Source: Minisyncoccota bacterium
Lineage (GTDB): Bacteria > Patescibacteriota > Minisyncoccia > Phycocordibacterales > UBA12088
Assembly: GCA_041908795.1 (NCBI GenBank)
Contig: JAYRER010000048.1
Location: 18,413 to 82,412 of the forward strand
Direction: 5' to 3'
Length of the DNA: 64,000 bases
The position numbers and the translations under genes were made by a program. Of the stretch, positions 1-64,000 are shown piece after piece (the stretch's first letter is position 1; the number at the start of each line of letters is the position of its first letter). The notes below the pieces were generated by a model, which worked only from the letters and a program-made list of their open reading frames with translations, ran no database searches and was not told the origin of the DNA.

Positions 1-1125
1 ACGGAGCGCAAGACCAATCGCCACGGAAAAACTTGGACCCGCCGTCTTTAATACATTCTCCATAAATGCGGGTGCTTGAGTATGGCTGAATGGGTCAGCT
101 ATTTCGAGGGGTAACTCAAGTTGCCTGTAGGCAAAGTCACGTAATCCCACTCCCGTGGCACCACCTCCCGTAAGAACCACTTTACTAATAACTTTGTTCT
201 GCTTCTGCTGGTACGCCAGGAGCACGCGTCGCGCTTCAATAAAAATGTAGTCCATTACGAGTGTTGCCGCGTGTGATGTAGTTCCCTGCCCCTTTTTGTC
301 CGCAAGCGAAAGGGTTCGCTTCAACTCCTCCGCCTTATTAAACGTCACGTGGCTCGTGTTACTTATAGAAAATGTAACATGCTGGCTTCCCTTACTTATT
401 ACGTGTGAAGATACAACCACACCAAGCTCCACTATGTACACCTTTGTGGTTGCGGCGCCGATATCAATGATCGCAACAGGGGCCATGCTACGTTCTACTG
501 TGGCCCGAATGGTACTGAATATCTCTATTTCGTAAAATGCGGGGGTTATTCCTGCGAACTTGTACGCATCCGTATACTTTCTAAGCACCTCGTTATGTAT
601 CGCCACCAAAAGCACGAGGGCCTTTTCATCTCGCGGGTCCGGCGCAACCCCCTCGGCAGACTGCTGTTCCTGAAAGTAATGCAGTTCCGCTTGGGGCACC
701 ACAAACCAATCGAGCTGAACCTCGTTAATAGGCACCGGAATATACTTACGTGCCTCGATGGGTATCATGCTCGCGAGCTTGTTGCCCGTTAAGGGAGGTA
801 GTTCTATGAGCCGCACCAGACTTGAAGCGAAGGGTACCGACGCACCACAGACTGTCGCAGTCACATTCGCCTCGCGCATGAGGTCTTTGATGGCTTCCGC
901 GATTTTATCAGGCTGGAGATTCGTGGCTTGGCCAATTTCCTCCCCACCGAATGGGCCGAGTGCAATCTCACCGTAGGTTTCAAGAACAATAACACCCTTG
1001 TCCTTACGCAACTGTACCAACTTGATCGAGGATGTACCTATATCCACACCAAGCACACTCGAGTTACGATTCTGCTCGATAAACGGCTTTATCTTTGCAA
1101 GTAGTTGGTTGAGATTACCAAACAT
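1..1125 (-). CDS. pilM: Type IV pilus assembly ATPase-like protein PilM (actin-like fold), truncated at the window edge (C-terminus outside)
   Basis: Manual reverse translation from ATG at 1125: MFGNLNQLLAKIKPFIEQNRNSSVLGVDIGTSSIKLVQL...TGGGATGVGLRDFAYRQLELPLEIADPF. The GVDIG/FtsA-PilM-like ATPase pattern is present. The frame runs open to position 1. The ORF track omits it because it is edge-truncated. Confidence 0.8.
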   Translation of the reverse strand, partial: MFGNLNQLLAKIKPFIEQNRNSSVLGVDIGTSSIKLVQLRKDKGVIVLETYGEIALGPFGGEEIGQATNLQPDKIAEAIKDLMREANVTATVCGASVPFASSLVRLIELPPLTGNKLASMIPIEARKYIPVPINEVQLDWFVVPQAELHYFQEQQSAEGVAPDPRDEKALVLLVAIHNEVLRKYTDAYKFAGITPAFYEIEIFSTIRATVERSMAPVAIIDIGAATTKVYIVELGVVVSSHVISKGSQHVTFSISNTSHVTFNKAEELKRTLSLADKKGQGTTSHAATLVMDYIFIEARRVLLAYQQKQNKVISKVVLTGGGATGVGLRDFAYRQLELPLEIADPFSHTQAPAFMENVLKTAGPSFSVAIGLALR

Positions 1126-1154
1126 ACAACAATATGAATATGCGTCGCACGATA

Positions 1155-1176
1155 CACATGCACATGCACATGCACC
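1155..1176. repeat. Short tandem repeat (CACATG)x3-4 in the divergent pilM/comFC intergenic region
   Basis: acacatgcacatgcacatgcac read directly from the sequence. A related catgcacata..cgcacatgg motif lies upstream of comEC-C near 59360-59385. Confidence 0.5.
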
Positions 1177-1224
1177 CAGTATACAGGAGTCCAATGAGAG
1201 CTGGAACAGGTATACAGTGTACAT

Positions 1225-1866
1225 ATGCGTCAAGAAATTTTTGAGCTGCTTTTCAATTTGCTTTTTCCGCACCACGCACGCGAACGCGCCGTACGTCTAC
1301 TCACTCCGCGCACGCTCGGTGTACGCGCACGTACCATCGTGCCACCACGCCCATGCACGTGTGCTCCGCTCCCCTACCGCGACGAGCTCGTGCGTACCGC
1401 ACTCCATATGCTCAAGTACAAGGGGTACCAACGCGCGGGAGTGGTGTTCGGACAAGCGATTGCGCCGTACCTCGCCGAGCTCGTGGCAGAACGGCGCATG
1501 TTCGGCAGGTACCACAACGCCCTCTTGGTTCCGATACCCCTTACCAAGGCACGTCTTAAGAAACGTGGCTACAACCAATCTGAAATAATCGCGCATGCGC
1601 TTCTCGCAGAGCTTGGAAGTTCTACTATTGAAATCGCCACCCCACTTACACGGGTACGTGAGACACTCCCACAAGTCACCATGAAGGGCAGAAGCGCGCG
1701 GTACAAAAATCTTGCAGGAGCGTTTCGCGCGACGTTGCGACTCGAGGGACGAGACATCATCCTCCTCGACGACGTGGTGACCACGGGCGCCACACTTTCC
1801 GCCGCACAAACAGAGCTCTACCGTGCGGGCGCACGCGATGTCCTTTGTATTGCGGTCGCGCACTAG
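1225..1866 (+). CDS. comFC: ComF family competence protein, phosphoribosyltransferase domain (ComFC)
   Basis: 213 aa ORF. C-terminal PRTase signature IILLDDVVTTGATLSAA. The N-terminal half is ComFC-like. Confidence 0.75.
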   Translation: MRQEIFELLFNLLFPHHARERAVRLLTPRTLGVRARTIVPPRPCTCAPLPYRDELVRTALHMLKYKGYQRAGVVFGQAIAPYLAELVAERRMFGRYHNALLVPIPLTKARLKKRGYNQSEIIAHALLAELGSSTIEIATPLTRVRETLPQVTMKGRSARYKNLAGAFRATLRLEGRDIILLDDVVTTGATLSAAQTELYRAGARDVLCIAVAH

Positions 1867-1951
1867 GCACGTGGGAGTTCAACTCCCACGTGAGACAAGT
1901 CGTCTATGTTAGCCTCACCCCATTTCGGCTTCTGATCCCGATTTTCAATTT

Positions 1952-2041
1952 TGGCGGAGGGTGAGGGATTCGAACCCTCGAGGGGTGTTACCCCCTACCT
2001 CGTTAGCAGTGAGGCGCTTTCGGCCACTCAGCCAACCCTCC
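1952..2041 (-). tRNA. tRNA-Ser (anticodon GCT)
   Basis: Reverse complement GGAGGGTTGGCTGAGTGGCCGAAAGCGCCTCACTGCTAACGAGG...GGGTTCGAATCCCTCACCCTCCGCCA. It has a 7-bp acceptor stem, T-loop GTTCGAATC, a long variable arm, anticodon loop CTGCTAA, and an encoded CCA. Confidence 0.85.
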
Positions 2042-2461
2042 GTTTGTTTTAGTCTACACGTTGTACCAACTTCTTGAATGCTTGACCACCCTTGAATCGT
2101 TTTATTCTCTGTTCCTCCGCACGCGCCTGTGCAAGTGTAGCAAACTCTGCGCGTCATAACAGAGTCCAAGTACGCCCACGCGTCGTGCGAGTTGCTATAC
2201 CCGCATTGTGACGAAGAATGCGCACCTCGAGATCCACAGTGGAACCCACATAGTGCCTTCCGTCTTCAGACTCTAGAATGTACACCCATGCCATACCCTA
2301 ACCTCGTCGGCAGCTCGCCCCGCCTTGGCGGGGTGCGCGCTTAGGCCACCAAGCACAACCCTCCAATGTGACGCATGGTAGCGCATCTCTGCGCACACCA
2401 CAACACGACACACTCCTCGCCACCGATCGCCACCATAGCGCAATGGTGCTAAAGTACACCT

Positions 2462-2776
2462 ATGACCAAGAACCCCTACATCAACGCACTTGTTGCGATA
2501 GTGTACATCATCCTTGTCGCTCTCGTGCTCTACGGCACACCTCACATAGTCGGAGGTAAGGATAATTTCCTCATGCCCGTTGTTGCAGTGTCTCTCTTCA
2601 CCCTCTCCGCCGCACTCATGGGGTACCTTTTTCTCTACACCCCCATGCTGCTTCTTCTTGATGGTAAAAAAGTTGAGGGAACACGTCTCTTCCTCAAAAC
2701 CGTAGCGGTGTTTGCGGGCTGTACGGCCGTTGTGTTTGGTGCCATGGTCATACTCTCGCGGCTCATGGGAGCGTAG
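2462..2776 (+). CDS. Small hydrophobic membrane protein (about 3 TM), unknown function
   Basis: 104 aa ORF with clear TM-like hydrophobic stretches. There is no strong SD. Confidence 0.4.
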   Translation: MTKNPYINALVAIVYIILVALVLYGTPHIVGGKDNFLMPVVAVSLFTLSAALMGYLFLYTPMLLLLDGKKVEGTRLFLKTVAVFAGCTAVVFGAMVILSRLMGA

Positions 2777-2780
2777 AAAG

Positions 2781-2804
2781 AATTACGTAATCGATTACGT
2801 AATT
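2781..2804. repeat. Perfect 24-bp palindrome AATTACGTAATC|GATTACGTAATT (copy 1), with two TTACGTAA cores
   Basis: Read directly. It lies 5 nt after the stop of the 2462-2776 ORF and about 58 nt upstream of the channel gene start. A near-identical copy lies at 9867-9890. Confidence 0.7.
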
Positions 2805-2861
2805 CACAACAGCGTGACTCTTTGCTTCATCGCTACCGCCCTCCATGCTACCTTAGACGGT

Positions 2862-3638
2862 ATGCGGAGACATCATAGAACGTGGCCACTCGAACACACC
2901 CTGCGCGATTGTTTCTACAACATCCACTCGCCGTACTTTCACTTGATCAATGACACCCTTGCGGCCATAACCACACTCGCGACACTTGCGGTCATACTTG
3001 AAACGGTACCCTCGCTTACGGACTACCACCCATACTTTCGCGTCGTTGAGACAATTGCGGTTGCGGTATTTACCCTCGAGTATCTCGCCCGCATCGTCGC
3101 TCGCAGGCGCGATGTGGGTGCGTATGTGTTGAGCCTCTTTGGTATTATCGACCTCCTCGCAATCATTCCCTCACTCTTCGGAATATCGAACCTCACATGG
3201 CTCAAGACGGCGCGTGTACTTCGTATTCTGCGGCTCCTGCGACTTGTCCGTGTTGCGCACGCGCGCGATGCCGCACGCAGGCACCATCGCAAGGACCCCG
3301 ACGAGCACGAGACGCTCTTCCGCCTCGCAATCGCGATATACTTCGCGAGTCTCCTCATTTCTATCACCATTTTTGGGACACTTATCTATGTGGCCGAGGG
3401 TGGCGTGAGCGAGTTTGGCTCGATTCCGCTCGGTATGGTGTGGGCCGCCAAAGTAACGATGGGTGGGGTAGCACAGCACATGCCGCAGACGGCATGGGGC
3501 GACCTCATTACCATCGGTGCTCGCTTCACCGGCCTTGCGCTTTTCGGTCTCATGCTCTCCCTCATCGGAAGCTCCATGCGGTCTATCCTGTTTGGGACCC
3601 CCACACTTGATGGTGTGGTACAGCGTCGGCGTCCGTGA
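2862..3638 (+). CDS. Voltage-sensor (6TM) ion-transport family channel with a degenerate K+ selectivity filter
   Basis: S4-like RVLRILRLLRLVRV. The pore region FGSIPLGMVWAAKVTMGGVAQHMP aligns to the K-channel FxSIPxAFWWAVVTMTTVGYGDMxP but lacks GYG. Start moved from the track's 2712 to the in-frame ATG at 2862, since 2712 overlaps the upstream ORF. Confidence 0.65.
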   Translation: MRRHHRTWPLEHTLRDCFYNIHSPYFHLINDTLAAITTLATLAVILETVPSLTDYHPYFRVVETIAVAVFTLEYLARIVARRRDVGAYVLSLFGIIDLLAIIPSLFGISNLTWLKTARVLRILRLLRLVRVAHARDAARRHHRKDPDEHETLFRLAIAIYFASLLISITIFGTLIYVAEGGVSEFGSIPLGMVWAAKVTMGGVAQHMPQTAWGDLITIGARFTGLALFGLMLSLIGSSMRSILFGTPTLDGVVQRRRP

Positions 3639-3675
3639 GGTTGCGTAGAGCTACAGGTGCGGGTACCATAGAGTC

Positions 3676-4008
3676 ATGCGATACGTCCTTCTCATTATTG
3701 CACTGTGTGCGCTCGGGGTTGGCGGGTACTACCTTGCACGCGAGCGGGGCTTCCTGGGGTCCACCCTCCCCTACAACCCTCCCACCGCAGAAGACCTCCG
3801 ACGACTGGAAGAAATACAGCGCTCAAGCGCAACCATTGCTCCTGATGCCAATCCCGGTGCCAGTGTGCGCCCACCCGGCTCACTCCCGCGCCCCATCGAA
3901 GCAACCACCACAGCGGCAACAAGCTCTCCTGATGTGACTTCTACAACATCAAGCGATGTGGAAGGCGAAACACCAAGTGATTTGAACTCCGCGGAAGAGG
4001 TCGAATAA
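3676..4008 (+). CDS. Hypothetical membrane-anchored protein with a low-complexity Pro/Thr/Ser-rich tail
   Basis: 110 aa. An N-terminal TM helix (LLIIALCALGVGGYY) is followed by a PT-rich segment. Confidence 0.4.
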   Translation: MRYVLLIIALCALGVGGYYLARERGFLGSTLPYNPPTAEDLRRLEEIQRSSATIAPDANPGASVRPPGSLPRPIEATTTAATSSPDVTSTTSSDVEGETPSDLNSAEEVE

Positions 4009-4027
4009 CCTCTGAATACAAACTCAT

Positions 4028-5599
4028 TCACTTGTACATCCTTCGTACGTACTCGAGCATCGCGGCGGTATCGGCTGTGGGATCAGGTGAATCAAGTGCA
4101 ACGAAGAGCACAGGTCGGTTAACTCCCCCAAAAGTGAGTGAGAAAATGCTCACCATATCTTTCTCGTGAACATCGCCAACAGTTGCACTTGATGTCGCGA
4201 ATGCGAGGAGTACCGCTGCGGGAACACGATGCTGTTCCGTATGTTGCTCGAACAATGCCACACGCTCACCACTCGTTGACGTTTCGCTCGCAATGCCCCC
4301 CAAAAAACCGGTCGTGCTGGCAAAACGATGCGTGGGCTCCATGGTCTCCCACACCGGCTTGCCATACCACGCCGTGTTGAGAGTACCTGCGGTGAGTGAG
4401 AGTACGAATGGGCGATTGTTGTAGAGGTAACGCGCGAGCACATAAAAATCCTCCGCAGTTGTCTCGTTGCCCTTCATACTACCTGTAGGCTCCGCAAATG
4501 TCGTGCTATGCATGCCGAGCGCACGCGCCTTACCGTTCATTAACTCTACGAACCTGTCGCGTCCAAACGACGCCGCTATCGCTTCCGCAGCCGCATCGCT
4601 GTTCTCAAGGAGGAGCGGGAAGAGGAGGTCGTAGAGACTGTACGTTGCGCCCGAGGTAAAGCGCATGTGGGTGCTCGTACTCACCGTCTCCGGGCCCGCA
4701 ATGCGCCCCTCAATGTTTTTATACTCACTCGCAACGAGCGCCCCCATGAGTTTCGCGGCAAGGGTCGCGTGGTGCTTCGCCTCCGACTCATTGGTGAGAA
4801 GTATGAAGCCGTTTTTCAAATCAGCCACAAGGTAGCTCTGCGCCGCAATGTCAGGCGCGTTCAAACGATAACGGTAGTTGTCGTGCGAAAAATCGTCCTC
4901 GTATACGAGTATCGGCATCCCCACATCCGTAAGCTCGTAGACCGCTTTTGCGTAGCTGTCTTCGAGGCGGATACACCCGCCCGAGTAGGTGGACGCGACA
5001 GGTGTGCCGTCGGGGTACGTGGGCCACCCGTGAATGAAGAAATTTCCCTGAAAGGGAATGCTCCACGGCATGTTCACCTGCCCGAAACTTGAGAAGTGGT
5101 TTTTTGCCTTACTCTCCGCCTTGTAGAGCCCCGCGGGAGTCTCCCACCAGCTTCCCTCCTTCCCTTTGCTCTTGATGGGCACCGACGTTGCCATTTCGCC
5201 GTTGCGGTACACGGAAAGGTTCATGGTGGAGAGGTTCGCGACTATGAAGTTTGCACCTTCGCTCTTGAGTTTGTGTTCCACATCGGAGAAAAATGTCACG
5301 TTGGAAAGCGCGGGCCACGCACCCTCAACAAGCTCCGTGGTACTAGCCGTTCCGGGCACAGAAACCGAGTAGGTGTAGAGGGGCTGTTTGGGCACCGAGT
5401 ATCCGGCGAATGCCGCGAGGGACAGGGCACATGTTGCCGCCACAAACGAGATGACGAGTGTGTACGTGCGACGCACACGCCCATCGGGTTGCTGTGCAGT
5501 GTCCGCAGATGCGAGGGAGGGAGACGAACCGTCGTCGTATGGCGGCTCATGGTACGGCACGGTCTCTCCCTGTCTCGTACGTCCGAACATGCCCATCAT
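4028..5599 (-). CDS. L,D-transpeptidase (YkuD) domain protein fused to a C-terminal D-Ala-D-Ala carboxypeptidase (S11/PBP5)-like domain, possibly degenerate
   Basis: YkuD catalytic motif HGWPTYPDGTPVASTYSGGCIRL. PBP5-like SxN region LLLENSDAAAEAIA. The canonical SxxK and KTG motifs are not evident. Start set at MMGMFGR (5599) so it does not overlap the upstream PduO gene. An N-terminal TM anchor is present. Confidence 0.7.
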   Translation of the reverse strand: MMGMFGRTRQGETVPYHEPPYDDGSSPSLASADTAQQPDGRVRRTYTLVISFVAATCALSLAAFAGYSVPKQPLYTYSVSVPGTASTTELVEGAWPALSNVTFFSDVEHKLKSEGANFIVANLSTMNLSVYRNGEMATSVPIKSKGKEGSWWETPAGLYKAESKAKNHFSSFGQVNMPWSIPFQGNFFIHGWPTYPDGTPVASTYSGGCIRLEDSYAKAVYELTDVGMPILVYEDDFSHDNYRYRLNAPDIAAQSYLVADLKNGFILLTNESEAKHHATLAAKLMGALVASEYKNIEGRIAGPETVSTSTHMRFTSGATYSLYDLLFPLLLENSDAAAEAIAASFGRDRFVELMNGKARALGMHSTTFAEPTGSMKGNETTAEDFYVLARYLYNNRPFVLSLTAGTLNTAWYGKPVWETMEPTHRFASTTGFLGGIASETSTSGERVALFEQHTEQHRVPAAVLLAFATSSATVGDVHEKDMVSIFSLTFGGVNRPVLFVALDSPDPTADTAAMLEYVRRMYK

Positions 5600-5600
5600 A

Positions 5601-6167
5601 CTAGCGATACGTGGGGGTCGTTTCAGCAACCCCGTCCATGTGGTTGGCGTAGCGAGCAAGCGCAAAAAGGAGCGAGGAGAGGCGGTTGAGGTACGCGAGT
5701 GTGGGAGAAGACACATCGCGAATACCCGACTCATGCACGCCCACCACCCTCCGCTCCGCTCGCCTCGCAAGGGTGCGTGCCACATCAAAGAGCGCGGAAA
5801 GGTAGGTCCCGCCCGGTATGGAAAAGCCGGTCAGTTTTGGAAAAAGTGTTTCAAGCGTATCCGTCACACGCTCAAGCGACTGCACCTTCCGTGGGGTAAT
5901 GTGCTTGTCCGCTCCCGCCACTTCCGCTTGTATAATGAAAAGGTTCTCCTGCACCTCACGCACCACATCTTCAAGTGTCACCCCTTTTTTGGTGACGGGG
6001 ATACGCACACTTCCACGTTCCCTGATATCCGCCCTCGCAAGGCCAAGATAGCTGTTGAGCTCGTCGAGGGTACCAAGCGCCTCGGGAAGCGCAGAACTCT
6101 TTGAGATGCGCTCGCTTGAGTTGAGTGTCTTGGTAGTGCCACTATCCCCTTTTCGTGTGTAGAGCAT
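5601..6167 (-). CDS. ATP:cob(I)alamin adenosyltransferase, PduO-type/MMAB family
   Basis: MLYTRKGDSGTTKTL...LGTLDELNSYLGLARA matches the PduO N-terminal signature YTKTGDKGxTSL...DELNSxLG. Confidence 0.7.
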   Translation of the reverse strand: MLYTRKGDSGTTKTLNSSERISKSSALPEALGTLDELNSYLGLARADIRERGSVRIPVTKKGVTLEDVVREVQENLFIIQAEVAGADKHITPRKVQSLERVTDTLETLFPKLTGFSIPGGTYLSALFDVARTLARRAERRVVGVHESGIRDVSSPTLAYLNRLSSLLFALARYANHMDGVAETTPTYR

Positions 6168-6409
6168 ACCTCAAGTATACCAAATGGTGCCCGTCGTGCG
6201 CATCCTCCCTTCATGGTTCCTTTACATACACTGTGGTCCAATAGGAAAAGAACGATGACGCACCGGGGAGGCTGTGAGGAAGCATAAAAAGTGAGAAACC
6301 GCGTGCGCTGTTCTTTTAGTCGCGCTCGCACATGGGCGTGGACCAATGACATGTCAAACGACTAACGCCGGCGGGCTACTTCACTGGAAGTTGCTCGCCG
6401 GCGTGTTTC

Positions 6410-6583
6410 TCATCCTCTTTCTTCGCCCTGAAATGGTCCTCTCTCCGGGGCTTCGTAGTTTGAGCCGCCCCGCTGCTCATGGAGGCCATACGCAGTCCAC
6501 ACGGCAATCGGGTCAGTTTCATCAAACACAACTCCTGTGCCAAGCTCAGCTGTGCGCGTTCGTGAGACACTGTCACGTTTCAT
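6410..6583 (-). CDS. Small hypothetical protein (57 aa)
   Basis: On the mRNA, ATG is preceded by a strong SD: GGAAGGAGAATCGGCATGAAACG (AAGGAG, 7-nt spacer). Protein MKRDSVSRTRTAELGTGVVFDETDPIAVWTAYGLHEQRGGSNYEAPERGPFQGEERG. Same strand as the PduO and Ldt genes. Confidence 0.4.
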   Translation of the reverse strand: MKRDSVSRTRTAELGTGVVFDETDPIAVWTAYGLHEQRGGSNYEAPERGPFQGEERG

Positions 6584-6785
6584 GCCGATTCTCCTTCCAT
6601 CACAAAACGAAGTAACAACGAAGCACAATACGTGCGGCTACCGACCAGAAAAAAGCATGCGAACAAATCAGCAACATACACAGTGTGCCCATGCTTCCCA
6701 CTGGTTACGATTTTGTCACACGAGAATCATTTGATATCCCTTTGTTTATTTTGAAATCCTAAAATCTAATACCACACACCATCAT

Positions 6786-9005
6786 GTGACGTCAATGAGC
6801 ACACTCCTCACGTGCTATACTCACCCCATGTCGGAACCTATAGTTAACGCACACATTGCCCCCCACACCCACACAGAACAGTACTTCCGCCTCCAAGAAC
6901 AGCAGAAACGGGCGCTGAACCGCCTCGGCATTCGCACCCTCGCCGACCTCCTCTACCACTTCCCCACCCGCTATGAAGCGGCGGGTGACGAGCGCACCAT
7001 TGCGGGTATCGAAGCGAACGCCGATGTCGTCCTTTTCGGCACCGTACGCAAGCCCGCAACGCGCAAAACATGGAAAAGCAAGGTGCCCATCGCAGAGGCA
7101 TGGCTTGAGGACGGCACCGGAAAGCTCAAGCTCATGTGGTTCAACCAGCCGTACATTGCCAAACTTTTGGAGGATGGGGCCACGGTCCGTGTTGCGGGAA
7201 AGGTGGTCGGTACAACAAGTAAGTACCTCGCGAACCCTGAAATTGAGCGCGTGTCCGAGCTTCCCCCGCAGGAGGATTCAATTTTTTCAACGGGAGAGAG
7301 GGCGGAGGGTGCCGAGCTCTTTGCGGTGTACCCGGAATCGTTCGGCATCACCTCCCGGTGGTTTCGCCACGCGATAGCGAAACTCCTCAATGAAAAATTG
7401 CACACCACACTACGGGACCCCATTGATGGAGCAATCCTTGCGCGCTACCACCTACCGACACTTGAGAGCGCGCTCGTATGGGTACACCAACCAAAAGAGA
7501 GTAAGAATGCGCAAGCGGCGAGAAAACGCTTTGCGTTTGAAGAGGTGTTTCTGATACAGGTGGCGAAACAGCAAGCACGCCACGAGAACGACCTTCAGCC
7601 CACTATTCCGATACCCGACGGCGCTGAACGTTCCCGTGCATTTATCGCCCGCTTGCCGTTTACCCTCACAGAAGGCCAGGAGCATGCGGTGGCCTCAATC
7701 CTCACAGACATGGCACATCCTCCCGCGATGAGCCGGCTCCTTGAGGGCGATGTGGGAAGCGGAAAGACCGCCGTTGCCGCCGCAACAGCATACGCTGTTG
7801 TCACAAGCTCCCCGAGCGGACGACCCTCGGCCACGCTTCAGGTGGCGTACATGGCCCCGACTGAAATTCTCGCGGAACAGCACTTTGCATCCTTCATTGA
7901 ACTTTTCAAACACCTCCCGATACAGGTGGGACTTATCACGAGCACCGCATGTAAAAAGTTTCCCTCAAAGGTCAGTCCGTCGAGTGCAACAAAGGTGAGC
8001 AAAGCGCAATTCTTGAAGTGGGTTCAGAACGGCGAGATTTCCATCATCATCGGCACCCATGCGCTCGTTCAGAAGAATGTTCGCTTTCGAGACCTCGCCT
8101 ACGTCATCATCGATGAACAGCACCGCTTTGGCACCGCCCAGCGCCAAGCGCTCGTGCGGAAGGACAACGTGGTGCCCCACCTCCTCTCGATGACCGCCAC
8201 CCCTATTCCTCGCACGCTCGCACTCACGCTCTACGGCGACCTTGACCTCACGGTACTCGATGAAATGCCGCCCGGACGAAAGCCCGTCATCACGGAGGTG
8301 GTCGCGAAAAGCGGGCGCGACCGCATGTACGACGCGGTGCGCCGCGAGCTCGACCGCGGGAAGCAGGTCTACGTGATATGCCCCCGCATCGAAGACCCCG
8401 ACCCACGGAAAGTCGCCGCAATACAGGCGAAGAGTGTGCGCTCGGAAGCGGCACGCTTGCGCATGAAGGAGCTCAAGGGGTACCGCATCGGTATCCTGCA
8501 CGGGCAGATGAAGCCGATCGAAAAAGATGAGGCGATGCGCGCATTCCTCACACACGAAACCGATGTGCTCGTGGCAACTTCGGTCGTTGAGGTGGGAGTG
8601 AACGTACCGAACGCAACGGTCATTGTGATAGAGGGGGCGGAACGCTTCGGTCTCGCCCAGCTCCACCAGCTCCGTGGGCGCGTGGTGCGTTCCACCGAGC
8701 AGGCGTACTGCTACGTACTCACCAGTGAAGGTGATGTAACGGGCCGCCTTCGAGCGCTCGCACGCGCGAAGAACGGCTTTGAGCTCGCCGAGCTCGACCT
8801 CAAGATTCGCGGGCCCGGGGAGCTCTACGGAAGGAGCCAGTCGGGCCTCTCCGACCTCGGCATGGAGGCGCTCAAAAACTTAAAAATGGTTGAAGCGGCT
8901 CGGATCGAAGCGGAGCGCATTGCGCGCGAAGACCCTGCGCTTGTGATGCACCCCATGTTGCGCGACGCCATCGCCTCACGCCGCGACCGTCTGCATTTTG
9001 AGTAG
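6786..9005 (+). CDS. recG: ATP-dependent DNA helicase RecG
   Basis: 739 aa. Helicase motifs GDVGSGKT and DEQHRFG, with a C-terminal RecG fold. Alternative ATG starts at 6795 and 6828. The track start is GTG. Confidence 0.9.
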   Translation: MTSMSTLLTCYTHPMSEPIVNAHIAPHTHTEQYFRLQEQQKRALNRLGIRTLADLLYHFPTRYEAAGDERTIAGIEANADVVLFGTVRKPATRKTWKSKVPIAEAWLEDGTGKLKLMWFNQPYIAKLLEDGATVRVAGKVVGTTSKYLANPEIERVSELPPQEDSIFSTGERAEGAELFAVYPESFGITSRWFRHAIAKLLNEKLHTTLRDPIDGAILARYHLPTLESALVWVHQPKESKNAQAARKRFAFEEVFLIQVAKQQARHENDLQPTIPIPDGAERSRAFIARLPFTLTEGQEHAVASILTDMAHPPAMSRLLEGDVGSGKTAVAAATAYAVVTSSPSGRPSATLQVAYMAPTEILAEQHFASFIELFKHLPIQVGLITSTACKKFPSKVSPSSATKVSKAQFLKWVQNGEISIIIGTHALVQKNVRFRDLAYVIIDEQHRFGTAQRQALVRKDNVVPHLLSMTATPIPRTLALTLYGDLDLTVLDEMPPGRKPVITEVVAKSGRDRMYDAVRRELDRGKQVYVICPRIEDPDPRKVAAIQAKSVRSEAARLRMKELKGYRIGILHGQMKPIEKDEAMRAFLTHETDVLVATSVVEVGVNVPNATVIVIEGAERFGLAQLHQLRGRVVRSTEQAYCYVLTSEGDVTGRLRALARAKNGFELAELDLKIRGPGELYGRSQSGLSDLGMEALKNLKMVEAARIEAERIAREDPALVMHPMLRDAIASRRDRLHFE

Positions 9006-9073
9006 CGAACCCGTGAGGGCTACGTGTGAGGTACTATTGGTACACTACCTTTCACTCGTTGCACAGGTAGTAT

Positions 9074-9724
9074 ATGTATCCAACCATGCACACTATACGA
9101 GAACGATGGGGCACGTTAGTCGGGCTTTCCGTTGTTGTGGCGCTCTTCCTTGTCGCGTCCGTGCTCACACGCATGTATGGAGAAATGCTTAGCGAGCTCA
9201 TGCAAGGTCACGAGTATGCGGGGATGTTTCTCTACGTTACCGTTACCATCGTTGCGGTGGTGCTCGCACCGTTCTCAACCATACCCCTGCTCCCGGTCGC
9301 CGTTACGTTGTGGGGACCTTTTCTTACCGCCCTACTCTCGATACTCGGTTGGACCATTGGTGCCGGGGTGGCATTTCTCGTTGCGCGCAGGTGGGGCACA
9401 CGACTGGTACGGAAGATCGTTTCAATCGAACGCATCGCACGCCTCGAACGCATGGTCACGACGCACCACCCGTTCCTCACCATTACCCTCCTTCGCATGG
9501 CGGTGCCGGTTGACATTCTCTCGTACGCTCTCGGTCTATTTTCCAAGGTCAGTTTTCGAACGTACCTTGCCGCAACACTTGTGGGCGTGACACCGTTTGC
9601 GTTCGTGTTTGCGTATGTCGGAACACTCACCCTCACCAGACAACTCCTCATCCTTCTCTGCGTCGGGCTCGCGCTCGTGTTCATACACATTCAAGAACCC
9701 TTGGCAAAACCCCCAAGTTCTTAA
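9074..9724 (+). CDS. TVP38/TMEM64 (DedA/SNARE-associated) family membrane protein
   Basis: 216 aa polytopic membrane protein with a DedA-like core. Confidence 0.6.
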   Translation: MYPTMHTIRERWGTLVGLSVVVALFLVASVLTRMYGEMLSELMQGHEYAGMFLYVTVTIVAVVLAPFSTIPLLPVAVTLWGPFLTALLSILGWTIGAGVAFLVARRWGTRLVRKIVSIERIARLERMVTTHHPFLTITLLRMAVPVDILSYALGLFSKVSFRTYLAATLVGVTPFAFVFAYVGTLTLTRQLLILLCVGLALVFIHIQEPLAKPPSS

Positions 9725-9734
9725 AGTGTCAAAA

Positions 9735-9770
9735 CATTCGTTTAGAACGCTATAGCGTTCTAAACGAATG
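9735..9770. terminator. Perfect 16-bp-stem hairpin (cattcgtttagaacgc-tata-gcgttctaaacgaatg), likely a bidirectional terminator between convergent genes
   Basis: Read directly. TTTT follows the hairpin on the minus strand and an A-rich tract follows on the plus strand. It sits 10 nt after the TVP38 stop. Confidence 0.55.
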
Positions 9771-9866
9771 ACTGCCAATAAAACAAAATAACAGTGAAGC
9801 TGTTGCTGAGATATAGGGATAGTATATGCCTCAAAATACGACCAATGCGTGCAAAGTTGTGTATAA

Positions 9867-9890
9867 AATTACGTAATCGTTTACGTAATT
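9867..9890. repeat. 24-bp palindrome copy 2 (AATTACGTAATCGTTTACGTAATT, 1 mismatch to copy 1)
   Basis: Read directly. It is flanked by T-rich tracts on both strands, in the convergent intergenic region 9725-9925. Confidence 0.7.
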
Positions 9891-9925
9891 CTTTTGTGCT
9901 ATCTTCGCGCGTACCACGCAGTCAT

Positions 9926-10308
9926 TAGAGTATGTTGAGGGCGCCTTCGAGGAGCGAGCGCATCACCGTGGCATCACCTGCGGGAATGAGCGAGCCCTTG
10001 CGATACTCAACGGTTCCGATGATGGTTTTGAGTACCGCGCGTGCGGCGACGAGGTTGCCCTTCCCTCCCTTCTTGATGAGCCCCTCGGCGACGAGGACAC
10101 GGCCGTTGATCCACGCGGCAAGTCAGTGGGGAATATCCGCACTCTTGGTGTACGCGTGCAGGAGTGCGAGGTAGTCGAGCGTGGTCTGCTCCTCCCCACC
10201 CCTACTCGTGGTGTCGACCATGCCGTCGCCATCGAAGTCGAGCTCGATAAAGGGCACACTGTCTTGAACTTTCGCGACACTTAAAACGAACCGTTGTTGA
10301 AAAACCAT
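9926..10308 (-). pseudogene. Hypothetical protein gene interrupted by an in-frame TGA at about 10123-10125. Possible pseudogene, sequencing error or recoding
   Basis: Manual translation of the minus strand: MVFQQRFVLSVAKVQDSVPFIELDFDGDGMVDTTSRGGEEQTTLDYLALLHAYTKSADIPH-TGA-LAAWINGRVLVAEGLIKKGGKGNLVAARAVLKTIIGTVEYRKGSLIPAGDATVMRSLLEGALNIL-TAA. The protein-like frame continues 65 codons past the stop. Confidence 0.4.
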
Positions 10309-11709
10309 ACTTGGCCAACCAAAGCAATAGAGCCATTATGCTACACTCGGTGCATGCGAGGAACTATACATGTGCTCATGGGGGCGTGGGCGTACGTGTG
10401 CCAAGAGTGGAGACGTGCGCACGTAGCTTTTAGAACCCTGTTCATAGTAGTAGCCGCCTTACATATCGCATCCGTGTTCCTTCTACCCGCATTCGGTGGG
10501 ACATACTCCGGAACACAAGACCCTCTCGAGTATCGGATGATGGCAGAACATATCCTCTCCCACGGGGTGCTCTCGATTGCACACCCATGGGAGCAGAACC
10601 CCGACATCTACCGTGGGCCCGGGTACTCGCTCTTTCTCGCTCCGCTCCTCCTACTCGATTCCACAGCCACGCTTGCCATTCTGGTACAAAAGCTGCTGCT
10701 CTTTTTGGGCGGTTTTCTTGTACTGTGGCTTGCACTCACGTTTGGATTGTCGCGACCTCTCGCATGGAGCGGAGTACTGCTCTACCTGGCAGAACCCTAT
10801 CAGTGGATTCTCTCACTTCAGACCATGACCGAAACCGTATTTACCTTTCTGTTCCTACTCCTGTGCGTGGGGGTTACGTACCTCACAGTGTACCGTGCTT
10901 CACTCCAACAACAGCATCGCTGGAGTGTGAGCATTGGCCTTGCGGTAGTGGTGTCACTCGCGACACTTGCAAAGCCGACCGCGGCCATACTCGCCCTCCC
11001 GCTCCTTGTGTTTCTGGTTGTCTTTCACGGGTGGAAACTGGCCACCGTCGCGACGCTGGCCATAGTGGCAATGCTCAGCCCGCTTATCGTACGCAACTAC
11101 ATGCTGACCGGAGATATGCTACTGAGCACCACTCCCTACTACAACTATGTACAGGGGTTTGGCACCGAAGCAGAGAAGCAGGCGGTAATCGGTACCGATA
11201 GGCGTACTGATGAGAAGGGACGACTATTTCTCATTATTGACGGCTTCACCCTTGATGGGTATGAGAACTTAAAGCGTGTGTACGCACAGGTCACCGAGCG
11301 CACCTCACTACTGGAGAGCATTGACGATCAGGTTATGTGCTCGCATCATGTCCTTTTTCATCGCTACAAGCCCCACTTTGCAATGCTGACGCAGAACCGC
11401 TTTTCATTTCTTGACAGAACAATAGATTACGCAGGGTTTTCCTTTATGGGCATCGTGTACCTCCTTGCACTTATAGGCACGGCCACTGTTTTACGTACCC
11501 GAAAGGCCCTTTTCCCCGTGGTTGCGACGGTGGGCGCATGGTTCGCACTTATTGTCTTTGCCAACGTGTGCATGGGGTACTCGCGCATGCTTATCCCGAT
11601 GCACGGCCCACTATTTATCATGGCTCTTGCCGGACTCGCTGCGCTGTTTGGGTGTGCCCGAAGAAGCGGCATAGTTGCGCTCACGTCGGCGGTACAACGC
11701 GCGAAGTAG
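10294..11709 (+). CDS. Polytopic membrane glycosyltransferase, GT-C superfamily (ArnT/PMT/GT39-like)
   Basis: 471 aa with more than 10 TM segments and hydrophilic loops typical of GT-C/GT83/GT39. Alternative start at 10354 (MRGTIHV). Confidence 0.55.
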   Translation: MLKNHTWPTKAIEPLCYTRCMRGTIHVLMGAWAYVCQEWRRAHVAFRTLFIVVAALHIASVFLLPAFGGTYSGTQDPLEYRMMAEHILSHGVLSIAHPWEQNPDIYRGPGYSLFLAPLLLLDSTATLAILVQKLLLFLGGFLVLWLALTFGLSRPLAWSGVLLYLAEPYQWILSLQTMTETVFTFLFLLLCVGVTYLTVYRASLQQQHRWSVSIGLAVVVSLATLAKPTAAILALPLLVFLVVFHGWKLATVATLAIVAMLSPLIVRNYMLTGDMLLSTTPYYNYVQGFGTEAEKQAVIGTDRRTDEKGRLFLIIDGFTLDGYENLKRVYAQVTERTSLLESIDDQVMCSHHVLFHRYKPHFAMLTQNRFSFLDRTIDYAGFSFMGIVYLLALIGTATVLRTRKALFPVVATVGAWFALIVFANVCMGYSRMLIPMHGPLFIMALAGLAALFGCARRSGIVALTSAVQRAK

Positions 11710-12582
11710 TTGCGGTGAAAAAGGAAACAGTGCGCCTAGAAGTGCAAGAAGATAGTGTCTCCTCCCTGTCACACGAAATGCCTCGTAAAGGCGTTGAATC
11801 GCCCTTCCCTTTTTGCCCGCAAGCAAGAGCCCCATACCTGCACCATACGCAGGAGGGCCGAAATTTGCGGGACAGTGCGCCATGAAGTCATCGTGCATTT
11901 CATCAAGGAAGACGTCGAGTACTTTTGCTCGCTCGATAGAAAGTTTCAGATTTGGTCGCGCACGGTTTTTTGTCACGGAGTACTGGTCGCTGTTTGGATA
12001 GAATATCCCCAGTGGCTCCGCGTGGTAGTACGATTGTGTGCGCTTTTCTATTCTCCTAAAGAATATGAACTGCAGGTACTTTACCTCCCAGCGTGTCGTG
12101 CCGATGATGTTTCTACGAATGGTGGCGAACCCTGTTTTTATCCTGCGCTGGCCTCTCTCGCACAAAAGATCTTCGAAAGGAATCGGCCCGGTGGTACGCT
12201 CAAGACCCGTTACCTCACCGTCCGGCGTACGAAAGGGAGCTCCAACAAACCCAATGTCGGGATACTGTGTATACACCGTATGAATGGTTTCAAGTGCATG
12301 TGGAAAAAGCTCGTCGTCACTGTCCAAAAAAGCAATAATGTCGCCTCGGGCCTCGTCAATACCCCGATTTCTCGCCTTGTTCACTCCTTGGTTAGTGCCT
12401 AAGTTCACGTAGCGAATCTTGGGATGCTTGTACTTCCCCTCAAAGAGTTCCGCAGTCTTGTCCGTTGATCCATCGTCGATGACGATTATCTCAATATCTT
12501 GGAACGTTTGTGCGAGCACACTCTCGAGCGCACGCTGTACAAAAACCTCTCGGTTATACGTCGGAATGATGACGCTTATCAT
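11611..12582 (-). CDS. Glycosyltransferase family 2
   Basis: MISVIIPTYNRE...LDSDDE. GT-A fold with DxD. Confidence 0.85.
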   Translation of the reverse strand: MISVIIPTYNREVFVQRALESVLAQTFQDIEIIVIDDGSTDKTAELFEGKYKHPKIRYVNLGTNQGVNKARNRGIDEARGDIIAFLDSDDELFPHALETIHTVYTQYPDIGFVGAPFRTPDGEVTGLERTTGPIPFEDLLCERGQRRIKTGFATIRRNIIGTTRWEVKYLQFIFFRRIEKRTQSYYHAEPLGIFYPNSDQYSVTKNRARPNLKLSIERAKVLDVFLDEMHDDFMAHCPANFGPPAYGAGMGLLLAGKKGRAIQRLYEAFRVTGRRHYLLALLGALFPFSPQLLRALYRRRERNYAASSGTPKQRSESGKSHDK

Positions 12583-12584
12583 AG

Positions 12585-13298
12585 CTACCGAAATATCTTG
12601 TCACGAACATCGCGTGCGCGCCAGTAGAGCGGTGTGAGCATGAGGCGGAACTTCCAAAATGGAATATTGCGCGAAATGATGACCCGCGGTATGGCGTAGG
12701 GGTCGAGCGTCTCCCCGTCGTAGAGCACGCCGACGGGGCCGGTGGCATACTCGTAGTATTTCGCGGCAAACTTTTTCACCCGTGCGTCGAAGTTACCCTT
12801 GGGGTACGCAAGACCCACAACCTTCTTCTGTAAGTTGTCCTCTATGAGTTGTTTTGAGTGTGAGAGCTCGTAGTCAAGCTCACTGTCGGAGAGTGTGGTG
12901 AGGAGCGGGTGCGTGTGGGTGTGGCTCTCGATTGAAACGAGTCCGCTCGACTCAAGCTCTCGCATCTGCTCCCATGAGAGAAATCGAAATGTGAACCCCT
13001 CGGCATTCGTGTGGTCCTTCCCCACAAAATCAGTGGCAACAAAGATGGTGGCGTGTATGTTGTGCTTTTTTAAGATTGGGAGTGCGTTGGTGAGATTGTC
13101 CTCAAGACCGTCGTCGAATGAAAATGTAACATATACACAGTTCGCAGGGCTTACCCCCATTCGTGACAAGTTTTTGACTTGGCTTACCTGCGTAGAGCTA
13201 TTTTTGATCCTGTCATACTGCTGATTAAGTACATAGGGCTGTACAGCATGTACGTATGCCAAGTCAGACACCGAATGGTATGCGTAATTGAGTAGCAT
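12585..13298 (-). CDS. Polysaccharide deacetylase (CE4/NodB family), copy 1
   Basis: TFSFDDG...ALPILKKHNIHATIF...HTHTHP (NodB motifs). Confidence 0.8.
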   Translation of the reverse strand: MLLNYAYHSVSDLAYVHAVQPYVLNQQYDRIKNSSTQVSQVKNLSRMGVSPANCVYVTFSFDDGLEDNLTNALPILKKHNIHATIFVATDFVGKDHTNAEGFTFRFLSWEQMRELESSGLVSIESHTHTHPLLTTLSDSELDYELSHSKQLIEDNLQKKVVGLAYPKGNFDARVKKFAAKYYEYATGPVGVLYDGETLDPYAIPRVIISRNIPFWKFRLMLTPLYWRARDVRDKIFR

Positions 13299-14266
13299 TA
13301 CGCTGTGTTATGTTGTTTTTTGTAGTAGTCCCGCATCCACTCAACCGTGCGTCGCACACCCTCTTCAAGCGATACCGAATTTGTATGTCGTAAATCTCGC
13401 ACAGATTTACTTACATCCACATGTTTGTTTTTTGTGGTAAGTATCTCACTTTCAGCATAAGAGATGAGAGAAACATCTGCATGGGTATACTTCCACACAA
13501 GAGTAGCCAAATCTTCAATAGAATGTTCTTCGCTTCCTCCGATATTGTAGACTTCCCCCGCCTTAAAGTTGTCCACGATATTGCTAAGAGTTCGTACACT
13601 GTCTTCAAGGAACGTGGAAGTGCGAGTATGTCCGCGATACACAGTAACCGGTAACCCATGGAGGGCGTGGTATGTAAACTTGCAATTAACACTTCTGTAG
13701 GGATGGTACCACTCACCCGGTCCATACGTATTGAAAAGACGCACTACTACAGTTTCCGTTCCATGTTGTATTCTTGAGTTACGTACCTGTTGTTCATTTA
13801 CCCACTTTGAAAGAGCGTAATCATTGAGTTGCTTGACCTCTGTGGTATCCATTACATCCTCAACCATGGTGTCGGGAAAATCCCCATACACCTCTGAAGA
13901 AGAAAAATGTATGAGTTTAAAACGGAGCTTCTCCTGTAACCGGAGCATATGTTTTGTTCCAATAGCGTTGGAGCGCCAGACTTGCTCATAAAAATCCTCT
14001 CCATTCCACCTCCCAAACTCCGCCGCCGCGTGGTACACAAAGTCAAAGGTGCCATGCTTCTCGAACACCCGCTCAATTTGACGATAGTCGCCAACATCAC
14101 AACGTGAGTAAGAAGCCTCTGTTTTTGACATTTCATGTTCCCACCCAACCTCTCCTGGAGCGTGTTCCAAATCAACCCCAAACACGCTATGGCCTTTCTC
14201 TGTAAGCATAGCAACAAGCCATGTACCCACCACCCCACGAGATCCAGTCACAAGTATTCTCGACAT
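13298..14266 (-). CDS. NAD-dependent epimerase/dehydratase (SDR family)
   Basis: ILVTGSRGVVG Rossmann motif. YxxxK present. Confidence 0.8.
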   Translation of the reverse strand: MSRILVTGSRGVVGTWLVAMLTEKGHSVFGVDLEHAPGEVGWEHEMSKTEASYSRCDVGDYRQIERVFEKHGTFDFVYHAAAEFGRWNGEDFYEQVWRSNAIGTKHMLRLQEKLRFKLIHFSSSEVYGDFPDTMVEDVMDTTEVKQLNDYALSKWVNEQQVRNSRIQHGTETVVVRLFNTYGPGEWYHPYRSVNCKFTYHALHGLPVTVYRGHTRTSTFLEDSVRTLSNIVDNFKAGEVYNIGGSEEHSIEDLATLVWKYTHADVSLISYAESEILTTKNKHVDVSKSVRDLRHTNSVSLEEGVRRTVEWMRDYYKKQHNTA

Positions 14267-14294
14267 ATAAGGAATATTACATCAACATTTTCAT

Positions 14295-15107
14295 TTATTC
14301 CACTCGCTTTGCCAAAAAAACAAGGTGCCTTCCTAAAGGCAGTGCTGTTCTGCCAAGCGCTTGTTCGAAGGAAATAATGAGCCACCGCAGAGGTGCAAGG
14401 TGTAAAGGATACTTCAATAATGTATCAAAATACGGTCCGTCAACGTAGGAGCAGTACCTCACTTTTTTGACATCAAACCCATGCTGTTCAAGACTGGCTC
14501 GCAAACTTGTTCTACTAAATTCCCGTACATGTGCATCACCGTGACGTGCGAGCTCTTCAATAGTGAAATGCTCAAGTGAGTGGAACGACCGATACCCCAG
14601 CGTCCGCATGAGTCGACCCCACCACGTGCCATCGGCATTGTAGTTTGGTGTGGTGAGAAGCAAGTAGCCCCCGGGCTTGATGAGGCGACGCAATTCTTTC
14701 AGCATGGCGTCTTTATCGTGCACATGCTCTATCACCTCGGAGCTGATAGCGACATCAAATGAAGCATCATCTGCTGGTATTCTTTCGCCAACCGATGCAG
14801 TGAACGTTATGTGCTCCGCTTCACAAAGTGCTTTTTGCTTGTTTGCTTCGGTAATGAAGCTCTCAGCGATATCTACACCGAGCCCCTTATGAATGGTGTC
14901 GCGCGCACGAAGAAGTTGGCGCCCTGTTGCACAACCCACATCGATAACCGCCTCATGTGGCACGGTCCGAAGCAATCGATCGATTGCCTCCTCTCGCACA
15001 TAGTTGGTGAGACCCACGCGGTGTGTAGGTTGAAACTTGTACCCTCCGTAGAGGTACGCTTTCTCTTTTCCAAACTGCTCCCACATTAGTTTGTAGCTAC
15101 TACTCAT
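14295..15107 (-). CDS. Class I SAM-dependent methyltransferase, copy 1
   Basis: VIDVGCATG motif I, EVIEHV, PGGYLLLTTPN. Confidence 0.8.
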   Translation of the reverse strand: MSSSYKLMWEQFGKEKAYLYGGYKFQPTHRVGLTNYVREEAIDRLLRTVPHEAVIDVGCATGRQLLRARDTIHKGLGVDIAESFITEANKQKALCEAEHITFTASVGERIPADDASFDVAISSEVIEHVHDKDAMLKELRRLIKPGGYLLLTTPNYNADGTWWGRLMRTLGYRSFHSLEHFTIEELARHGDAHVREFSRTSLRASLEQHGFDVKKVRYCSYVDGPYFDTLLKYPLHLAPLRWLIISFEQALGRTALPLGRHLVFLAKRVE

Positions 15108-16245
15108 GGTCTAGTTCGCTCACAGCCGAAGCAAATTGCTTTCCTATGGTATGCCATGACAGGTACTCCGCTGTAAAAGCCCGTGCTGCGTTCCCCACTT
15201 TTACACGTCCAGCAGGCCCCATGGCGTGTACCTCCTTGAGGGCCTGTGTGAGTCCATCCACAATACTGGACGGGGAAATCACAATGAACGGCGAGGGTGC
15301 CACCTGCTTCTTTTGAAGTTCCGCAACCGGTCCCACATCGGTGACGATAACGGGGACACCGAGCGCAAGGTACTCGGGTAGTTTCGAAGGAAATGCGTAC
15401 TCGGTCATTGGATGGAGAGGTCGGGGAATCGAAAGCACGTCAGCTTTTGAAATAATTTTTCCTACGTCCGTATGAGGAACATTCTGGTGAAGTTCGATTG
15501 AAACATCCAAATGCTTTTCCTTCAATAGATTACGCAATTCCCCCGCATCCCCACTCACCACAAACAGCAATGTGAACGGGAACGATTTTTCGGATTGTAT
15601 TCTTGCAACGGCCTCTATGAGATCTTCTGTCCCCTGGTACCCACGAAGGTTGCCCATGTACCCTATCACAAGTGGCGTAGAAGGAGCTGTGACATCCTTT
15701 TCAGTGTGCACAGGATAGTCCTCCAAGTCCACACCACCATAGATGGGCACGAACTTCGAATTAACCCACGCGTAGTAAGAACCGAGTTTGCTTGAAACAG
15801 GAAATACACGATCGTACCAGAAAAGCCAAAAAGCGGTGCGCAGTTTCATGCACCAACTTTTCCAATGCCCTATCGCTCCCTTGAATCGCCACTCTTCGTG
15901 CAGCAGTCCATGGAGGTCAATACCTATGGAAACCCCAGTACACAACTTAAGCACTACAGGCAATTTAACGTTCGTTTCTGTACTGGTTAAAACCACTTCA
16001 ATCTTTCTTTCACGCACCAGTCGCTTCAATGTGGTAAGTTTTTGTATGGATGTGCCTGTGGGGTAAGGTATAAAATCAACATTCTTCGCATCTGTACCAA
16101 GCGCACACACCGTAACATCGTGATGCTTGGTGAGTTCCGTCAGTAAGTGGTGAATACGAATCGGTGTTCCACGAAGTGGATTCCGAAGGTCGGTGCTTGT
16201 GATATACAACACCTTCTTACGAACAATTTGGTTATCTTGGTTCAT
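15100..16245 (-). CDS. Glycosyltransferase family 4 (GT-B)
   Basis: 381 aa. C-terminal GT1/GT4 domain (EYLALGVPVIVTDVG). Confidence 0.8.
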   Translation of the reverse strand: MNQDNQIVRKKVLYITSTDLRNPLRGTPIRIHHLLTELTKHHDVTVCALGTDAKNVDFIPYPTGTSIQKLTTLKRLVRERKIEVVLTSTETNVKLPVVLKLCTGVSIGIDLHGLLHEEWRFKGAIGHWKSWCMKLRTAFWLFWYDRVFPVSSKLGSYYAWVNSKFVPIYGGVDLEDYPVHTEKDVTAPSTPLVIGYMGNLRGYQGTEDLIEAVARIQSEKSFPFTLLFVVSGDAGELRNLLKEKHLDVSIELHQNVPHTDVGKIISKADVLSIPRPLHPMTEYAFPSKLPEYLALGVPVIVTDVGPVAELQKKQVAPSPFIVISPSSIVDGLTQALKEVHAMGPAGRVKVGNAARAFTAEYLSWHTIGKQFASAVSELDHE

Positions 16246-16630
16246 TCTTTGCAGAATTACATTAGAATCTCCACACCAAAAGTCTCCATCTCAAACGCGG
16301 CGACAACCAGACGCCTTGTGAGTTCCAGTTCTATCGTACGGCACCAGCTGAAACAGGTGCCTCGCCTTTCTCCTCTCATACGTGAGAATAGTATACCTCT
16401 AAGCCGGAAGCGCCACATATGAGACAAGGAGTATGACTTTACATTTTATTGTATCTTTTTGTACACGTCACTTTCTTCAGCTGATGGTGCACCGCCGTAG
16501 AGCGTTTCAGCGATGAGTTCTGGTTTGGTCGCGAGGCACATGCGAGTATGGTATCACACAGCACGTGCAATTCGTATTTCAAAATCATGGAAATGTGTCA
16601 GTTTACATGAGTGGAAATCAAGCAAATCAG

Positions 16631-17824
16631 CTAATTTCCATGAGTTTGTATGAATTTGAGGATGTTGTGCGCTCGTTTTTCCCACGTGTACTTTTCCTTT
16701 ACCTCGCGGCGGGCTTTCTCTGCGCGGGTGGCGGCCGCCTCCTGGTCGGCAAGCACGGCGTGTACGCCGCGCGCCATGTCCTCCGCGTCGCCGGGTCGCA
16801 CAAACACCGCGAGCGATTCGTCGAGTATTTCCCGCACACTCGGAAGGTCGGTCGTCACCATGGGGATCCCGCTCGCCATGTACTCAAAGAGCTTGATGGG
16901 GCTCATGAAGAGGCGGTAGTGTTCGAGGTCGGGGTACGCCATCACCAGCACGTCACAGACGAGGAAGTACTGCGGGAACTCCTTCTGGGGAATGTGCCCC
17001 ACCACCGTCACATCCTCCCGTGCGATACCCGCTGCGGCGCAGAGCTCATTGATGTACGGCTTTTCATGCTCCTCGACACCCGCCAAAAAGAGGAGCGCGT
17101 GCGGGTGCTTTTTCTTCACCGCCGGGAAGCCCTCGATGAGCTCCTCGACCCCCTTGCCCTTGCCCATGGTGGTGATTTTCCCGAGGTGGCCCACGATGAG
17201 CCGATCTTCGGGAAGACCGAGCGCCACGCGGAGCTCCGACTTTGTAAGCGGACTCTCAAACCGCTCGGGCGAAACGGCGTCGGGCGCCACGAGTACCTTT
17301 TCGGGGAGAATGTTCCACGTACGTACATAAAAGTCCTTGAGTCCTTTGGTTATCGCCACACAGTGGTGCACATTACGCAGTATTGCTCGAATATGAATGA
17401 GTGGCCGTTTAGTATGGATTTCGTATACGAGGCGGTTTGTACATAAGCTCAAGAAGAATCCCGTAACCTCATCACGCGAATAAATGACATCGGGTTTCAA
17501 AACGAGTGCACGAACAGTCGCTACAAGAGCAAACGTTAGCAATTGCAACAAGTGCCCCGTTTTCCCAAGCCAATGCCACTCAAGTGACGGACATCGCACT
17601 ACTCGAAAGGAGTGGGTCACTCCGTAGAACGCACACACATCTTCTTTCAAGCGATACTTGCTGTCGGCGGTAACTAATGTCACCTCCACCTTCTCTCCAT
17701 GCATAGTTGCATGAGAAAACGCCTCGCACATTTTAACAATTTGGACGCTATATGCCTTGTGTGAAGGTATACGCCCGTTTGAGACATACACAAGATGCAT
17801 ACTTCTAGTTCTTAGGAGAGACAA
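16631..17824 (-). CDS. Glycosyltransferase family 4 (GT-B)
   Basis: EYMASGIPMVTTDLP. GT4 C-terminal domain. Alternative start at 17800. Confidence 0.8.
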   Translation of the reverse strand: MSLLRTRSMHLVYVSNGRIPSHKAYSVQIVKMCEAFSHATMHGEKVEVTLVTADSKYRLKEDVCAFYGVTHSFRVVRCPSLEWHWLGKTGHLLQLLTFALVATVRALVLKPDVIYSRDEVTGFFLSLCTNRLVYEIHTKRPLIHIRAILRNVHHCVAITKGLKDFYVRTWNILPEKVLVAPDAVSPERFESPLTKSELRVALGLPEDRLIVGHLGKITTMGKGKGVEELIEGFPAVKKKHPHALLFLAGVEEHEKPYINELCAAAGIAREDVTVVGHIPQKEFPQYFLVCDVLVMAYPDLEHYRLFMSPIKLFEYMASGIPMVTTDLPSVREILDESLAVFVRPGDAEDMARGVHAVLADQEAAATRAEKARREVKEKYTWEKRAHNILKFIQTHGN

Positions 17825-19469
17825 TAAAACGATTGTTGATTACCAAAAAATCAATCGCTCCGGTTGTACACGAACGCAGCGCATCGTCCACCGATGACAC
17901 TATGGGCTCCTCGTGCATATTAAAGCTGGTGTTCACCACACAGGGGATACCTGTGTGTCGGTGGTAGGCGGCAATGACATCGTAGTACGCTGGATTGACT
18001 TCCCTTCGTACAAGCTGTGGACGCGCGGTACCGTCCACATGGGTGACAGCCGCAATCTTAGCCCTCCACTCCGGCCGCACGGAATATGTCACCGTCATAA
18101 ACTCCGCCGCATGGCGGGACGGCTCCACATTCTCAAATAAGCTATCAGCATGCTCGTAGAGGACACTCGGTGCAAAGGGCATAAACTCACTCCTGCGTAA
18201 TTTTTTGTTGAGCGAGTCGTTTATAGTATGGTCGGTTGGACGAGCAAGTATGCTTCGATGTCCTAGTGCCCTTGGGCCAAATTCCATCCTGCCGTCAAAC
18301 CACCCCACCACCTTCCCCTCTTGAAGAAGTACCCCAACGCGTTCGGCCGTATCTTTTTCTTCTTGATACAGAATTTTATTTGCCTCGAGGTATGCTCGAA
18401 CGGCTTCATCTGACGCGTGAGTTCCAAAATACACATGCGGTAGGCGAGACGAGTCCTTCTTTTTCTCGCATTTCACGTGGTGATAGTACAGTGCACTCCC
18501 AAGCACCAGCCCCTCATCACCCATCGCCGGCTCGACAAATAATTGCTCTGGCTGACAACGTTCAACAATGCGCTGGTTCATTTTCACATTTGCAAAAACT
18601 CCTCCCGCGACGGCAACTTTGCGTACGCCCGTACGGTCCATGAGTGCACTCACGTGACTCACCACTCGCTCTTCCAGGAGGTGTTGGGCATACGACGCCA
18701 CCTCTTCTCGCGTGAAGCGTGCACATAATGCAGCCACCCACTTCTGAAGCTCTTTACTGGTACCACGATGAAAGTGGAGCCCGTCTTCGCTTACGGTAAC
18801 AGGATCAGGTGCACTATGTGGCGCAACAATTTCTGGGTCTGCATACGCCGCAAGGCCCACCACCTTTCCCTCATGACGATTTGGTGTAAAGCCAAGACCC
18901 TTGGTGACATGTTCGTAAAACGCTCCCAGTGACTCGCCCGTATCCCCTTGCACTATCTTCTTCCATGACACCCCCTCCACAACCCATGCGGTATGCGAGA
19001 GTGAATCACCAAGCCCATCCAATGTTACGACGAGCGCCTTGTCAAACCCGGAATGGAAGTAAGCGCTGGCGGCGTGCGCGGTATGATGATCCAGAAAAAA
19101 GAACTCGGGCTTCTTAGGCAGGGAATGAAACAAACGGCGTATATCTCTCTCACGCCGAAACACTTGGTAAATATTCAGCATGTTCCCAAGTGTAATTTTA
19201 GGTCGATAGGAGATGAAACCATTTATCCCACCTAACTCAAACTTGCGCTTGAGGTACCCAGCGGCATCAAGATGGGAAACCGTCACCACGTCAATATCTG
19301 AAAGCGAGAGGCCACTATCGGTGAGTACAAATTCTAATGCCTGTGTGGGAAAACCCCAGTAAAATTTTTTACGGTTAAGACGCTCCTCGGAAACACACGA
19401 CTCTACCACGCCGTTTTTGAGCACGGCGGCGGAAGCGTTATGTCCATCATGGATCGAGAGTATGTTCAT
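17805..19469 (-). CDS. Carbamoyltransferase (NodU/CmcH/HypF-like family)
   Basis: MNILSIHDGHNASAA...HHTAHAASAYFHSGF...FMPFAPS (carbamoyltransferase N- and C-terminal domains). Start trimmed to the internal ATG at 19469. Confidence 0.8.
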   Translation of the reverse strand: MNILSIHDGHNASAAVLKNGVVESCVSEERLNRKKFYWGFPTQALEFVLTDSGLSLSDIDVVTVSHLDAAGYLKRKFELGGINGFISYRPKITLGNMLNIYQVFRRERDIRRLFHSLPKKPEFFFLDHHTAHAASAYFHSGFDKALVVTLDGLGDSLSHTAWVVEGVSWKKIVQGDTGESLGAFYEHVTKGLGFTPNRHEGKVVGLAAYADPEIVAPHSAPDPVTVSEDGLHFHRGTSKELQKWVAALCARFTREEVASYAQHLLEERVVSHVSALMDRTGVRKVAVAGGVFANVKMNQRIVERCQPEQLFVEPAMGDEGLVLGSALYYHHVKCEKKKDSSRLPHVYFGTHASDEAVRAYLEANKILYQEEKDTAERVGVLLQEGKVVGWFDGRMEFGPRALGHRSILARPTDHTINDSLNKKLRRSEFMPFAPSVLYEHADSLFENVEPSRHAAEFMTVTYSVRPEWRAKIAAVTHVDGTARPQLVRREVNPAYYDVIAAYHRHTGIPCVVNTSFNMHEEPIVSSVDDALRSCTTGAIDFLVINNRFIVSPKN

Positions 19470-19580
19470 AGCGAACGCGTCATGTGAGCAGTGTACCGTT
19501 TTTCCGAACAACACGCACCACCTGCACGCTGTGGGCTTTGTGCGAGGGGAGCTTGGTATTGGCAATGTAGAGGAGTCGGG

Positions 19581-19892
19581 TCATGAGTTTTGCTCGTCTA
19601 GAAGGCGCGCGGTGTGCAGGATTCGAGAAACGCGAAGGTCTGTATCTACCAAATCGTAGTAGATACAGTATCTTGGCGCGAACACAAACGAACGGAGACC
19701 GGGGCGGACATCGTCGCGCAACCTCCCTATCTCCCCGTGACAGGCGAGTATCGTGCAGCACCGTTCAAGGTTACGTACAAACTTTTCTGCGGCGCGCACG
19801 TCGTGGTCAGACAGGTAGCGCAGTATTTCCTCCACATCACGGAGTGCGGGTTCAGAAAACTCATAGCCGCCATCCCTAGTGCGTTTGGTCAT
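19581..19892 (-). CDS. parE: Type II toxin, ParE/RelE superfamily
   Basis: 103 aa small basic protein, translationally coupled (4-nt overlap) to the upstream antitoxin. ParE-like CxYYxxxxD core. Confidence 0.65.
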   Translation of the reverse strand: MTKRTRDGGYEFSEPALRDVEEILRYLSDHDVRAAEKFVRNLERCCTILACHGEIGRLRDDVRPGLRSFVFAPRYCIYYDLVDTDLRVSRILHTARLLDEQNS

Positions 19893-20188
19893 GGAGTGAC
19901 CTTGTTCCTTTTGTGCTTTTTAAGTATTTCTCGTGCCCGACGGAACACCGTATCACTCGAAACAGTCTTACCTTGCTCTATTGCGGCGTCACCCACTGCA
20001 ATCGCGGTTTGAAGCGCAATAAGCTCTTGCTGACGAAACAACTCCTCCATCTCAAGTTTGCGCAGTGACTCACGGACCACCTCGCTCGCAGAGATGTAGC
20101 GGCCGGATTTTACCTGGTCGCGAATAAACTTCTCCTGTTCCTTGGTAAGTGAAATGTTAGCCATACACCAATGGTACCGGTATAACAA
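19889..20188 (-). CDS. parD: Type II antitoxin, ParD family (COG3609-like)
   Basis: MANISLTKEQEKFIRDQVKSGRYISASEVVRESLRKLE matches the ParD/CC2985 antitoxin N-terminus. Likely start at 20164. Confidence 0.65.
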   Translation of the reverse strand: MLYRYHWCMANISLTKEQEKFIRDQVKSGRYISASEVVRESLRKLEMEELFRQQELIALQTAIAVGDAAIEQGKTVSSDTVFRRAREILKKHKRNKVTP

Positions 20189-20194
20189 AAATTG

Positions 20195-21382
20195 TCAATT
20201 TTTGTTATACGCCTCGTTTTGCCCGGATAGCATTTCCATCACCCCATTGTACTCCGAGAGACGCCCTGCGACGTACATGCGGGCTCGCGCAACACGCTCG
20301 GCAATTGTGGGGTGAGCGGTGCGGATGCGGTCGAGCTCTCGGTCAAGTGCTTCAATGCCGTTCTCTTCACCCCACACGAAGGCACGCTCACCCTTTTCCC
20401 CGGCACTCTCGAGGAGCCCCTCCGCACGGCTCACGATACAAGGTGTCCCCACGTACATGGCCTCGAGTGGCACCATGCCGAGCGACTCACTGCGCGAGAA
20501 AAGCAGGAAGACATCGGCGTCAACGTAGTACCGCCAGAGCTCATGGTGAGGCACGGTGCCCGCAAAACGTACGTGGTCGGCGACACCGAGCGTGACTGCG
20601 AGCACTTCGAGACGGTCGCGGAGAATGCCGTCGCCCGCTATGACGAGTGTCGCCTCTTTGAGGGCGAGAGCGGCAAACGCCGTGAGCAAGCGGTCGAACC
20701 CTTTTTCAGGTTCAAGCCGGCCGACCGAGAGGAGCATGAGGTGCCCGTCGGGAACGGCAAGCGCGGCCCGCACCGAGCCCTTGTGCTCGCGGGCGGTCGT
20801 GAGGTCCGCGGAGTCGCGCGAGAGCGTGTCGGGGAAAAAGCGATGCGTGCGGCTCGCCGGTATGCCCACGTGTTGCGCGTAGAGCGCCGCCGCGCGGCTG
20901 TTGACGAAGCACACATCAACGCGCGGCACGGCGATGCGCTCGATCTGCGCCTCCACGAAAAGCTTGAGTCGTGCGAGGGGGCGCGTCTTGAGAAGCGTTG
21001 CGGGCAGGTTCGCCACAAACAGCACGACGCGCGCACCCGTCTCTTTGCGCACTCGTGCGGCCGCGGGCACCAAGCTCATGTCGTAGGTCACAACCGCGTC
21101 CGGCACGTACCCCCGCGCACGCAAGAGTGCGGGTAAACGAAGCATCATGACAAGTGCATAGAACGGGCGAAGGTGTCTGAAGCGAGCACGCAGGTGCACC
21201 GTTTCGAAGTGGTCGTCCACCCTGAGGTAGTAGTGCTCTGGCCCGAAGGACACGAGGAACATGTCGCACTCGGCAAGGCGTATGCCATCGCGCTCGAACT
21301 TGGTCCGCATCTCGGGCACGTTGGTTTTGGCGAGGTTGCGCCAATCGAAACTGAGGCAAACGAGTCGAGGTCGGGTGGTCAT
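20195..21382 (-). CDS. Glycosyltransferase family 4 (GT-B)
   Basis: LEAMYVGTPCIVSRAEG. GT4 domain. Start trimmed to ATG (MTTRPRLV). Confidence 0.8.
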   Translation of the reverse strand: MTTRPRLVCLSFDWRNLAKTNVPEMRTKFERDGIRLAECDMFLVSFGPEHYYLRVDDHFETVHLRARFRHLRPFYALVMMLRLPALLRARGYVPDAVVTYDMSLVPAAARVRKETGARVVLFVANLPATLLKTRPLARLKLFVEAQIERIAVPRVDVCFVNSRAAALYAQHVGIPASRTHRFFPDTLSRDSADLTTAREHKGSVRAALAVPDGHLMLLSVGRLEPEKGFDRLLTAFAALALKEATLVIAGDGILRDRLEVLAVTLGVADHVRFAGTVPHHELWRYYVDADVFLLFSRSESLGMVPLEAMYVGTPCIVSRAEGLLESAGEKGERAFVWGEENGIEALDRELDRIRTAHPTIAERVARARMYVAGRLSEYNGVMEMLSGQNEAYNKN

Positions 21383-21478
21383 GTGTGTGCGCGAAAGAGG
21401 GCACAGCCCTCGTACCACGGCTCTCCCGGGTGAGGTTGCCGGATGCCTCTGCGGTATGCGCAGTATACCCCGTGTGCG

Positions 21479-22459
21479 CTACGTGCGCCGCGCTTCAGCT
21501 GCCGGCGTCGCAAACCGCTTTCGTGCCTCCGCTTTGGGGCCGTAGAGGTTGTGAGTGTACCACGCCACCGCCCGCTCGATGCCGTCTTCCACCAAGACCT
21601 CGGGTTTGTACCCGAAGTGGTGCTTGGCGCGCGAGATGTCGGCGATGTACTTCACCACCTCCCCTGTGCGGTTATCGTGTATCTCGATATCGTTGTCGGT
21701 GCCGAGTTGACGCTTCATGAACTCCGCCACTTCGACGAGCGATTTGCCCTGCCCGTAGGCGATGTTGAACATCCCGCCGGTACCCGCTTCGAAGTGCTCG
21801 ATGCCAAGCAAAATGCCGCGCACGGCATCGCTGATGTAGGTGAAGTCGAGGAGCTTGTCGCGCCCGAAAATCTTAAGCGGCTCACCCGCGAGGCACTGCC
21901 GGATGAAGAGGGGCACGACGCGGTCACTCTCATCATAGAGCCCGTAGACGTTGCTGAAGCGGTAGATAATCGCCTTAAGGCCGTAGCATTTCTGGTAACT
22001 GTGGACGAGCGCTTCCCCGCTCATCTTGCTTGCGGTGTAGGGGCTCGGGCAGTTCCAGATGCGCGTGTCCTCTTCGGCGTGGGTCACCTTGCCCGTGTTG
22101 CCATAGACCTCACGACTTGAGGCAAACATGAGGCGTGGCATGTTCCTGCGGCGCACGTACTCGAGCACGTTGAAGACCGATAGAAAGTTGTCGCGCGCGA
22201 GTGTGGGGTCAATGACGAGGTTGTGCACTCGGGCATTCGCCGCGAGGTGGATGACGAGGTCAGTGCCACCATCGGGGAGCTTTTCGAGCACACCCTCAAG
22301 GTCACGCAGGTCTTGGCGGATGGTCTTTGCTTCAATGACCGGATCCCACTTGTTTTCGCGCCAGTCGACACCGGTCACCTCAAAACCCTGCGCCAACAAC
22401 TTCTGGCACAAGTAGGTACCAATGGTACCACTGCTTCCCGTAACAAGGACCCTTCGCAT
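21479..22459 (-). CDS. NAD-dependent epimerase/dehydratase (UDP-sugar 4-epimerase-like)
   Basis: MRRVLVTGSSGTIGTYL...YTASKMSGE (GxxGxxG, YxxxK). Start trimmed to 22459. Confidence 0.85.
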   Translation of the reverse strand: MRRVLVTGSSGTIGTYLCQKLLAQGFEVTGVDWRENKWDPVIEAKTIRQDLRDLEGVLEKLPDGGTDLVIHLAANARVHNLVIDPTLARDNFLSVFNVLEYVRRRNMPRLMFASSREVYGNTGKVTHAEEDTRIWNCPSPYTASKMSGEALVHSYQKCYGLKAIIYRFSNVYGLYDESDRVVPLFIRQCLAGEPLKIFGRDKLLDFTYISDAVRGILLGIEHFEAGTGGMFNIAYGQGKSLVEVAEFMKRQLGTDNDIEIHDNRTGEVVKYIADISRAKHHFGYKPEVLVEDGIERAVAWYTHNLYGPKAEARKRFATPAAEARRT

Positions 22460-22476
22460 AGCGTACCCAGAGTGTA

Positions 22477-24585
22477 CTACTCCTTGCCAAGGTCGGACAA
22501 CTTGTCCCAATCCACATAATGTAGCCGAACAGTGCTCCCGGGCACGATGCCACGCTCGTCGTAGATAATAGGCACCGCTTCTTTGTACCGAGGGTCGTCG
22601 AGCTCCGCGAGGTAGGGCTTTAGCGAAACCGTGCGGTCGGAAATGATGAGCCACGTGCCACGCGGGTCGCGGTGGTACGCGAGCGCCTCCTCCAAGGTGT
22701 CGAACTTGCCGTAGCGAATGATCTCAAGCCCCGTCTCGGGCGCCTTGAGCTCGGAGAGGTTGCGCCCCGCAACGGTGGTGTCGGGAAGAAGCATCATGGG
22801 GTAATCGCCCTCATCAAATGAGACGAGGGTGCCCCGCGCCTTCTCGGCCGTCACGTACGCCCATGCGGGAAGTGTGCTTTGGTCTGCGCGCTTCATGAGG
22901 AGCATCGCGGGTGTGATAAGCGACCAGAGCACAATAGCGAGTGTGAGCGTGGCGAGGATCGTTCGCTCGTAGCGGTGTCGACCAACCGCGTGGCGGATGC
23001 CGAGAAAAGCGACGAGCGCAACGAGCGGAACGATGGGCACCACGTAGCGCCCCTCGGCAAACACCGAGTAGAGTGGCGCGAGACCGGCGACAAATATACC
23101 CATGAAGAGCGCGACGGGAATGAACCGGCGTGTTGAGATACACAGGAAAAGTCCGCCAATATACGGCAAGAGGAGAACGGGCAGAATGACCGAACTGAAG
23201 CTGTTGGGCTCCCAGCCGTGCACCATGGAAAACACAAGCTTCACGAAACCATCTATGACAAACTTGTGGAACACCTCCGCAGAGGTGTGCGTGGCGAGGT
23301 ACTCTCCCAAGGTCGGCACCGGCACGTTCGGTGTCCACACATCCATGGTGAAGTCTTCGACGAAGTACTTGTCGTTTTGGCCGTAGGTAAACGCGCTCCC
23401 GAAGGCTTCATGACGCGCAATGAGGAATGGGGCCGAGAGCGCAAAGAAGAGCGCGATGAGCCCAACGGAAGCGAGTGCCACGTGGCCTGCGTGCTCGACA
23501 AGCGAGCGCGCATGGTCGCGGATGCGCACGTGTGTCGCGAGGTAGGTGAGCACCACAACACCGAGGACAAAAAGACCGTTTGCGCGCACGTAGTAGGAGA
23601 TGGAGGCAAATATGACGGCATAGAGAATATGGTGGGGGCGTTCGAGCGAACGAATGCAGAAGTAGAGTGCCATGAGGGAGAGCACGAGAAAGAGCCCGTC
23701 GGAGGAGAAAATGGTTGAGTAGTAGATGAGCCACGGATGCGCGGCAATGGTGAACGTCACGAGTGCGGTAGAGAAGCGGTCGAGGAATTGCCGCGCAATG
23801 AGCCACGTCGGCACAACCGCAAGCGCACCCACAATAACCCCGAAGAGCTGTGCATAGGGCATGAGCTCGAAGCGGCTTATGGGCTCGAGAAGCCATACAA
23901 ACGGCGCGAACAAGAGCGAGGTGCCGATTGCGTGCGAGTAGGGAGGTACCCAGTTGCCCTGCGCTATCTCTATAGCTTTTAAGAGGTAGAGGTAGGAGTC
24001 ACCCGTGAAGGTGGCGACTGCAGAAAAATCGGTTGCAACGTAGCGTACCACGAGCGCGAAGACGAATGTAGCTCCAAGGAGAAAGAGTGAGCCCCGCTCG
24101 AAGACCGGTTCGCGTTCCTCACCGCGCGCACGCTCCGATATACCCTTACGTACGAGCTCTCGCAGGGTAAGATGGTCGTTCTCCTTGTGAATGAGTCCGA
24201 AGGTGAAGTGCTTGTGCCCCCAAAAGCTCCAGACTGCAACGACGGTGACTGCAATGAGTTTTGCGATGAGCACGTGCGCATTTGTGCCCTCCACGAGAGC
24301 GGTTATGACCGCCTGGTTTATCACGAGCCCCACAAGCGCAACCGCAACAAACACACCCGCCTGCGTCGCCACGCGCGTGCTCGTGTTATTGAAGGTGAAC
24401 ACTTTGTTGAGCGAAAAGTTCGTCGCCATGCCGGCGCAGTAGCCAAGGCCCGCTGCCCAAAAGTAGTGGAGGCCCGCACCCGCCGTAAGCACTGAGAGGA
24501 GCCCCATATCAACGACTGTCGCCGCACCCGCAAAAACCGCGTAGACAAAAAACTGCCGTACGCTGTCGCTCACTCGCTCCATCAT
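22477..24585 (-). CDS. Fusion protein: N-terminal GtrA-like domain plus large polytopic GT-C-type membrane glycosyltransferase
   Basis: The N-terminal 130 aa have a GtrA-like 4TM pattern (FFVYAVFAGAATVVDMGLL...NKVFTF). About 570 aa with more than 12 TM follow. Confidence 0.65.
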   Translation of the reverse strand: MMERVSDSVRQFFVYAVFAGAATVVDMGLLSVLTAGAGLHYFWAAGLGYCAGMATNFSLNKVFTFNNTSTRVATQAGVFVAVALVGLVINQAVITALVEGTNAHVLIAKLIAVTVVAVWSFWGHKHFTFGLIHKENDHLTLRELVRKGISERARGEEREPVFERGSLFLLGATFVFALVVRYVATDFSAVATFTGDSYLYLLKAIEIAQGNWVPPYSHAIGTSLLFAPFVWLLEPISRFELMPYAQLFGVIVGALAVVPTWLIARQFLDRFSTALVTFTIAAHPWLIYYSTIFSSDGLFLVLSLMALYFCIRSLERPHHILYAVIFASISYYVRANGLFVLGVVVLTYLATHVRIRDHARSLVEHAGHVALASVGLIALFFALSAPFLIARHEAFGSAFTYGQNDKYFVEDFTMDVWTPNVPVPTLGEYLATHTSAEVFHKFVIDGFVKLVFSMVHGWEPNSFSSVILPVLLLPYIGGLFLCISTRRFIPVALFMGIFVAGLAPLYSVFAEGRYVVPIVPLVALVAFLGIRHAVGRHRYERTILATLTLAIVLWSLITPAMLLMKRADQSTLPAWAYVTAEKARGTLVSFDEGDYPMMLLPDTTVAGRNLSELKAPETGLEIIRYGKFDTLEEALAYHRDPRGTWLIISDRTVSLKPYLAELDDPRYKEAVPIIYDERGIVPGSTVRLHYVDWDKLSDLGKE

Positions 24586-26093
24586 GCGCTCACGTGTGCC
24601 GGCTCACCCTCCGGTTTCTTTTCCTCCCCCTTCTTTTCACGGAGCTTGCCTTTCTCGTAGTACTCCTTCTCCGCACCGATGGCATCGAAGTCGGGCTTCA
24701 CGTGTTTGAGAATACCCTCCGCGGCGGCGATGCCCATTTCGAGCGAGTGGTCTTGGTTGTTGTAGCGGAAGCGGCCGGGCCTGCCGATGTAGTGGAGGTT
24801 CTCGAAGGTGTCGAGCCAACGCTTCACCGTGGCAAGCCGCTCGGGGTACTCGAGGTCGTAAATGGGGTAGACGTGCGCGCGCTCTAGCTTGTAGTAGCTC
24901 CGCACGTCTTTTCGTGTGAAGAAACCGGCTTTCTCGATGTGCGGCATTGCGAGCTCGAAGAGTCGGTCTTTATCGGTGTTCCACAGCTCGTCCCCGCGCG
25001 TGACGAAAAACTCAATGAACCACGACGTCTTGCCCGGAGGGTTCATGTCGTCGCTGAAGTTTTTCATCTCCGCCACACGACCAAACGGTACCTTGGTGTC
25101 GGGGAAGTAAATCCACTGGTCTCCCGTGATGCGCTCCTTGTCGAGTGTCACGAAAAGGTACGTCTGGTCGCGCCACCGTAGCTTGCTCGCCGCTTCGCGC
25201 ACTTCGCTCGGGGGCGCGGGCTCAAGGAGGTCGAGAAAGCGCGTGAGCGGAATGGAGCTCACCAAGGCCTCCGGCTCCATGCGGTAGAGCCCCTCGGGGC
25301 CCTTGAGGTCCAGCGAGGTGATGCGACCGTTCTCGTGGCGAATGACCCTAGGCTCCGTATTGAGGCGGATGTCGCTCCCCTTCTCCTTCACGCGTGCCGC
25401 GATGGTCTCATAGATAAGACCGGTACCGAATTGCGGGTAGTAGAACGTGTCGACGAGCGACTTGGGTTCATCGCGCTTCCCGAGACCGAGCGCTTTTTTC
25501 ACGAGCGAAACGACGATGGCGCGTATGGAGAGCCCCTTGATGCGTTGCGCCGCCCAGTCGGGGTGGAGGGTACTGCACGGTACGCCCCAGATTTTCTCCG
25601 TGTAGTTGAGCATGTTGAACGAGCCGAGCGCGTAGCCGAAGTTTGCGACGATGTAGTCCTCGAACGTAGTCTTCGGGTGGTAGAGAAGGCCGTACTCAAT
25701 GCGCGCGAGCGCATAGGAGAACATCATGCCCGCCGCACGCACGAGACCGATATTCTTTAGCGCCTGGGTGGGATTGATGGGGTAGTCGTAGAACTTCCCA
25801 TCGATGAATTGGCGTGTCTGCCGTTTCACCGTAATCCACTTCTCATTGATGAGGTTCTCAATGAATTCATAGAGGTACGGATTCTTCGAGAAGAAGCGGT
25901 GGGGACCGATATCGGTACGGAAGGTGAGGTTGCCTTCTTTGAACTCAAGAGTCTGCGCGAGTCCTCCCACCCGCTCGTCTCGCTCGATAATAGTTGCGGT
26001 CTTGCCCGCTTTCGTGAGCTCCATCGCGGTCGCCATGCCGGCCGGTCCCGCCCCTACGATGAGTATGCCGCCTTTCGTTTCCATTGGCGACAT
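24582..26093 (-). CDS. FAD-dependent oxidoreductase (amine oxidase / UDP-galactopyranose mutase-like superfamily)
   Basis: ILIVGAGPAGMATAMEL dinucleotide-binding motif, 503 aa. Confidence 0.7.
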   Translation of the reverse strand: MSPMETKGGILIVGAGPAGMATAMELTKAGKTATIIERDERVGGLAQTLEFKEGNLTFRTDIGPHRFFSKNPYLYEFIENLINEKWITVKRQTRQFIDGKFYDYPINPTQALKNIGLVRAAGMMFSYALARIEYGLLYHPKTTFEDYIVANFGYALGSFNMLNYTEKIWGVPCSTLHPDWAAQRIKGLSIRAIVVSLVKKALGLGKRDEPKSLVDTFYYPQFGTGLIYETIAARVKEKGSDIRLNTEPRVIRHENGRITSLDLKGPEGLYRMEPEALVSSIPLTRFLDLLEPAPPSEVREAASKLRWRDQTYLFVTLDKERITGDQWIYFPDTKVPFGRVAEMKNFSDDMNPPGKTSWFIEFFVTRGDELWNTDKDRLFELAMPHIEKAGFFTRKDVRSYYKLERAHVYPIYDLEYPERLATVKRWLDTFENLHYIGRPGRFRYNNQDHSLEMGIAAAEGILKHVKPDFDAIGAEKEYYEKGKLREKKGEEKKPEGEPAHVSA

Positions 26094-26254
26094 AGTAGCA
26101 AATCAGCTACATCCACGCACTTGAACACACAAACCCTTTGTGGCATAGCGCTTGTGTTGCCTCCGCATCCGTGCCACTAGGATGTACAAAATCTGCCAAG
26201 CACATGAGGGCGTAGCAGATCTTTTTTGACGATGCAACGTGTACCGCAAGATGG

Positions 26255-27088
26255 CTATGGCAGATGGAGAAGGTTCCGCGCGTACCGGCGCAGGTAGCGC
26301 CACATGCCATAGGCTGTGTCGTACATGCTGTAGAGCTCGAAGCGAAAAGGTGCGACATCGCGGGCCGGATAGCGCAGACGCAGGAGTGTGTACTTCACAA
26401 TGCGCTTCATAATTTCAAACGCACTCGCCCACTCGTGGTAAAGAAAGTCGAACGGATTTTTCGATGTATAGTCGTCGATGATGCGCGCATTGCGCACCGC
26501 CTTCTTATGCATACGCGCGAAGGTCATGTGTCCGTCGAGTGGCACCAGCCACGGCGCCTCTATGCGGCCGGTCGTGTACGCCTCGGTGTCGTAGCGCACC
26601 TTCTCGTGAATACGCTTCGTCATACGTGCGCCGGTCGTCCTGTCCCACAGGCGCACCTGGTACACACTCTTCCACATGCGGTACCGCACCGTCCCATCCT
26701 CACTCGTGTTCTGTTGACGTACCTCGTAGAACCGGTGCGCAGGGCTCGCTGTGCTCGTAATGGTTCGAATCTCCTCCACGAGCTCGGGGGTCGCAATTTC
26801 GTCCGCGTCGAGGTAGAAAAACCATCGCTGCGTCGCCCTCTCAACTTGTCTATTGCGCTCAAGCGCAAAGTCCTCGATACCTTTCCTCTGACTGCTCTGC
26901 TCCATGATGACTGCTCCGTGTGCACGCGCCACCTCAAGCGTCCCATCGGTTGAGCCGCCATCGGCAACTATCACTTCCGCGAAGTCATGCACACTCGCAA
27001 GACACCGCGCGAGCGACGCCTCACAGTTGTACGTCAAGACGCCGACCGTACAGGAAATGCACGCACGCTGTGAAGTCACTTTTTCCAT
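26255..27088 (-). CDS. Glycosyltransferase family 2
   Basis: VGVLTYNCE...YLDADE (GT-A, DxD). Confidence 0.8.
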   Translation of the reverse strand: MEKVTSQRACISCTVGVLTYNCEASLARCLASVHDFAEVIVADGGSTDGTLEVARAHGAVIMEQSSQRKGIEDFALERNRQVERATQRWFFYLDADEIATPELVEEIRTITSTASPAHRFYEVRQQNTSEDGTVRYRMWKSVYQVRLWDRTTGARMTKRIHEKVRYDTEAYTTGRIEAPWLVPLDGHMTFARMHKKAVRNARIIDDYTSKNPFDFLYHEWASAFEIMKRIVKYTLLRLRYPARDVAPFRFELYSMYDTAYGMWRYLRRYARNLLHLP

Positions 27089-27855
27089 AGGGAGGTGATG
27101 CGCTTGTACACGTCTACCGCGGGTGTGGTGCGAAGTGCGAAAAGTAAAAACGACATTGTGCCCTGGACCTCGACGCGGCGCAGTGCGAAACGATTGCTGT
27201 CGCTCTGCACCGAACCCTCGTACATCCCGAACGCCGCCTCAAACCCCATGTGTTGCGCCTCACCAACCACCGCGTCCGACTTCGCTCCGTACGCGTAGGC
27301 AAGGAGGCGCGGGGTGGTGCCAAGCTCGCGCATAATCGTGGCGCGCGATGTCTCGAGCTCCGAGCGGAGCGCGGTACGGTCCGCTTCGATGTCGGTGAGC
27401 CGCTCGTGCCGGTGGCCGTGCACCTCAATACCCATGCCGCCACGGGCAAGCTCGCGCACCTTATCCCACGAGTCCGGCCGCGCCATGCCAAGGAACGGCT
27501 CGGTCACTGCAAGGTCGGTCGTGAGAAAGAGTGTTGCGGGAACACCATACTTCTTGAGTATCGGAAGCGCGTGGGTGAGCGTATCACGATACCCGTCGTC
27601 GAAGGTGAGCGCGACCGCTCCGCGGGGAAGTGAAGCACCACCAAGGTGTGCGACAACTTCCGTAAGGGAGACGAGCGTACGGTGCCGAGCGAGCCAGCGC
27701 ACCTGCCGCTCGAACACAACGGGTGAAACGGAGAAGCGCGAGGCCGGGTCGGCAACGCTGTGGTAGGTGAGTACGACCGCGCCGCCCTGCCTTCCCGCAC
27801 CCAAGCGCCAGAGCATCCACGCAAGCGCGTAGCCGAGTGTCTTGAGAAACGTCAT
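27076..27855 (-). CDS. Polysaccharide deacetylase (CE4), copy 2
   Basis: ALTFDDGYRDTLTHALPILKKYGVPATLF...HGHRH. Start trimmed to MTFLKTL (27855), which gives a 4-nt ATGA overlap with the upstream methyltransferase. Confidence 0.8.
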   Translation of the reverse strand: MTFLKTLGYALAWMLWRLGAGRQGGAVVLTYHSVADPASRFSVSPVVFERQVRWLARHRTLVSLTEVVAHLGGASLPRGAVALTFDDGYRDTLTHALPILKKYGVPATLFLTTDLAVTEPFLGMARPDSWDKVRELARGGMGIEVHGHRHERLTDIEADRTALRSELETSRATIMRELGTTPRLLAYAYGAKSDAVVGEAQHMGFEAAFGMYEGSVQSDSNRFALRRVEVQGTMSFLLFALRTTPAVDVYKRITSLWKK

Positions 27856-28610
27856 GCCGGGTCGCCAAACTGCCGATCGCGGAAGATGGCATCGACGTCT
27901 TTCTTCACCGCCACCACCCCGATTTTGTTCGACCCTTGGGGGAAGAAGCGGAGGAAGAGCCGGTGCCACCATGCGCTCGACTTGTCGATGTACACCATTG
28001 TCTCTACCGCAAACCCATGCTCGTTAAGAAGCTGGCGGAGTGCCGAGGGGCCGTAGAAAATTTTGTGCTGGGGTTGAGAGAGGAGGTTCTTCTCCGCGCG
28101 ATAGCTCGCGAAGTTGTCCTTCGCTTCCTCGTAGGAGAGCTCCGGCACATCGCCCTGCGTGTTGCGCTTCTTGAGGTAGACCTGCGCGAGCGAGAGCATG
28201 TCATGGACATTGGGTGTATCGAGGATGAGCATGCCGCCCTCGCGAAGCACCCGCGCACACTCGCGGATGATGGTGCCCGGGTGCCAGCTGTGCTCGATAA
28301 CCTGCCCCATGTAGATGACATCGAAGCTCTTGTCTTTGAGAACTTTTGAGAGGTCATGGAGGTCACCTGTGAGCTGGTTCTTATACCCAAGCTCTTTCGC
28401 CAAGTTTTCGTTGAGGTCGAGTCCCCAGTACTCACCCCCCTGTGCCGTCACGAGCTCGCGGAGCCCGAGGTTGCTGTTGCCGTCACCGAGGTTGCCCACG
28501 TCGAGGAGCTTCACCTTCTTGCCGCGGAGCACGTGGGACACAAATGTGGTCCGCGAGCGGAACACCTTTGCGTCGTTGATGCGGGTGAATGTGTCGCGTG
28601 ATATTTTCAT
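27852..28610 (-). CDS. Class I SAM-dependent methyltransferase, copy 2
   Basis: LLDVGNLGDG, VIEHSWHP, GGMLILDTPN. Confidence 0.8.
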   Translation of the reverse strand: MKISRDTFTRINDAKVFRSRTTFVSHVLRGKKVKLLDVGNLGDGNSNLGLRELVTAQGGEYWGLDLNENLAKELGYKNQLTGDLHDLSKVLKDKSFDVIYMGQVIEHSWHPGTIIRECARVLREGGMLILDTPNVHDMLSLAQVYLKKRNTQGDVPELSYEEAKDNFASYRAEKNLLSQPQHKIFYGPSALRQLLNEHGFAVETMVYIDKSSAWWHRLFLRFFPQGSNKIGVVAVKKDVDAIFRDRQFGDPA

Positions 28611-29689
28611 GCGGTTTTATTTTTTAGAAATGCCTCGATATGGTCCGCGATGCGCTGTGCGGTTTTCCCGTCCCAGAGCGGAATGGAAACCGTAGTGCGC
28701 GCAAGCGGGAGTATCGCTTGGTATGCGCTAAGTATAGAGTGCTTTGTGATACCCGCAACCGTATTGGTACCCATGGTAACGGTGGTGGGGCGTTCGGTCT
28801 CGGTGCGAAGCGTGAGGCACGGCACACCGAGGAACGAACTCTCCTCCTGTATACCCCCCGAGTCGGTGAGCACAAGCGCCGCGCTGTATTGGTACTCGAG
28901 CGACTCGCGGTAGGAGAGCGGCGGAAGGAGGGTGACGGCGGCTTTCAGTGTGTCCATGAGCCCGTGCGCGTGCGCCATCTTCTCGGTGCGCGGGTGGAGC
29001 GGCATGTAGATGCGCGCATCGCGGGAGAGTGTGGCGAGCGCGTCGAGGAGCTCGGAGAGCACCTCGCGCCGATCGACGTTCTCTGCGCGGTGGAGCGTTG
29101 CGAAGAAGTACCGCTCATTGCGCACGGTGAGCGTGGGGAGCGTTGCCGCGAGGAGGTCCATCATGATGTTGCCGACCACATGCACCTCGCCCGTCACCCG
29201 CTCCGCCGCAAGCCGCGCGACGTCTTCGTCGCAAACCGCGTAGAGGAGGTCTGCGAGGTGATCGGTCACCACGCGGTTTGCCTCCTCGGGCATCGCACGG
29301 TTGTAACTACGCAAACCCGCCTCAACGTGTGCGAGCGGTATGTGGAGCTTGCGTGCAACGAGCGCCCCCGCCAAGGTCGAGGTCACATCGCCGACCACAA
29401 CGACGAGAGACGGGCTGTTTGAGGCAAACTCATCGGCGAGCTTTTCTATAATTTCCGCAAGCTGGCGAACTTCGTCGCGCGCGTTGAGGGCGAACACCAC
29501 GTCGGGACGAATGCCGAACTCATCGAAGAACTGCGATGCCATACGCGCATCGTAGTGCTGGCCCGTATGGATAAGCTGTGCGGCAATGTGTCGCGTCGCA
29601 AGCGCGCGCATGAGCGGCGCCGCTTTCATGAAGTTGGGCCGTGCGCCAACGACGACCGCAACGTGACTTGGTTGTGCGTGTTGGCTCAT
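28607..29689 (-). CDS. wecB: UDP-N-acetylglucosamine 2-epimerase (non-hydrolysing), WecB/MnaA
   Basis: VVVGARPNFMKAAPL...HTGQHYD...HVEAGLRS...DSGGIQEE. Confidence 0.9.
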   Translation of the reverse strand: MSQHAQPSHVAVVVGARPNFMKAAPLMRALATRHIAAQLIHTGQHYDARMASQFFDEFGIRPDVVFALNARDEVRQLAEIIEKLADEFASNSPSLVVVVGDVTSTLAGALVARKLHIPLAHVEAGLRSYNRAMPEEANRVVTDHLADLLYAVCDEDVARLAAERVTGEVHVVGNIMMDLLAATLPTLTVRNERYFFATLHRAENVDRREVLSELLDALATLSRDARIYMPLHPRTEKMAHAHGLMDTLKAAVTLLPPLSYRESLEYQYSAALVLTDSGGIQEESSFLGVPCLTLRTETERPTTVTMGTNTVAGITKHSILSAYQAILPLARTTVSIPLWDGKTAQRIADHIEAFLKNKTA

Positions 29690-30702
29690 GTGCCGCGTCG
29701 GATGTACTCGCTCATGGTGCGTATCAGCTCTTCCATAGAGTGCTTCGTGGTGACAAGGGTGCGTAGCTCACCTTCCGGCATTTTTTTCCAGACACCCTCC
29801 CGTATGAACTTCGCAATTTCCTCCGGCTCTTCGCTTGCGGGTGCAAGCGAAAGACCGATAGACCGCGCATTGTTGGGTGCGACCACGGGAAAGATGCCGA
29901 AGAGCATTCCCTCGAGCATGGTCTTGTCGATGGTGTCCTTAGCCATGTTGACCATGAGGCGGTAGCGGGGGTACACCGTCTTAAGCTCCGCCATGGGAAG
30001 CGGGCCCTTGAACATGACGCGCGCTGTGAGGCCCTCGCGGGTAACCAGCTCGTGGAGCTCGGCAACGTAGTCCCGCTCCACCTCGCGGCCATAGACGGTG
30101 AGCGTGTACGTGTCGGGCAGGTGTGTGAGCGCGCGAATGCACAGCTCGAGCCGCTTGCTTCTGCAGAGGCGGTGCACCGCAAGGAGGTGCGTCTCCGGCT
30201 CGCGCGTGCCATCCGGCGTGATGCCCTCGCTCCAGAACGCTACGTCAATGCCGTGGCGCGTCACCACCTTTTTCGGATTCCCCTCAAACTGGGGGAGGCT
30301 CTCCGGTGTCGCCGCGAACATGCGCCGAGCGATGCGCGCGGCGATGCGCGTGTGGAGCGGGAGCGTGTAGTGGGTGTACCAGAGGTACGTCGGAATATCA
30401 AGGAGCCACCACCACCAGCCGCCGACGGTGTAGTACTCGCTGTTCATGTGCACGAAAACACGATCGTAGCGGAGCGTCATGATGAGGCGCAAGAATCGGA
30501 AGGTGCGTCGCAGTCGCCCGTACCCCCGCTCTTTCCCGAGCGAGTGCACGGGAAACGAGTCGTCAAACGTACCCCGCAGAAGGCAAATGGCCTCGACCTC
30601 GAAGCCTTGGCGCATGAACTCCTTCGCCCAAAGAATAATCGAAGCGAGGTCGTCATCAGTGTCGTTGATTTTCTGTGTAATGATGAGCAAACGCATGGCC
30701 AT
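29686..30702 (-). CDS. Glycosyltransferase (GT-B, GT4-like)
   Basis: C-terminal GT-B domain. Start trimmed to the internal ATG (MAMRLLIIT). Confidence 0.65.
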   Translation of the reverse strand: MAMRLLIITQKINDTDDDLASIILWAKEFMRQGFEVEAICLLRGTFDDSFPVHSLGKERGYGRLRRTFRFLRLIMTLRYDRVFVHMNSEYYTVGGWWWWLLDIPTYLWYTHYTLPLHTRIAARIARRMFAATPESLPQFEGNPKKVVTRHGIDVAFWSEGITPDGTREPETHLLAVHRLCRSKRLELCIRALTHLPDTYTLTVYGREVERDYVAELHELVTREGLTARVMFKGPLPMAELKTVYPRYRLMVNMAKDTIDKTMLEGMLFGIFPVVAPNNARSIGLSLAPASEEPEEIAKFIREGVWKKMPEGELRTLVTTKHSMEELIRTMSEYIRRGT

Positions 30703-30770
30703 AGGGTACCACACCTTGCGACTTCCTGTGAGTTGCGCAGTACCTTGCCCAGCACGTACAATGGCGAAAT

Positions 30771-31670
30771 ATGCAACAAAATACTTCACAACTTTCGGAA
30801 CAAATCAAAGACTACAACGGTCGGGATTACCGTACCGTATGGCAGAAGCCCCACGCGGCGTTTGAGGACCGGTTCGAGGGCGGGCTCACGAAGCGACTCT
30901 TGACCGATGCGCCCGGATGGTTCATCGACATCGGCGGCGGGTATGGTCGCGTCTACCCCCTCTACAAGCGCGAAGGCAGGAAATCGGTCATCGTGGACTA
31001 CGCGATGAATTTGCTCGAGATGGCGGCCACGAGCCACGGCAAAGACAAGGACGCGTACTTCGTGGCGGCAAACGCCTACCACATGCCGTTCAAAGACGCC
31101 GTGTTTAGTGGCGGGGTAAGCATACGCACGCTCCACCACATGAACAAGCCGGAGACGTTCCTTAATGAATGCGGGCGCATCACCCGCGCGGGGGGCCGCG
31201 TGTGCATGGAGTATGCCAACAAGGGCAACATCGCGCGCCTCTTCAAGCGGGGTTTTCGTGCGCTCAAGAAAGACCACGAGCACTATGGCGATATGCACTT
31301 TGGGACCCACCCCGACTACTATGCAACGCTCGCACATGACGCAGGGTTTACCGTGGAGCGCAACCTCGGTACCGGCTTCATGCCGCGCTACATAAAGTAC
31401 GGTTTTCCGATTGGCGTACTTGCATTCAAGGAGCGCATGCTCGACGCATTCTTCGGCCCGCGCCGCCTCGCCCCTCTCATGTTCACCGACCTCAAGAAGC
31501 GAAAAGGAGAGAAGGACGAATCGCCGGTGGGCGACACCCTCCTCGACATACTCGCATGCCCCGCTTGCAGGGGTATACTCGAACCGATTGCACAGGGACT
31601 CCATTGTACCTCCTGTAAGCGCATCTACCCTAAGGTGGGTATGGTGTACGACCTGCGCTACACACCCTAA
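30771..31670 (+). CDS. Class I SAM-dependent methyltransferase (copy 3) fused to a C-terminal Trm112-like zinc ribbon
   Basis: FIDIGGGYG motif I. C-terminal LACPACRG...LHCTSCKRIYP (Trm112/UPF0434-like CxxC...CxxC). Confidence 0.75.
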   Translation: MQQNTSQLSEQIKDYNGRDYRTVWQKPHAAFEDRFEGGLTKRLLTDAPGWFIDIGGGYGRVYPLYKREGRKSVIVDYAMNLLEMAATSHGKDKDAYFVAANAYHMPFKDAVFSGGVSIRTLHHMNKPETFLNECGRITRAGGRVCMEYANKGNIARLFKRGFRALKKDHEHYGDMHFGTHPDYYATLAHDAGFTVERNLGTGFMPRYIKYGFPIGVLAFKERMLDAFFGPRRLAPLMFTDLKKRKGEKDESPVGDTLLDILACPACRGILEPIAQGLHCTSCKRIYPKVGMVYDLRYTP

Positions 31671-32510
31671 ATGACGGGCCTCTCACTCTTGGTGCGCAAT
31701 GGTGCGATACGTGCATGCGCTCCGTTTGCGCGCGTGGGCCTACGCAAGCCCCTGCGGCGCATCATTTCACTCCACGACATTCCACCCGACCACCACGATG
31801 CATTTCGTGCGAAGATGCTTTGGCTCTCGGAGTGGGCGCACGTGGTGTCGCTCGCCGACCTCTTCAACATGCGCGGGCTCGTCACGGATCGCATCAATGT
31901 GGCGCTCACCTTTGACGACGGTTTCAAGGAGTATGCGGGAGTGGTGGCGAGCACGCTTCGAGGGTTACACGTGCCCGCGACGTTTTTTGTGCCGAGCGGC
32001 GCCATCGGACTTACCGATGGGGCGGCACTGCGCTTCGCGCGTGAGCGACTCAAGCGTACCCGTGGCACCTTCGCGTTCATGAGTAAAGACGAAGTGGTGG
32101 AGCTCGCCCGCGACCCGCTCTTTTCGATAGGCGGACACTCGATGCACCACGCTGACCTCCGCACACTTACCGCGGAGCGACTCGACGAAGAAATTGCTGG
32201 AGACAAGATCGCACTTGAAACCCTCACAGGCACTTCGGCGCGCTTTTTTGCGTACTCGTTCGGTGGGCTCGCGAACGTGAGCATGAAGAGCATGCGCGCG
32301 GTCGAGCGCGCCGGGTACGAGGCCGCCTTCACCATCGTACCGTCGTTCTGGACACCCACGTCGCACCCCTACCTTGTGGGTCGCGACTCGCTCTCGGTTA
32401 CCGACAACGTAGCGCTCTGGCGTGCGTGGCTCATGGGAGGGTACGATGTTTTGTCTCGCTTAAAAAATTCGAGTGACCTTCGACGTGTTATGACTGAACA
32501 ACACATTTAG
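31671..32510 (+). CDS. Polysaccharide deacetylase (CE4), copy 3
   Basis: ALTFDDGFKEY...HSMHH. Confidence 0.75.
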   Translation: MTGLSLLVRNGAIRACAPFARVGLRKPLRRIISLHDIPPDHHDAFRAKMLWLSEWAHVVSLADLFNMRGLVTDRINVALTFDDGFKEYAGVVASTLRGLHVPATFFVPSGAIGLTDGAALRFARERLKRTRGTFAFMSKDEVVELARDPLFSIGGHSMHHADLRTLTAERLDEEIAGDKIALETLTGTSARFFAYSFGGLANVSMKSMRAVERAGYEAAFTIVPSFWTPTSHPYLVGRDSLSVTDNVALWRAWLMGGYDVLSRLKNSSDLRRVMTEQHI

Positions 32511-32543
32511 CACCGATGTGCCATTCGAAGTAGTATATTTGGC

Positions 32544-33455
32544 ATGGGGGTATTTATGTTTTCATTATTGAGCGGTTTACTTGATGCCCTCTCGCGTGTA
32601 CCCGTGCGAACGACAAAGTTACATGCACTGGTGTTAGTTGCGGTTGGTCTTACCATACCTCTCCCCCTCTATCTTCTGTTGTTGGTACTACAGGGAGTCC
32701 CGAATGTGGTGTCCAGTTTTTGGTTCTATCTTGCGTGGCACGTGCCCCTCATGGTGACGGCTCAATGGTTTCTTGTTATTGGGCATCGCAGAATGGAACT
32801 TTCACGCGCGGCGCCATACCTTGCGCTTACACCACTGTTTATGTTAGTTACCTCAAGCATACTTGTTGGTGTGACACCCACCATTGCAGGATATGTCGGA
32901 GTAGCACTCATCCCACTGGGAATCCTTGTACTCGAACTAAAGAAAACTGAGCGTGGGTGGTTACTTTTTAGTGCGGACAAAGGCGCACTCTACTTTATTG
33001 CGGTCGCCTTAATTTACAGTATAACGGCAAATTTAGACAAGTTAGCGATAGATGCATCGTCAGTTGCTTTCTATCTGCTAATAGATCACACCCTTATTGC
33101 TCTGTGTTCCCTGCTACTCTTTTTTACATTATCCTACTTTCCAGCTTCGGCCATCGAAACTCGGGACATTATGCACACTATCAAACAAGAACGGGTGCTG
33201 GTGGGCGCGTACGGGATACTGTTCGGTGTTTCTGTGATTGTTCACATGTACGCACTTACGCTTACCGAGCATCCGGAATATGTGATTGCTCTAAAGCGCG
33301 CAGGCACCATTGGCTTTGCGACACTTTCTTCCCTAGTGTTTCTAAGCTTTACACATCAGCAAGAAGAGAAGTGGGAGGATTTTCCAAAAAAAATTTGTGC
33401 TGGGTTGCTCGCGGGAATCGGTGTGGTTCTAATTGTTGTGTACGGTACACCCTGA
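32544..33455 (+). CDS. Polytopic membrane protein, EamA/DMT-like transporter (about 10 TM)
   Basis: 303 aa, 10 predicted TM, AT-richer than its neighbours. Family assignment from topology only. Confidence 0.45.
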   Translation: MGVFMFSLLSGLLDALSRVPVRTTKLHALVLVAVGLTIPLPLYLLLLVLQGVPNVVSSFWFYLAWHVPLMVTAQWFLVIGHRRMELSRAAPYLALTPLFMLVTSSILVGVTPTIAGYVGVALIPLGILVLELKKTERGWLLFSADKGALYFIAVALIYSITANLDKLAIDASSVAFYLLIDHTLIALCSLLLFFTLSYFPASAIETRDIMHTIKQERVLVGAYGILFGVSVIVHMYALTLTEHPEYVIALKRAGTIGFATLSSLVFLSFTHQQEEKWEDFPKKICAGLLAGIGVVLIVVYGTP

Positions 33456-33479
33456 TTGATAAGCGTTCCGCGTAGCGTG

Positions 33480-34169
33480 TTATGACACACGACCCATGTT
33501 TGTATACAGTACATGTTCCGCGCGGACGATATCGTCCGGCCTTCCAATGGGAAGCCAGAGGTCCTGCACCTCTACACGCACGGGCACGTCCCGTGCCAAG
33601 AGTGTGACGAGGTCGGTGAGGTAGAGCTCACCACCGTGGAGCGGTGCATTGTAGGAAAAAATTCGCTCGTCGAGCACCATGACGCCCGTTGAGATGAGGT
33701 TCGTGCTCGGGTGCATTGGCTTCTCCTCGATACCTAGGAGCGAGCCATCGCTCGTTAGCTTGAGCACACCAAAATCCTGCGGATGGTCGGTAGTTGCCGC
33801 GAGGAGGCCAAGCGGGTGGCGGAAGAGCCGCGCAAGCGCGGGCGCACCGTGGATGTCGTCCGCGTTCATAACGAGAAAGCGTCCGGTGAGAATGCTCTGC
33901 GCACTCTTGAGCGCCCCGCCGGTACCATGCGGGAGAAGCTGAGGCACGTACCGTATCCGCCGCCCTTTGTGCTCACCGCCCACGTACTCCTCAATGCGCT
34001 CACGCAGGTACTCCACCACCAGCACCACTTCATGTACCTCCTCGGGAAGCGCCTCAAGCACGTGCTCGATGATGGGTTTTCCGAGCACCCGCACCATCGG
34101 CTTGGGCACCGTGTCGGTTAACGGCCGAAGCCGCACTCCCTTCCCCGCCGCAAAAATAACGCACTGCAT
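33480..34169 (-). CDS. Sugar-phosphate nucleotidyltransferase (NTP_transferase family)
   Basis: MQCVIFAAGKGVRLRPLTDTVPKP (GxGxR motif of sugar-1-P nucleotidyltransferases). Confidence 0.8.
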   Translation of the reverse strand: MQCVIFAAGKGVRLRPLTDTVPKPMVRVLGKPIIEHVLEALPEEVHEVVLVVEYLRERIEEYVGGEHKGRRIRYVPQLLPHGTGGALKSAQSILTGRFLVMNADDIHGAPALARLFRHPLGLLAATTDHPQDFGVLKLTSDGSLLGIEEKPMHPSTNLISTGVMVLDERIFSYNAPLHGGELYLTDLVTLLARDVPVRVEVQDLWLPIGRPDDIVRAEHVLYTNMGRVS

Positions 34170-34271
34170 GGGAAAAGTGTACGTGGGACGGACCGAGCGT
34201 CAAGCGATCAATTCCGCTAGACCACTAAAGTAGTCAAATCAACTCAAATCAACTTAGTTGATTTATTTTTG

Positions 34272-35225
34272 CTACACCTTGTGATACTCACGATACCAGC
34301 GCACGAAATTCTTCACCCCCTCTTCCACGCGCACTCTCGGCTCGAAGCCGAGAGTGCGCCGAGCCTTTGAAATATCCGCATAGGTTTCGAGTACGTCGCC
34401 TGGCTGAAGTGGCTTTTCTATGACGTTCGCTTTCTTCCCAATCTCTCGCTCTATAATTCGTACAAATTCTCGCAGATGCACCGGTGACCCGGTACCCAAA
34501 TTAAATATTTCAAATCCCTGAGGTCGCACATCGAGCGCTCGCATAAACCCCTCAACAATATCTTCAACGTACGTGAAATCTCGCTTCATGTCTCCACTGT
34601 TGTAAAGCTCAATCGACTCACCGGAAAGCATCGCTTTTGTAAACTTAAACAGTGCCATATCTGGGCGCCCCCATGGTCCGTAGACACTAAAGAAACGGAG
34701 CATCGTGATGTTCATGCCAAACAGGTCCTTGTATGAAAACGAGAGAAGTTCCACAGCTCGCTTTGATGCGGCATATATTGACATAGGGGTATCCACACGT
34801 GTCTCCTCAGAAAAGGGCATCTCAAGGTTTTTTCCATACACTGAGCTCGTTGAAGCCATTACAATGTGTGGTGTCTTATACCATCGAGCAAGCTCCAAAA
34901 TATTGAGCGAACCCACATAATTACTGGAGGCGTACACGAATGGGTTTTCCAACGAGTACCGCACACCGGCTTGAGCGGCGAGATGAGCAACCGCGTCAAA
35001 CGGACCATACTGTACCCACACTCGTTCAAGGCTAGCTCGATCGCTTATATCGACACATTCAAAGTGCGCGTCGGGTACTATCCTTTGCACTCGAGCCAGC
35101 TTCAACTGTGGGTCATAGTAGCCGTTGAGGTTATCTACGACGACCACACGATGACCCTCGCGTAGGAGACGTAGCGCAAGGGTATTGCCGATGAAGCCGG
35201 CACCTCCGGTAACAAGTAGTTTCAT
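34272..35225 (-). CDS. NAD-dependent epimerase (UDP-glucuronate 4-epimerase/CapI-like)
   Basis: LLVTGGAGFIGN, YAASK, YGPWGRPDMA (typical GAE/CapI motif). Confidence 0.8.
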   Translation of the reverse strand: MKLLVTGGAGFIGNTLALRLLREGHRVVVVDNLNGYYDPQLKLARVQRIVPDAHFECVDISDRASLERVWVQYGPFDAVAHLAAQAGVRYSLENPFVYASSNYVGSLNILELARWYKTPHIVMASTSSVYGKNLEMPFSEETRVDTPMSIYAASKRAVELLSFSYKDLFGMNITMLRFFSVYGPWGRPDMALFKFTKAMLSGESIELYNSGDMKRDFTYVEDIVEGFMRALDVRPQGFEIFNLGTGSPVHLREFVRIIEREIGKKANVIEKPLQPGDVLETYADISKARRTLGFEPRVRVEEGVKNFVRWYREYHKV

Positions 35226-35336
35226 GTGACAGTGTTATACCACATGAAACTATTTTTGTCTCTTTGACAAATGTAACTAGTTTGTGTTATTGTCCGTACT
35301 GGCATATTCTCTGACCCTAGGTGAAGGAGCGCGACA

Positions 35337-36113
35337 GTGGAAATAGTGGTGATGTACCCGGCGTACTCGCAAGGAGTCATCCAAGACGACTTTTTGCTCA
35401 AGTTGCTACGTCATTTTAAAGAACCGAGCACAGAACCGAACACGTATCACATCGTACCCATCCTTAATGGGATGACAGAGGAGGATTACGAACGTTCTTT
35501 GAGCCAGTACAAGCAGACTGACTCAACTTTCGGAATCAAGGTGCACCCCTTGTATGCCGGAAAAACGACGGGTCTTTTTGGTACCTTGCTCTACGGATAT
35601 GGAGCGGTCGCAAAAACATACCCGAACGCAACAACTGTCCGAATGGATAACGCTGAACATTCCATTGCTGCCATCCCTGAATTGGCGACACCCGCAAGGG
35701 AAACGGGCGGAATGGTCGTTGGAGATCTCTGTTTCGACGATACGACCCTCCTGCCCAATACACCGGACTGGTACGCTCATGAAATAGTGTGGCCGGGCAT
35801 CGCTCATATGGTGAGCCCCACATCGCAACTACCCCTTTCGTGTGCGCATGGATTCCAAGCATTTGGCCCTCGAGTCCTTTCAAAAATCTTTGTTCGACTC
35901 AACCAAATGATTGAGTACATGTCCCTACGAGGCCCTCAACCAAAGTGGGGACTCGACTTTGGGATGGTGTGCTCCGCACTATTGGCGAACGTACCGGTTA
36001 ACATCTATCCGGTAAGGGCCGAATCACTTCGCAATAGGGATCTTGGGAAAATTGCCGACCAGCTTTCTGCTGCGGCGACGTGGGTCAGCGCCTACGCACA
36101 CATCAGGAAATAA
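35337..36113 (+). CDS. Hypothetical protein (possible divergent GT-A-like)
   Basis: GTG start with a strong SD (tgAAGGAGcgcgacaGTG). 258 aa with no recognisable motifs. Confidence 0.5.
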   Translation: MEIVVMYPAYSQGVIQDDFLLKLLRHFKEPSTEPNTYHIVPILNGMTEEDYERSLSQYKQTDSTFGIKVHPLYAGKTTGLFGTLLYGYGAVAKTYPNATTVRMDNAEHSIAAIPELATPARETGGMVVGDLCFDDTTLLPNTPDWYAHEIVWPGIAHMVSPTSQLPLSCAHGFQAFGPRVLSKIFVRLNQMIEYMSLRGPQPKWGLDFGMVCSALLANVPVNIYPVRAESLRNRDLGKIADQLSAAATWVSAYAHIRK

Positions 36114-36178
36114 TTTCGATATCAACTTAACCGCCATGGCAACGTGGCGGTTGTTCTTTTTTGTAAACACAGAGTCAT

Positions 36179-37270
36179 CTACTTTGTTTCTTCGAGCTTC
36201 TTTGTGACATACTCGTACCTACCTTTGGGGTACTTGAATGCAGAGATTGAGTCGGAAGAGTATTTGTAGTGGTACATACTTGAAATTTTTGACCCGTCCA
36301 TCACAATCGGGTACGCGTAGTAGCGCCACACACCGGGACCGTTGGGAATCACGCCGCGCGAGAGGTGCCAAAATGTGAAGAATGCGACACGAACCATCCA
36401 CGCGGGAAGCGGCAGTACTCGCTTCCCCACAATTTCCGCCATCGTCTTTGCATAGACCGGCTCACCGGGAGGTGTGATGTTAAACACTTCGTAGTCATGT
36501 TTCACGCTGGGATCGAACGCGAGGAGGGAGACAATATTAACTACATCATCTTCATGAATAAACTGACGCACCCATAGACGAGTCGAGGGAACAAAAGAAA
36601 CAAGCAGAGTCACCAGACGGTAAAAGATATTTCCCTTGAGCTCACCCGCAAGCGCCGCTTGTAGTCCGAATCGAATACGCGCATACCGTCCACGAGGTCC
36701 AGTAATCGCCGCGGGGCGGACAACAGAAACAACGGGGGTATGGCCTCCATTCTTCATTCCCTTCTCGTACATAGAAGCAAGCTCGCGTTCCGATTCTATC
36801 TTTTCAACCGCATAGCTGTACACCTTTTCTCGCATTGGCTCCTCTTCTCTGAAGTGATGCTCGAAAGAGTTGGTCGCATACGCACCGTACACCGCTGCGG
36901 TGGAGAAGTGGATCAGTCGGGCGACATGCGGCGCCCCAAACGCATAGGAAAATATCTCTCTTGACCCATCAACATTCCACTTCCACCCGAGCGCGCGGTT
37001 CCCATAGAACTCTCGTATTTGCCACGCACAGTGCACCACCACATCGGGCACATACTTTTCAACCAAGGCGCGCCATGCTTCCGGGTCTGATGTATTCGCC
37101 TGCACCCATATGAGTTTAGAATGATTAGCCAACTCATTGGGCCGGGCTTCCTTATCAAGCCCAATAACCAACGAGACATCTTCACGCGCAACCCACTGAT
37201 CACAGAGCATTCCGCCCACGTAACCCGCCGCACCTGTGACCACTACTACATGCCCAGTAGCTTCCCTCAT
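36179..37270 (-). CDS. NAD-dependent epimerase/dehydratase family protein
   Basis: VVVTGAAGYVGG Rossmann motif, 363 aa. Confidence 0.7.
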   Translation of the reverse strand: MREATGHVVVVTGAAGYVGGMLCDQWVAREDVSLVIGLDKEARPNELANHSKLIWVQANTSDPEAWRALVEKYVPDVVVHCAWQIREFYGNRALGWKWNVDGSREIFSYAFGAPHVARLIHFSTAAVYGAYATNSFEHHFREEEPMREKVYSYAVEKIESERELASMYEKGMKNGGHTPVVSVVRPAAITGPRGRYARIRFGLQAALAGELKGNIFYRLVTLLVSFVPSTRLWVRQFIHEDDVVNIVSLLAFDPSVKHDYEVFNITPPGEPVYAKTMAEIVGKRVLPLPAWMVRVAFFTFWHLSRGVIPNGPGVWRYYAYPIVMDGSKISSMYHYKYSSDSISAFKYPKGRYEYVTKKLEETK

Positions 37271-37275
37271 GCTCG

Positions 37276-38652
37276 CTATCCTACTCTAAAATGCGCCGCC
37301 ACGCGAACAAGTAGCGTTTTGATAGTCCGAAAAATTATCGCAAGGTCGAGCAACATGCTTCTATTCTTCACGTAGTAAAGATCATAGGCGAGTCGCACCT
37401 TACTCTCCTCAATAGATTGGGGGCTTATATGACCCGACAAGTACTGCTGATGGGTTTGTGCCCAGCCGGTGATTCCCGGTGGCACGGCATACCGTGCACG
37501 ATAAAAGGGAACGTGCTCAAGCAAGCGAACACCCAAACTCTCGATATCATTACGCGGACCGATTAGTGACATATTCCCCCAAAGAATGTTCCAAAGTTGT
37601 GGTAGCTCGTCCAGACTTGTAAAACGTAGGAAGCGTCCTACACGCGTCACCTTGTTTGAACCTTCCCCTTGCCAGTATCCTTTGTCGTTTTCAGACATTG
37701 TTCTTAATTTGTAGACCTTTAATACCTTCCCGTTCTCACCAAGCCTACGTTGCGATATAAATACCGACCCTCCATCGTCCAGTTTAATCATAATCATGAC
37801 TAGCGGGAGACACAATATGAAGAGCACCCCAAGCGGAACAGAGAGCATGATATCCGCACAACGCTTCGCCACTCGATACAGTCCGTCACTCGAAGAGGTG
37901 AGGTGTTGGAGAAACCACTCAAAACGAAGCGCGGAGAGCGGTACGCGATCAAACAATTCCTCGTATGCGGACTCGAAATCTATAAACGTGAGCCGCCGAG
38001 TACCAAACGAGTACTCCACAAGTGCTGCAATGAGATTGGCAAGCTTAGGGGTATACGGACTCGCTACAATAATGCTAATATCCTGATTCTTTACAACCTC
38101 GAGCGTTCGAGCAACGAAGTCCGGTGTCCTTTCAACCAAAGCGTAATCAACAATACGCACAAACTCATACTCGTACCGATAGTTGCCGTTTACCTCCCGA
38201 ACAAGCTCTTCTGCCTCCTGCCCCTCAGCAAGCAGGAGTGCCTTATACCTTTTCCGTGGGCGAAAGTGTGGGAAGAGTGTGAGACGCCACGCAACCATGA
38301 GAAGCGAGGAGACTCCGAGGTAAATGAGGAGATTGGTTTTGGGAGCAATGGGAAAAATTGGCAACAAGAAAAAAAGTGCCGCGGCACACAGCACATTTAT
38401 TGTTTGTGCGGTGAAAATGCGTCCAGGGAGACGTCGTTGGAGAATGACCGTATGCTTATCGTACAATCCTGCGATGAAGTATACTGCGAGCCAAACAGCG
38501 GAGAGAAAGGTGAATGCCGGAAGGTGATCCTCCAGTCGCACACGAGTGGGAAGCTCAAAATATCGCACAAACAGTGTGATATAAAGCGCCACAAGAAAAA
38601 ACGTAAGGTCTCCCAGCACAAGTATGAATAGTTCTCTCCGTCGTACATGCAT
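37276..38652 (-). CDS. Undecaprenyl-phosphate sugar phosphotransferase (bacterial sugar transferase, WbaP/WcaJ-like priming enzyme)
   Basis: N-terminal TM segments plus the C-terminal Bac_transf domain (KLRTM...[20 protein letters not shown]). Confidence 0.85.
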
Positions 38653-38694
38653 AGTGGAAATAGGTACTTGCTAGTGTATAGTATCGTTGTGCAT

Positions 38695-39885
38695 ATGGAA
38701 CCAACAAATACTCCTTCTGTCAAGAATCTGTGTATCGTGATCGCGATTACTAAGTCCAATTGGGGGGGTGCCCAACGCTATGTGCACGACCTCGCTGTTG
38801 CACTTCACGCGCAAGGCCACCATGTTCATGTTGTACTTGGTGGCACGGGGGAGCTTGCACAAAAACTCCGAGACGGAGGAATCGACGTATCCTCCGTTCC
38901 AACACTTACTCGCGACATTACCCTTACACAAGAGATCCGATCCTTTATTCATATCTATAAGGTGCTACGTACGATACGTCCTGACGTGCTACACCTTAAC
39001 AGCAGTAAAGCGGGAGGGCTCGGCGCACTTGCGGGAAGAGTGCTTGGGGTACCACGCATCATATTCACGGCACACGGGTGGGCATTTAACGAGCCGAGAT
39101 CCCGGTTCGTGTGTATATTGCTACGAACTCTGTACTGGATCACCATACTACTAGCTCACCGGACTATTGCCGTGTCGGCGGCCACCGCGCGTGACATCAT
39201 ACACCTGCCGTTCATGCGCTCACGTATCGAAGTGATACATGTTGGATGTACGTCTACAGCCATCCTTCCACGCAATGATGCACGCAGAGCTCTTGAGCAA
39301 ATGCATCCCTCGCTTGCGAGCATTTTTTCAAGTAACGCAAAAGTATTTGTAACTATCGCTGAGCTACACCCCATCAAGGGACACCATGTAATGCTTGAGG
39401 CTTTTTCACGCACACAGATGCACACTCCCTCAATGTACTGGGTGCTTATGGGGGATGGTGAACTTCGAGATGAACTACAGACGACCATTAAAAAATGGAA
39501 CCTGAATGAAAAAGTGTTGCTTCTGGGTCACGTGCGTGATGCGAGTCGCTACCTAAACGCATTCGACTACTTTGGACTTCCCTCACTTTCAGAGGGTCTT
39601 GCATACGTTCTCCTTGAGGCGGGGCTTGCAAATCTTCCTGTGATTGCCACGTGTGTGGGCGGCATACCAGAAGTTATAACCGATGGGAAAACCGGTCTCC
39701 TGGTACCCTCAAAAGATGCGAGTGCGCTTGAGAAGGCTCTCACCACACTTATAGCCGACACGCATCTGGCGTATTCGCTTGGCAGTGCTCTCAATACCCA
39801 AGTGCGAACCAACCACTCTCTAGCACAAATGGTTGCGCGCATCGTGGATGTCTACCACAATCAGCAATTCTTCAAAGAGGCTTAA
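38695..39885 (+). CDS. Glycosyltransferase family 4 (GT-B)
   Basis: LLEAGLANLPVIATCVGGIPEV. Start trimmed to 38695 (MEPTN). Confidence 0.8.
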   Translation: MEPTNTPSVKNLCIVIAITKSNWGGAQRYVHDLAVALHAQGHHVHVVLGGTGELAQKLRDGGIDVSSVPTLTRDITLTQEIRSFIHIYKVLRTIRPDVLHLNSSKAGGLGALAGRVLGVPRIIFTAHGWAFNEPRSRFVCILLRTLYWITILLAHRTIAVSAATARDIIHLPFMRSRIEVIHVGCTSTAILPRNDARRALEQMHPSLASIFSSNAKVFVTIAELHPIKGHHVMLEAFSRTQMHTPSMYWVLMGDGELRDELQTTIKKWNLNEKVLLLGHVRDASRYLNAFDYFGLPSLSEGLAYVLLEAGLANLPVIATCVGGIPEVITDGKTGLLVPSKDASALEKALTTLIADTHLAYSLGSALNTQVRTNHSLAQMVARIVDVYHNQQFFKEA

Positions 39886-40748
39886 GGATGTAGGATCTCA
39901 GTCCCGTACACACCTTCCAGAAGATCCGTGTCCTTGCCTGAGTCTCGGAGCAGTTCTATGTTCTTTTTTTCAAGCGCCCGTAGGAGTGTGATTGAATTTT
40001 TTCCATCGATATGTTTCTCAAAATAGTTTGCAAGTGCCGCAAAATCTTTGATGAAACAATGCCCACCTGCGCCCCGACCCAACACCGCACTTTTGTGTCC
40101 ACTCATATCCACAGGGTGCATGTGACTACTGCCTATTCGGGTGTCGGCTGACATTGCTTGTGCGAGCACTTCGTAGTCAGCTCCCACATTCTGACAGAGG
40201 TCGTACAGGAGGTTCATAAAAACCACCTTGGTAAAAAGGAAGCAGTTGCCACCGTACTTGATGAGTTCCGCGGTTATCGCGTCAGTTACCAGTTCGTAAG
40301 GTGCCCGGGGAAGTACCGCAAGTACTTTTCGAGCAGCGTCATGGTACACGTCTGTATCCTCTGGAATGCCCAGTATGTTTCTTTCCGGATTCGCTGCGTC
40401 GTAGGCAGCTGACTTCTCACGTAAAAACTCAGGGGAGTGGAGAATGAGTAGTGTGGGGAAATCTTGCTGCAGTCTGCTTGTCGTACCCGGCAGTATCGTT
40501 GACTTAATAACCGCAATCGCGTTAGGTCCTACCTTGGTGAGGGCATCACGCAATTGACGATCATTGAATCCCTCTGGTGTTGTTGGAGTAGGAACAGCCA
40601 CGAAGACGATTTCGCATTTTGATACCGCCTCCCCATTTTGTGCGTACGGCTCCTCAAGCGCATACCGTATCACCTGATACCCGCGCCGTTCAAAATCATC
40701 GGCGTAATTCTTCCCAATAAACCCTTGGCCTATGCATCCAATCTTCAT
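39882..40748 (-). CDS. Truncated UDP-glucose/UDP-ManNAc 6-dehydrogenase-like protein (N-terminal NAD and central domains only), paralog A
   Basis: KIGCIGQGFIG, IKSTILPGTT, SPEFLREKSA, catalytic-Cys motif GRGAGGHCFIKD. Only 288 aa, so it lacks the roughly 100-aa C-terminal UDP-binding domain. Confidence 0.7.
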   Translation of the reverse strand: MKIGCIGQGFIGKNYADDFERRGYQVIRYALEEPYAQNGEAVSKCEIVFVAVPTPTTPEGFNDRQLRDALTKVGPNAIAVIKSTILPGTTSRLQQDFPTLLILHSPEFLREKSAAYDAANPERNILGIPEDTDVYHDAARKVLAVLPRAPYELVTDAITAELIKYGGNCFLFTKVVFMNLLYDLCQNVGADYEVLAQAMSADTRIGSSHMHPVDMSGHKSAVLGRGAGGHCFIKDFAALANYFEKHIDGKNSITLLRALEKKNIELLRDSGKDTDLLEGVYGTEILHP

Positions 40749-40750
40749 AC

Positions 40751-41674
40751 CTATTTGGTTGCCTTCGGCTTTTTCTTCACTCTTTGCACTTTTCCCTCAA
40801 GACCGGCCCCTTTTCCGTACACACCTTCCAAAAGATCAATATCTTTTTCGGTCATCCTCAGCAAGTGGGTGTTCTTTCGTTCCATTGAGTAGAACACTTC
40901 CGCACCACGAGAATCCCCCGTTGCTTGCTCATACCATCGTGCAAACGCGGCCATATCCTTGATGTAGCAAGGTCCTCCTGCTCCACGACCGGGTACCGCG
41001 CCCGGGTGTCCGCTTGTGTGTACCGGATTGTTGTAGTAGTGCGCTCGAGATGAGAGATAAGGATCTGCATCAAGTGCACGCTTAAGCTCATCCCATGTAG
41101 CTCCAGTGGCTTGAGCCGCATCATACATTAGATTCGTAAATAATATTCGCATATACCCATGAAGATTATGTGCGTACTTGATGAGTTCCGCTTCATGCGA
41201 CGTACATACTTGACTGTGTACACTGGGAGGAAAATGCGACAGTACGGTTTGTGCGTGTTTTTTTGTACTTACCCCGGGAACAAACCCCACGATATTCATG
41301 ATGGGGTATGCCGCATCCCATCCCGCAGTCTTCGCAAGCAAGAACTCGGGAGAAAACATGACGCGAACATTAGGATACTGACTTTGCAGCACTTCCGTGG
41401 TTCCAGGAAGCAGGGTCGACTTGATTACTGCTATTTTTCCCTTTCCGACAAGAGCGATCGATTCGCGTACGATAGAATCATCGAATCCCTTAGGGGTGGT
41501 GGGGGTCGGTACCGCAATAAGAACTATGTCGCAAAGCGCTATTCTTGACTTGTTGTCGCGGTACGCATCTTCAAGCGAGTAGCGCACGGTCTCATAGCCA
41601 CGTTTTTCAAAATCATCGGCATAGCTCCTCCCAACAAACCCTTGGCCGATAAATCCTATAAGAGGTTGTGCCAT
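40751..41674 (-). CDS. Truncated UDP-sugar 6-dehydrogenase-like protein, paralog B (tandem duplicate)
   Basis: IGFIGQGFVG, IKSTLLPGTT, SPEFLLAKTA, GRGAGGPCYIKD. 307 aa, colinear with paralog A. Confidence 0.7.
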   Translation of the reverse strand: MAQPLIGFIGQGFVGRSYADDFEKRGYETVRYSLEDAYRDNKSRIALCDIVLIAVPTPTTPKGFDDSIVRESIALVGKGKIAVIKSTLLPGTTEVLQSQYPNVRVMFSPEFLLAKTAGWDAAYPIMNIVGFVPGVSTKKHAQTVLSHFPPSVHSQVCTSHEAELIKYAHNLHGYMRILFTNLMYDAAQATGATWDELKRALDADPYLSSRAHYYNNPVHTSGHPGAVPGRGAGGPCYIKDMAAFARWYEQATGDSRGAEVFYSMERKNTHLLRMTEKDIDLLEGVYGKGAGLEGKVQRVKKKPKATK

Positions 41675-41979
41675 AAAAAATATCGATTATTAGCTACTCA
41701 AAAAGATTAAATCCGGTGCGCTGGGTATTCTACCCCAAAAATCGCAAAATTGCTCGCGCGAGCTTGTCGGGGTCGTAACGAGTGAGTGTCCGACGCGGAG
41801 GGTCACCCCTCTTTGGCTTCTAGAGCTCTGCTGAATGGAGGGTGAAGTGTCCCTATGGTAACGATATGGGGAAGTTTTTCTCCGCAGGTCGCTGATTGTT
41901 TCGACGCATAACGAACCACCCTAGCACAGTCACATTCGGCTGCTACTGGAGCGGTGCGAGGTGCGTTATGATGTGACAG

Positions 41980-42987
41980 ATGAATGCTCGCACCATTATC
42001 CCAACCCTTATGCACGCAACAGGGTTGCCGCACATAATGAGACTGCGTCAACGAAACCGACTGGTTGTCGTGCTCTACCACGGCGTCACAGATGATATTG
42101 GTACGGGAATTTTCAACTACCGCGGAAAGTTTGTTTCAACACATACGTTTAATAATCATCTTGACTACTTTACACGTCACCACACCGTACTTGGACTCGA
42201 TGAAGCCGTACGTCTACTGTTTTCAGAATCTCCATTGCCTTCCTACCCTCTCTGTATCACATTTGATGATGGGTACAGGAATTTTTTTACCCACGCAGCT
42301 CCGCTTCTCAAGCAGTACCGAATGGCGGCAACCATGTTCCTCACCACCTCATTTATCGACACAAAGAAGCCCTTGTGGGTGGACCGCCTCGAGTACGCCG
42401 CGGGCCATGGAATCCACCCGACACTCCCTGACCGTACCGCGCGCGCAAAATTGGATGCGCAGATACGCTCAAGACTCAAGCAACTCCCGGACCTTGAGCG
42501 CGAATCCACGCTTTCTACATTTGAGGAGAAGGTCGCTGCAAAACTTGTCGATTTTGATGAGTCAAGGAGCGTATACGCACCCCTCTCGTGGAGTGAGGTG
42601 GAAACGTTGGAAAAAGAGGGTATGATGTTTGGTGCCCACAGTGTGCACCACCCTATTCTGACTCGCCTTACACCCGAGGCGCTGCGCGTAGAAGTGGGCG
42701 AATCAAGGGAATGTGTCACGAGGCGCTGCAAGAAATCGTCTTCGGTATTTGCCTATCCGAACGGACAATCGGGTGATTATGATGAGGTAGTCACGCGCGA
42801 AGTGCGCGCGTGCGGATTCACCGCCGCACTGACTACGATTCCCGGCAACAACAAAAAGACCACCAGCCCCTATGCGCTCAAACGCTACACGATGAGCACA
42901 CGGGACGTGGGGGCCTCATTTATTCAAAACGTTACTGGCACTAACACAGCACTTTCATGTCTACTACAACAACTCGGGCGGAGGTGA
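41980..42987 (+). CDS. Polysaccharide deacetylase (CE4), copy 4
   Basis: CITFDDGYRNFFTHAAPLLKQY...HSVHHP. Confidence 0.75.
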   Translation: MNARTIIPTLMHATGLPHIMRLRQRNRLVVVLYHGVTDDIGTGIFNYRGKFVSTHTFNNHLDYFTRHHTVLGLDEAVRLLFSESPLPSYPLCITFDDGYRNFFTHAAPLLKQYRMAATMFLTTSFIDTKKPLWVDRLEYAAGHGIHPTLPDRTARAKLDAQIRSRLKQLPDLERESTLSTFEEKVAAKLVDFDESRSVYAPLSWSEVETLEKEGMMFGAHSVHHPILTRLTPEALRVEVGESRECVTRRCKKSSSVFAYPNGQSGDYDEVVTREVRACGFTAALTTIPGNNKKTTSPYALKRYTMSTRDVGASFIQNVTGTNTALSCLLQQLGRR

Positions 42988-43742
42988 GTTTTTTCAATGA
43001 GCGCAGTCGCTCGTACCTTGATGAGTACGGAAAAGAGACTCCCGAGGGTTTTTCATTCCGTATGCGTCGCGAAGGGGTACTACGGGTACTGCCAGACGGA
43101 GAGGGTAAGCGCGTGCTTGATATTGCCGGCGGACCCGGTGTGATGATAGCCGGTTTGCGTAAAAAAGGATACGAGGTTGACTGTGTGGATGCGGCTCCTG
43201 AAATGGTTGCGCTTGCGGCCCAAGAGGCGCGTGGCGACGCTAAGGTTCACACACACGTCGAAGACGTGCTCGCTCTTTCATACAAAAATGGCACGTTTGA
43301 CGCGCTGACTGCCATGGGTCTTGTTGAGTACCTTGATGATCAGGACAGGGCGATGCGAGAAATGGCACGGGTACTCAAACCTGGAGGTGTTGCGATTATC
43401 ACGTTCCCCAATCGTTACTCTCTATGGCGTTTCTGGGCAGCAACACTGCGGACCGTTTTCTACCCACTGCGTACGCTGCACAAAAAACTGACCGGGAAGC
43501 CGGTGTACCCTATACGTCATCGAGAGTACACACCGGAACAGGCACGAGCGTACATGCGCATACACGGACTTGTGCCTGCGCAGACGATTTACTACAACTA
43601 CAAGCTCATGCCATTTCCTCTCGATAAATTTTTTCCACGATTGACCGTGATTCAGTCGAGCCTCTGTGAAGGTAGAGGGGGAGTATTCTCTCGTTTCTTC
43701 GCCACCGCTTTTATTGTGGAGGGGGTGAAGCGGGCTCTGTAG
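42957..43742 (+). CDS. Class I SAM-dependent methyltransferase, copy 4
   Basis: VLDIAGGPG, LVEYLDD, PGGVAIITFPN. Overlaps PDA4 by 31 nt. Confidence 0.75.
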   Translation: MSTTTTRAEVSFFNERSRSYLDEYGKETPEGFSFRMRREGVLRVLPDGEGKRVLDIAGGPGVMIAGLRKKGYEVDCVDAAPEMVALAAQEARGDAKVHTHVEDVLALSYKNGTFDALTAMGLVEYLDDQDRAMREMARVLKPGGVAIITFPNRYSLWRFWAATLRTVFYPLRTLHKKLTGKPVYPIRHREYTPEQARAYMRIHGLVPAQTIYYNYKLMPFPLDKFFPRLTVIQSSLCEGRGGVFSRFFATAFIVEGVKRAL

Positions 43743-44919
43743 TTTCCTCTATCGAAGAGGTCACGTCGTCAGTGATCCCCCTACTCCTCAGGTAGCAGGT
43801 CTCGAATGATTCTTTCATGGCAGCGAGGTACTCTTCATCCGTAGTCTGAAATTTGTCCTTGACTGCGGTTGCAGCAGCTTCTTTCAATTGTACTCGTAGT
43901 GGAAAACTTTCAATAAGGCTACGAAGTTTGTTGGCGAGACACTCAATGTCTCCCACAGGACACGCCAAGCAATGTACCTTATCTATCAATACCGAACCCA
44001 CGACGCCGACATTGGTCGTCACGATAGGGCAATGGAGCATCGCCGCCTCAACAAGGGTCCTACCAAACCCCTCAAACTCTGAGGTGAGGAAGTAGACATC
44101 GGCACTTTGGTAGTAGCATGCAACATTTTCCTTCCACCCCTCAAACACCACACGATTCTCAAGGTGTAGCTCTTTGACAAGCGAAACCAGTCTTTTTTTC
44201 TCCTTACCCTCTCCCACTATAATTAACCCAACACTCGGATAGTGAGACGCAAGAAGGTTGAAAGCACTAATCGCATCTTCAATACGCTTCTCCGAAGTAA
44301 GTCGAGACACCATGAGCACAGTGAATTTAAAGTAAGGATACTTTTCGTTAAGGTTTGTTACGGGAGGTTTTGTTGGATCAAGATTTGAAAAATCTACCCT
44401 TACAGGAAGCACCGTGAGGACCGCCCCCTCAAGAAGTCCCCGTTGTTCGAATGACTGGCGCACATGGTCAGAGACAATACGCAGACACTGTGTTCGTGCA
44501 ACAAGCCAATTAGCGAGATGCAATCGAATCCTATTGAGCATCCCACTCTCAACAAACTCGGGTGCAAACGGATCGGTGTGCACTTGGAGTTGAAGGGGAA
44601 GTTTGAGCTCTCGCGCGATAAGATACCCCGCCAAACCACACTCAAACGGATCTTGAGCGGAGACGAGATCCACCCGCTCTATGTTCTTCCCCATACGATA
44701 CGCGTCGTACACATAGAGGAGAGGATGACGACTGTTGGTGGCATACACCCATACGTTTGGGGCGATCTGTTGTTTTAAGAGACCTGTACCCCTGCGGGTA
44801 AACACAATAATATGGAGCTCATCAACAATAGCCCCTTGCTTTGTAATGCGCCGCCTAGCCTCGCTCTCGGCATCAAATAGTTTTCGCTCGCTCCCCACCA
44901 AGAGTACATTCATACCCAT
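43711..44919 (-). CDS. Glycosyltransferase family 4 (GT-B)
   Basis: EGFGRTLVEAAMLHCPIVTTNVG (GT4 EX7E-like region). Confidence 0.8.
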   Translation of the reverse strand: MGMNVLLVGSERKLFDAESEARRRITKQGAIVDELHIIVFTRRGTGLLKQQIAPNVWVYATNSRHPLLYVYDAYRMGKNIERVDLVSAQDPFECGLAGYLIARELKLPLQLQVHTDPFAPEFVESGMLNRIRLHLANWLVARTQCLRIVSDHVRQSFEQRGLLEGAVLTVLPVRVDFSNLDPTKPPVTNLNEKYPYFKFTVLMVSRLTSEKRIEDAISAFNLLASHYPSVGLIIVGEGKEKKRLVSLVKELHLENRVVFEGWKENVACYYQSADVYFLTSEFEGFGRTLVEAAMLHCPIVTTNVGVVGSVLIDKVHCLACPVGDIECLANKLRSLIESFPLRVQLKEAAATAVKDKFQTTDEEYLAAMKESFETCYLRSRGITDDVTSSIEETTEPASPPPQ

Positions 44920-45913
44920 AGAGTACCAGAAAATCCCTTGCTATGTCACGGTATGTTCTTCCCCATGGTAGCGCGGCGGCACGTGCGTGCCACATCCTGC
45001 GCTCATTCGAGTCAGCCATTCGAATAACTGCAGCTACGATATCTTCAAGCGAAAGGGGATCAACAAATAGCACACTGTCCTTGAGTGACTCACAGTATCC
45101 GGTCTCTTTGGTGAGAATAACTGGCACACCAAAAGAGAGTGCTTCAAGTGCAATATTTGGTGTTACCTCCGAAAGGGAGGGGAGCACGAGGGCCCACGCA
45201 CGCCGCATCACTCGATGTGCTTCTTCTTGCGGAACGTTGGCGAGAGTCACCAGCTCTATTTCAGGACATGTTGCGCGCGCACGCTCGAATGCTCGTGCGA
45301 GTCGCGCTGTGTTCTTGAGAAAAAGCGGCCTCCCCACCCACACGAAACGCTTACTAGGTGGCTCCTCTGGTACACTGCGTACAGGTTGCACATTCTCGAT
45401 AACTGCGGTTCGCTCGTACGGTATGGTATATGCGGCAACTGTGAGAGCCTGTTGCCATTGAGAAGAAAATACCACTCTGGTGGGTAGCGCGAACACCACT
45501 CTGCGAGTGATACACTTGAGTATTCGCTCATAGAAACTTAGCGGTGGTGAGGTCTGGTAAAATGTTGAAAGTGGTACCTCACACCTGGTACGCTCGACAA
45601 AACGTTCCCACAGGAAATCTCCACCACTACGCACAAATACACACGTACGAAAGAGGCGTGCCATGAGCACTGTAGGGATCGCGACACTCCACGTATCTAG
45701 GGAAATCACTAAGTCCGCTGTTTTTAGGGGTTTCCATAATCCTGCCGCAAACGCAACATGACGCACCACCTTCGGGTACATGCGATAGGTTGAAAACGAA
45801 ACAAGTGAAACTGTATGTCCTTCTGCCACAAACCCATCCCGTAACCCTTCAGAGTAGTAGGAAGGACCTCCCGCCTGCGGAGGACTCAACGGAGTAGCAA
45901 TAACAACGTGCAT
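44873..45913 (-). CDS. Glycosyltransferase (GT-B, GT4-like)
   Basis: LEALSFGVPVILTKETG. The track start is TTG at 45928. The in-frame ATG at 45913 is preferred. Confidence 0.7.
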   Translation of the reverse strand: MHVVIATPLSPPQAGGPSYYSEGLRDGFVAEGHTVSLVSFSTYRMYPKVVRHVAFAAGLWKPLKTADLVISLDTWSVAIPTVLMARLFRTCVFVRSGGDFLWERFVERTRCEVPLSTFYQTSPPLSFYERILKCITRRVVFALPTRVVFSSQWQQALTVAAYTIPYERTAVIENVQPVRSVPEEPPSKRFVWVGRPLFLKNTARLARAFERARATCPEIELVTLANVPQEEAHRVMRRAWALVLPSLSEVTPNIALEALSFGVPVILTKETGYCESLKDSVLFVDPLSLEDIVAAVIRMADSNERRMWHARAAALPWGRTYRDIARDFLVLYGYECTLGGERAKTI

Positions 45914-45926
45914 AACTACAGTATAC

Positions 45927-45959
45927 AAAAAAAGAAAGCGCCGTCATTCAAAACGGCGC
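45927..45959 (-). terminator. Rho-independent terminator (GCGCCGT-cattcaaa-ACGGCGC hairpin followed by TTTCTTTTTTT on the minus strand)
   Basis: Read directly. It terminates minus-strand transcription coming from the rplB side, immediately upstream of the glycosyltransferase start. Confidence 0.6.
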
Positions 45960-46491
45960 AAGTAGCCAACGGCTCGCTTACTACTGCGCATGGCGAACGT
46001 GATAGGCGCGGCCATGAGGAGTAGCGAGAGAATTACAACGACAAACACACAGAGCGAACATAACTGGAGGCACGCATACATCGATACCTTCGCATGCCCC
46101 AGCTGAGCACCAAGCGGTGCCGAATGAACAAGAGAAAGATTGGACCTACCCCTATTCCGTGTCCTGTTGCTTGTTCCGCTCGGGACACTGCTTATGGTCG
46201 CGAGTGTAATGTATGGACGTTCTCTACGCATCGGTCACCCGTATAGTGATGTGTATGCACCCGAAGTTTTCTGAGGCAGTTTGCCCCAGATACGTACCAC
46301 CGAACAATGCGCTGTTCGAAGCCACACGCCAAAGTTGCATGAGTGCAAACAACGCACTTTCTTCCAGTTCTTTAAGGACTTGGTCTTGTCGGTCACACAT
46401 CTGTCGGCTCCCATTCGTTTCAGTTCCTTAACCCAGTAAGCCAGAGTAACCACTTGTGCACAAGTGTCGTAGGGTGAGTTACCAAAAAATT

Positions 46492-47337
46492 CTACTTCCG
46501 GCGTTTACCCACCTTACGACGAGAAACAATGAGCTTGTTACTATACTTCTTTGGTGTGCGTGTTTTGTGTCCTTTGCCGGTAGGCTTGCCATAAATAGAG
46601 CGCGCACGACGGTGACCGCGACCTTGGCGACCCTCACCTCCACCGTGCGGGTGATCAACCGGATTCATCACCGTACCACGCACCGTTGGCCGTACACCGA
46701 GCCAACGACTGCGTCCCGCTTTCCCAAGCGTCACAAGTTGATGCTCTTCGTTGCTCACCACACCGATGGTTGCCCAACAAGTTGAGGGTATCTTACGAAC
46801 CTCAGTGGATGGCATTTTCACGTGAGTATAGGTGCCGTCTTGCGCCACCACATCACAAAAATTGCCCGCGGAGCGCGCAAATCGCGCACCCGCCCCCGGC
46901 TTCGTTTCAATGAGGTGCACTTGCGCACCTATCGGTATGCTACTCAGTGGCATCCGGACGCCAAGTTCAGGTGCGACGGACGTGGAGGCAATAAAACGAT
47001 CCCCCACCTTTGCCGTCTTGTGTGCAAGGATGTAGCGACGTTCACCATCCGCGTAGCAAAGAAGGGCGACATACGAGCTACGATTAGGATCGTACTCGAT
47101 GGATTCAATACGTGCGGGAATGTCGTGCTTGTTGAAAGTGAAGTCTATTTGCCGGTAGACACGCTTATGGCCACCACCTTTATGACGCGTGGTGATGCGT
47201 CCCTGGCTATTCCTTCCCACGGCCCGTTTACCTCCTTTGGTAAGAGCCTTGTGGGGCACGGAAGTAGTCACCACTGTTTTATAGGAACGAGTGGTCATGC
47301 TTCGGCGTGAGGGTGTGGTGGGGTTGTACTTTTTCAT
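46492..47337 (-). CDS. rplB: 50S ribosomal protein L2
   Basis: 281 aa, GGGHKRVYRQIDF...PVDHPHGGGEG. Confidence 0.97.
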   Translation of the reverse strand: MKKYNPTTPSRRSMTTRSYKTVVTTSVPHKALTKGGKRAVGRNSQGRITTRHKGGGHKRVYRQIDFTFNKHDIPARIESIEYDPNRSSYVALLCYADGERRYILAHKTAKVGDRFIASTSVAPELGVRMPLSSIPIGAQVHLIETKPGAGARFARSAGNFCDVVAQDGTYTHVKMPSTEVRKIPSTCWATIGVVSNEEHQLVTLGKAGRSRWLGVRPTVRGTVMNPVDHPHGGGEGRQGRGHRRARSIYGKPTGKGHKTRTPKKYSNKLIVSRRKVGKRRK

Positions 47338-47339
47338 AG

Positions 47340-47741
47340 TTATACCATGTCGATTTTATCGCCCTTTTTCAGAAACACGTATGCCTTCTTGTATCCCTTA
47401 ATCGTACCGCGACGGCGACGCATCGAGGAAACAAACTTTCGAGGGGCAACGCGGACGACGTTCACCTTAATGGGAGTTACTTTGTAGACTTGCTTGACCG
47501 CCGCCACAATATCACGCTTTGTCGCATCCACAGCTACCATGAACACATACATACCTTTTACCGTAGCATATGCCGCTTTTTCCGTAATGCGAGGTCCTCG
47601 TAGAATGTAGTCGGCACTCTTTGTGAGCGTTGTTATTTCACCTTTTTTCTTCAGTGACTTCTTCGCGGCGTTCGCAACAGAGGACACGCCCTTCGCATCC
47701 ACGTTCTCCTTTTTATCTCCTTTTTTTCCTAGGATAGCCAT
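47340..47741 (-). CDS. rplW: 50S ribosomal protein L23 with a Lys-rich N-terminal extension
   Basis: ADYILRGPRITEKA...KVNVVRV core. Confidence 0.9.
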   Translation of the reverse strand: MAILGKKGDKKENVDAKGVSSVANAAKKSLKKKGEITTLTKSADYILRGPRITEKAAYATVKGMYVFMVAVDATKRDIVAAVKQVYKVTPIKVNVVRVAPRKFVSSMRRRRGTIKGYKKAYVFLKKGDKIDMV

Positions 47742-47745
47742 AGTG

Positions 47746-48429
47746 TTATGCGTTAGTCGTCACCTCCTGACCCGCTCGTTTCTTAAGCACTGCAATCGCC
47801 TCTTCCGGAACAGACACGATAAGGTACTTATAGCGAAGAAGCTCAACAGGATTCAAATTGCGAACCTCTTCAACGAGCACATTGCCGAAGTTGCGAAAGC
47901 TTTTCTCTAACGTTGTACTACGTGAGGGGTGTGCGATAAGTGCGGTGTTGGTGCGTTTTGTTTTCAACTTCTCAAACCCCGCAATAGTGGAGAGGTCTAC
48001 CAACACCTGCTTTGCGACTTTAGTTTTCGGTTCACTAAGTGCGATGGTTTCCACAAAGAGCACTTCACCGTCCGCAAGCTTCTTTGAGAGCACCGCGCAG
48101 AGCGCCTTTGTTCGCATCTTTTTATTGATTTTCTGGGTATAGTCACGCTCGTTGCGAGGACCATGGGAAACCGACCCACCCCTCCAAATGGGAGACCTCC
48201 GTGTCCCATGGCGCGCATTGCCGGTACCCTTCTGCTTCCACGGCTTCTTGCCGGTACCGGAAACTTCGCTCGTGGTTTTGGTATGCGCAATAGGGTTACG
48301 TGCGTTCGCCTGCATCGCACGCACAACCTGCGAAACGAGATCTTTGTTCCACGCAACACCAAAAAGTGCATCGGGGAGTTGGAGTTCACCCGCCTGTTTG
48401 CCTTCGCTTGTGTAGATAGTTGCTTTCAT
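47746..48429 (-). CDS. rplD: 50S ribosomal protein L4
   Basis: 227 aa, KPWKQKGTGNARHGTRRSPIWRGGSVSHGP. Confidence 0.95.
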   Translation of the reverse strand: MKATIYTSEGKQAGELQLPDALFGVAWNKDLVSQVVRAMQANARNPIAHTKTTSEVSGTGKKPWKQKGTGNARHGTRRSPIWRGGSVSHGPRNERDYTQKINKKMRTKALCAVLSKKLADGEVLFVETIALSEPKTKVAKQVLVDLSTIAGFEKLKTKRTNTALIAHPSRSTTLEKSFRNFGNVLVEEVRNLNPVELLRYKYLIVSVPEEAIAVLKKRAGQEVTTNA

Positions 48430-48434
48430 GGTGG

Positions 48435-49040
48435 TTATGCCGCACGTACTTCAATGAGTGTACCGCGTCGTCCCGGTACGGCGCCCTCGAGAATAAGTTG
48501 TCCACGCTCATTGTCAACCGCGAGCACCTTGAGGTTTTTCACCGTCACACGCGTCCCTCCTGTGCGACCTGCCATACGCATACCCTTCGGTACACGAGTA
48601 CGCAAGCCACCGCCTATCGAACCCGGCTGTCGCGCATTGTGCTTTTGACCGTGAGATGCGGGACCTCCCGAAAACCCGTGACGCTTGATGACACCTTGGA
48701 ACCCTTTCGCTTTTGAAATGCCTGACACGGCAACCACGTCACCAGGAGCAAATGCATCCGCCACACCGTAGGTGCTCCCTGCCTCCGGCGCACTCACATC
48801 GTCCGTAAACCGATACTCACAAAAGTGGCGGAACAAGCCCTTGGTGCGTTGTGCCTTATGCACGTGAGACTCCTTTTTCGCGCCATAGCCCACCTGCACC
48901 GCTCGGTAGCCATCCTTTTCCAGAGTCTTCACCTGCGTCACTGTCATAGGCCCCACCTTGAGAATGGTCGCCGGATGTACCCTGCCGTCCTTGTCGAAAA
49001 CCTGGGTCATTTCTTCTTTTGTAGCTAAAATGAATTTCAT
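48435..49040 (-). CDS. rplC: 50S ribosomal protein L3
   Basis: 201 aa, GISKAKGFQGVIKRHGFSGGPASHG. Confidence 0.95.
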   Translation of the reverse strand: MKFILATKEEMTQVFDKDGRVHPATILKVGPMTVTQVKTLEKDGYRAVQVGYGAKKESHVHKAQRTKGLFRHFCEYRFTDDVSAPEAGSTYGVADAFAPGDVVAVSGISKAKGFQGVIKRHGFSGGPASHGQKHNARQPGSIGGGLRTRVPKGMRMAGRTGGTRVTVKNLKVLAVDNERGQLILEGAVPGRRGTLIEVRAA

Positions 49041-49374
49041 GCTTGTCTTTGATTCCTACGTATCGTGGACCTAAAAAAAATCGTTACCCTGCACTTTCGA
49101 AGAAAATACTATCCGAAACAACCGATAGAGATTGCGACACACCGCAACGTGTTGCGTCTGCAATGCTTAGAAAGGCTTAGAAAGTGCAGGATTGTAGAAG
49201 AATATAGTCGCTTTGCTCCTTATTCTTCTACAAAAATCGCCCATACCGGACCAGTCGCCGGTAAGGCGGAAAGTCCAGTGGTTTTTGGCTCTGTTGAGCC
49301 GAAAACATGGAGTTAGCAACAGTGCTAACCTATGAGCCCATGCACTATACAGGAACTATGTGTGGGATGCAAAT

Positions 49375-49403
49375 TTGACATAAATTATGTTGGATAGTAT
49401 AAT
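49375..49403 (+). promoter_or_regulatory. Consensus sigma70-type promoter TTGACA-17 nt-TATAAT on the plus strand, inside the rplC-rpsJ gap
   Basis: ttgacataaattatgttggatagtataat read directly. It matches the canonical -35/-10 hexamers exactly with 17-nt spacing, followed by AGGAG (49428-49432) and TTG at 49441. Confidence 0.5.
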
Positions 49404-49440
49404 ATCAACAGTAGTTCGCCACCACCGAGGAGTACGCAAA

Positions 49441-49671
49441 TTGGACATTGCGGTTCAGGGTGTTGCTGCGGTTATCACGTTCTTCTTTGCAGTGCGTGCG
49501 TTTGTGAAGGAGGAAAAGCGCAGTGCGGTATACGCGTTTTTTGGGCTCGCGTGGCTCATGTTCTGGTGCGCGTACCTCGATTGGCTCGAGATCCTCCACT
49601 GGGTGATGGACGCCACCTGTCTGTTTTTTGGTGCTTGCCTCCATATGTTCTTCATAAAAAAAATGTTGTAG
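49441..49671 (+). CDS. Small hydrophobic membrane protein (about 76 aa) on the strand opposite the flanking ribosomal genes
   Basis: The track ORF 49387-49671 begins inside the promoter spacer. TTG at 49441 has a GAGGAG SD 8 nt upstream. The product has 2-3 TM helices. Confidence 0.4.
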   Translation: MDIAVQGVAAVITFFFAVRAFVKEEKRSAVYAFFGLAWLMFWCAYLDWLEILHWVMDATCLFFGACLHMFFIKKML

Positions 49672-49742
49672 GCACCAACATGGTCTTGCTTCCAACCAAC
49701 AACCGCCCTTTCGGGCGGTTGTTCTGTTGTATTCTTTTGTCC

Positions 49743-50108
49743 TTAGCTCATCTTCACATCTATGTTCACGCCGCTCGGGAGAGACAGATTCGTGAGTGCC
49801 TCGATGATTTTTGGATTCGGATTCAAGATATCAATCACCCGCTTGTGTACCCGCATCTCGAACTGCTCTCGCGCGTCCTTGTGGACGAATGCGGCTCGGT
49901 TTACGGTATACTTCTTTATTTCGGTAGGGAGCGGCACGGGACCGACCACCTTTGCGTCGTAGCGAAGCGCGGTATCCATGATTTGTTTGATGCTCGCGTC
50001 AAGGATTTTATGCTCGTACGCGCGAATGCGGATGCGAAGCTTCGCGCCCTCACCCGTTACGGGCTTCACTGCACGGGTACGCTTTGCTTTTGTTGTGGCG
50101 GTGGTCAT
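49743..50108 (-). CDS. rpsJ: 30S ribosomal protein S10
   Basis: IRIRAYEHKILD...GPVPLPT. Confidence 0.95.
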   Translation of the reverse strand: MTTATTKAKRTRAVKPVTGEGAKLRIRIRAYEHKILDASIKQIMDTALRYDAKVVGPVPLPTEIKKYTVNRAAFVHKDAREQFEMRVHKRVIDILNPNPKIIEALTNLSLPSGVNIDVKMS

Positions 50109-50128
50109 AGTGAGAAAATAGTAGAAGA

Positions 50129-51334
50129 CTATGCCGTGACCTTGGTGACGACACCCGCACCAACAGTCTTACCTCCCTCGCGGATGGCAAAGCGTTGCTG
50201 TGCTTCGAGTGCGACAGGGGCGACAAGTTTAACCTTGAACGTCACCGTATCACCCGGCATTACCATCTCTACACCCTCAGCGAGTGTCACTTCACCCGTC
50301 ACGTCTGTCGTACGGATGTAGAACTGGGGCTTGTAGCCTGTGAAAAAAGGCGTGTGACGGCCACCCTCTTCCTTCTTGAGGATGTATACCTCGCTCTCGA
50401 AGTCGGTGTGTGGGGTAACTGAGCCGGTCTTTGCGAGCACTTGACCGCGGTGCACATCTTCCTTCTTCGTGCCTCGAAGGAGCACGCCTGCATTGTCACC
50501 TGCGCGTCCCTCGGTAAGTTGTTTGTTGAACATCTCGATACCCGTCACGGTAGTCTTTGTGGTGGGCTTGATGCCGACGATTTCTACTTCCTCGCCGACC
50601 TTCACTATACCGCGTTCAACGCGGCCGGTAACCACCGTACCCCTACCTTCGATGGAGAAGATGTCTTCGATGGGCATGAGGAACGGCTTCTCAACATCGC
50701 GCACCGGCTCGGGAATGTACGAGTCGAGCGTGTCGATGAGCTCGGTGATTTTCTTTGCCCACTCATCGTCGGCCGACTTCGCCTCGAGCGCTTTGAGGCC
50801 CGAGCCGCGGATGACGGGAGCGTTCTTGCCGTCGAAGCCGTGCTTGTCGAGGAGTTCACGGAGCTCTTCCTCAACGAGATCAAGCATGTCCGGGTCGTCC
50901 ACCATGTCGCACTTGTTCAAAAATACGATGATTTTGGGTACGCCTACCTGGCGAGCGAGGAGCACGTGCTCTTTCGTCTGGGGCATCGCGCCGTCGGTCG
51001 CCGCAACCACCAAGACCGCACCGTCCATTTGAGCGGCGCCGGTAATCATGTTCTTGATGTAGTCGGCGTGGCCGGGAGCGTCAATGTGCGCGTAGTGGCG
51101 GTTCGGACTCTCGTACTCACTGTGGTGGAGTGCAATAGTAATACCGCGCGCCTTTTCCTCGGGCGCATTATCAATGCCGTCAACACCCTCAACACGGGCG
51201 CTGTAGCCCTTGTCCTTGGCGAGGTTGCCAAGCACGTGAAGGATTGCGGCGGTGGTGGTGGTCTTTCCGTGGTCAACGTGGCCTATGGTGCCGACGTTCA
51301 CGTGAGGCTTAGACCTGTCGAATGCTTCTGCCAT
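50129..51334 (-). CDS. tuf: Elongation factor Tu
   Basis: 401 aa, [21 protein letters not shown]. Confidence 0.98.
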
Positions 51335-51516
51335 GGTCTTTTTGTTAATTCTGCGCTCCTTACGGAATTCAGGGCGCGAGAATGCCTCAACTCCGGAAGG
51401 TGCAAGCTAATAACGCCGGACGCGCCACCATTACGGCGACAAAAAAACACGCCCAGTGCGATACGTGCATCGTACCGTACCCGGGCGTGAAGTCAAGCGT
51501 TTGTGGTGGTGGTGGA

Positions 51517-52008
51517 TTAGTGGAGCACACGACGTTGCGGATCTCCTTGGCCAAGAGTGGCATCAGAATGAGGCAAGCCTTCATCGTACACACCATCTTC
51601 CGGTGTGTATGCGACTGCGAGATACTCTTGCCTGTCCATAACAATAGGTGTTCCGGCGACGATCGAAAGGAGGAGTGCTTGCCCCATGAATGTATAGGAG
51701 GTTACGCCCTCGCGATCTTCACACACCGTACGGAGGCACGGTACTCCCTTGAAAATTGCTTTCTTGAGAAGAATTCGCCGCACCTTGTTACTTGGCACCT
51801 CACGTGTGCCAAAAGATGCCTCGCAAACTAAAGTAGGCCCCGTATGAGATGACGGCATAACTCCCGCCAACGCCGCCATAATCGCACGTACCTCTTCCAC
51901 TCGAAGATGCACGCGCAGTTCGCGATGCGGCTCTCCTTGTGTTCGAAGCGCCACCACGCCATCGCGTCCAACACTCGTGACTCGTAGTGTAACTTGTGTG
52001 TCTTGCAC
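51517..52008 (-). CDS. Hypothetical protein, possibly a divergent bifunctional-nuclease (DUF151/BFN)-like domain, inserted between fusA and tuf
   Basis: GTG start with a strong SD (gaaAAGGAGatcagcGTG). Weak BFN-like pattern EVRAIMAALAGVMPSSHTGP ... GQALLLSIVAGTPIVMD. Confidence 0.5.
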   Translation of the reverse strand: MQDTQVTLRVTSVGRDGVVALRTQGEPHRELRVHLRVEEVRAIMAALAGVMPSSHTGPTLVCEASFGTREVPSNKVRRILLKKAIFKGVPCLRTVCEDREGVTSYTFMGQALLLSIVAGTPIVMDRQEYLAVAYTPEDGVYDEGLPHSDATLGQGDPQRRVLH

Positions 52009-52108
52009 GCTGATCTCCTTTTTCTAAACACCAAACCAGAGGAGAAGGTACCACACAACGCTGGTCGTCACAACGCACCAATTCTTTGGGGGTTCTGCAA
52101 GAGGCAAC

Positions 52109-54253
52109 CTACCCCCTCGCTTTCACAATCTCTGCCGCAACGTTTGGTGGCACGACTGCATAGTGATCAAACTCCATGGTCATGTTGCCACGCCCCTCGG
52201 TCATTGAACGGAGTGTGGTGGTGTAGCCGAACATCTCCGAGAGCGGTACTTTGGCGTTCACCGCAACCGCCATGCCGCGCGGCTCGCTCCCCTCGATTTG
52301 CCCGCGCTTGCTTGCCAAATGACCGTTGATGTCGCCCATAAATTTCTCCGGTACCACCACCTCCACCTTCATCACCGGCTCAAGAAGAACAGCGCCGGCT
52401 TTCTTGGCAGCCTCTTGAAACGCCTGACTTCCTGCGATTTTGAAAGCGATTTCGCTCGAGTCCACTTCGTGGTAGCTCCCATCAAAGAGGTCGCATGAGA
52501 CATCCACCATCTTGTAGCCCGCAACGACACCGCGGTCCATCGCCTCACGCACACCCTTCTGTACCGCCGGAATGTACTCCTGTGGAATCACACCTCCTTT
52601 GATGTTGTTCACAAACTCAAAATGGTCCTCACGCGAAACGTTATTGGGACGCTTTGCACCCTCCACCTCCTGTTGGAGCGGACGAAGCTTGAGCTTCACA
52701 TGTCCGTACTGGCCACGACCACCTGTTTGCTTGATGTACTTACACTCTGCCTCAGCCTCACGTTGAATGGTCTCACGGTACGCAACTTGTGGGCGACCCG
52801 TGTTCGCTTCAACCTTAAACTCCCGCTTCATGCGATCCACAAGAATTTCCAAGTGTAGCTCACCCATACCGGAAATTATTGTTTCACCCGTCTCCTCGTC
52901 TGACGTAATGCGGAATGTCGGATCTTCATCGGCGAGCTTCTTAAGTGCCATTCCCATTTTCTCTTGGTCTTGCTTTGTTTTCGGTTCGATACGCACAGAC
53001 ACCACCGGCTCGGGGAATACAATTTGCTCAAGAATAACAGGATTCGACTCATCTGAGAGTGTATGCGAGGTTTTTGTATCTTTTAGTCCTACCGCAGCAG
53101 CTATTTCTCCCGCAAACACTTTTTTCACATCTTCGCGCTTGTCCGCCTGGAGGCGCACAATGCGTCCGATACGCTCCTTATCACCCGTAGTGGTGTTCAA
53201 GATGTAGGATCCGGCCTCAAGGGTGCCGGAGTAAACACGGAAAAAAGTGAGCGCACCTACAAATGGATCCGTTTGGAGCTTGAACGCAAGAGCGCAGAAA
53301 GGTTCGTCATCGGAGGGGGCCCGTGTGACTTCCGCGCCCGTCTTTGGATCAGTACCCTTCACGGGAGGAAGGTCGAGCGGACTCGGAAGAAAATCAACGA
53401 CCGCATCAAGAACCGGTTGCACTCCTTTGTTTTTGAGTGCAGAACCGCAGAATACGGGAAAAATTTGGTTTGCGATAACCGCCTTCCGCAGGAGCTTTTT
53501 AAGCTCGTCGACCGAGGGCTCGTTACCCTCAAGGTAGTTATTCATCGCTTGTTCATCGTTTTCAACAATTCGCTCAATGAGCTCGGCTCGGTATTTCTCG
53601 ACATCCGCCTTCAAGTGTTCCGGCACTTCCACCATGGTGACGTTTTCTCCCATTTTTCCTTCATAATGGAAAGCTTTTCTTGTGAGGAGGTCGATTTGAC
53701 CATTATGTTGATCCTCTTCTCCAATGGGAATTTGCATGCGAACCGCAAGCTTTGAGAGGCGGTCGAGGATACTCGCATAGCTTCGCTCGAAAGATGCTCC
53801 GGTACGATCGAGCTTGTTGATGAAACAGAGGCGCGGTACATTCGCTTCATCAGCGTACCGCCAGTTGGTCTCACTCTGCGGCTCAACACCCGCCACACCG
53901 TCGAATACAACAACTGCACCGTCGAGTACACGCATTGAACGCTTTACTTCTGCCGTAAAATCGATGTGACCCGGAGTGTCAATAATATTGAAACGTGCTT
54001 TTTTGTTTTGATCTTTCGCATCGTCGCCGATTTTCGTCCAGAAGCAGGTGATTGCCGCTGAGGTTATGGTGATACCGCGCTCACGCTCCTGCTCCATCCA
54101 GTCGGTGACCGTATCGCCCTCGTGTACCTCGCCTATTTTATGACTCATGCCCGTATAGAAGAGTACACGCTCCGATGTGGTGGTCTTCCCCGCGTCGATA
54201 TGGGCAATGATGCCGAAGTTACGAACTCGCTCAAGTGGGTAATCTCTGTTCAT
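52109..54253 (-). CDS. fusA: Elongation factor G
   Basis: 714 aa, [17 protein letters not shown]. Confidence 0.98.
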
Positions 54254-54414
54254 AGTGTAATTACAGCTGTATGTCTTAATGATAGTGACTCGAAGGCCGT
54301 GAATAAAAAACGCGCCCTGCGCTTAGGAAGCACTATACAGGCTTTTTGCTCACCGCTCAAGCGCGACCAGTGAGACGTGCGTGCGGGTGTAAAAACATCT
54401 CGAAAGAGATATTT

Positions 54415-54885
54415 TTACCACGCGAAGTGTGCAAACGCACGGTTTGCTTCCGCCATGCGATGGGTCTCCTCTCGCTTTTTGAAAGCGGAGCCTTCGCTCT
54501 TTGAAGCCGCAATAAGTTCGTCAGCCAAGAACTGCGCCGCAGGTGCACCGTTCTTTGAACGGGTCGCGGCGATAATCCAACGCATTGCAAGGGCACGGCG
54601 TCGCTCAGGGCGAACCTCACGTGGCACTTGGTAGTTAGCGCCCCCAACACGGCGACTACGCACCTCAACGGTCGGTCCCACGTTGCGAATTGCTGCCTCG
54701 AACACCTCGAGTGGGTTCTCAACCTGCGCTTTCTCCTTTATGATATCAAGTGCGCCGTAAACCACCTTGCGAGCGGCTTCCTTCTTTCCGTCCCACATGA
54801 GGGAGTTAATGAACTTCGCAAGCTCCGCGCTCTTGTAACGCTCGTCAGGTTGCACGGGAATCTTCTTTTTAAGTGGTCTCCTCAT
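54415..54885 (-). CDS. rpsG: 30S ribosomal protein S7
   Basis: 156 aa S7 fold (KFINSLMWDGKK...). Confidence 0.95.
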   Translation of the reverse strand: MRRPLKKKIPVQPDERYKSAELAKFINSLMWDGKKEAARKVVYGALDIIKEKAQVENPLEVFEAAIRNVGPTVEVRSRRVGGANYQVPREVRPERRRALAMRWIIAATRSKNGAPAAQFLADELIAASKSEGSAFKKREETHRMAEANRAFAHFAW

Positions 54886-54908
54886 AAGATAAACATTGAT
54901 CTCTCTTT

Positions 54909-55325
54909 TTACTTCGCCGCCTTTGGTTTCTTGGCACCGTACATGGAACGACCTTTACGACGTTTGTCGACACCTGCCGCGTCAAGTTTACCGCGAACAA
55001 TAGTGTAGCGGATGTTGACGTCCTTCACACGACCGCCGCGCACCAAGACCACTGAGTGCTCTTGCAGGTTGTGTTTCTCACCCGGGATATACGCAGACAC
55101 CTCCATACCGTTACTCAAACGCACGCGAGCATACTTACGGATAGCGGAGTTCGGCTTGCGAGGAGTTTTAGTCGTCACCTTCACACAAACCCCACGTTTG
55201 AACGGCGCCGGGTAGTACGTCGGGTGATTCTTAAGCACATTAAAACCGCGTCCAAGCGCGGGCACCTTCGACTTGCGCACACGATCTTTGCGCGGGCTTC
55301 GTACGAGTTGATTGATGGTCGCCAT
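54909..55325 (-). CDS. rpsL: 30S ribosomal protein S12
   Basis: [13 protein letters not shown]...PKKPNSA. Start trimmed to the MATINQ ATG (55325). Confidence 0.95.
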
Positions 55326-55448
55326 GAGAAAATATCGGTACAAAAAACTGCGGTTTCGCAGTGGAGGTACTGTACTACATGCCATAATGAAACGCAAGGT
55401 GTACACAATGAACACACGTCGCACACCCCACCGTCGCGCTTCGTCGCC

Positions 55449-56093
55449 CTAGAACGGAGGCGTCTCACCTGTAAGCAGGACAAACACAATTCGTACGAGG
55501 TAGCTGATGACGGGACTTATGAACTGTACAAGGAGAAACAGGACGAGGAACAGTGCGAGGAGCCCGTACCGGTACATGAACTGTTCAATGGAATCAAACA
55601 CCCGCCCCGCATGGTGTGGGAGCACACTGCGGAGTAGCTTCGACCCGTCAAGGGGAGGTATGGGAATGAGGTTGAAAATGGCGAGTAAAATATTTACCAC
55701 CACAATGAGACTTGCGAGTTCACCGAACACCGGTGGTATCACCGGGCCCGCAAAACGCACGATCAAGCCGAAGAGGACTGCGAGCAGAATGTTGACCCCG
55801 GGCCCGGCACCCGCGACGAGCGCTTCCCCCCACTTTTGGTTTTTCAAATTGTATTGGTTGTACGGAACGGGCTTCGCCCACCCAAATAAAAATGGTGAGT
55901 GGGTGAGCACAAGAAGGCCGGGAATGAGAATGGAACCAACGAGGTCAATGTGTGGTACAGGATTGAGAGTCAGCCGCCCTGCGTAGCGTGCGGTGTGATC
56001 ACCCAGCGCATCCGCCATGTAGCCATGGGAAACCTCATGGAGGATGATAGAGAAAATAAGTATGAGAAAGAAAAAAATATCGACGGGGTTCAT
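55449..56093 (-). CDS. Site-2 protease family zinc metalloprotease (M50)
   Basis: HEVSHG (HExxH) in a TM helix, polytopic, with a second LDG motif (PPLDGS). Confidence 0.8.
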   Translation of the reverse strand: MNPVDIFFFLILIFSIILHEVSHGYMADALGDHTARYAGRLTLNPVPHIDLVGSILIPGLLVLTHSPFLFGWAKPVPYNQYNLKNQKWGEALVAGAGPGVNILLAVLFGLIVRFAGPVIPPVFGELASLIVVVNILLAIFNLIPIPPLDGSKLLRSVLPHHAGRVFDSIEQFMYRYGLLALFLVLFLLVQFISPVISYLVRIVFVLLTGETPPF

Positions 56094-56175
56094 ATCGGTT
56101 GCATTTAGTGAACACTATGCTACCATGTCGCAACGTCGGAAACTAGTTAGTCAAACCCGGCACCACAAAGAAAGT

Positions 56176-56418
56176 ATGGCAAAAAAATGCGCAGTCACAG
56201 GGAAAACCTCTCAAGTCGGAGGAAAGTACAGTAACCGTGTCCGCGCGACGCAGTTTAACCCTACCGGCACCACGAGGCGTAAAGTAAACCTCCTCAAGCG
56301 GCGCATATTTGTGCCTGAACTAGGCGAGTACCGCACACTCACCATCTCCACGAAGGCGCTCAAGACGATCAACAAGAAAGGTGCGTACACGACGCTTAAG
56401 AAGAGCGGCCTACTGTAG
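56176..56418 (+). CDS. rpmB: 50S ribosomal protein L28
   Basis: MAKKCAVTGKTSQVGGKYSNRVRATQFNPTGTTRRKVNL. Start trimmed from the track's 56044. Confidence 0.9.
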   Translation: MAKKCAVTGKTSQVGGKYSNRVRATQFNPTGTTRRKVNLLKRRIFVPELGEYRTLTISTKALKTINKKGAYTTLKKSGLL

Positions 56419-57033
56419 GAACGTCGCGTCGGTCCTCTGCTCGCTGTTTGATGCGAGACCTACGGGAACCTCGGTCACAAGAGGGCCTTTTTGTTTATAA
56501 CCACCATTTCTTTGCACGAGAGCAACCATAAGCGCGTCTTTGACGGCGTTTGGGTGTGGTACCTGCCTCATGATGAAATCGTCGCTTATCGAAGCGGTTT
56601 GAATGCGTACATTTCCGAAGTTGAGCCATGTCGCGATGAGACCCGAGACCTCGTATGTCACGTCTTGTATACGGTCGAGCGGAAAGCTCGAGACCTGTCG
56701 TATGAAAAAACCCTTTTGCTCCACATCGATGATGCGTCGATTCGTCACAATCCACACATCGAGCCAATGGTCACTCCATACCGCAAAGAACTTCATCCAA
56801 AGAAAAAGTCCAACAGTTGCCACCACGAACACCCCCAGCACTCCCGCAACGCCCCTGCTCACAAGCGTATCGGGAAGTGTGAGTGCAAACACCTCGCCCG
56901 CCAAGACCACAAGAACTGTGAGCAGGAACACCAGACCAAGCCCCGCAGCTTCGACTGCAACACGAAACCAATGGCGCCGCACCGTGCGAAGGATAGTCTC
57001 ATCGGGATGAAGTGGTACAAGAGCGCTTAGCAT
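56410..57033 (-). CDS. Membrane protein with a bacterial PH domain (YdbS/YdbT, DUF304-like)
   Basis: Two TM helices followed by a PH-like domain (NRRIIDVEQKGFFIRQVSSFPLDRIQDV). Confidence 0.5.
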   Translation of the reverse strand: MLSALVPLHPDETILRTVRRHWFRVAVEAAGLGLVFLLTVLVVLAGEVFALTLPDTLVSRGVAGVLGVFVVATVGLFLWMKFFAVWSDHWLDVWIVTNRRIIDVEQKGFFIRQVSSFPLDRIQDVTYEVSGLIATWLNFGNVRIQTASISDDFIMRQVPHPNAVKDALMVALVQRNGGYKQKGPLVTEVPVGLASNSEQRTDATFLQ

Positions 57034-57052
57034 GATGAAGAAGCTAGGAGCG

Positions 57053-57265
57053 TTAGAGAAACGTGGCGGTGAGTGCAGCGCCCACCATGAGCATGATGAA
57101 ACCGAGACTCACCAAAAGGTAGAGTACGGCGTTTGCGGCGGTTGTGAATCTGCCCGTCCCATACTTCTTCCAGTGCCAAAGGAGAATGGTACTGTACACA
57201 CCATAGAAGGTAATGATGAGAAATGTCGCAAACCAAAGGACGGAGATGGGGAGGTCGGAATTCAT
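57053..57265 (-). CDS. Small membrane protein (70 aa, 2 TM)
   Basis: Hydrophobic ORF directly upstream of, and co-oriented with, the PH-domain gene. No SD. Confidence 0.3.
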   Translation of the reverse strand: MNSDLPISVLWFATFLIITFYGVYSTILLWHWKKYGTGRFTTAANAVLYLLVSLGFIMLMVGAALTATFL

Positions 57266-57398
57266 GGGTGGTGTAGGTAGAAGTATAGCATCGGTTCACT
57301 CCCTGCAGGCAAAGACTTCTCTCTAATGTGTCACACCCTGCACAATGCTAACTTCTACTGTTCGGAATTTACATATGGTTGCATGGTACATGCTAGAC

Positions 57399-57426
57399 TT
57401 CACAATCGCTAAGACCGTGGTAAAAT
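57399..57426 (+). promoter_or_regulatory. Putative promoter TTCACA-16 nt-TAAAAT upstream of the esterase gene
   Basis: Read directly. It is about 38 nt upstream of the ATG at 57464, in an AT-rich intergenic region. Confidence 0.35.
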
Positions 57427-57463
57427 AATAGTTCTGAGATAAACAACCAAAATTAACAATCAT

Positions 57464-58453
57464 ATGTATACGCCTAGACTTTTTTTAAAAACACACTTTC
57501 TGGTACCAGTGGGTTTAGTAGCGCTCCTTATCTTTACGTCATGTGGAGTTTCATTTGCTCAGACAGCAAATAGTTTTCCAGGCGCGTCTACAAGTAGCAA
57601 CCTTTCAACTAACGCCATGACGGTGGAAACACGGTCAATGGTTATTAACGGAGCGAAGCGAACATATCAGATACAAAAACCAACCGGCACCGATGTACGG
57701 TATCCGGTTGTGATTGTGATGCACGGTGGTGGGGGTAGCATAGAGGATGCGCTCGTGTTGTCAGGCTTCCCGGCGCTTGCTCAGCGCGAAAAATTCATAC
57801 TTGTGGCACCTCAAGGACTTAAAGGTGGTTGGGATGCGGTTTCAAAGACGGGAAGTGCGGGAGATGTCAAGTTTATTGGAAAAATCATCGATACTGTCGT
57901 AGCAAAAGATTATGCAGACAAGACTCGTATATTTGCGACCGGAATGTCCGCGGGTGGCGCTATGTCGTTTCTTTTGGGTTGCGAGATGAGCGATCGAATT
58001 GCCGCTATTGCGCCAGTGGGAATTCTCATGCATAAGGATCTTGCTAAATATTGCAAACCTTCGAGACCTCTACCTATTATGGTAGTGCACGGTACGGCAG
58101 ACACGCACGTGCCCGCAGGAGGTGGCACTTTGAAGTATGCGACATACCACGAAGTTCTTTCTCAAAAAAATACTTTAACGTTTTGGGCTACACGTAATGG
58201 CTGCTTCAGTGGTGTGAGTGGTGCCAATCTTGAAAATACGAGTAAAACTGACCGTTCAACGGTGACCAAATATACGTATAAAAAATGTAAGAACGGCGTC
58301 GAAACATTGTTCTATGAGGTGAGAGGCGGAGGTCACACATGGCCTGGCGGTAACATGCCATTTTTGATTGGACTTCTCCTTGGAGTAACCAACAAAGACA
58401 TGAACGCTACGGAAACTATTTGGAAATTCTTTAACAACGTTGGTCACAAGTAG
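57464..58453 (+). CDS. Secreted alpha/beta-hydrolase esterase, PHB-depolymerase/LpqC-like family
   Basis: Signal peptide plus lipobox-like TSCG. VIVMHGGGGS, GxSxG as GMSAGG. The gene is conspicuously AT-rich (about 45% GC) relative to its flanks. Confidence 0.75.
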   Translation: MYTPRLFLKTHFLVPVGLVALLIFTSCGVSFAQTANSFPGASTSSNLSTNAMTVETRSMVINGAKRTYQIQKPTGTDVRYPVVIVMHGGGGSIEDALVLSGFPALAQREKFILVAPQGLKGGWDAVSKTGSAGDVKFIGKIIDTVVAKDYADKTRIFATGMSAGGAMSFLLGCEMSDRIAAIAPVGILMHKDLAKYCKPSRPLPIMVVHGTADTHVPAGGGTLKYATYHEVLSQKNTLTFWATRNGCFSGVSGANLENTSKTDRSTVTKYTYKKCKNGVETLFYEVRGGGHTWPGGNMPFLIGLLLGVTNKDMNATETIWKFFNNVGHK

Positions 58454-58511
58454 TGGGATTCTTAACTGATGGCAGAGATATTCACATTCATGTATTTTAT
58501 AGAGCGTTAGT

Positions 58512-59348
58512 TCATTCTCCGCAGGTAAATATCACCGTCCCTTCAGTGCAGGTACTTCGTATTATTGAGCCCAGGGTATGCAAGCGTTCGAGCACCTCTT
58601 TATGAGGATGGCCGTAGCGGTTATCACACCCAGCAGACACAATAGCGGCTTTAGGCGCAACCGCTGAAAGAAATGATTCCGATGATGAGGTGCGACTTCC
58701 GTGGTGACCGAGCTTGAGCACATCACTTTGAAGCATTACTCTTGAATCCACGAGGTACTCTTCTATAAATGAAGGTGAGTCTCCAGTAAGGAGAAACGAG
58801 TTCGTACCACACATGAGGCGCGCCACTACCGAGCCACTGTTTGCCTCAAGCCCCGTCACATCTCGATCGGGAAAGAGTATGTCGAGACGCACCTTGGGCG
58901 CGAGCATGAGTGTCATACCCGTCTTCACAAGGACCGGCTTTAACCCCTCTTCGCGCACCGCATCAAGAAGCATGCGATAATCGTCGCCATCATCGGCAAC
59001 ACCTGGCTCAAGAAACAAGCCCACATCGTAGCGCTCAAACACGTCAGGTAAACCACCTATATGATCAAGATCAGGGTGAGTTGCCATCACCACATCAATA
59101 CGTCGCTCGCTGGGACGTAAGAGGCCTCCGAGCTCGCGCAGTACAGATGTATCTGTACCACCGTCAATGAGAAGGCGACTGCCGTTCTCGGCCTCAATGA
59201 AAATGGCATCGCCTTGCCCTACATCGAGGAAGGCGACGCGCGCACTACCCAACCGCTCCGTTCCCGTCACCTCAGTCCACACGAGTATGTTCACGGTGAT
59301 GAGTGCGAGGAGTGCGTACCACACTGCATATGTTCGGAAATACTCCAT
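58512..59348 (-). CDS. comEC: ComEC/Rec2 C-terminal metallo-beta-lactamase domain protein (stand-alone)
   Basis: LDVGQGDAIFIE...HPDLDHIGG...KLGHHGS (MBL motifs of the ComEC C-terminal domain) with an N-terminal TM helix. Confidence 0.8.
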   Translation of the reverse strand: MEYFRTYAVWYALLALITVNILVWTEVTGTERLGSARVAFLDVGQGDAIFIEAENGSRLLIDGGTDTSVLRELGGLLRPSERRIDVVMATHPDLDHIGGLPDVFERYDVGLFLEPGVADDGDDYRMLLDAVREEGLKPVLVKTGMTLMLAPKVRLDILFPDRDVTGLEANSGSVVARLMCGTNSFLLTGDSPSFIEEYLVDSRVMLQSDVLKLGHHGSRTSSSESFLSAVAPKAAIVSAGCDNRYGHPHKEVLERLHTLGSIIRSTCTEGTVIFTCGE

Positions 59349-59456
59349 TGTGTGAGTGTAGCATGCACATACACGCGCACATGGATAGTGGTAGATACGA
59401 AACAGAGCTCCGCACTGCGGCGGAGCATCTGAAACATATAATGTTTGTTTCTTGGT

Positions 59457-59786
59457 TCAAGTCGGAGCGCGGCCAACCAGTTTGAGGCATTCACGCGGGA
59501 ACAAGACCGGAAACGTAAGTGTGCGGAGATACCTACGTGTAAAGTGAAATCCCTTGTCGGTTGGCTTCAAAACATTCGCGTGGGGAAACACTGGACGCAC
59601 GTATACCAAGCGTACAGGTCCCCTCATTACCTCGTCGCTCTCACAATAGCGACTAAGGTACATAAAATCAGGAGTATGCACACAGTATAACTGTCCAAGT
59701 GGATGCCGCTTGTCAGTTGAGAACAAGTCGTGCATCACAAGCGACACAATATCGCCGCCCAAGAGTTCTGGATACTTCATTTCCAC
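59457..59786 (-). CDS. Hypothetical protein
   Basis: Strong SD (ctcaAGGAGGataagGTGgaaATG). 109 aa with no recognisable motifs. Confidence 0.5.
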   Translation of the reverse strand: MEMKYPELLGGDIVSLVMHDLFSTDKRHPLGQLYCVHTPDFMYLSRYCESDEVMRGPVRLVYVRPVFPHANVLKPTDKGFHFTRRYLRTLTFPVLFPRECLKLVGRAPT

Positions 59787-59810
59787 CTTATCCTCCTTGA
59801 GTGAGTGCCT

Positions 59811-60959
59811 TTACCTAACGGCGGACGCTACCGCATGGACCACCCGCTTGTCAAACGCACTCGGGATGATGTGCGTCGGAGTGGGCCTCGCCACGAGCGC
59901 AGCGAGCTTTTTCGCTGACCTAAGCTTCATCACATCGGTAATCTGACTCACCTTGTGAGTGAGCGCACCATGAAAGATACCGGGAAACGCCAGCACATTG
60001 TTGAGCTGGTTCGGAAAGTCGCTTCGCCCTGTCGCAACGACATACGCCCCCGCAGTCTTCGCTTCATCCGGCATAATTTCCGGCACCGGATTTGCAAGTG
60101 CAAAGACAATTGGTCGCTGTGCCATGATACGGATGTGCTCGGGGAGAATGGTGCTCGGGCCCGAGACACCAATGAGTACGTCGGCTCCCGCCGCCGCTTC
60201 ACGCACACCTCCCACTCTTCGTTCAAGGTTGGTAAGCTCCGCAAGCTCCTTCTTGTACGGCAAGAGATACTGACGATCGGGCTCGATGATACCCTTACTA
60301 TCAACCACCACCACATCTCCCACACCGTACGTAACAAGAAGCTTCGCAATCGCGGTTCCCGCAGCGCCAGCACCAACAATTGCAACACGCACCTTCTGCA
60401 CACTCTTACGTACCACCTTGAGCGCATTAATGAGGCCTGCGAGCACTACAATTGCAGTACCATGCTGGTCGTCGTGCATGACGGGTATTGAGAGCTCCTC
60501 TTTGAGTCGTGTTTCTATTTCGAAACACTGTGGTGCCGCAATGTCTTCGAGGTTGATACCCCCGAATGAAGGCGCAAGTGCTTTTACGATGGCAATAATC
60601 TCCTCCGGGTCCTGTGTCGAAAGCACGAGTGGCACCGCGTCCACACACCCAAACTCCTTAAAGAGAAGCGCCTTCCCTTCCATGACGGGAAGCGCACCTT
60701 CGGGCCCAATGTTGCCGAGCCCCAAGACCGCCGAGCCGTCGGAAATGACGGCAACCGTACGACCCGTCCACGTGTATTCGCGCGTCCTTTCGGGGTGCTC
60801 GTGGAGAAACGTGGACACTGCTCCCACACCGGGTGTGTAGAGGAGCTTGAGCGCCTCGCGCGTGGCACGTGCCGTACCCCGGATCTCAATCTTACCTCCG
60901 AGCTTCTTATGAAGGGCGAGCGCTTGGTGCGCTACGGTGCGCGGAGTGCGGGGTTTCAT
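59811..60959 (-). CDS. NAD(P)-dependent malic enzyme
   Basis: TPGVG...VVVDSKGI...GAGAAG and FNDDQHGTA-like VMHDDQHGTAIV. Confidence 0.9.
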   Translation of the reverse strand: MKPRTPRTVAHQALALHKKLGGKIEIRGTARATREALKLLYTPGVGAVSTFLHEHPERTREYTWTGRTVAVISDGSAVLGLGNIGPEGALPVMEGKALLFKEFGCVDAVPLVLSTQDPEEIIAIVKALAPSFGGINLEDIAAPQCFEIETRLKEELSIPVMHDDQHGTAIVVLAGLINALKVVRKSVQKVRVAIVGAGAAGTAIAKLLVTYGVGDVVVVDSKGIIEPDRQYLLPYKKELAELTNLERRVGGVREAAAGADVLIGVSGPSTILPEHIRIMAQRPIVFALANPVPEIMPDEAKTAGAYVVATGRSDFPNQLNNVLAFPGIFHGALTHKVSQITDVMKLRSAKKLAALVARPTPTHIIPSAFDKRVVHAVASAVR

Positions 60960-61044
60960 GGGTCCATGCTACCACAACTCACACCTCATGCGCACACGCA
61001 CCACACGTGCTACCATATGTGACATACCAACTCACCACACCACC

Positions 61045-61644
61045 ATGCAGTACGAAGCGCGCACCTTTACACTGCCGGAAATTCCCGGCCTCTCCAAAGA
61101 CCAGCTTGAGGTCCACCTCGGACTCTACCAAGGGTACGTCAAGCACGTGAACCTCCTCTACGCGGAGCTCACGAAACTATCCGACTTCGGTGATGAACAC
61201 ACGTACACCATCGCCGAGCTTCGCCGACGACTCGGGTTCGAGTGGAACGGCATGCGGCTCCATGAGCTCTACTTCGAACAGCTCGAAGGGGGAGCGCGCG
61301 TTGCCGATGCCGACATCAAGTTCCACGAGCTCCTCCTCATGCAGTACTCATCGTTCACCAATTGGCTTCAAAACTTTAAATCAGTTCCCGCGCGAGGCCC
61401 GGGCTGGGCACTCCTCACGTACGACCCACTCGCACGTAGGTTTCACCATGTCTGGGCGGCCGACCACGAGGTGGGCCAACTCGCAACACTCCCCGTGCTC
61501 CTCGCGGTCGACCACTGGGAGCACGCCTACATGGTGGACTACAAACCTACAGAGAAAGGAAAGTACGTGGAAGCGTTCTTCAACGCACTCAATTGGGACA
61601 TCGTGGCGAAACGGTTCGACGATGCGACACGTACGAACGTGTAG
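61045..61644 (+). CDS. sodA: Fe/Mn superoxide dismutase
   Basis: DHWEHAY signature. Start trimmed to MQYEARTFTLPE (61045). Confidence 0.9.
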   Translation: MQYEARTFTLPEIPGLSKDQLEVHLGLYQGYVKHVNLLYAELTKLSDFGDEHTYTIAELRRRLGFEWNGMRLHELYFEQLEGGARVADADIKFHELLLMQYSSFTNWLQNFKSVPARGPGWALLTYDPLARRFHHVWAADHEVGQLATLPVLLAVDHWEHAYMVDYKPTEKGKYVEAFFNALNWDIVAKRFDDATRTNV

Positions 61645-63102
61645 CTACTCGCGACTCGCAGAGGTGCGCCAACGCACGTAGACGCTGATCGCCACAAGGT
61701 AGATACCGCACACGAGAAGTGGTGGGGGAGGCGGAACCGTAAGCGATGCGAAGGGTGCCTGCGCGAGCACGTGTGCGACACCGAGAAGGTATGCGAGAAT
61801 AGCGTGCGAAAAGAGCCCGAAGGGTGACGCGAGCGTCCCGCTTATGAGTCCGGCACACCCGGCAAGAAACGACACGAGCATGGCGAGCGGAATAACGGGA
61901 AGCGCGAGGAGGTTCGCGAGGAGCGCAACGAGTGAGAGCTCACCCGTGAGTGAGAGGAGGAGTGGAGCGACCGCACACTGTGTCGCAAGCGTGGCGGCGA
62001 CAATCGCACGAGCTCCGAATGAAGCGGGAATCCATGCAAGGCGACGCTCAAACCACGGCGAGAGCGTCACGAGTCCCGCGGTTGCGATGACGGAGAGCTG
62101 AAAGCCCGGATCGGAAAGGAGGATGAGTGGATTCCACATCACCATGAGAAACGACGCAACGAGAAGCAGGTGGAGCACCTCGACAGGCCGCACGAGGGAC
62201 CGAGCGAGGAGTGCGAGGAGTGCCATTATCGCCGCACGCACCGCCGCGGCACCCGCTCCCGCCATGAGTGTGAATGCCACAATAGCCCCCGCACCGACCG
62301 TAAAGCCTACACGTTGAGGAAACGCCCGCATGAGGAGGAGTACCGCGGTTGCGATGATGGTGAGGTTGAAGCCGGAGAGCACCACCACGTGGGTGAGTCC
62401 GACGACACGGAACTCCTCGGTAATTTTTTCACCGAGTGAGCGTTTCGCTCCCACGAGAAGCCCCGAGGCAAGCGCACTCTCCGGCTCGGACACCGTACGG
62501 TAGAGCGCACGCAAAAAAATGTGTTTCCCTTCGATGAGTGCGCGTCGCATGCCACGTCCCTCGCAGAGCACCTCGACCTTTGCAAACGGCACCTCGTAGA
62601 GGATGCCGTCTTTCGCAAGGTAGCGCGGGTAGTTGAAGGTACCCGCGTCCGTCGTGAACGGTTCGGGCCTTTTCAACGTTCCCAGAACACGCACTGTGTC
62701 CCCAAATCGCACGGGGGTGCGTCGCGGCGCATGTACCAACATCCGCACCTCTCGCGTGTTCTCGCGCGCTTCTACGGCAACCGTGAGGAGTGTGCGATTC
62801 TCGCGCACATCCGGTTCGCGCACCACCACACCCTCGTATGCAACCTTCGTACCGAGCTGTGCATCGAACTGTGCGTCGGGCACGGGGAGCGCAAGCTCGG
62901 TACGTACGGCTCCCGACACCGTAGCGACACACGCGAGTGCAAGCAAGAGAAATGGGCGACGTTGCGTGGCCGTGTAGAGACCCGTAAGCATAAGTGCGGC
63001 TCCCATACCCGCTCCCACGACAACGAGGGACACCTCAAACTCCGACCGTACGAATACACCCGTAAAGAACCCTGCGATGAGCGTGTAGAAAAACGGACGC
63101 AC
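61645..63102 (-). CDS. comEC: ComEC/Rec2 N-terminal part (DUF4131 plus Competence channel domain), stand-alone
   Basis: 485 aa. An N-terminal OB/DUF4131-like region is followed by a polytopic Competence domain (LTHVVVLSGFNLTIIATAV...). Confidence 0.8.
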   Translation of the reverse strand: MRPFFYTLIAGFFTGVFVRSEFEVSLVVVGAGMGAALMLTGLYTATQRRPFLLLALACVATVSGAVRTELALPVPDAQFDAQLGTKVAYEGVVVREPDVRENRTLLTVAVEARENTREVRMLVHAPRRTPVRFGDTVRVLGTLKRPEPFTTDAGTFNYPRYLAKDGILYEVPFAKVEVLCEGRGMRRALIEGKHIFLRALYRTVSEPESALASGLLVGAKRSLGEKITEEFRVVGLTHVVVLSGFNLTIIATAVLLLMRAFPQRVGFTVGAGAIVAFTLMAGAGAAAVRAAIMALLALLARSLVRPVEVLHLLLVASFLMVMWNPLILLSDPGFQLSVIATAGLVTLSPWFERRLAWIPASFGARAIVAATLATQCAVAPLLLSLTGELSLVALLANLLALPVIPLAMLVSFLAGCAGLISGTLASPFGLFSHAILAYLLGVAHVLAQAPFASLTVPPPPPLLVCGIYLVAISVYVRWRTSASRE

Positions 63103-63203
63103 ACCTCTACGGTACCATGCGGTGCGCTGGCGGCTACCACTTGCAAACTCCTGTGGTGCCTGTACAGTGCTCGCTAGTCAACAACGCCATTTGGGAGATC
63201 AGT

Positions 63204-63659
63204 ATGGATGGTGCTACCCATAGCCCAACAATTCAAGAGATACGTACGGCCGCGCGTGCTCGCAGGAAGAACGAAATACGAAAACAGGAACAACAGTTCG
63301 AAGACAATTGGCGTAATAACATCAAGGACGTCCTCGACAGGGCGGCGGATGAGGATGTGGACGCAGTTGAAGTGTATGCGCTCACCGACAATGATGTGGA
63401 TGAGGTCACAAAACGCGCACGCATACTGGCGCATCTACATGACACCAACACGCTCACAAGGGAACACTTGCGAGGGAGAGCGCACGTAATCGCGCGCATC
63501 ATCGAGGAGCATAGGTGCTCCGTCGCCATCCGTCTCTGCCCTCCATACAACGGCGAGGGGCCGGGCCGACTGCGGCTCAACGTCACAAGCTTTGTGCTCT
63601 GCGCCGAGCTCCCCGAGCCGGAGGAGTCTTTCGTTCTCACGGACGACATGCGCACGTAG
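63204..63659 (+). CDS. Hypothetical protein
   Basis: SD ttGGGAGatcagtATG. 151 aa, acidic, no recognisable motifs. Confidence 0.45.
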   Translation: MDGATHSPTIQEIRTAARARRKNEIRKQEQQFEDNWRNNIKDVLDRAADEDVDAVEVYALTDNDVDEVTKRARILAHLHDTNTLTREHLRGRAHVIARIIEEHRCSVAIRLCPPYNGEGPGRLRLNVTSFVLCAELPEPEESFVLTDDMRT

Positions 63660-63721
63660 GCTGCTCCGCAAGCTTGAAAGCACCGACGCCGGTCACCACA
63701 ACGTGGTGACCGGCGCTTCCG

Positions 63722-64000
63722 TTACCTACCTTGATCCATCGCCTCGTTCGCGAGGCGATCGGCGCGACTGTTTTCCGCGCGTGGAATGTGGGTGAAGGTG
63801 ACGTGCGGGAAGTCTTTGACGCGCATGTTGTGAATACTGATGAAGAGTGGGAAGAGCGACTCCTCTTTGATTTGGTAGATGCCGGAGAGCTGGCGGGCGA
63901 CGAGCTCGGAGTCCATGCGCACCTCAACCTCCAAGTTCTTACACTGCGGTGCACCGAACTGCTTTTTCACCATTTCAAGTCCGAGGATGACCGCATGGTA
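63722..64000 (-). CDS. rnhA: Ribonuclease HI, truncated at the window end (N-terminus outside)
   Basis: C-terminus ...HIPRAENSRADRLANEAMD. The frame stays open to the window edge (…YHAVILGLEMVKKQF…). Confidence 0.8.
   Translation of the reverse strand, partial: YHAVILGLEMVKKQFGAPQCKNLEVEVRMDSELVARQLSGIYQIKEESLFPLFISIHNMRVKDFPHVTFTHIPRAENSRADRLANEAMDQGR

What the first reader, a model, noticed from the sequence alone, without database searches (positions are those of the whole stretch)
49041..49742. A 700-nt insertion between rplC and rpsJ with a consensus promoter, a small opposite-strand membrane ORF and a highly structured ~110-nt element
rpsJ and rplC are normally adjacent. Here the gap holds three things: (i) a textbook TTGACA-17-TATAAT promoter on the plus strand (49375-49403), firing antisense to the r-protein operon and followed by SD plus TTG for a 76-aa membrane peptide; (ii) at about 49087-49200, nested inverted repeats (CCTGCACTTTC...GAAAGTGCAGG long-range stem enclosing GCAACgtGTTGC and TTGCGAC...GTCTGCAA stems) preceded on the minus strand by a U-tract, lying about 30 nt upstream of the rplC start, plus a 13-bp perfect hairpin TTGTAGAAGAATA...TATTCTTCTACAA at about 49210-49250. 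This looks like an r-protein leader, attenuator or small RNA rather than random spacer.
Basis: seen in the sequence. Interest (0 to 1): 0.5.

Follow-up and report, generated by a model that had tools for sequence, protein, structure and literature searches.

The report
Mosaic spacer: rplC attenuator plus repeat
The gap between two ribosomal-protein genes of this tiny-genome (Patescibacteria) bacterium holds a small inserted membrane-protein gene, a previously undescribed on/off RNA leader for the rplC operon, and one copy of a conserved RNA hairpin element that recurs at gene boundaries in related bacteria.

Summary
The flagged 13-bp hairpin and ~110-nt nested structure are not an rplC-specific leader. 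They are modules H1 and H2 of a three-part element (H1-H2-H3, 49051-49233, minus strand). Its 24-nt core matched at least 120 metagenome contigs, and none of 2.9 million viral contigs. It sits just after stop codons, tRNA 3' ends or terminators, co-oriented with the genes, mostly in translation-apparatus operons. No Rfam family matches it.

It has its own promoter (TTGCAT-17-TATAGT) and is found upstream of rplC in 11 related genomes. It carries covarying hairpins, invariant CCAUGU and ACCACUGGAC, an intrinsic terminator, and conserved mutually exclusive antiterminator and anti-antiterminator pairings. This is attenuator architecture like the E. coli S10/L4 leader, with no sequence homology to it.

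The consensus plus-strand promoter and the 76-aa membrane ORF are real and conserved in the closest relative. They belong to a lineage-specific ~510-nt insertion that split rpsJ from the ancestral H1.

The effector of the leader and the function of H1-H2-H3 are inferred, not shown.

The parts
49743..50108 (-). rpsJ (S10), 121 aa. Context gene, co-transcribed with tuf. Its last codon and stop (AGC TAA) differ from the ancestral ..ATG TTG TAG.
   Evidence: ORF list and Pfam PF00338, E = 1.7e-31. C-terminus compared with L037 and L026.
49698..49723 (.). Perfect 11-bp GC-rich hairpin (AACAACCGCCC/GGGCGGTTGTT) between the convergent small ORF and rpsJ. It is a terminator for the plus-strand ORF (T-rich tail). 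The tail is weaker on the minus strand.
   Evidence: The only weak Rfam hits here are to terminator-like parts of RNAI/ryfA.
49441..49671 (+). Small hydrophobic ORF, 76 aa, TTG start.
   Evidence: 53% identical over 74 aa without gaps, and with the same start, to a 77-aa ORF at the same place in L001. No Pfam match, and only a self hit among 5.8 billion proteins. L002 has an unrelated 83-aa ORF, hydrophobic by eye, at the same place.
49375..49403 (+). Promoter P1, TTGACA-17-TATAAT, driving the small ORF.
   Evidence: 12/12 match, unique in the window. Both hexamers and the spacing are conserved in L001 and L002.
49344..49372 (-). Promoter P2, TTGCAT-17-TATAGT, back to back with P1. Predicted transcription start near 49337.
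   Evidence: Unique in the window. TTGCAT-16/17-TATA[GC]T is present in 11 of 11 related rplC upstream regions.
49232..49338 (-). rplC-operon leader RNA (~105 nt). In transcript order: 5' strand GCUCAU; P2 hairpin 49312-49329; region 1 CCAUGU 49305-49310; P3 hairpin 49283-49304; region 2 ACCACUGGAC 49273-49282; terminator 49238-49268; U-tract 49232-49236.
   Evidence: z = -6.0. Found only upstream of rplC, in 11 loci out of 1.37 Mb searched. Hairpins and terminator covary. Alternative pairings are conserved.
49238..49268 (-). Intrinsic terminator of the leader: CGCCU-UACCGG ... CCGGUA-U-GGGCG, followed by AUUUUU.
   Evidence: Hairpin of -7 to -19 kcal/mol in all 11 leaders, followed by a run of four or more U in 9 of them (weaker in L204 and L206). 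RNAalifold finds 10 pairs, 4 with compensatory changes.
49192..49233 (-). H1 module: 13-bp hairpin around the conserved core AAUAAGGAGCAAAGCGACUAUAUU (49201-49224). Its 5' arm UUGUAG is a fossil of the ancestral rpsJ end.
   Evidence: The core is unique in the window. 128 non-redundant instances. The outer stem covaries: 194 double-change cells against 75.5 in shuffles, 0 of 500 shuffles as high. The H1 model scores the window copy at 53.8 bits.
49088..49190 (-). H2 module: long G/C-footed stem (CCUGCACUUUC/GAAAGUGCAGG) enclosing two inner hairpins. Its size and sequence vary between copies.
   Evidence: The equivalent hairpin is 20-140 nt long in L007, L010, L026, L034, L037 and L038.
49051..49082 (-). 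H3-like A/U-footed hairpin (GAUUUUUUUU..GGAAUC), ending 10 nt before the rplC ATG. It is diverged from the family consensus.
   Evidence: Family H3 is GAUUUUUA-UAUUCACUACGUUCAU-UAAAAAUC; in the listed examples it ends a few nt (by eye about 3-10) before the downstream ATG, in 22 of 128 copies.
48435..49040 (-). [quoted passage not shown]

Best explanation
The spacer is a mosaic of three independent things.

(1) A lineage-specific insertion of about 510 nt (49234-49748). It split rpsJ from its ancestral downstream hairpin. It carries a terminator hairpin, a small membrane-protein gene with a consensus promoter P1, and, divergently, promoter P2 with a leader RNA.

(2) The leader (49232-49338, minus strand) is the cis-regulatory attenuator of the rplC-rplD-... 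operon in this Paceibacteria subclade. As it is transcribed, CCAUGU (region 1) can pair with ACCACUGG (region 2) at the foot of hairpin P3. That leaves the terminator (3:4) free to form and stop transcription at the U-tract. Alternatively, region 2 (ACUGGAC) pairs with the 3' arm of the terminator (GUCCGGU), and the 5' end (GCUCAU) pairs with AUGGGC. This gives a closed four-way junction that lets RNA polymerase read on into rplC. An effector shifts the balance. The most likely effector is a ribosomal protein encoded in the operon (L4 or L3).

It is one copy of a low-copy family present in many related Patescibacteria. H1 is a conserved hairpin with an A-bulge, tandem G.A/A.G pairs and a GNA triloop; these three features are my proposed pairing, read from the consensus. 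Its outer stem recruits the last nucleotides of whatever lies upstream. H2 is variable. H3 is a degenerate inverted copy of H1 next to the downstream start codon. I infer that it acts in cis at the RNA level as a boundary module, for example a protein-recognised site for processing or stabilisation, or a compaction module.

Shown: the anatomy, conservation, covariation, orientation bias and alternative pairings. Inferred: that transcription actually terminates and reads through, the identity of the effector, and any function of H1-H2-H3.
For: Insertion. Relatives have rpsJ-rplC gaps of 11-190 nt. In L007, L026, L034, L037, L038, L111 and L169, H1 begins at the rpsJ stop codon (..AUG UUG UAG AAAAUAA..). 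The window's H1 keeps UUGUAG although rpsJ now ends ..AUG AGC UAA about 510 nt away.

Leader.
- An 84% / 72% identical block is shared with L001 / L002.
- The same architecture was found in 8 more genomes fetched through rplC homologs.
- The promoter is conserved 11 of 11.
- The motif CCATG..ACC[AT]CTGGA occurs only upstream of rplC, 11 times in 1.37 Mb.
- RNAalifold finds a terminator of 10 pairs, 4 with compensatory changes. P3 has 3 compensatory pairs. The CCA/UGG helix is predicted.
- In all 11 leaders the terminator hairpin is -7 to -19 kcal/mol, followed by a run of four or more U in 9 of them (weaker in L204 and L206). The antiterminator duplex is -8 to -11 kcal/mol and overlaps the terminator's 3' arm. 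Partner variants GUCCGGU and GUUCAGU both pair with the invariant ACUGGAC.
- The two states differ by -9.4 to +5.5 kcal/mol.
- z = -6.0.

H1-H2-H3.
- There are 58 distinct complementary flank pairs. At flank positions 1-5 the counts are 497 Watson-Crick, 35 G.U and 10 A.C.
- Covariation score is 0.251 against 0.093 in shuffles; 0 of 500 shuffles reach it.
- Same-strand ORFs of at least 100 aa stop at the 5' foot of H1 in 44 of 128 copies. The mirror test on the opposite strand gives 2 of 128.
- H1 follows tRNA genes by 3-4 nt.
- The neighbours are ribosomal proteins, NusA, EF-Tu, S1, SSB, RpoA/C, aminoacyl-tRNA synthetases and similar genes.
- H3 lies next to the downstream ATG.
- The H3 of L123 scores 30 bits with the H1 model on the opposite strand.
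- There is no Rfam family and no viral hit.
Against: There are no expression data. Promoter use, termination, read-through and processing are all predictions.

Leader. Regions 1 and 2 are invariant, so their pairings cannot be tested by covariation. The P1 closing stem is clear only in window, L001 and L203, and is ambiguous in L204-L208. The U-tract is weak in L204 and L206. Nothing ties the switch to L4 or L3 beyond the analogy. No rRNA from these organisms was available to test mimicry.

H1-H2-H3. All pattern-found copies share the fixed core by construction, so core pairs are untested. The exceptions are n6:y18 and the inner stem in a few diverged copies. About 20 copies (counted by eye) lie just downstream of a canonical terminator, where transcription would be low unless there is read-through. 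GNA triloops and tandem G.A pairs are also hallmarks of very stable single-stranded DNA hairpins (PMC13037366). The gene-orientation bias could partly reflect replication direction. My crude neighbour-strand census was less clean than the stop-codon test.
Confidence: 0.6

Rival explanations
1. One reading: the 13-bp hairpin and the ~110-nt nested structure (49087-49233) are an rplC-specific ribosomal-protein leader, attenuator or small RNA.
For: The structure lies in the rplC 5' UTR and is strongly structured (z = -5.2). A U8 tract follows H2. In L007, L026, L034, L037, L038, L111 and L169 the same modules also lie between rpsJ and rplC.
Against: The element is absent from the two closest relatives, which keep the real leader. 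The same H1 core sits behind dozens of unrelated genes and tRNAs, and only 2 of 120 metagenome contigs place it next to rpsJ/rplC. H2 is not conserved in sequence or size. The U8 tract is 6 nt from the stem, which is poor geometry for an intrinsic terminator.
Confidence: 0.08
2. H1-H2-H3 is a selfish, MITE-like or REP/PATE-like DNA element. H1 and H3 are terminal inverted repeats or single-strand DNA hairpins recognised by a transposase. Its position merely reflects where insertions are tolerated, and it has no host function.
For: H3 resembles the reverse complement of H1: 15 of 20 consensus positions by eye, L123 at 30 bits with E about 2e-3, and weaker partial hits in L193 and L131. Presence is patchy at the same locus among relatives. 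Tandem partial duplications occur in L147, L196, L197 and L164. GNA triloops and tandem G.A pairs stabilise DNA hairpins (PMC13037366). The modular architecture recalls BOX, ERIC and Correia elements (PMC3184786).
Against: Copy number is low: 1 in the 64-kb window and about 5 extra copies in 670 kb of flanks. No target-site duplication was seen by eye. No transposase recurs next to the copies. The core is identical across genomes whose L3 proteins are only 52-58% identical, which argues for purifying selection. The stop-codon association is strongly strand-specific, 44 against 2. The outer stem is built from host sequence rather than carried by the element.
Confidence: 0.22
3. The 49232-49338 transcript is a free-standing small RNA gene. 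It has a promoter, a ~105-nt cloverleaf-like RNA and a terminator. It acts in trans, and rplC is expressed from elsewhere.
For: The promoter and terminator are strong. The minimum-free-energy fold is a closed four-way junction holding 22% of the ensemble. In the window the terminator is about 190 nt from rplC.
Against: In all 11 genomes the RNA lies immediately upstream of rplC and co-oriented with it, even where rplC has moved away from rpsJ. In L001, L203 and L208 the U-tract ends 6-10 nt before the rplC ATG, leaving no room for another promoter. No other promoter-like site lies between the terminator and rplC in the window. The conserved antiterminator only makes sense if read-through matters.
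Confidence: 0.1
4. The leader is a ribosome-sensing (leader-peptide) attenuator. A ribosome initiating at the conserved AUG inside CCAUGU masks region 1 and so frees region 2 to form the antiterminator.
For: The AUG is invariant in 11 of 11 leaders, and U always follows it. The 1:2 / 2:4 / 3:4 logic mirrors trp-type attenuators. The genome does not depend on Shine-Dalgarno sequences.
Against: The ORF from this AUG is 3-37 codons long. Its frame relative to region 2 differs between genomes, and the peptide is not conserved. CCAUGU conservation is already explained by pairing with ACCACUGG.
Confidence: 0.1

Closest known systems
E. coli S10-operon leader (L4-mediated transcription attenuation and translational repression)
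   Same: It is a structured leader of about 100-170 nt downstream of its own promoter. It contains several hairpins and an intrinsic terminator shortly before the first gene of the operon that encodes L3, L4, L23, L2, S19 and L22. Regulation is by premature termination (PMC3616713 and the Zengel and Lindahl papers cited there).
   Different: Here the leader precedes rplC, not rpsJ, because rpsJ has been split off. There is no sequence or Rfam-detectable similarity. The E. coli RNA is confined to Gammaproteobacteria (PMC3616713). An explicit antiterminator and anti-antiterminator are conserved here, whereas, from my own knowledge, the E. coli system works through an L4/NusA-stabilised pause at the terminator. 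L4 involvement is untested.
B. subtilis infC-rpmI-rplT leader (L20-controlled transcription attenuation)
   Same: A ribosomal-protein operon leader in which mutually exclusive terminator and antiterminator structures decide read-through in response to an operon-encoded ribosomal protein (PMC1865079).
   Different: The operon, the sequence and the phylum all differ. The leader is about 200 nt there and about 105 nt here. Protein binding and rRNA mimicry are shown there and are unknown here.
REP/BIME, ERIC, BOX and Correia elements (small structured intergenic repeats, MITE-like)
   Same: These are short palindromic or modular units in transcribed intergenic regions, often just after stop codons inside operons. 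They fold as RNA, and their presence varies between relatives. BOX is modular, A-(B)n-C, like H1-H2-H3 with its variable middle (PMC3184786; my own knowledge for BOX).
   Different: The H1 family is low copy (about 1 per 60-130 kb) rather than tens to hundreds of copies. Only a ~28-nt core is conserved, but it is conserved across deeply diverged genomes. The outer stem is made from host sequence. There is no target duplication, no GTAG head and no linked transposase. The family is concentrated in translation-apparatus operons and behind tRNAs.
MIRU (mycobacterial interspersed repetitive units)
   Same: Oriented intercistronic elements inside operons, whose ends overlap the stop and start codons of the flanking genes (my own knowledge).
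   Different: MIRUs are direct tandem repeats that encode small peptides. They are not conserved hairpins, and there is no sequence relation.

Membership tests
Ribosomal-protein operon leader with transcription attenuation (S10/L4-type, infC/L20-type) | Lies in the 5' UTR of a ribosomal-protein operon, downstream of a dedicated promoter, and is linked to that operon across genomes | tested here: met
   P2 and the leader lie directly upstream of rplC in 11 of 11 genomes, including those where rplC is no longer next to rpsJ. The motif is found nowhere else in 1.37 Mb.
Ribosomal-protein operon leader with transcription attenuation (S10/L4-type, infC/L20-type) | Intrinsic terminator (hairpin plus U-tract) inside the leader, supported by covariation | tested here: met
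   10-pair stem with 4 compensatory pairs. A run of four or more U follows in 9 of 11 leaders and is weaker in L204 and L206.
Ribosomal-protein operon leader with transcription attenuation (S10/L4-type, infC/L20-type) | Alternative structure mutually exclusive with the terminator | tested here: met
   The ACUGGAC:GUCCGGU/GUUCAGU duplex overlaps the terminator's 3' arm in 11 of 11 leaders. The energies of the two states are within -9.4 to +5.5 kcal/mol. This is computational only.
Ribosomal-protein operon leader with transcription attenuation (S10/L4-type, infC/L20-type) | Binding of, and response to, an operon-encoded ribosomal protein; mimicry of its rRNA site | not testable with these tools
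E. coli L4-interacting RNA or any Rfam leader family | Detectable sequence or structure homology (covariance-model match) | tested here: not met
   cmscan of 48900-49900 at E up to 10 gives no hit between 49041 and 49586. The whole window at gathering threshold gives only one tRNA.
MITE (Correia/ERIC/BOX-like) | Terminal inverted repeats | tested here: inconclusive
   The H3 consensus matches the reverse complement of H1 at 15 of 20 positions by eye. With the H1 model, L123's H3 scores 30 bits on the opposite strand, but the other cases give only 12-13 bits partial. The window's H3 is diverged.
MITE (Correia/ERIC/BOX-like) | Many similar copies per genome | tested here: not met
   One copy in 64 kb at up to 3 mismatches. 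About 5 additional copies in 670 kb of flanking DNA.
MITE (Correia/ERIC/BOX-like) | Target-site duplication and a cognate transposase | tested here: inconclusive
   No direct repeats were seen at the ends of inspected copies, by eye only. tRNA-adjacent copies do show CCAC(A)nAAAUAA on both sides of H1-H2. No transposase family recurs among the neighbours.
REP / RAYT system | Conserved GTAG head, high copy number, linked RAYT (Y1 transposase) | tested here: not met
   The flanks of H1 are variable, with 58 different 4+4 flanks. GTAG in the window copy is the rpsJ fossil. Copy number is low. RAYT linkage was not tested.
Kink-turn / box C/D-type protein-binding motif, TIGR arrays | Three-nt bulge directly 5' of tandem G.A/A.G; box C RUGAUGA and box D CUGA; alternating repeats with 9-nt spacers | tested here: not met
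   In the pairing I propose, H1 has tandem G.A pairs but only a single bulged A two pairs away. There are no C or D boxes (sequence inspection of A5). Array units are near-identical without variable spacers. TIGR features were taken from PMC12045711.
Intrinsic terminator (for H2 plus U8 in the window) | G/C-rich hairpin immediately followed by a U-tract | tested here: inconclusive
   The stem ends at 49088 and the U8 tract is at 49073-49080, 6 nt away. The site is not called by the terminator scan. Several family members have H2 followed by the U-rich 5' arm of H3.

The most novel reading that the evidence does not exclude
H1 is the recognition hairpin of an unrecognised post-transcriptional system shared by many related Patescibacteria. 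A dedicated protein, or the ribosome or an RNase, would read a ~28-nt module with tandem G.A pairs placed exactly at the 3' boundary of ORFs, tRNAs and terminators in translation-apparatus operons. It would punctuate, stabilise or co-regulate these transcripts. This would be a bacterial counterpart of tRNA punctuation, or a translation-machinery regulon in organisms that lack Shine-Dalgarno-based and most classical ribosomal-protein feedback control.
Probability: 0.2. Interest if true: 0.8.

Novelty: new variant of a known kind. Interest (0 to 1): 0.58.

Why it matters
Almost nothing is known about gene regulation in Patescibacteria/CPR. They are uncultivated symbionts with tiny genomes, and most classical ribosomal-protein leaders are confined to other phyla.

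The rplC leader would be a first candidate for ribosomal-protein feedback by attenuation in this radiation. It also shows how an operon that lost its upstream gene acquired a new promoter and switch.

The H1-H2-H3 family is a strongly conserved, structure-supported motif that marks gene boundaries in the translation apparatus and is absent from Rfam. Its core gives a simple handle for finding its binding partner. It is also a ready target for checking in existing groundwater metatranscriptomes. Either outcome, regulatory module or a new type of small repeat, adds to what is known about CPR genome biology.

Tried and rejected
- **RNase P RNA.** GGCGGAAAGTCCAG on the plus strand resembles CR-I, but there is no 3' partner in the right order and no Rfam hit. 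Rejected.
- **SRP, 6S or tmRNA identity for the leader.** No Rfam or ARAGORN hit. Rejected.
- **Window-internal repeat or MITE copies of the 180-nt element.** None found in 64 kb.
- **H1 as a Shine-Dalgarno element.** Core position 6 is variable (G 69, C 21, U 19, A 10), and the genome barely uses Shine-Dalgarno sequences: 10 of 62 genes. Rejected.
- **H1 as a promoter** (TATATT as the -10 box). This does not explain the complementary flanks and has no conserved -35. Rejected.
- **Kink-turn, sarcin-ricin, UAA/GAN and group II intron domain V.** The geometries do not fit by inspection.
- **boxA antitermination site.** The boxA-like string lies on the wrong strand of H1 and is only loosely present in the H3 loop. 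Not pursued.
- **TIGR or CRISPR arrays** for the 46-48-nt tandem units. The units are identical, with no spacers and no C or D boxes. Rejected.
- **Leader peptide.** Not conserved.
- **Phage origin.** The H1 core gives 0 hits in 2.9 million viral contigs.
- **Homologs of the small ORF.** Only a self hit. The exact-match look-up of rpsJ found nothing.
- **Literature.** Searches for CPR repeats or leaders found nothing relevant.
Full report
**1. The observation**

The window comes from a Patescibacteria genome (Paceibacteria / "Nomurabacteria"-like). The closest rplC loci are all metagenome-assembled genomes of that group.

On the minus strand the order is tuf, rpsJ (49743-50108), a 702-nt gap, rplC (48435-49040), then rplD.

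- The 12/12 promoter TTGACA-17-TATAAT at 49375-49403 (+). It is unique in the 64 kb.
- The ORF starting at TTG 49441.
- The long-range stem 49088-49102 / 49176-49190 with inner stems.
- A perfect 13-bp hairpin at 49192-49233.

The folding energy is far below that of shuffled sequence on both strands. The z-scores are -6.5 and -7.0 for the 334 nt, -5.2 for 49041-49236 (minus strand), and -6.0 for 49232-49338 (minus strand). Rfam has nothing for 49041-49586 even at E up to 10.

**2. Relatives split the gap into three parts**

In about 40 related Patescibacteria loci, rpsJ and rplC are usually 11-190 nt apart. The two closest relatives are L001 (L3 83% identical) and L002 (70%). With the window they share only the block 49223-49382, at 84% and 72% identity.

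It is the region between that structure and the plus-strand promoter. The flagged hairpin and 110-nt structure are missing from L001 and L002.

More distant genomes (L007, L026, L034, L038, later L037, L111 and L169, with a variant in L010) do carry the flagged modules. There they lie directly between the rpsJ stop codon and rplC.

**3. The rplC leader (49232-49338, minus strand)**

*How more examples were found.* I fetched eight more relatives through close L3 homologs. All have the same upstream unit: TTGCAT-16/17-TATA[GC]T (11 of 11), followed by an RNA of about 95-120 nt. The unit is present even where rplC is no longer next to rpsJ. In L205 the upstream gene encodes a large CARDB protein. 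In L206 and L207 it is other genes. In L203 and L208 there are unrelated small antisense ORFs.

*Anatomy.* In transcript order, the leader has:

- a variable hairpin P2;
- the invariant CCAUGU (region 1);
- a variable hairpin P3;
- the invariant ACC(A/U)CUGGAC (region 2);
- a two-segment terminator hairpin, followed by a run of four or more U in 9 of 11 leaders.

RNAalifold on the 11 sequences recovers three things:

- the terminator: 10 pairs, 4 with compensatory changes;
- P3: 3 compensatory pairs;
- a helix joining CCA of region 1 to UGG of region 2.

*Alternative pairings.* In every sequence ACUGGAC can instead pair with the 3' arm of the terminator. The partner varies (GUCCGGU or GUUCAGU) but keeps pairing through wobble.

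The terminator state and the antiterminator state differ by only -9.4 to +5.5 kcal/mol. In the window the antiterminated form is a closed four-way junction in which the 5' end GCUCAU pairs with AUGGGC.

This is the classical 1:2 / 2:4 / 3:4 attenuator logic.

*What was excluded.* The AUG inside CCAUGU opens ORFs of 3-37 codons in different frames. A conserved leader peptide is therefore unlikely.

*Why it is a leader and not a free sRNA.* Three observations point the same way:

- The unit is always linked to rplC.
- In L001, L203 and L208 the U-tract lies 6-10 nt from the ATG.
- No other promoter-like site lies before rplC.

I therefore read it as the operon's attenuator.

*Effector.* The effector is unknown. 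By analogy with the E. coli S10 leader (L4; PMC3616713) and the B. subtilis infC leader (L20; PMC1865079), an operon-encoded ribosomal protein is the most likely candidate.

**4. The flagged structure is one copy of a widespread element**

*The core and its distribution.* The 13-bp hairpin (H1) contains the core AAUAAnGAGCnnnGCGAyUAUAUU. This gave 128 non-redundant instances. Only two of the metagenome contigs have it next to rpsJ/rplC. The pattern gave no hit in 2.9 million viral contigs. Thirteen further loci gave no Rfam match over the element.

*Structure of H1.* The consensus extends to AA..UU on either side of the core. The next 3-5 flanking bases are complementary but differ between copies:

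- There are 58 distinct flank pairs.
- Counts at flank positions 1-5 are 497 Watson-Crick, 35 G.U and 10 A.C.
- There are 194 double-change cells against 75.5 in shuffles, and no shuffle of 500 reaches that.

Core position 6 covaries with position 18 (G-C, A-U).

The pairing that fits all of this, which I propose from the consensus, is:

- four A-U pairs;
- a bulged A;
- two further pairs;
- tandem G.A/A.G;
- a 2-bp stem;
- a GNA triloop.

Diverged copies keep the G.A pairs but change or lengthen the inner stem: AC/GU in L082 and L121, 3 bp in L037, and 6 bp in L010.

*Orientation and neighbours.* A same-strand ORF of at least 100 aa ends at the 5' foot of H1 in 44 of 128 copies. The mirror-image test gives 2 of 128. 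By eye:

- about 15 copies start 3-4 nt after a tRNA gene, and their stem includes the last tRNA nucleotides;
- about 20 copies follow a canonical terminator by 5-10 nt, as in the window.

The neighbouring genes are dominated by:

- ribosomal proteins;
- NusA, EF-Tu, S1 and SSB;
- RpoA/C;
- Hsp70, FtsZ and MreB;
- aminoacyl-tRNA synthetases.

*H2 and H3.* After H1 comes H2, a hairpin that usually starts with AACCC or AAUCC and varies in length. In the window it is 103 nt long and branched.

In at least 22 copies H3 follows. It is an A/U-footed hairpin (GAUUUUUA..UAAAAAUC, loop UAUUCACUACGUUCAU). In the listed examples it ends a few nt (by eye about 3-10) before the downstream start codon.

H3 resembles the reverse complement of H1. 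In L123 it scores 30 bits with the H1 model on the opposite strand. Other cases give only weak partial hits. The window has a diverged H3 at 49051-49082.

*Copy number.* It is low: one copy in this 64-kb window, and about five extra copies in 670 kb of flanks.

**5. History of this locus**

In L026, L034, L037 and L111, rpsJ ends ..GUG AAG AUG UUG UAG and H1 starts at that stop codon. In the window, H1 still begins UUGUAG. But rpsJ now ends ..GUG AAG AUG AGC UAA, about 510 nt upstream.

The simplest reading is this. A segment carrying the terminator hairpin, the small ORF, P1, P2 and the leader was inserted after ..AUG of rpsJ, and it supplied a new last codon and stop.

Three further loci fit this reading:

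- L206 keeps a degenerate H1-H2 between the leader's terminator and rplC.
- L001 and L002 have lost H1-H2-H3.
- L037 has a different insertion, downstream of H1-H2.

**6. The small gene**

The 76-aa ORF is 53% identical without gaps, and has the same start, as a 77-aa ORF in L001. P1 is conserved in L001 and L002.

It has no Pfam family and no other homolog in the large protein collection. It is a real orphan gene for a small, hydrophobic and probably membrane protein. It is terminated by the 49698-49723 hairpin.

**7. Mechanism and rivals**

*Leader.* An attenuator is well supported computationally. Involvement of L4 or L3 is analogy only.

*H1-H2-H3.* I favour an RNA-level boundary module recognised by a protein. 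The grounds are:

- the strand-specific link to stop codons and tRNA ends;
- the excess of G.U over A.C pairs;
- strict conservation of the core across genomes whose L3 proteins are only 52-58% identical;
- the low copy number.

The MITE/REP-like DNA-element reading remains alive, for four reasons:

- H1 and H3 form an inverted repeat.
- Presence at a given locus is patchy among relatives.
- Tandem partial duplications occur.
- GNA triloops and tandem G.A pairs are also typical of stable DNA hairpins (PMC13037366; PMC3184786).

Neither reading can be settled without transcript-end data or complete-genome censuses.

**8. Verdict**

The finding is real and more interesting than a simple spacer, but it needs re-labelling. 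The leader is a new member of a known kind (a ribosomal-protein attenuator). The hairpin element is a new, apparently undescribed variant of small structured intergenic elements, found in many related Patescibacteria.

Noticed in passing
L147 4474-4590; L196 10219-10380; L197 2873-3087 and 3588-3845; L164 3513-3635: Tandem arrays with a 46-48-nt period, made of near-identical partial H1+H2 units. There are no variable spacers, so they are not CRISPR- or TIGR-like. In L197 they are antisense to the flanking membrane-protein ORFs.
   Followed up: partly
L081, L086, L091, L098, L112, L133, L159, L181, L185 (H1 positions): H1 starts 3-4 nt after tRNA genes (His, Trp, Ala, Ser, Gly). Its stem pairs with the last 4-5 tRNA nucleotides. 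A hairpin GGAUGCC..GGCGCC-ACA follows. L098 has a second, degenerate H1 right after that hairpin, which suggests tandem duplication.
   Followed up: partly
L085, L088, L094, L113, L122, L146, L155, L176, L184, L187, L192, L198: A subfamily in which H1 is embedded as GCGACCUAGAA-[H1]-UUCGGAAGUACUCCUGUGGUGCGAC. The 22-nt GAAGUACUCCUGUGGUGCGAC recurs nearby in L155 and L192. It may be a separate RNA that uses H1 as a stem cap. No Rfam match.
   Followed up: no
window, whole 64 kb: Only 10 of 62 long ORFs have any 4-mer Shine-Dalgarno match at -20 to -4. This lineage appears to initiate translation without Shine-Dalgarno pairing.
   Followed up: partly
L002 943-1839 (+): A 298-aa ORF sits in the 2.1-kb rpsJ-rplC gap of L002 and looks transposase-like by eye. 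It was not scanned against Pfam. It suggests this junction is a hotspot for insertions. L001, L019, L031, L036 and L037 also have gaps of 0.66-1.4 kb.
   Followed up: no
window 50046-50108 (-) and the rpsJ genes of L001, L002, L037: S10 carries an N-terminal extension rich in Lys, Ala and Thr, of about 20-45 aa, ahead of the Pfam S10 domain (which starts at residue 25 in the window).
   Followed up: no
window 49065-49316 (+), 83-aa ORF, and other ORFs overlapping the leader and H1-H2: Mechanical ORFs cover the structured region on both strands. The 83-aa one (49065-49316, +) has no Pfam match; the others were not scanned. The conservation pattern is that of RNA stems, so they are most likely spurious.
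   Followed up: yes
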